Shown: piece after piece, positions 1 through 32,000 of the stretch
Numbering within the stretch: position 1 is the first letter of the stretch
How the letters are laid out: every line of letters begins with the position of its first letter
Assembly (NCBI GenBank): GCA_021498095.1
Contig: JAIZWK010000001.1
Span: forward strand, 600,001-632,000
Source: Candidatus Harpocratesius repetitus
GTDB taxonomy: Archaea > Asgardarchaeota > Lokiarchaeia > Sigyniarchaeales > Promethearchaeaceae
DNA length: 32,000 nt
Direction of reading: 5' to 3'
Program-made: the position numbers and the translations under genes
The notes under the pieces: generated by a model
Database searches by the model: none
What the model was told of the DNA's origin: nothing
The model's input: the letters and a program-made list of their open reading frames with translations, nothing else

Positions 1-450
1 TATTCAAAAAGCCATGGAGGATTTTCCACCCATTGATGAAAATAAATTCTTATAATTTTTCATTGATCTTTACCAAGATTTATACCCAATTATACTGCTT
101 TTTTTTCATTTATACTTTTTTATCAAAATTTTTTCATTGATTTTTCTCACTAAAAGCAATTTAATAAGAAGATTATTAGAAATATTCTAATAAAATATTC
201 CAAAGTTTTTATCTATTCTTCAAAATAGAGAAAATCCAAGATGAAAATGTGATCCCGACAAAATATCTTTGCTAAAATTGTGGGAAAAAATCCAGTATCG
301 AATTTTAACTATCTTTATTTAACTGAAAAATATTTGAAGAGAGGAGAGCAAAGATTTTTTTCTTGATACCCTTCATTTATTTTTTGTGGGAAAAAAATTT
401 ATGATAGCATGAATTCGGCAGAAGAGATGACCCAAATTGTAGGATTTATC

Positions 451-465
451 CAAAACATTTAAATA
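451..465 (+). promoter_or_regulatory. BRE/TATA promoter of the histone gene
   Basis: CAAAA (451-455) followed by TTTAAATA (458-465), about 60 bp upstream of the histone ATG; archaeal promoter geometry. Confidence 0.6.
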
Positions 466-525
466 AGGATAACGTTATTATTACAATATATCCGCGGAGG
501 ATATAGAGTTTTTGACGTGATTATT

Positions 526-780
526 ATGGCTAAGAAAAAATCAAAGAAACCAGCTCCAAAGAAAAAGAAACCCGCTAGTCGCGCTTCTTATATCGCGAAG
601 GCACCTATTCGACGTTTAATGAAAGATGAAGGCGCATCTTTAGTTGCGGAAGATGCACTAGAATTGTTAATTGATGTTTTAACCAAAGCCGCTCAAAATA
701 AAACCAAAGCTGCTATTAAATTGGTTAAAGCAGATAAACGCAAGCGCGTCACTGCCGCCGATATTAGCGCTGCAGAATAA
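526..780 (+). CDS. Archaeal histone with Lys-rich N-terminal tail
   Basis: Histone fold IAKAPIRRLMK..GA..VAEDA..L...KRKRVTAADI preceded by MAKKKSKKPAPKKKKPAS; ATG at 526 preferred over GTG 517, which lies in the SD-like GTGA. Confidence 0.9.
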   Translation: MAKKKSKKPAPKKKKPASRASYIAKAPIRRLMKDEGASLVAEDALELLIDVLTKAAQNKTKAAIKLVKADKRKRVTAADISAAE

Positions 781-810
781 TTCTTTTTATTCTGCCTTTT
801 TTTCTCTATC
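781..810 (+). terminator. U-rich terminator after histone gene
   Basis: TTCTTTTT..CCTTTTTTTCTCT directly after the stop codon. Confidence 0.5.
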
Positions 811-951
811 TTATTAAATACCACAATTTTTATTCTATTACATTCCACTTTTTTTAAAAAATAACTTAATTATTTGAAGATTTAACTTTGCCATTAACCC
901 TTTAACGAGATGATTTTTTAAAAACCATGTTCCTTTATTACTTGAACTGAG

Positions 952-1761
952 TTGATTAATGTACAAAATGCTTTTTTTTATCACCAAGGATTAGAATATA
1001 AACTGTCATGGGCGGAACCCCGATTCCACCATCCAGTCATTTATCACAATTTTGGTCGTAAATTACTTCAATATATACGATTTACTCAATCATCTGAATT
1101 TCCTAATAATCTTTTTAATAATCGATATGGGCTTCGTTGCTCATCATTTCGAATAAGAAATTTAGTTAAAGATGCCCAGAAAAAAATCAGTTTGGCTTTA
1201 GTAAGTCAAAAACATGTAAGTTTAATTAAAATAAATGATGTTCGTGCATCTAAAGCAGAGGGTATTGAAGTTTTACCAAAAATGGCCAAGATTTGGTATG
1301 AAATCAATTGCCAATTGCATGACAAGAATCCTGGTCACGAACCTATTTTACAAAAAATTATGGAGTTACATCAACAAGCCTTAGCTTCAGAAGTTCCAGT
1401 GTGGACTTCTACTTTTGACAGCATTACAAGTCATAGGATCCGTCCATCTCCCTATAATTGTATAGCTTCTGAAGAATTTACAGGTCATATTGACTTATTG
1501 TTATTTGATGAAAAAGATCAGTCTCTTATCGTAGCGGATTATAAGCCCGAAGAGAAATTCTTGAGATCTCTTCCACAAGTGGCGATTTATGGTTTGATTA
1601 TGAAACAGATACTGAATTATCCAAAAGTAAAATGTGTTTCGTTTAGTAGAGAGAAAGCATGGATCTACAATCCTGAAATAATTCGAACGGTTGTTATTGA
1701 ATATATTAAAAGTTATGGTGATCCCCAATTGGAATGGCGGGATCTTGTTTATTCGTTGTAA
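952..1761 (+). CDS. PD-(D/E)XK (RecB-like) nuclease family protein, copy 1
   Basis: Motifs EVPVW, GHIDLL, DYKP, QVAIY; TTG start uncertain. Confidence 0.75.
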   Translation: MINVQNAFFYHQGLEYKLSWAEPRFHHPVIYHNFGRKLLQYIRFTQSSEFPNNLFNNRYGLRCSSFRIRNLVKDAQKKISLALVSQKHVSLIKINDVRASKAEGIEVLPKMAKIWYEINCQLHDKNPGHEPILQKIMELHQQALASEVPVWTSTFDSITSHRIRPSPYNCIASEEFTGHIDLLLFDEKDQSLIVADYKPEEKFLRSLPQVAIYGLIMKQILNYPKVKCVSFSREKAWIYNPEIIRTVVIEYIKSYGDPQLEWRDLVYSL

Positions 1762-1777
1762 AAAAATTAGATTTCGG

Positions 1778-2671
1778 ATGAAAAAAGTGGTAAATAGAAA
1801 ACTTACAAAAAAAGATATTCAAGATTTCAAGCAAAAACGTTTTATTCATAATGGAATGGAATATATATTTAAATGGGCAAAAAAGCAATTTGTTTTAGAG
1901 CAAATGCCTCCAGATATTGGTATAAAAATTACAAATTACTTTAATATTATCACACAAGGTATTGTACCTATTGATCTTTTCAATAATCCCTTTATTTTGC
2001 GATGTTCTAAATTTCGAGTGAAAAATTTACAGCGAGGGGCTCAAAGAAAAATATCACAGCAATTAATAGAAGATAATAGGATTTTTCCAATAATTAGAGA
2101 AAGTAATGATCAAAGTTTAAATGAATACCCTAAAGAAAATTCTGCATTTTTAAATTCAATATTGGAAATCACTGAGAATACTTTTGCATCTTACTGGGAA
2201 CAAGGGTATAGAGATTATAAACCATCGCATGATGAAGTTCTTTCTTCAATACTTCTTCAGCATGATGGTGCCCTTTCAATTGAAGTTCCTGTTTGGACTC
2301 GAAAAAAATCTTCATTAGAACAATTCCTTGTTAAAAATAATGAGAATGAATCATTTTCATGCGATTTTACCTATTCTTTAACAGGACATATCGATCTTTT
2401 ACTCTGGGATTCTTCAACACAGTGTTTTATAGTAGCAGATTACAAACCAGAAGGATATTTTCTACGATCGCTTCCTCAAGTGGCAGTTTATGCTCTAATA
2501 TTGCAAAAGAATTTGGAATTATCAAAAGTATTATGTTTATCATTTAATAAAGATGAAGCATGGTTATATTCACCACAAATTTTAATTGAAGACATTAATC
2601 CAATGTTGGAACAATACGGAAACCCTTCTTTAAAATGGAGAAAAATTGTAAAATCGTTCTATAAGATTTAA
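1778..2671 (+). CDS. PD-(D/E)XK (RecB-like) nuclease family protein, copy 2
   Basis: Motifs EVPVW, GHIDLL, DYKP, QVAVY; ATG 1778 (MKKVV) chosen because it avoids overlap with copy 1. Confidence 0.75.
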   Translation: MKKVVNRKLTKKDIQDFKQKRFIHNGMEYIFKWAKKQFVLEQMPPDIGIKITNYFNIITQGIVPIDLFNNPFILRCSKFRVKNLQRGAQRKISQQLIEDNRIFPIIRESNDQSLNEYPKENSAFLNSILEITENTFASYWEQGYRDYKPSHDEVLSSILLQHDGALSIEVPVWTRKKSSLEQFLVKNNENESFSCDFTYSLTGHIDLLLWDSSTQCFIVADYKPEGYFLRSLPQVAVYALILQKNLELSKVLCLSFNKDEAWLYSPQILIEDINPMLEQYGNPSLKWRKIVKSFYKI

Positions 2672-2786
2672 TAAAAAAGAATTGAGTGATTTTTTATCAA
2701 GTTTATATTAATTATATAATCGTATATTGATATTATTAATCTGTAGTACAAAGAAATTAGGAAAAATATTAATAATTAAGCCAAGA

Positions 2787-3065
2787 TTAAGCTTTAGTTT
2801 CTTCTTTATTACCTTTTTTCTTACCTTTCTTTTTACCAAGTACAATCTCTTCTTGATTTTCTTCTTCTTTTTGTATAAAGTCATTTTTTAGAAAATATCC
2901 AATTCCTAAAATGACTACAAGATTAATAACTGTAACAACAGTGCCAATCACATAACCATTAGAACCTTGAATTCTAAGGAAAACTCCAATAATAGGAGCG
3001 ATTATTAGGAGCAATCCAGCAATTATCCCCTTAAACATATACATATTTTTTTTTGAATCAGCCAT
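2787..3065 (-). CDS. Small membrane protein (2 TM) with charged Lys-rich C-terminal tail
   Basis: Two hydrophobic stretches followed by EEENQEE..KKKGKKK; ATG at 3065 (MADSKK) preferred over TTG 3083. Confidence 0.7.
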   Translation of the reverse strand: MADSKKNMYMFKGIIAGLLLIIAPIIGVFLRIQGSNGYVIGTVVTVINLVVILGIGYFLKNDFIQKEEENQEEIVLGKKKGKKKGNKEETKA

Positions 3066-3178
3066 TCTTATCGAGTTTTGCAAGGGAACGTTTAATAAAA
3101 ATTTTCTTGAACAAAAAATTTAGAAAAGTTTACTTTTTCTTTTGTTTAAGGAAATCTCTCATTGTTGGAAAAAAGGAA

Positions 3179-5626
3179 CTAACCCCTATTTTTTCTTAAA
3201 TTTGCCTTGAATTTTTTATATATTGCCTTATCCAATTGTTTTCCAATCTTTTTTACTATTCTGAGACATACATTTCTTAATTCACCGTCTAGAATTTGGG
3301 TGGATAAATCTCGAGTCATTGGGTGATTTAACCGGGTTATTGTTTCTTCTTCCATTATTTCTTTAACTTCAGAGTGAATTTCTTCAAAAGTCGGTATTTT
3401 TGTTTTAGACCATAATTCTTGGATTCGCGATAATGCAAAATAATAGTATTGACTTGTTAAATCTAGAGGAGTAGCCTTTTCACTGCTATCAGGATGTTGT
3501 TCGCAAGAATTTGTAGTGGTATCCTTTCCGCAAATTATACAAATTCTTCGATGACTTAATTTTGCATGAATTAACAAGCTTTCTAAAGCCAAGCGGTCAT
3601 CTTTTTCAGTCCAATAAATAGAAGTTGGATTCACTGTGATTGCACTAACTGAAATCAGAGCACTGGTAATTTTTTTCTCAATCCAATTAAATGTACTGAG
3701 TTGTTGTTCTTCACTTATCTTTTTTCGTTTTGCTTGTTCTTTCTCTTTTTCGACTTTTTTAATTTCGAGCCGTTCTTTTCGAATAGCTATTCTGGAAGTT
3801 TTGAATCTCTCCAAAATTTCATAAGCAATGACATAAGACCGTGGAGAAAAATTTTCTTTTTTAAGTTTTATTTTTCCTATATCAGAAAAAAATAATGCAG
3901 GTTCATCAGTAAAGACTTTGATTGCATTTTGGATGTTGCAATCGAATAAACGGGCATAAATAAAAGCATTAATCAAAAAACTATCATTTTCTATATCGAA
4001 AATAAATGCTAATTCTTGTTGACGTTTGATAAGTCTATGAATTATTAATTCTTCAATTTTAATCCTAACCCAGTTTTCTTCTTCTGATGAATCAAAGATT
4101 CTTTTCAACCCGAGTAGTATAACACTTTTATCTTTTTTGACTTTTACATAGCTTTCATAAATTCTTGCTATTTGGACGCAAATATCCGAAAAAAGATTAA
4201 AAAAAATCTCCTCTGCAATCATTTTATTAATATGATCTATATCAAAAACAAAAATATAATTTTCAATCTCGCCACTCAATGGATATTTGGGTTGAATAGA
4301 TGAAGATATTATTAGTTTTTTCAAAAATATAGATTTTAATTGAGTATAATCCACCTTTGCAAGATCACATGCTTGATGTAATATTTCAATTTCAAATTCA
4401 TCATTATTTTTCAATATTTCAGTAATTGACTTCGATCCCTTTAGCTGATTTTTTGTATATATTTCATCGATATAGCGCTGAACTTTCTCTAACTCAGAAA
4501 GATAGAAATTAAATTGAATAAAATCTTCTTTTGTTAATTGGTTTAACATAATATCGTGTAAGAATTTCTTAGAATCAATAGATTGAATTTCACTAAATAA
4601 CTGAAGATCTTCAAATCCATATCGTTTAAAGAATGATTTTACTTGACTAGAGTTAAATTCTAAGATTTTTTGGAGAAAGAATTTAAAATTTTCAATATCA
4701 TTTACTGCTTTTTCTTTTATTTGCTGAATTATCCATTCTTTCAGAGTTTGCTCTAGTTTTTCGAAATTAACTTTTTGATTATTAGCTGTTTTCAATTTTT
4801 CAAAAAAAGCAATTCTAAATTTAATACCAATAAGGTATTGTGTTAACGCTTTCCGATTTCTAGGAACATTTGCACTTTGAAATTGTAAAATTGAATCTGT
4901 TAAGCTTTCAAGAATTTCTGGATTAATATGAATTTCTTTTAAAGATTTAAATTTAAAATTCTCCTTTAATCGATTCAATAGAATTTGAATAGTGGATAAC
5001 TCAATATTCTTCTCATTTCCTCCATCACTAACCAGCTCTTGTTCCAGATCAATAGAAATTGCCCTAATTTTTGTTCCTGCTTGAGAAATAGAGTCTTTAA
5101 TTGAGGATAAATATCCAATATTCTTACCAATAATATCTAGCCATATAATATCTGGATAAATCTGAAATGTTTCGTACAGAAAATCTCTAATTTGTTCACG
5201 ACTAGGTGATTCTAATAGAAAATTTTGCATTCCAGCTTGTTCGAGTAAGTTTTCTATTATTTGAAGTTCAAAATTGCTAAAACTAAGTAATATATCTAAT
5301 TCTTTTGTTAACATATCATTAAAAAGAAGTGTAATTTCATCAAAAAGATCCTTTTTTTCTTGAATTTCTTGAAGATTTTCATTTAATTCTCGAGAAATCA
5401 TGCTTTCTTTTGGTTGTGTTCTTATTCCAAGATAATGATAGCATTGGATTGCACAAGCACCAATTAGCAAATTTGAAAGAGTATTTTCTTTTGTTGTTAA
5501 CTTATAGATTTCTTCTCGATTTGAAGATCTCTTAAACCTAGTCAAAATTAGTTGAATTGTTTGAAAATATTTTTGAGTGCTTTCTTCTGCAGTCGATGGT
5601 TTAATAATTACAGAGCGTTCAGGCAT
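3179..5626 (-). CDS. Large helical hypothetical protein with C-terminal CxxC-x8-CxxH Zn finger
   Basis: Long ORF; SD GAGGTGA before ATG 5626; CIICG..CEQH near the C-terminus. Confidence 0.85.
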   Translation of the reverse strand: MPERSVIIKPSTAEESTQKYFQTIQLILTRFKRSSNREEIYKLTTKENTLSNLLIGACAIQCYHYLGIRTQPKESMISRELNENLQEIQEKKDLFDEITLLFNDMLTKELDILLSFSNFELQIIENLLEQAGMQNFLLESPSREQIRDFLYETFQIYPDIIWLDIIGKNIGYLSSIKDSISQAGTKIRAISIDLEQELVSDGGNEKNIELSTIQILLNRLKENFKFKSLKEIHINPEILESLTDSILQFQSANVPRNRKALTQYLIGIKFRIAFFEKLKTANNQKVNFEKLEQTLKEWIIQQIKEKAVNDIENFKFFLQKILEFNSSQVKSFFKRYGFEDLQLFSEIQSIDSKKFLHDIMLNQLTKEDFIQFNFYLSELEKVQRYIDEIYTKNQLKGSKSITEILKNNDEFEIEILHQACDLAKVDYTQLKSIFLKKLIISSSIQPKYPLSGEIENYIFVFDIDHINKMIAEEIFFNLFSDICVQIARIYESYVKVKKDKSVILLGLKRIFDSSEEENWVRIKIEELIIHRLIKRQQELAFIFDIENDSFLINAFIYARLFDCNIQNAIKVFTDEPALFFSDIGKIKLKKENFSPRSYVIAYEILERFKTSRIAIRKERLEIKKVEKEKEQAKRKKISEEQQLSTFNWIEKKITSALISVSAITVNPTSIYWTEKDDRLALESLLIHAKLSHRRICIICGKDTTTNSCEQHPDSSEKATPLDLTSQYYYFALSRIQELWSKTKIPTFEEIHSEVKEIMEEETITRLNHPMTRDLSTQILDGELRNVCLRIVKKIGKQLDKAIYKKFKANLRKNRG

Positions 5627-7988
5627 GATTCTCACCTCTAAGAAATGGAGCAATTTTATCAAAATTAGTTGAGATAGATACCTTCACAAATTTATCTTTT
5701 AGATTTTGAAATTCTAAAATATGATCAATTTTAATTTTGGATGGTGATAATGGTTCAGCAGATTTAAGAATCAATAGTTTTGGAAAAGGTAAAATCGAAC
5801 TGAAATATTTCATCTCTTCTTCTACTACAAATCCATAAAAAGATTTTTCAATTTTAAAACTTTCACGCATGTCTTGAATTACAGTTGAAAGCATTTCTTC
5901 ATTTGAACGTACTGGACCAATTAATTTTTTTGCTAAATATGAATTAGGGAACCTTTGAAAGGATTCTAATGATATATACACAATTTGACGAAGAAAATCG
6001 GGGAATTCATTAATAATTTCTAAACCCTCTATATAAGTGTAATAAATTTCCACTAAATCTTTAAGCTGAATATTTGACATTGCAATTTTATCGAGATAAT
6101 TTTTCATAGGTTCGATAAATCCATCAATACTTGTATCTTTCTTAACTCTATTACTAACATAATCCATAAAAAGCAATAATATTTTGCTTTTAGGCCAAAT
6201 TACATCGTATTGTTTATCAATTTGATAATTTTCTTCATACTTTTGAATAAAGTCTCGTATATATGTAAAAAACACTTCACGCCATTGAAGATTCAAAATT
6301 ATCATGCGATTTTCCAAAAGATATTTTATTAACTCATCTCCAAACGATTTTGGCGTAAATTCTAAGTCTAAAGGAAACTTTTTCAAAAACTGTTGTAATG
6401 TTGAATTACGAAGTATGAAACCCCATAAAAATTCAATTTCTTTTGGAAATAATTTTAATTTTGTAATATATGTTTGGAAATTTTCATTGGATTCAAATTG
6501 CTTTTTGCAGAATTCAAGAAGATCAACTATATTGATACTACTAATTTTAATGAAAGGTTCAAGCATGTCTTTAACAATCTTTTTAAACTCTATTAATAAA
6601 TGGACTTGACTTCGAGCAGAAATTTGACTATTTTTTAATTGAAGTTGAGTTTCAAGATACTTTTTGAAATTAGTTAAAATCTTCTTACCTAAATGAATTG
6701 TTGATTTTTTTTTGATTGAATGAAGATTTTCTTCAAGTAATTCCATTAATTTATTATTCATCTCATCAAAATAAAAGATTTGAATGTACTGACGATAAGT
6801 TTTCTTGATTTTCTTTAGTGTTTGATTTAAACTTTCTTCTATGTATAGAAAAGGTGCTTGTAAATCCATTGGTCGAATTCTATCGTAAGAAATGGATGAG
6901 TATCTAAAGTTTTTCAAGTGATGAATAAGTATTTTTCCCATTATATTTTGGAAAAGATCAACACTAGATAAATCATTAAAAGATCGCAGTTTATGATTGT
7001 AATCTTCTTTAATCTCATCTAAAGATTTAAAAGCTCGTTTATTAATATACTTTTGATAATTTTCTTTGAAAATTAATTTCCAGTGCTCAATTTCTTCTAA
7101 ATACATACTCCAATATTTAATAAATTGATCAAAATCTAATGATTTTCCTTTAATTTCGCTTTTTTCTAAGAAAATGTTAAGTATCAATGTAATAATTTGC
7201 TTTTGTGTATCATCAGTTGTCCCTGTATTTGCAATTTTTAGTAGATTTGCACCAAGTTTAAATGAATGTTGAGCGATTATATAAGCAATACTTGGATGAA
7301 TTTCATATTTGGAAAATTCAAATCTTTCATCTTCACTTAATCGAAGACGTGGATAGCCAAATCTTGGATTACGAATTTCTATAATTCTATCTTTCCAATT
7401 TTTAAAATATTCTAAATTCATATTTATATATGATATATTTCTATCTTCTTCACGTAATCCAACCATTTTACGGTTCCATTTTGTTTCAATTACCTCAGCT
7501 TGGAGTTTGGAAGTAAACCTAGTTGCAAATTTTTGTAAAATAAGAGCACGTTGTTCTTTATTTAATTCTGGGATATCTATAGCTCCTTCAATTTCATATA
7601 ATAATTCATTAATATGATTAATACTTTCTTTTGGCTTTTTATCATCCATCAAAGCTAACTGTGGAGCTAAAAGTAATAAAAATGAAACGGAATCCTTATA
7701 TATTCCAGGTATAAAAAGCATTGATTTTGGCATTATTCTTGTTTCAAAATGTTTTTGGGGAGAAATTAATTCAAATTCTAATGAATACAATTCACATCCT
7801 GCAAAATCCCTTAACATTCCTGAAAATCCACTTAAATATTCTAAAATCTCTTTTATTAAGTGTTGAGAATGATGCTTTGATAATTTACCTATGCCTCGAA
7901 TTTCTCCTATTTCGATTTGATGATAACCCTTATATCCAAAGACTACAGTAAGTTGTTTTTGAATTTCATCTGAAGTAGTTAAACTCAT
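5619..7988 (-). CDS. Large hypothetical protein (789 aa), translationally coupled to the downstream gene
   Basis: Long ORF; its stop overlaps the next start by 8 nt; no catalytic motif recognised. Confidence 0.85.
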   Translation of the reverse strand: MSLTTSDEIQKQLTVVFGYKGYHQIEIGEIRGIGKLSKHHSQHLIKEILEYLSGFSGMLRDFAGCELYSLEFELISPQKHFETRIMPKSMLFIPGIYKDSVSFLLLLAPQLALMDDKKPKESINHINELLYEIEGAIDIPELNKEQRALILQKFATRFTSKLQAEVIETKWNRKMVGLREEDRNISYINMNLEYFKNWKDRIIEIRNPRFGYPRLRLSEDERFEFSKYEIHPSIAYIIAQHSFKLGANLLKIANTGTTDDTQKQIITLILNIFLEKSEIKGKSLDFDQFIKYWSMYLEEIEHWKLIFKENYQKYINKRAFKSLDEIKEDYNHKLRSFNDLSSVDLFQNIMGKILIHHLKNFRYSSISYDRIRPMDLQAPFLYIEESLNQTLKKIKKTYRQYIQIFYFDEMNNKLMELLEENLHSIKKKSTIHLGKKILTNFKKYLETQLQLKNSQISARSQVHLLIEFKKIVKDMLEPFIKISSINIVDLLEFCKKQFESNENFQTYITKLKLFPKEIEFLWGFILRNSTLQQFLKKFPLDLEFTPKSFGDELIKYLLENRMIILNLQWREVFFTYIRDFIQKYEENYQIDKQYDVIWPKSKILLLFMDYVSNRVKKDTSIDGFIEPMKNYLDKIAMSNIQLKDLVEIYYTYIEGLEIINEFPDFLRQIVYISLESFQRFPNSYLAKKLIGPVRSNEEMLSTVIQDMRESFKIEKSFYGFVVEEEMKYFSSILPFPKLLILKSAEPLSPSKIKIDHILEFQNLKDKFVKVSISTNFDKIAPFLRGENHA

Positions 7989-8122
7989 AGTAAAAAATCC
8001 ATCTGGCTATTTCTTGTATATAATAATGTTTGATATTTCAAGTACTTATAAGTTCTTGCTTTATTTCTTTGGGTGATTTTAATTAGTGTTTATTCTTTTA
8101 TTTATTTATCAAGTGGGTTAGA

Positions 8123-9121
8123 ATGAAAAAAAAAAATATTGAAAATCTAATCGCAATTTTTTGGGGTTTTAATTTTATTTTTCTTTTAGTTTACGCTATA
8201 ATAATATCTTTAATTGATTTGATAAAAAAGAAAAAAGAAAAAATCTATGATGATCCTGATTATAATCGACAATTTAAAATTTTGATAAGTGTTCCTTCAA
8301 TAACTTTAATACTTTTTTTAGTAAATTCGCTTATAATTCATATTGCAAATGAAATTTTTCTTGTTTCAACATTAATCATCTATCAAATTGGAATTCTTTT
8401 TTCTGTGGGATTAATTCTTCTTTTTCCTAAAGAAATAATGATTTTATTTGACAAAAAGGTAAAAAGTATACTTCCCAGCTTTAAACAATTTGGATTTTTT
8501 ATTTTAATCGATATTGCTGTTTCTATTCTTTTTATTTCAACTTGGCGAATTTTATATGAAAGTGTTTCTCTCTTTATTTTTAATTTAATTTCTATGTTTG
8601 CACTTTCATTATTAGTTTATCGATATTATTTAGTATACAAGATGGAAAAAAGTAAGTTACAAGATCTTATGGAAGTTGAAGAACTTCTGGAATATAAATC
8701 GACAAATTATGCAAAATTAAGGAAAAATGTTATTCAATTACAGGAAAAAGTTAATGGATTAATCGATGATAAAAAATTTGAAAAAGCAATTGATTATTTA
8801 AAAATCATTCAGAAAAAATCATCTCAACTTATAAACATATCAAAAAAAATGAAAAAACGGGAAAATTTTTCAGAAGCTACTATATTATTGAAAAAAACTA
8901 ATAAGAAACGCTATATAGCGGAGCGAGAAAAAGATTTTTTGAAGATTAGAGAATTACAAGAATCCTTATCAAGTATACAAAATCAAGACCAAGAATCTCA
9001 AAAAAAAATTGAAATTGAACTTAATAAACTCTTGAATAAAAGAATCAATTCAGCTAAGAAAATGCATATGCAAAAAGATATTGAAAAATTCTCAGAAATA
9101 AAAAAGTATTTGAAATTTTAA
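8123..9121 (+). CDS. Multi-pass membrane protein with charged helical C-terminal domain
   Basis: About 5-6 hydrophobic segments in the N-terminal half, Lys/Glu-rich helical C-terminal half. Confidence 0.75.
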   Translation: MKKKNIENLIAIFWGFNFIFLLVYAIIISLIDLIKKKKEKIYDDPDYNRQFKILISVPSITLILFLVNSLIIHIANEIFLVSTLIIYQIGILFSVGLILLFPKEIMILFDKKVKSILPSFKQFGFFILIDIAVSILFISTWRILYESVSLFIFNLISMFALSLLVYRYYLVYKMEKSKLQDLMEVEELLEYKSTNYAKLRKNVIQLQEKVNGLIDDKKFEKAIDYLKIIQKKSSQLINISKKMKKRENFSEATILLKKTNKKRYIAEREKDFLKIRELQESLSSIQNQDQESQKKIEIELNKLLNKRINSAKKMHMQKDIEKFSEIKKYLKF

Positions 9122-9169
9122 TTGCTCTATTTTTTAATTTTGATCATTCTAAAAAAGGATATTTTAAAA

Positions 9170-9496
9170 ATGACTCAATTTTTCAAGAAGGAATATCAAA
9201 CTGCTGCTCTCAAAATTATTCAAAAATATGGTATTTTATCACCTGAAATCTTGCAACATGAATTAAAAATAAAGTTTGAAAATACTCAAAAATTGATTGA
9301 TTTTCTTTTTATTCAAGGTTTTATTAAAGAAAAAATAGATAAAAAGGATCCAATGGAAAACTCTAATACCAGGAATATCTGTCAAAATGGTTGTAAAGGT
9401 TGCCCATTTAATTCTATCTCTCAGTGTTCAATCTCAAAATCTAGAAAAAATTATTTTTTGACAGAAAAAGCTCTAAATTTTATACAATCATCCTAA
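9170..9496 (+). CDS. Winged-helix protein with FeoC-like Cys cluster
   Basis: wHTH pattern (IIQKYG.LS...L...LK....LI..L...G.I) plus CQNGCKGCPFNSISQC and wing-like YFLTEKA; ATG 9170. Confidence 0.65.
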   Translation: MTQFFKKEYQTAALKIIQKYGILSPEILQHELKIKFENTQKLIDFLFIQGFIKEKIDKKDPMENSNTRNICQNGCKGCPFNSISQCSISKSRKNYFLTEKALNFIQSS

Positions 9497-9635
9497 ACTA
9501 AAAATTCATTCATTTTAGTTGTTAATTTTTTGCTTTATCTAATATTATTAATCATATTCATAGTTTATTGTTGCTATTTTGATTAAAAATTATTATTAAT
9601 TAAAATCAATTTCAAACAAAGAGAAAGAGTGTTGT

Positions 9636-18693: not shown

Positions 18694-19278
18694 ATGGTCA
18701 AATCCGGATATAGTTATGTTTCACAAACTTTTAAACAACATGAAGAATCTTATCAATCCGAATATTGGAAACGAATGATAAAACTTCGACGAGGGCCCAC
18801 TACTATACGCTTAGAACATCCAACTAATGTTGCTCGTGCTCGCTCATTGGGATATCGTGCCAAACAAGGTTATGTGGTAGCTGTCACCAAAGTGCGTCGT
18901 GGGACCTTACACAAAATTCGGCCAAAAATGGGTCGTAAACCCGCGAATTTAGGAGTTCGTCGAATTACACCTAAAAAATCCTTAAAATGGATAGCAGAAG
19001 AGAGAACTGCAAAAAAATTTACAAACTTAGAAGTTCTAAACTCCTATAAAATTGGATCTGATGGAAGAAGCCACTTCTTTGAAGTCATTTTGGTTGATCC
19101 TAATCATCCAGTAATTAAAAATGATCCTAAAATTAATTGGATTGGTCAATCTAACAATCATTCTCGTGTTTATCGAGGTTTAACTTCAGCAGGAAAGAAA
19201 TCCCGAGGATTACATCGTAAAGGGAAAGGAACAGAAAAAATCCGACCATCTCTTAGAGCAAATCGGAATCTACACTAA
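18694..19278 (+). CDS. rpl15e: 50S ribosomal protein L15e
   Basis: RLEHPTNVARARSLGYRAKQG, AEERTAKKFTNLEVLNSY, FEVILVDPNHP, RGLTSAGKKSRGL. Confidence 0.97.
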   Translation: MVKSGYSYVSQTFKQHEESYQSEYWKRMIKLRRGPTTIRLEHPTNVARARSLGYRAKQGYVVAVTKVRRGTLHKIRPKMGRKPANLGVRRITPKKSLKWIAEERTAKKFTNLEVLNSYKIGSDGRSHFFEVILVDPNHPVIKNDPKINWIGQSNNHSRVYRGLTSAGKKSRGLHRKGKGTEKIRPSLRANRNLH

Positions 19279-19330
19279 TTTCTTATCTCTTTTATTCCCT
19301 TGTTTCTTTTATTTTTCTTTTTTCTTCTTT
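19279..19330 (+). terminator. Pyrimidine-rich tract after rpl15e
   Basis: Run of T/C tracts directly after the stop codon. Confidence 0.4.
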
Positions 19331-19386
19331 CCACGATATAAATTGACAAAATAAGGTTAATCTATCATAGGTGGGTAATTCTTTAA

Positions 19387-19893
19387 ATGACGGAATCATT
19401 AGATAATAAAAAATCTCAAAATCAACCCAATTTCAAAATCCGATTGATAGAAATAAAAACTTTCATCCATGCTACTGAATCTTTAGAGAAAATTATGTCT
19501 ATATTTCAAGATAACTTTGAAAAAACAGATATTCAAACTAATATTGAGATAGATCACTGTCAAGGGACTCACGGACAAAAAATATCTCCTTTAGTTATTC
19601 AATTTTCAACTCAAAAATTAATAAAACAATTTCTATTCTTTCTAAAAGAAAAAATGACAGATCAGAGCAAACACCAGTTGAATTATGAAGTAGATCGGCG
19701 TTTGGATCCAAAATTTAAGTTATTTTTACGATTTGATAAACAACAAGCGATTATGGGTCAATTTTCTTTAGTAAATCATTCTGATGTATTTCAGATCATT
19801 ATATTTTTTTATAATAAAAATCCAAAAGTTCCTATTAATTCCCAATATATTAAAACATATTTACGAGAAAATGGAATAATTCTTGATGTGTAA
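19387..19893 (+). CDS. Predicted RNA-binding protein (DUF54-like) of the exosome/RNase P gene cluster
   Basis: FIHATES.EK, GTHGQKI, LFLRFDKQ.A..G; conserved position between rpl15e and rpp30. Confidence 0.85.
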   Translation: MTESLDNKKSQNQPNFKIRLIEIKTFIHATESLEKIMSIFQDNFEKTDIQTNIEIDHCQGTHGQKISPLVIQFSTQKLIKQFLFFLKEKMTDQSKHQLNYEVDRRLDPKFKLFLRFDKQQAIMGQFSLVNHSDVFQIIIFFYNKNPKVPINSQYIKTYLRENGIILDV

Positions 19894-19913
19894 AAAAAAA
19901 ATGATGTGCAACT

Positions 19914-20699
19914 ATGTTTCTAAATAGTTTTATCCCATGGAACCCTGATGTCTCGGAATTTCGAAAAAACTTACAATTTCTATATCATTGTGGTTATCAA
20001 GGAGCTTTTGTGAATGTTTCTGACTCAAAACAATATAAAGAATTTATTAATTCTGAATTTTTTCCAAAAAAACTCCCTGAAATATCATTTCCCATTGAAG
20101 TATCAAGTCTTAATGTCTACAAAAAAGATGATTCACCAATAGTATTATTTCCTCGGATTACTTTAGAACCACCTAATACTCAAGCATTAAAACAGGAATT
20201 GAATCAGTGGGTTTCAAGACGATGTGTAATTGGCGTTCAGTCGAATAGTAAAGAAATACTTGAAGTCGCAGCTCGTGACGGAAGAGTTGATATGATTACT
20301 CTGCCCTCTCTTCTTTATTTAAAGGATCTATCGAAAGGAATTTTATCATTATTAAAACAAAATGGAATATATTTGGATATTCATTATAACGAACTTATCA
20401 CCAGTTACGGGAGCAAACGTACGCGAATTTTGCGTAATTTATATAAGTTATTTAAGCAAGCAAAACCTTTTTCCTATAAATATATTATTGGAACAGGACA
20501 ACATCCTTCTAAAAAGCAAGTTGAATTCTTAAGAGGTCCTCGAGAAATCGGGGCAATTCTCATCTCATTATTGGATTTACCAGAAAAACATGTAAAATCG
20601 ATACTAAGGGAGAATATTGAAGCTTTAGCATTGATATTTGTAAAAAGAGATCAACATGTATTTATTCAACCAGGAGTGGAAATTATAAATAAAAAATGA
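19914..20699 (+). CDS. rnp3: RNase P protein subunit Rpp30
   Basis: PHP-like pattern, AARDGRVDMI, LRGPREI; position before pop5. Confidence 0.85.
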   Translation: MFLNSFIPWNPDVSEFRKNLQFLYHCGYQGAFVNVSDSKQYKEFINSEFFPKKLPEISFPIEVSSLNVYKKDDSPIVLFPRITLEPPNTQALKQELNQWVSRRCVIGVQSNSKEILEVAARDGRVDMITLPSLLYLKDLSKGILSLLKQNGIYLDIHYNELITSYGSKRTRILRNLYKLFKQAKPFSYKYIIGTGQHPSKKQVEFLRGPREIGAILISLLDLPEKHVKSILRENIEALALIFVKRDQHVFIQPGVEIINKK

Positions 20700-20719
20700 A
20701 TCATTCTGGAGAAAACTAA

Positions 20720-21085
20720 ATGAAATACATAAGACAAAGATACGTTTTATTTGAAATACTTAGTCCATCTGAATTTGAAAAAGTTCATATTTCTCCCGAT
20801 CAAATTATTCGTGAATTGTGGAATCAAGTTCAAAATTTATACGGACAGAAAGGGACATTTAAAGCAGGGCTTTGGATGATAAGATGGGATCCTGAGCATC
20901 GTATTGGAATTATTCGCTGTGATAATGTATCAAAATGGGAACTTATCGCAAGTATGGCATTTATTTCAAAAATTAACCGAATCCCTGTTATATTTCATTC
21001 TCGTAAAACTTCAGGAACAATTAAGAAAACATTGAAAATTTGGCGCGAAATATTTAAAAGTATTCCACCCCCGCGTGATAAATAA
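20720..21085 (+). CDS. rnp2: RNase P protein subunit Pop5
   Basis: RQRYVLFEI, LYG..G, GIIRC, TSGTIKK. Confidence 0.92.
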   Translation: MKYIRQRYVLFEILSPSEFEKVHISPDQIIRELWNQVQNLYGQKGTFKAGLWMIRWDPEHRIGIIRCDNVSKWELIASMAFISKINRIPVIFHSRKTSGTIKKTLKIWREIFKSIPPPRDK

Positions 21086-21157
21086 TTGATATGTAGAGTT
21101 TTCATCATTTTGTCACTTGATCACAAAATGCTAAGAAAAATATAACTAAGAATCGAT

Positions 21158-21628
21158 ATGATTAATATGAAACGGGATCGATACCCCACTAATTCACCTA
21201 ATACTCCAATCACAAATGGTTTTTTAATTTCAATTTCTGAATATTATAGTTTATTACGATCATCTGAATTACCCCGTTTATATGATGAATTCTCCTCAAT
21301 TCTTTGCGTTTATGCCATTTATCCCCGTCTTTCGCGTATTACTTGTTATCCTGGTAATTTTTCTGCAGTTTATAAAATTTATCTAGAGTTTCAAGAAGAT
21401 GGTCTTCTTGATTATCAAGTACATTCTCAGCAAATCAGTTCCTATAATGTAATTCATACGACGGGATTAAGTAAGCATAATTCGCATTACTCAGTTGAAT
21501 ATTATGTGGAAGGCTCAGAAGAACAAGAGAAATGGGATAAATTTAAAGATATAATTGATCTCATTAATTTAAGTCGAACAACTTTGCGATGCAGTGGAGA
21601 ATTTATACGTTTTCAAGATCATTCATAG
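21158..21628 (+). CDS. Hypothetical protein
   Basis: 156-aa ORF co-oriented with the cluster; no family recognised. Confidence 0.65.
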   Translation: MINMKRDRYPTNSPNTPITNGFLISISEYYSLLRSSELPRLYDEFSSILCVYAIYPRLSRITCYPGNFSAVYKIYLEFQEDGLLDYQVHSQQISSYNVIHTTGLSKHNSHYSVEYYVEGSEEQEKWDKFKDIIDLINLSRTTLRCSGEFIRFQDHS

Positions 21629-21695
21629 AATGGTTAAATTTTTTTTTTATCATACATAAATATCATTAGAACGATTCAAATTTTGGTTTAATATT

Positions 21696-21992
21696 ATGCA
21701 TCCTGCTGACTATTCTGATGGAACTTCATTTGATACACACTATGATATTGAAGAATTACGAAGTTATAAATATATTTTGGGTGAATTTGGTGTTCAAATG
21801 CTCTTGGCTGTCGCTAGAGGAGCAGAAAATAAAAATTCAATTCAAATGCTTTCTGGAGTTCCTCATGCATGCATTGCTGGAAGGATGCCTGTGCTTCTTA
21901 ATTTAAAATTATTAAAACAAGAAGGAGAAGATCTCTTTAAATTAACCTCTAGAGGGCATGATTTTTTAAAATGTATTAAAGAATGTTTTTAA
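21696..21992 (+). CDS. Small winged-helix protein
   Basis: MLLAVARG...I..LSGVP...L.LKLL......FKLTSRG..FL pattern. Confidence 0.65.
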   Translation: MHPADYSDGTSFDTHYDIEELRSYKYILGEFGVQMLLAVARGAENKNSIQMLSGVPHACIAGRMPVLLNLKLLKQEGEDLFKLTSRGHDFLKCIKECF

Positions 21993-22066
21993 GGATATAG
22001 TAATTTGTAATTAAGTGAACTATTCAATTAATTTAATTTTCATTATTTTTAATTTATAATTTTTTC

Positions 22067-22129
22067 AGGCAATGATGATCCTATGACAAATGAGCGAACG
22101 CAATGACATTGTCGCCCCACGCTGAGCCT
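22067..22129 (+). ncRNA. Box C/D sRNA
   Basis: Terminal stem AGGC/GCCT; C box ATGATGA 22072-22078; D' ATGA 22090-22093; GCG-AA-CGC hairpin; C' AATGACA 22102-22108; D box CTGA 22122-22125; T-run after; GC-rich island in an AT-rich spacer. Confidence 0.8.
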
Positions 22130-22192
22130 TTTTATCTTGACGTCATTTTGACGTTATTACTTTTTTTATTAATCGAATTAATATTCATTTCC

Positions 22193-22699
22193 TTAGATTT
22201 TAATAAAAGAGATATTTTCCATGATTTTTTGAAGTTTCTTTTCAAGGAAATTAACACGATCTTGTAACTGAAAAATCTGATAAATCAAAGATTGATACGA
22301 AGATTTTCCAAATACATGCATATCTAATATTAAAATAACATAACTATTAAGTGAAAGATGTCCTTTTTTTTCTATCAACGAATTTTTTATTGATTTATCT
22401 ATCCAAATTACCTTTTCTATGTTTTTTTTTAAATTTAGTCGTTTGGTTTGTTCAGATTGTGTAGATCGCTCGGAGGCTGATATTTCTTTAGAAATTTGTT
22501 CAATTTCATTAGATTTTTCTTTTGGATACAAGGGAGTTTCACCAGGAGCAGGAAGGTTTTTAAGGGCTTCTCTTACCCACTGACTAAAATTTGTGAAGAA
22601 TGATGAATTAATTTTGCTATCCTTTAATATTTCTTCCCATAATTTATATTTTCTAAGGGGAATATAGAGTTTTAATCGAACCATAATTGATGAAGACAA
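22193..22699 (-). CDS. Putative double ribbon-helix-helix protein with C-terminal coiled coil
   Basis: VRLKLYIP..KYKLWEEI...FSQWVREAL and KVIWID..IK..L......SLNSYVILIL; ending LQDRVNFLEKKL. Confidence 0.6.
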   Translation of the reverse strand: MSSSIMVRLKLYIPLRKYKLWEEILKDSKINSSFFTNFSQWVREALKNLPAPGETPLYPKEKSNEIEQISKEISASERSTQSEQTKRLNLKKNIEKVIWIDKSIKNSLIEKKGHLSLNSYVILILDMHVFGKSSYQSLIYQIFQLQDRVNFLEKKLQKIMENISFIKI

Positions 22700-22851
22700 A
22701 ATTGACTCACCTTTAATGTAAAATGTTTATTATGAATAATGAAATTACCTATTCTGATCCTATTATGGGATCATCAAAAAATAAATCTTTTTTTATCATA
22801 TCTGAAATAATCTCGTAACGCTTATTTATAGAAAAAATAGGTCGAATTGAG

Positions 22852-24048
22852 ATGGATGAGAAAAATATAATAGAAAAAGTTGCAGAGCAATCAGAAATGA
22901 CTATTGGTGATAGCATAGCTCCTCCTCAAACTTCTGAAAAGAGAGAAATTCGCGTTGCTATTGCAGGATTAGGGAATTGTGCAGCAGCCTTAGTTATGGG
23001 GACTGAATACTATAAGAACATCAGTCCTGCGGATTCATATATAAAAGGATTGATGAATCCAAGCATTGGTGGTTATCTTTATCGAGATATTAAAATTGTT
23101 GCCGCATTTGAAATTAATTCATTAAAAATTGGTAAAGATGTTGCTGATGCAATATATGAACCACCAAATGTTGTCCAACCGATTGTTCCCCATGAAGAAA
23201 TGCCTAAATTAGGGGTTATTGTCCAACCTGGACCAATATTAGACGGATGCGCTTCTCATATGGTTGAAAGTTTTTATCGCTATGATCCAAATAAGATTCA
23301 ACCTTGTAATGTTGCTCAAGTGTTGAGAGATGTAAAAGCAGATATTTTGGTTAATTTTCTTCCTGTTGGATCGTACCACGCTTCCCGTGCTTATGCTCAA
23401 GCAGCTTTAGATGCTGGATGTGGTTTTATAAATGCAATTCCTGAATTTATTGTAAGTGAGCATGTTGAAGGAGATAAAGATTGGGTAGCTGAATTTGAAA
23501 AAGCAGGACTACCTTGTGCGGGAGATGATATTAAAAGTCAAGTCGGTGCTACGATCTCTCATCGAGTATTAACAAAATTGTTTTTAGATAGGGGAGTAAT
23601 TGTAAAAAATACTTATCAGCTAAATATTGGGGGAAATACTGACTTTGAAAATATGAAAATGGAAAGTCGTCTAACAACAAAGCGTAAATCTAAAACCAGT
23701 GCAGTAACAAGTGTTCTCCCTTATGACATTGATTGTAGAATTGGGCCATCTGACTATGTCCCCTTTTTACGGGATAAAAAAATATGCTACATACGAATTG
23801 AAGGAGAAACATTTGGCGGCCTTCCCTTAATTGCTGATATGAAACTTCGTGTTGAAGATTCACCAAACAGTGCGGGTGTTGTTTGTGATATTATTCGAGT
23901 CATGAAGCTAGCTCTCGATCGAAAAATTTCTGGTCGTCTCGAATCAATAAGCTCCTTTTCATTCAAACATCCACATATTCAACCACCATCTGACGTCATT
24001 GCTAAACAATGGGTTAAAGAATTTATTGAAGGTAAACGTGATCGATAA
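22852..24048 (+). CDS. ino1: myo-Inositol-1-phosphate synthase
   Basis: IAGLGNCA, VNFLPVGS, GDDIKSQVGAT, QLNIGGNTDF, EDSPNSAG. Confidence 0.95.
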   Translation: MDEKNIIEKVAEQSEMTIGDSIAPPQTSEKREIRVAIAGLGNCAAALVMGTEYYKNISPADSYIKGLMNPSIGGYLYRDIKIVAAFEINSLKIGKDVADAIYEPPNVVQPIVPHEEMPKLGVIVQPGPILDGCASHMVESFYRYDPNKIQPCNVAQVLRDVKADILVNFLPVGSYHASRAYAQAALDAGCGFINAIPEFIVSEHVEGDKDWVAEFEKAGLPCAGDDIKSQVGATISHRVLTKLFLDRGVIVKNTYQLNIGGNTDFENMKMESRLTTKRKSKTSAVTSVLPYDIDCRIGPSDYVPFLRDKKICYIRIEGETFGGLPLIADMKLRVEDSPNSAGVVCDIIRVMKLALDRKISGRLESISSFSFKHPHIQPPSDVIAKQWVKEFIEGKRDR

Positions 24049-24216
24049 AATATCTTCAAATTAATCTCAAAAGAAGAAAAGTACTATTTTTTTTTTCATT
24101 ATATTTTATGGCTTTTATTTTATCCATTACTATTACAATATTCTAGGGAATATTTATTTAAGCGGTCTCGAAATTAGAATTATATAGGAAAAAAAATAAA
24201 GATATGAGCCATTATT

Positions 24217-25389
24217 ATGCAAGCATCAGTCGCCATTAGCTATTTCCATCGTAAAATTGGACCAATTGTATTCTATGCCTTTCCAGAGGAAATTCTAACT
24301 GAAGAGGATAAGAGTCGATTAGCAGAGTTCATGGATCAAATTTATGAAGAGGGCTTCTTCACCCATAAATTTGGAAATCTTGCCTCAATGAACTACTATT
24401 TCGAAATTGAAAGTGAATGGGCTCGTGGAAACAAAGAAATGTTGATGGTTTCTTTTGTGATAGATAAGATTCCCACGGAATTAGAAGAAGCAATTTTTAA
24501 AGAATTTACACAAGAATTTGCTGAAAAAATGAAAAAGAAAAGCAATCTCTTTAAAGCATTCTATAATTTAGATGATTCTCAAGTTTCTGAAGATGATTAT
24601 CCTGAAATTAAGGAATATAATTCAGATATTCGGTTTTGGTTAAAGGAATTATACTGGTTAGGGATTGATGAATTAAGGGAACGAACTGAGGAAGAAAGAT
24701 GGTCTTCTGTTATGAGTAAAGCAGAGATTTTCAAAGTAATAAAGAAACTTTCAAAAGGACCGTTAGCACTTGAAGATTTACAAAAATGGTTTAATGTTGT
24801 CTTTCCTAACTATTCTTTAGAAAAAATAATAAATGAACTCGAGGAACAGAAATTTATTTTTGTAAATTCTATTGGGCAAGATACATACGTTTTATTGGTC
24901 AAAGAAGTCTCTATAATGCGCGTTCCACCCAATTGCGTAATCGATTTAGAAGAAGACTCGCCTGAAATGGCTGATCTTACTGAAATTTACATTAATGAAG
25001 TAAGAGATTTTTTTGAAACTTATTCTCCGAATTCAATGGATTCATTAGAATTATTTAACATCTTTGATGATCCGAAGAAATATATCATTATTACTCAATT
25101 GAGAAATGGACCACTTCCTAAAGAGAAAATTCTTTCGCTATACTCTGAGAGCTCATCCAAATTAATGCTTCAGAATTTAGAATTTCTTAAAGAAAAGAAC
25201 ATTATTCAAGATTTCTCTTATGCAGGAGAACATCTCTTTCTTTTAAAAACAGATATCATTTTAACTGCGAGCTTTCCCAAATATTTGAAACAGTTATTAC
25301 CTAAAGAAACTAAAGGGTATGTGGCACGAGCATACTCATACCGTAGTATTTCGCCAGATTTCGATAGTTCTTCCAAAGAAAGTCTGTAA
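24217..25389 (+). CDS. Longin/uDENN-like domain plus tandem winged-helix protein (NPRL2-like architecture)
   Basis: N-terminal ISYFHRKIGPIVFYAFP; two similar C-terminal units (KLSKGPL..L...EEQKFI and QLRNGPL..L...KEKNII). Confidence 0.65.
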   Translation: MQASVAISYFHRKIGPIVFYAFPEEILTEEDKSRLAEFMDQIYEEGFFTHKFGNLASMNYYFEIESEWARGNKEMLMVSFVIDKIPTELEEAIFKEFTQEFAEKMKKKSNLFKAFYNLDDSQVSEDDYPEIKEYNSDIRFWLKELYWLGIDELRERTEEERWSSVMSKAEIFKVIKKLSKGPLALEDLQKWFNVVFPNYSLEKIINELEEQKFIFVNSIGQDTYVLLVKEVSIMRVPPNCVIDLEEDSPEMADLTEIYINEVRDFFETYSPNSMDSLELFNIFDDPKKYIIITQLRNGPLPKEKILSLYSESSSKLMLQNLEFLKEKNIIQDFSYAGEHLFLLKTDIILTASFPKYLKQLLPKETKGYVARAYSYRSISPDFDSSSKESL

Positions 25390-25547
25390 TAATTTCCTTT
25401 CTCTTATTCATAGCTGAGAGAGAATATAAATAAAATAAATCTTATTAATGATTTAGCAATCAAGTGTGATCAATTTTTTCTTAAAAATAAGTATGATTCT
25501 TATATAACGCAATTTTATCTCCATTGTAAATAATAAAGGTGTAAAAA

Positions 25548-26270
25548 TTGATTAAATGCGTGGCATTTGATTTGGATGATACTCTCTTCAATGGGACTTT
25601 ATTAGTGGAAAAAGCCAGAAATGCTTCAGTCCAAATGATGATTAACTATGGACTTCCAGTTCCAGAAGATTATGCTACGCAGATGTTGAATGAAATTGTT
25701 CTTGAATTTGGTAGTAATAGCGAATTTCATCTCGATAATTTGCTTATTAGATTGCAAAACGATCCAAAAATTCAATTAAGTCCGAATTTTAATATAAATA
25801 AATTTGTTGCTGCAGGAGTTATGGGTTACCATCGTGAAAAAGTTAAGCATTTTCATCTATTTAAAGATGTGGCTAAAACTTTACAAAAATTACGTGAAAA
25901 AAATATAAGAACAGCAATAATTACTGATGGTTCTCCCAAAAAACAGTATGAAAAGATTTTGCGTTTAAAACTTGAAAATCTAGTCGATGAAATTGTTATT
26001 TCTGATGAAGTAGCTGTTCGTAAACCACATCCTTTACTATTTAAGTTATTTTTAAATAAGTTCCATTTACAACCCAACGAAGTTATTTATATTGGTGATC
26101 GGATTGATAAAGATATAACACCAGCTAAAAAAGTTGGAATAATTACAGTTCTCATTCATCGTGGTACAAAATATGATCCAAATATCACGAAAGAGAAATT
26201 TTCAGTAAAACCAGATTTCCACTTAAACAATTTATATGATCTCTTCTCTATAATCGAAAAATATATTTAA
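25548..26270 (+). CDS. HAD-superfamily hydrolase (archaeal subfamily IA)
   Basis: FDLDDTL, ITDG, KPHP, IGDRIDKDI..AKKVG; TTG start after SD GGTG. Confidence 0.92.
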   Translation: MIKCVAFDLDDTLFNGTLLVEKARNASVQMMINYGLPVPEDYATQMLNEIVLEFGSNSEFHLDNLLIRLQNDPKIQLSPNFNINKFVAAGVMGYHREKVKHFHLFKDVAKTLQKLREKNIRTAIITDGSPKKQYEKILRLKLENLVDEIVISDEVAVRKPHPLLFKLFLNKFHLQPNEVIYIGDRIDKDITPAKKVGIITVLIHRGTKYDPNITKEKFSVKPDFHLNNLYDLFSIIEKYI

Positions 26271-26313
26271 AATTGATTTTTTTTAAAGTATTAACAAATA
26301 AAGGTAGAAAACA

Positions 26314-26634
26314 ATGAGAAAACCTTCAAATAAAAGTCGAGCTGGTGGTGCACCGATTCGTAATGGTAAAATCAAAGCATCACATATTTTGGTGAAGAAA
26401 TTGAGTTTAGCTCAACAAATTCGAGATGAATTAGATGCAGGGGCAGATTTTGCTGAAATGGCTAGAAAATATAGTGAATGCCCCAGCAAAAAAAAGGGAG
26501 GAAATTTAGGAGAATTTCCAAAGGGTAAAATGGTCGATGCTTTTTGGAATGCGTGTACACGTCTGCAGATAAATCAAATTTCTGAACCAGTAAAGACCCA
26601 ATTTGGTTATCACATAATCAAACGGACGAAATGA
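26314..26634 (+). CDS. ppiC: Parvulin-type peptidyl-prolyl isomerase
   Basis: ASHILV, FAEMARKYSECPS, GGNLGEF, VKTQFGYHII. Confidence 0.93.
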   Translation: MRKPSNKSRAGGAPIRNGKIKASHILVKKLSLAQQIRDELDAGADFAEMARKYSECPSKKKGGNLGEFPKGKMVDAFWNACTRLQINQISEPVKTQFGYHIIKRTK

Positions 26635-26891
26635 GAAGAATAGAAAAACACCAAATTTGGAAAATTTCTAAAAATATTAAAAAAAATTGGAATATTTCCA
26701 AAAAATAATGTCTAAAAATTGGAAAAAATACAAATAAATAAATCTGCGGATATTTTTTTTACAACTTTTAAATATTCATTCTGAATTCATACATATAGGG
26801 TTCATAAAAATTTGCCAATTTTTTATTAACATTGTTTTCAATTTGTTCTTCGAATAGAATTTGAAAGTAACTCTGGAAGGAACCGAAAACC

Positions 26892-27830
26892 ATGAATGAC
26901 ACTACAAACTTCAAATCTTCATATAATTCATCTTCTTTGATAGGAGATATTTCACAATGCCCCGAATGTAATTCTTATAATATAATCGTTGATCAAGCTC
27001 GTGGAGAAAACGTCTGTGCTACATGTGGTTTGGTTTTATCTCATCACATCATAGACAATGCAAGAGAAGGTCGTCGAGCATTTTCACAAATTGAAAAAAG
27101 TAAACGAGATCAAACTGGAAGTCCTGTTTCATCCCTACTGCCAGATCTTGGATTATCTACTGTAATCGATACAAGTTCTCAATTATCTCATCGTATGAAG
27201 CGGATTATTAAATGGAACACGCGAATGAGCTGGAGCAACCGTAATATGCTTATTGCTGCCACTGAAATTAAACGTATCGGAGGGCTCTTAAACTTACCAC
27301 TTAGGGTAAAAGAATATGCTGCAAAAATCTACCGTCGAGCTTTTAAGTTAAAACTTTTACGGGGTCGCTCGATTAAAGCTATGGTGGCAGCATGTCTTTA
27401 TTATGCCTGTCGATCCGAGCGAATTCCACGAACTCTTCAGGAAATCTTGAAATTTTCTGACAGTAACCCACGTGATGTGCGAAGAGCATACCGTACCATT
27501 ATACGTGAGCTAAAATTATCAGTACCTGCTTTAGATCCTATTTTATTGGTTCCGAAATATATTACATCTTTACAATTAAACAATGATGTTGAAAAAACCA
27601 CCATAAAAATAATTAATCATTATCGTAAACGCTACAATGTTGCAGGCAGAGATCCAAAAGGAATACTAGCCGCAGCAATTTATGTCGCTAGTTTATATCA
27701 CCAACAGCCGCGATCTCAGAGTAGAATTGCCAAAACTGTAAAAGTAACTGAAGTAACTTTGCGCAGCCGTTTTAAAGAGATCAATCGATTTGTAAAAATT
27801 CCCGCTGTTCCTACTCTTCCTGCACGATAA
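26892..27830 (+). CDS. tfb: Transcription initiation factor IIB (TFB), divergent paralogue
   Basis: Zn ribbon CPEC..CATC; two cyclin folds (GRSIKAMVAACLY, GRDPKGILAAAIY); VTEVTLRSRFKE. Confidence 0.93.
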   Translation: MNDTTNFKSSYNSSSLIGDISQCPECNSYNIIVDQARGENVCATCGLVLSHHIIDNAREGRRAFSQIEKSKRDQTGSPVSSLLPDLGLSTVIDTSSQLSHRMKRIIKWNTRMSWSNRNMLIAATEIKRIGGLLNLPLRVKEYAAKIYRRAFKLKLLRGRSIKAMVAACLYYACRSERIPRTLQEILKFSDSNPRDVRRAYRTIIRELKLSVPALDPILLVPKYITSLQLNNDVEKTTIKIINHYRKRYNVAGRDPKGILAAAIYVASLYHQQPRSQSRIAKTVKVTEVTLRSRFKEINRFVKIPAVPTLPAR

Positions 27831-27973
27831 AAATTATTTCTTTTTCTATACTTTTTTTACTTCTTTTTAAAAAGTTAAAAGAAATCCTTTGAAATATCAA
27901 AAAATTAGATGTAATTATAAGAAATTGAAAAAATTTACGTTTACAATTTTACTTTATCAATATCTTGAAAAGA

Positions 27974-28084
27974 TGGCGGAACCGACAGGATTCGAACCTG
28001 TGAGGGGCCAGATTAGAAGTCTGGTGCCATATATACCCGAAAAAAGTATTTAATGCTTTTTTCACCTGGCTAGGCAACGGTTCC
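27974..28084 (-). tRNA. tRNA-Arg(UCU) with D-loop intron and encoded CCA
   Basis: Acceptor GGAACCG/CGGTTCC; anticodon arm CCAGA-CTTCTAA-TCTGG; T arm ACAGG-TTCGAAT-CCTGT; 32-nt intron 28033-28064. Confidence 0.9.
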
Positions 28085-28236
28085 TTATCTGTACTAAAAA
28101 TTTTCCTTCGTACTGGATTTAATGAAAAAAAATATCACATTAATTTTGAATTTTTTGCTCATTATTTGTGGTGAATCTCAAATTTTTTATCGAGTCTCAA
28201 CTAATGTAAATACAAGAAGAAAAATGGTGATTGGGT

Positions 28237-28785
28237 GTGAAACTCGAAAAAGCTAATGAGACGGTTTGGGCAATAAGACGAAAGGATAAACCGGGGAAAT
28301 TTATTTGTCGTTCTACCGAAATGGGGGGAATTATTACACGTGTGTCCATTGCGTTGGAAAAGGGGGATGATTTAATTGAATTTGACATGTCACCTCAAGA
28401 ATTTCAGAGTTTTTTTGATATTTTAATTAATTTTAAAAATCTAGTTGAAGCACCTCTTGAAGAAAATATTGAACCCACTTCAGTTCAGAATCATTATATT
28501 CCTAACGAAGGAGCGATTGCAGAGTCAAAACCATGGACTCCATCAATTAGTCATTCAGAAGAGGATGAGATTGAACAATTAATCAGGAATTTTTCTGAGA
28601 TCACTCCTCCAACAGTTAGTTCTTCGAAACGTTCTATCCAGCGTTCAGGTCAAATACATCAGAAGGTTCCAAAATCAAAGGTTAAAATTACTGCAAAAAT
28701 ATCTGATCGTACAGCTCAAATTTCGACAAGTTCAAAGGCTTCAACTAAAGAACGTTTGAAAGAAACAGATTGGGACCCTTGGTAA
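28237..28785 (+). CDS. Hypothetical protein: compact N-terminal domain, low-complexity linker, DWDPW tail
   Basis: GTG 28237 with SD GGTGA 6 nt upstream; Ser/Pro/Thr-rich middle region. Confidence 0.7.
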   Translation: MKLEKANETVWAIRRKDKPGKFICRSTEMGGIITRVSIALEKGDDLIEFDMSPQEFQSFFDILINFKNLVEAPLEENIEPTSVQNHYIPNEGAIAESKPWTPSISHSEEDEIEQLIRNFSEITPPTVSSSKRSIQRSGQIHQKVPKSKVKITAKISDRTAQISTSSKASTKERLKETDWDPW

Positions 28786-28895
28786 AATTCTTTATTTTTT
28801 TTTCTTGTAATTGTTATTATACTTATGTATATATAGTAAACTTTTTTGAACTAATCTTTTATATTCTATATCAATATCTAAAATCTGTAATGCTA

Positions 28896-29306
28896 CTATG
28901 CGATTGCTGGGAAATTGACTGCAATCCGTTGAGCAGCAATACGGAAAATTTTCACAGTCTTCATTAAATTTTTAATATCTCGACCTGCGCCAATTAGGAC
29001 AAATCTACCTGCATTAGTAACAACTATATATCCATTATCTGCGCGGATAATGGCTTCAGAAAGTGGTTCTTCAAACATACTCATCATCCCCATTTTTCCA
29101 GTCATAACTAGTGCTGATGCAATTCCACTTAAAGCATCACTGTCAACTTGATAAGTAGGAAGTGCAGCATATGCGATTTGATATCCTGTGTCAGTAGTTA
29201 GTGCAATTGCTTCAATATTACAATTTGATGTAATATATGTTATTTCTGGTTCAAGTTTCAAAATATCTTCTGGATTTAGTCCAATATCGCTACCGAATTG
29301 TGTCAT
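28896..29306 (-). CDS. Roadblock/LC7 (MglB-like) domain protein
   Basis: IEAIALTTDTG..IA, DALSGIASAL, EAIIRADNGYIVV..AG..VL pattern. Confidence 0.88.
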   Translation of the reverse strand: MTQFGSDIGLNPEDILKLEPEITYITSNCNIEAIALTTDTGYQIAYAALPTYQVDSDALSGIASALVMTGKMGMMSMFEEPLSEAIIRADNGYIVVTNAGRFVLIGAGRDIKNLMKTVKIFRIAAQRIAVNFPAIA

Positions 29307-29508
29307 GCAGCTTCACCATTTTTTTTTGTGATCAAAAGGGCAGTTCTATAGTATAATATATAATACTAAGTTAATTGCCTAAATAAATAATCACACACAC
29401 AATTATTTAATATGGGATGTTCAATACTTATTTATAACATAATTATAAAATTGCGCAAATTTAATCACATTGATGTGCAATGGAAACTGAAAAAGGAACG
29501 GAATTGAA

Positions 29509-30846
29509 ATGAGTCAGTTAGAAGAGTTTCTTGAATTACAAGATAGAGTTACAAAGCTAGAAAATCTTTTAAAATCAAAAGAACATGAAATTAGCGAAAA
29601 AGACGATAAAATTTTGAAATTGAGCGAGAAAATCAATCAACTAACGAATGACGCAGTAAAAGCAGCATCAGATACGCGTCATTTTCGAAGTATGATGTCA
29701 GTTTTAGAAACAGATAAAAAAAATTTAGAACGAGAACGTGATCGATTAATTAAAGAAGTAGATGCATTAAATACTCAATTGAAGCAATTTGCTCATATGA
29801 TTGAAACAACAAATCAGACTATTCAAGCTAAAGAAGAAATGCTTTTATCAAAAGAAAAGCAATTACAGTCAAAAGATCTTCTAATAGTTGAGAAAGATGA
29901 AAAAATTGAAGATTTTCGGCGTAAGTTTGATGAAATGTCAGAGGCTACAGAAAAATATCAAGCTGAAAAATTCGCCTTTATGGAACAGCTTTCGAATGAA
30001 AAACTTGAATTAGTGGAGAAACTTGGAAAATTAGAGCGAGAATTGGAAGAAAGAGATCGTAAAATTAAAGATTTAAGGAAAAAAACCCGAGACGCTCAGG
30101 ATGGATTATTAGGTGCTTCATTAGAAATGGAGAAAATTAGGGAAGATTCTTCTAAAGCAGCTATGCAACTCCAAGAAGCAAATCAGGAAATTGCACAATT
30201 GAAAGAAGAACTGGAAAAAATGCAGCAAATTATCAATCAAACACCGGAACAGCGAAAAGAATTAGCATTACTTAGAAAGATAAATGATGAAAGTTCAAAA
30301 CCAGGAATAATTAAAAAATATAAGGAGAAAGTTGCTTCTTTGGAGTTAAAATTAAAGGAATGGCAAAAATTGGGTGCACAATCTGGAGTATCTAGTCCAA
30401 TTGAAACACCAGAAGATCTTTTTGAGCGAGAAACTGGAACATATCATAATATTTCCACATTAATCACACATTTTAAATTTCAAATGTCAAATGTAAATCG
30501 ATCAATACGTATAATTTTACCAGAATTATCTTTTATTGAAGATTATGGATTAAAGGAAACTTTACTTGATCTATCACCGATTGTTTTAAAAAATATTGCA
30601 TGTAATGTTGATCAATCGCGCGATAAGGCAATTCTAGATGAGCTGAAAGAGAATAATTTCAAAATTACAGATTACAAAGACACCAAGCTTTTTGCATTGA
30701 CTATTGATAATGTAAGTGCTGCAATTGCAGTATATGATGAAGATTCTAAAACTTTGACTGGATTATTTTCAAGTAACTCAGAATTGGTAAAGCTTTTATC
30801 ACAATCAATAATGACTCCGTTTATAAAAGGCACAAAACTTAATTAG
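29509..30846 (+). CDS. Long coiled-coil protein with C-terminal PLD/TrmB-like domain
   Basis: About 290 aa of Glu/Lys/Leu heptad-like sequence, then RSIRIILP..KLFALTID..AAIA..GLFS..PFIKGTKL. Confidence 0.8.
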   Translation: MSQLEEFLELQDRVTKLENLLKSKEHEISEKDDKILKLSEKINQLTNDAVKAASDTRHFRSMMSVLETDKKNLERERDRLIKEVDALNTQLKQFAHMIETTNQTIQAKEEMLLSKEKQLQSKDLLIVEKDEKIEDFRRKFDEMSEATEKYQAEKFAFMEQLSNEKLELVEKLGKLERELEERDRKIKDLRKKTRDAQDGLLGASLEMEKIREDSSKAAMQLQEANQEIAQLKEELEKMQQIINQTPEQRKELALLRKINDESSKPGIIKKYKEKVASLELKLKEWQKLGAQSGVSSPIETPEDLFERETGTYHNISTLITHFKFQMSNVNRSIRIILPELSFIEDYGLKETLLDLSPIVLKNIACNVDQSRDKAILDELKENNFKITDYKDTKLFALTIDNVSAAIAVYDEDSKTLTGLFSSNSELVKLLSQSIMTPFIKGTKLN

Positions 30847-30911
30847 ATTTTAAGGAAGAATATATTTTAAATGAGTTAATAACTAACATGATATATTAGG
30901 GGAAAAAAAAA

Positions 30912-31742
30912 ATGGAAGATCAATTATCACAAATTTCTCAAAAAATAGAAGAGATTAATGAAAATGTAAGTAAATTTGGAGTTTATCTATCTCAAAAGGA
31001 TCAAATTATTCTATCTAAAGATGAACGCATCCAAAGCTTAACAGAAAAATTAGTTACTGCTTCAAAGGAAAAAGATGAAGCTTTATGGGCAAAAATTGAA
31101 TTAATGAAAGAAATTGCAGCTGAACGTGAGCAAACCAATCGAGAAATCACAGAATTAAAAACGCAATTACTTGAAAAAGAAGAAAAGATAAAGAAATTAA
31201 AGCAAAAACAAAGACAAGCTCAAGATGGGTTAATTGGTACATCTTTTGAAGTAGATCGAATGAAAAAAGAAGTAGCAGAAAAAGAACGTAAAATCCAAGA
31301 AATAAAAGAAAAAGCAGATTCTGTTTCAATGGGTTTAACTGGAATTCTTTATGATATGGATATTGCAGTAGAATACCTTAAAGATCGAATAAAAAATGCT
31401 ACACGCTCTTTACGATTAGTGGTTCCGACAATGGAATTTTTAGAACAAAATGAAATTTTGGAGATGTTGGAACAACTACCAGAAAGCTCCGTTATCAATA
31501 TTGCTACTTCTTTGGATTTAAGTGAACATCAACCAATGATAGATTCGTGGAAAGAACGTGGATGGGTAGTAACTAATTATCCAGGAAAGAATTTCTTTAT
31601 GATAAGTGCTGACGGTTCAGATGTTTGTATTGCATTTACTTCTGGAACCCAAATTTCTGGTTTTTATTCGAATATTTCAGATTTAGTAACAATTTTCAAT
31701 CAAGCTTTAATGTATCCTTTCATAAAAGGACAGAAATTGTAA
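30912..31742 (+). CDS. Shorter paralogue: coiled coil plus the same C-terminal domain
   Basis: Shares R.AQDGL.G.S.E and PFIKG.KL with the upstream gene. Confidence 0.8.
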   Translation: MEDQLSQISQKIEEINENVSKFGVYLSQKDQIILSKDERIQSLTEKLVTASKEKDEALWAKIELMKEIAAEREQTNREITELKTQLLEKEEKIKKLKQKQRQAQDGLIGTSFEVDRMKKEVAEKERKIQEIKEKADSVSMGLTGILYDMDIAVEYLKDRIKNATRSLRLVVPTMEFLEQNEILEMLEQLPESSVINIATSLDLSEHQPMIDSWKERGWVVTNYPGKNFFMISADGSDVCIAFTSGTQISGFYSNISDLVTIFNQALMYPFIKGQKL

Positions 31743-31773
31743 TATATGAATAGTATTTTTTTTAAAATTTATT

Positions 31774-32000
31774 TTACTTTTTAATAACTGCATCAATTAC
31801 AGTAGTATCTAATGCAGGTGAATAAGGTTTAACTGAGCGAAAAAAAACTATTTTTTCTAATTTTAATCCTGATCTATTAAGAGCTGAGAGAAAACTCTGT
31901 TTTGCATTTTGATATACATCCGGTTTTTTAGAAAATTGATATATATGTAGTAAACATCCCTTTTTACTGATAAAATCTGGTAATATTGAAAGAAATTCTG
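31774..32000 (-). CDS. C-terminal part of a Trm5/Taw (Met-10+-like) tRNA methyltransferase, truncated by the window edge
   Basis: Minus-strand frame not in the ORF track reads EFLSILP...GCLLHIYQF...RSVKPYSP...VIDAVIKK-stop, matching the Trm5-family C-terminal pattern. Confidence 0.7.
   Translation of the reverse strand, partial: EFLSILPDFISKKGCLLHIYQFSKKPDVYQNAKQSFLSALNRSGLKLEKIVFFRSVKPYSPALDTTVIDAVIKK

Follow-up and report, generated by a model that had tools for sequence, protein, structure and literature searches.

A class-wide dual-guide box C/D sRNA of Lokiarchaeia, predicted to direct methylation of the 23S rRNA P-loop and helix 89

The window, by which we mean the whole 32,000-nt stretch of Candidatus Harpocratesius repetitus DNA that was analysed, holds on its forward strand a 63-nt array of box C/D sRNA elements. 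The array is placed 75 nt 3' of an ORF for a 98-aa protein, which has a weak Pfam wHTH match, and a convergent 168-aa ORF lies on its far side. The features are as follows, with conservation given for an alignment of 20 sequences (A1) or for families of the same class (f1, to which the organism belongs, and f3).

21696-21992, + strand: gene for the 98-aa winged-helix-like protein, its 3' end linked to the sRNA across the class
22067-22129, + strand: the whole sRNA, 63 nt, in the order C, D', C', D
22067-22070, + strand: 5' strand of the terminal stem, AGGC, partner of 22126-22129
Between the AGGC strand and box C, + strand: a single unpaired A, as read from the sequence
22072-22078, + strand: box C, AUGAUGA; in A1 the AUGAUG columns are invariant and the final A nearly so
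22079-22089, + strand: D' guide UCCUAUGACAA, an 11-nt spacer whose core GACAA is nearly invariant class-wide
22090-22093, + strand: box D', AUGA (a CUGA variant); the GA is kept in the f1 homologues read and in most of f3
22094-22102, + strand: D'-C' linker GCGAACGCA, variable in sequence and length among homologues
22103-22109, + strand: box C', AUGACAU, retaining the UGA of RUGAUGA; AUGA is invariant in A1
22110-22121, + strand: D guide UGUCGCCCCACG, a 12-nt spacer
22111-22119, + strand: D-guide core GUCGCCCCA, invariant in the 20 aligned homologues
22122-22125, + strand: box D, CUGA, invariant in A1
22126-22129, + strand: 3' strand of the terminal stem, GCCU, partner of 22067-22070
22130-22133, + strand: T run right after the stem, read from the sequence alone

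A first-pass annotation had described an unannotated box C/D sRNA at this place, with a complete C, D', C', D layout and a 4-bp stem, and all of these parts are present. A layout scan that asked for RUGAUGA, 10-14 nt, NUGA, a C' box with UGA 11-13 nt before CUGA, and a stem of 4 bp or more returned one full match in the 4.36-Mb genome, namely the sRNA locus, and none in each of four first-order Markov genomes. The internal boxes D' (AUGA) and C' (AUGACAU) both retain UGA and are otherwise off consensus; among relatives, box D' reads AUGA, CAGA, CGGA, UUGA or CUGA and box C' reads AUGAUGU or AUGACGU. The D' spacer is 11 nt in this genome, 12 nt in most relatives and 13–16 nt in some, while in f3 a short hairpin with covarying pairs (GCUA..UAGC, GCUAC..GUAGC), predicted to form an internal K-turn, takes the place of the D'-C' linker. 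The T run after the stem is a possible archaeal terminator, and it is missing in some relatives; alignment of the homologues, which lie in AT-rich DNA, brought out no TATA-like element at a constant distance.

Searching 60 relatives with BLAST yielded full-length homologues of 81–86% identity in three genera of the organism's own family, f1, and, in the second family, f3, homologues with box C, the D' guide core, C', the D guide and box D. In alignment A1 the boxes, the GACAA of the D' guide and the GUCGCCCCA of the D guide are invariant or nearly so, while the linker and flanks vary. The terminal stem occurs as four unrelated sequences that are all complementary, (A/G/C)GGC/GCC(U/C/G), UUAGAUU/AAUUUAA, GACA/UGUC and UGCAU/AUGCA; the three inner stem pairs are paired in all 20 rows with 3–4 pair types each, and the stem covariation score is 0.815, whereas sliding the partner by 1–3 columns gives no more than 0.118. 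Of 151 genomes sampled from the class, 120, in 20 of 29 genera, gave exactly one match each with a covariance model built from A1, and strong matches of a phylum-wide model search were confined to that class. The named relatives are Promethearchaeota, among them Promethearchaeum syntrophicum MK-D1 (G011). By tblastn, a homologue of the 98-aa gene adjoins the sRNA in both f1 and f3, lying upstream on the same strand in f1 and in genus g13 and convergent with the sRNA in g9 and g15. Considering that this linkage spans both families, the sRNA locus is old, and the convergent copies, at least, need a promoter of their own. At the gathering score no Rfam family matched the window, E-value mode giving sub-threshold snoRNA matches only, and a limited literature search found no papers on Asgard C/D sRNAs. 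Taken with the layout, the single copy and the covarying stem, these comparisons bear out the first-pass description, and we regard the segment 22067-22129 as almost certainly a real box C/D sRNA.

The D guide can pair with positions 2366-2377 of the organism's own LSU rRNA, which is the helix 80 P-loop, reading UGGGGCGCCA and, in wider context, GGUGGGGCGCCAG. The fifth base upstream of box D, C22117, faces G2369, the equivalent of E. coli G2251 (the numbering was verified on rrlH of MG1655, where UGGGGCG is 2249-2255 and G2251 its second G). Counted from box D, positions 2–9 form eight contiguous Watson-Crick pairs, position 10 is a U.C mismatch, positions 11–12 are paired and position 13 is a G.U. 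The first-pass annotation had likewise placed C22117 opposite the second G of the P-loop, and its 10-bp duplex stands in so far as the organism's own P-loop does pair, with the eight contiguous pairs at positions 2–9. The target it had assumed, UGGGGCGG(C/U)A (UGGGGCGGYA), is not the organism's own, which reads GGUGGGGCGCCAG, and in place of its one G-U there is the U.C mismatch at position 10, with an extra C-G at position 2. The assumed form is found in f3, in f2 and in more distant families, where the P-loop reads GCUGGGGCGGC(U/A)C and pairs with positions 3–11 of the D guide, with a G.U at position 10.

When the guides were paired against the organism's own 16S and 23S rRNAs, the P-loop was the top-scoring site for the D guide. 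At the same time, 96 of 400 shuffled D guides equalled the real score somewhere in 16S+23S, so that the match in this single genome is not above chance; it is meaningful because relatives keep it. In 22 of the 24 genomes with both RNAs assembled, 9–10 of the 10 positions from 2 to 11 pair (rRNA is unassembled in G003, G008 and G180, and the comparison of variant guides with their own targets excludes them), and of all D-guide sites the P-loop alone keeps its complementarity in the two large families of the class. The guide also follows its target in detail. At guide position 2, the f1 genomes with a readable P-loop have C against a target G; in f3 the target base is C and the guide never has C, but a pairing G in genera g11, g18 (G148), g19 and g20 and an unpaired A elsewhere. 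In genome G095, positions 10 and 12 are C and A, the Watson-Crick partners of the f3 P-loop. Position 5 stays on the G2251 equivalent in all lineages checked except genus g23, whose guide is shifted by one A; pairing with the P-loop is weakened there and in G054, which carries an insertion. Two other D-guide sites were considered and set aside, the 5' strand of 23S helix 92 (own 2665-2671), which is weaker at 7 bp, and a site near 23S position 1336 (GCGUGGGGC), which reaches 7–8 bp only if position 1 is counted. Two f1 genera have variant D guides, GGCGAUCCAC in G003 (locus L112) and GGCGCACCAC in G008 (L113), in both of which the position-10 mismatch with the f1 P-loop is repaired and the C run interrupted; the boxes of the G008 copy are degenerate (AUGACGA, CCGA).

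The genome encodes proteins for an RNA-guided reaction. Genes for fibrillarin (269 bits) and Nop5 (215 bits) are adjacent at 1182387-1183921 of the genome, and there are two ORFs of the L7Ae family. As for a bacterial-type enzyme, the genome has a single match to PF00588 (the SpoU family), which is TrmJ/YjtD-like, scoring 194.5 bits with TIGR00050, above cut-off, and 43 bits with the RlmB model, whose cut-off is 160. No RlmB homologue was found in this genome, and since its sole PF00588 protein is TrmJ/YjtD-like and far under the RlmB cut-off, the RlmB route is not encoded. The first-pass prediction of a guide for the Gm2251 modification thus finds support in the top rank of the P-loop, in the pairing kept in 22 of 24 genomes and in the missing RlmB. 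Directing methylation of the Gm2251 equivalent is the best-supported function of the D guide, and judging from the pairing we consider it very probable.

For the D' guide, to which the first-pass annotation could assign no target, guide-target covariation points to the 5' strand of 23S helix 89, own LSU 2577-2587 (UUGUCGCAGGC), equivalent to E. coli U2457-C2467. In this genome alone three mature-rRNA sites tie for the D' guide, and it is the relatives that single out helix 89. The duplex here has 9 of 11 pairs, with an A.C mismatch at position 7 and G22085 facing C2581, and 290 of 400 shuffled D' guides reach the real score, so the match in this genome is not above chance. Across the class, GACAA faces UUGUC in most genomes while GACGA faces UCGUC in G014; (U)CCU faces AGG in genera g1 and g5 while CCC faces GGG in g6; and in f3 ACUU or ACUC stands opposite GAGU. 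The 5' base of the guide is a G facing C in G128 and an A facing U in G057 and G081. In G054 the Watson-Crick pairing of the D' guide runs unbroken over ten positions (UCGUGACAAC with GUUGUCACGA), and in G113 CGCGACAA pairs with UUGUCGCG. When duplexes are ranked by unconstrained energy, helix 89 takes first or second place for the D' guide in 12 of 15 genomes. We consider helix 89 the likely D' target in this genome, where it is the best-supported candidate, and our confidence in it as the predicted target for the class as a whole is higher.

The register on helix 89 varies by lineage, position 5 falling on E. coli 2459, 2460 or 2461. In the common 12-nt register position 5 is on the third U of UUGUC, own U2580, equivalent to E. 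coli U2460; in this genome (G000) and in G002 the D' spacer is one base shorter, and position 5 therefore faces own C2581. The 6-bp complementarity between the two guides (UGACAA/UUGUCG) that had been pointed out earlier is real, and it follows from the resemblance of the helix 89 target (UUGUCR) to the 5' end of the D guide (UUGUCG); as a selected intramolecular structure we rejected it, g6 breaking one of the pairs with no compensation. Other D' sites that we tried and rejected include 23S helix 71 (own 2069-2076, UUGUCGUA), which fits g1 and g5 only, reading UUGUCUGG or UUGUCUAG in f3, with 5 bp only, and UUGCC in G014; 16S 425-435 (CUGUUAUAGGU), which has a G.U at position 5 and is unconserved in f3; and the tRNAs, where the best duplex is no better than 8 positions with 2 G.U.

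In another Asgard class, one weak match of the phylum-wide model, in genome G180, is a C/D sRNA in which the two guides are exchanged. Its parts, and a homologue in the same genus (G189), are:

L172, G180:C129:24129-24241: the G180 sRNA, with terminal stem GGGC/GCCC
5' part of the G180 sRNA: box C AAUGAUGG, D' guide UGCCGUCCCAAU, D' box CCGA
3' part of the G180 sRNA: box C' AUGAGGA, D guide UCUCGCGACGAU, box D CUGA
L181:1480-1610, - strand: the G189 homologue

Here it is the D' guide that pairs with the P-loop, its position 5 opposite G2251, while the D guide matches helix 89 (UCGUCGCGGG) and has U2460 opposite its position 5. The G189 rRNA itself reads CGCUGGGGCGGCAG and GAGUCGUCGCGGGC; on these the P-loop register is kept and the helix 89 register is off by one base. 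By base pairing, then, P-loop and helix 89 specificities are coupled on one RNA in both classes, with the guides exchanged, and the survival of this coupling through a guide swap argues that the two rRNA segments are handled together in assembly of the catalytic centre.

Taken together, we think it probable that the RNA at 22067-22129 (+) is a dual-guide archaeal box C/D sRNA of the Lokiarchaeia class that serves as a guide for methylation at G2251 and in helix 89. Following the mechanism known for this RNA family, L7Ae would bind the K-turn formed by boxes C and D and the C'/D' motif, after which Nop5 and fibrillarin would assemble; each guide would pair with nascent 23S rRNA, and fibrillarin would 2'-O-methylate the nucleotide facing the fifth guide base upstream of box D or D'. 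The D-guide core GUCGCCCCA, on the helix 80 P-loop, would put own G2369 at position 5, while the D' guide, with its GACAA core and lineage-specific bases, would sit on the 5' strand of helix 89. In this organism the RNA-guided route would replace the bacterial RlmB, which the genome is without. The two targets, 211 nt from each other, both belong to the part of domain V that surrounds the peptidyl-transferase centre, and given this proximity the RNP may also hold the two segments together during folding.

Within family f1 each guide has a further possible partner. The f1 D guide might also, or instead, target 16S rRNA at own SSU 951-960 (GGGGCGACAG), which would put position 5 opposite G952, near E. 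coli G988; in G000 this site offers nine contiguous Watson-Crick pairs (positions 4–12) and a G.U at 13, and it is found in genera g1, g5, g6 and g7. Yet positions 2 and 3, beside the methylation site, are unpaired, the f3 site reads AGGGGAGACAG and has a mismatch at position 8 with the guide unchanged, leaving complementarity in f1 only, g3 reads GGGGCGCCAG, the A at position 12 of the g6 guide breaks one pair, and the site falls below the P-loop in position-weighted scoring, so that we regard it as an improbable target. The D' guide, together with the first base of box D', matches the pre-23S trailer in G000 with 12 of 12 pairs, one of them a G.U. This trailer motif, UUUGUCAUGGGA, lies outside the window, about 70 nt beyond the 23S 3' end in both LSU copies (G000:C1:806014-806026 and 2303903-2303915), and of 1000 shuffled guides only 5 achieve 12/12 anywhere in the 23S or its 300-nt flanks. 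The motif supplies the 3' strand of the basal processing stem of the 23S; its partner in the leader, UCCCAUGGCAAAA, itself resembles the D' guide closely. A leader-trailer helix of this kind was also verified for G010 and G011, and G013 likewise carries a related trailer motif. The D' partner in f1 could accordingly be the trailer, instead of or besides helix 89, the sRNP competing with the 5' leader and acting as a chaperone of folding or processing, with its D guide kept on the P-loop. Against this, the match is restricted to f1, with nothing comparable in f3 and f2 trailers; in G001, G010, G011 and G013 it is no better than the helix 89 match; and it is for helix 89 that guide-target covariation is observed. 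Moreover, the trailer motif resembles helix 89 variants such as UUGUCAUGGGC of G144, and a guide selected on helix 89 would therefore match the trailer as a by-product. We hold the trailer to be an unlikely D' partner; the f1 match may be such a by-product of helix 89 likeness or a family-specific docking site on pre-rRNA.

Two readings do without methylation altogether. The RNA could be made and bound to rRNA and yet be selected only as an assembly chaperone for domain V, a role of the kind that Dennis et al. 2015 (PMC4644070) propose for double guides. Drift of the helix 89 register by one base between lineages, D' boxes without GA in some g9 members and tolerated mismatches beside the target would all fit such a role. 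On the other hand, the P-loop register is kept in all lineages checked except g23, the guide-swapped RNA included, boxes C and D and fibrillarin are intact, and the site is methylated in bacteria and eukaryotes, which makes a chaperone-only role decidedly unlikely in our view. The most sceptical reading, a chance array of motifs in AT-rich intergenic DNA with no RNA gene, would draw on the shortness of the motifs and on a minimum-free-energy fold no stabler than shuffles (z = +1.8). MFE folding is uninformative for C/D RNAs, and unremarkable stability is what is expected of them. Chance is also contradicted by the single copy in 120 genomes, by invariant boxes and guide cores beside variable linkers, and by the covarying stem and conserved microsynteny, and we consider it scarcely credible. 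A methylation guide for G2251 and helix 89 is thus the reading that we prefer.

The G of the P-loop is methylated in bacteria, organelles and eukaryotes, by a protein in the first two and by a snoRNP in the eukaryotic cytoplasm, where snR67 is the yeast guide for the Gm2251 equivalent. RlmB of bacteria and Pet56/MRM1 of mitochondria act on the same nucleotide and give the same product as predicted here, but they are protein-only, stand-alone SPOUT methyltransferases. The consensus guide of snR67 (Rfam RF01177, SNORD31/U31 clan CL00053), UUGUCGCCCCAA, is identical to our D guide over 11 nt, including the U that gives a G.U rather than a G-C with a P-loop G. It sits beside box C/D' in snR67, whereas the D guide here is beside box D, and the second guides differ. 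Since the identity is largely forced by the identical target, it does not demonstrate homology. Rfam scores are far under threshold (snR67 13 bits vs 55, snoU31b 13.8 vs 37, nematode ceN111, RF01615, 19.6 vs 43), and at 13 bits against 55 the RNA falls outside the snR67/SNORD31 clan, with which it shares the guide alone. In a review, yeast Gm2619 and Arabidopsis Gm2620 are equated with E. coli Gm2251, and the Arabidopsis methylation is attributed to C/D snoRNPs.

Archaeal sRNAs of thermophiles are also close: of seven archaea, three were predicted by Dennis et al. 2015 (PMC4644070) to methylate the E. coli G2251 position with a C/D guide. In that work 'sR7' is assigned 23S G2520/U2544 and Mka sR13 G2490/G2520, while 'sR17' and 'sR132' are assigned U2734/G2768, U2734 being predicted in two archaea; alignment G2520 is E. 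coli G2251 and, by a conversion that we made here, alignment U2734 is E. coli U2460. Those dual guides and ours are alike in RNP type, size, C/D'/C'/D boxes, guides of about 12 nt and predicted targets. In the thermophiles, however, the two sites are on different sRNAs with other partner guides, whereas they are on one RNA here and in G180/G189, and past the boxes there is no sequence relationship. The host, moreover, is a mesophile-type, AT-rich Asgard archaeon in which a strict motif scan gives few candidate C/D sRNAs. The RNA itself is of an ordinary kind, a standard box C/D type, and G2251 guides had been predicted in other archaea, but the class-wide sRNA family is new and previously undescribed. 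If its predicted role is right, a conserved guide RNA for the G2251 base is present, in single copy, among the Asgard relatives of eukaryotes, which would place an RNA-guided solution for this site in the lineage that eukaryotes arose from; cultured strains hold a concrete locus, which in Promethearchaeum syntrophicum MK-D1 is NZ_CP042905.2:252940-253014 (- strand).

A bolder proposal, which we rate as speculative and rather unlikely, is that the f1 sRNP couples folding of the peptidyl-transferase centre to pre-23S maturation and, separately, that snR67/U31 share its ancestor. If this were true, the D' arm would mimic the 23S leader strand on the trailer while the D arm holds the P-loop, and the sRNP of the Promethearchaeum/Lokiarchaeum family would be more than a methylation guide, a U8/U3-like chaperone. 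We know of no archaeal C/D sRNA for which such a role has been demonstrated.

The surroundings of the G000 rRNA genes, all on contig C1, gave some further observations. A leader stretch, UCCCAUGGCAAAAUUUUGU, at about 802647-802665 pairs with the trailer UUUGUCAUGGGA as the base of the processing stem, and the trailers of the two LSU copies are identical up to the UUUGUCAUGGGA motif and divergent afterwards. The rRNA genes (SSU 724577-726072; LSU 802841-805945; LSU 2300729-2303834; SSU 2304121-2305614) are partly unlinked, a lone 16S and a lone 23S lying about 77 kb apart, while in the second pair the 23S is followed by the 16S with 286 nt between them.

Among the homologues, the sole model match in one g9 genome (L118, G073:C44:4463-4603, - strand) keeps the D' guide GCUUAUGACAA and the stem GAGAAAAAA/UUUUUUCUC and has a different D guide, UUUUGUCACUAUAAU, with an N run inside; either divergence of the copy or faulty assembly may lie behind this. 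In genus g5 (L005 and L011, in G006 and G010) a conserved hairpin, uuguuacauuauauguaacaa, lies about 20–70 nt upstream of the sRNA, and G006 has a second AAUGAUGA directly upstream of it. Outside the window, full C/D'/C'/D layouts are also present at G000:C1:3192612-3192667 (+), with a GGC/GCC stem and a T run, and at G000:C1:2018916-2018974 (+), and by their layout both are likely to be additional C/D sRNAs.
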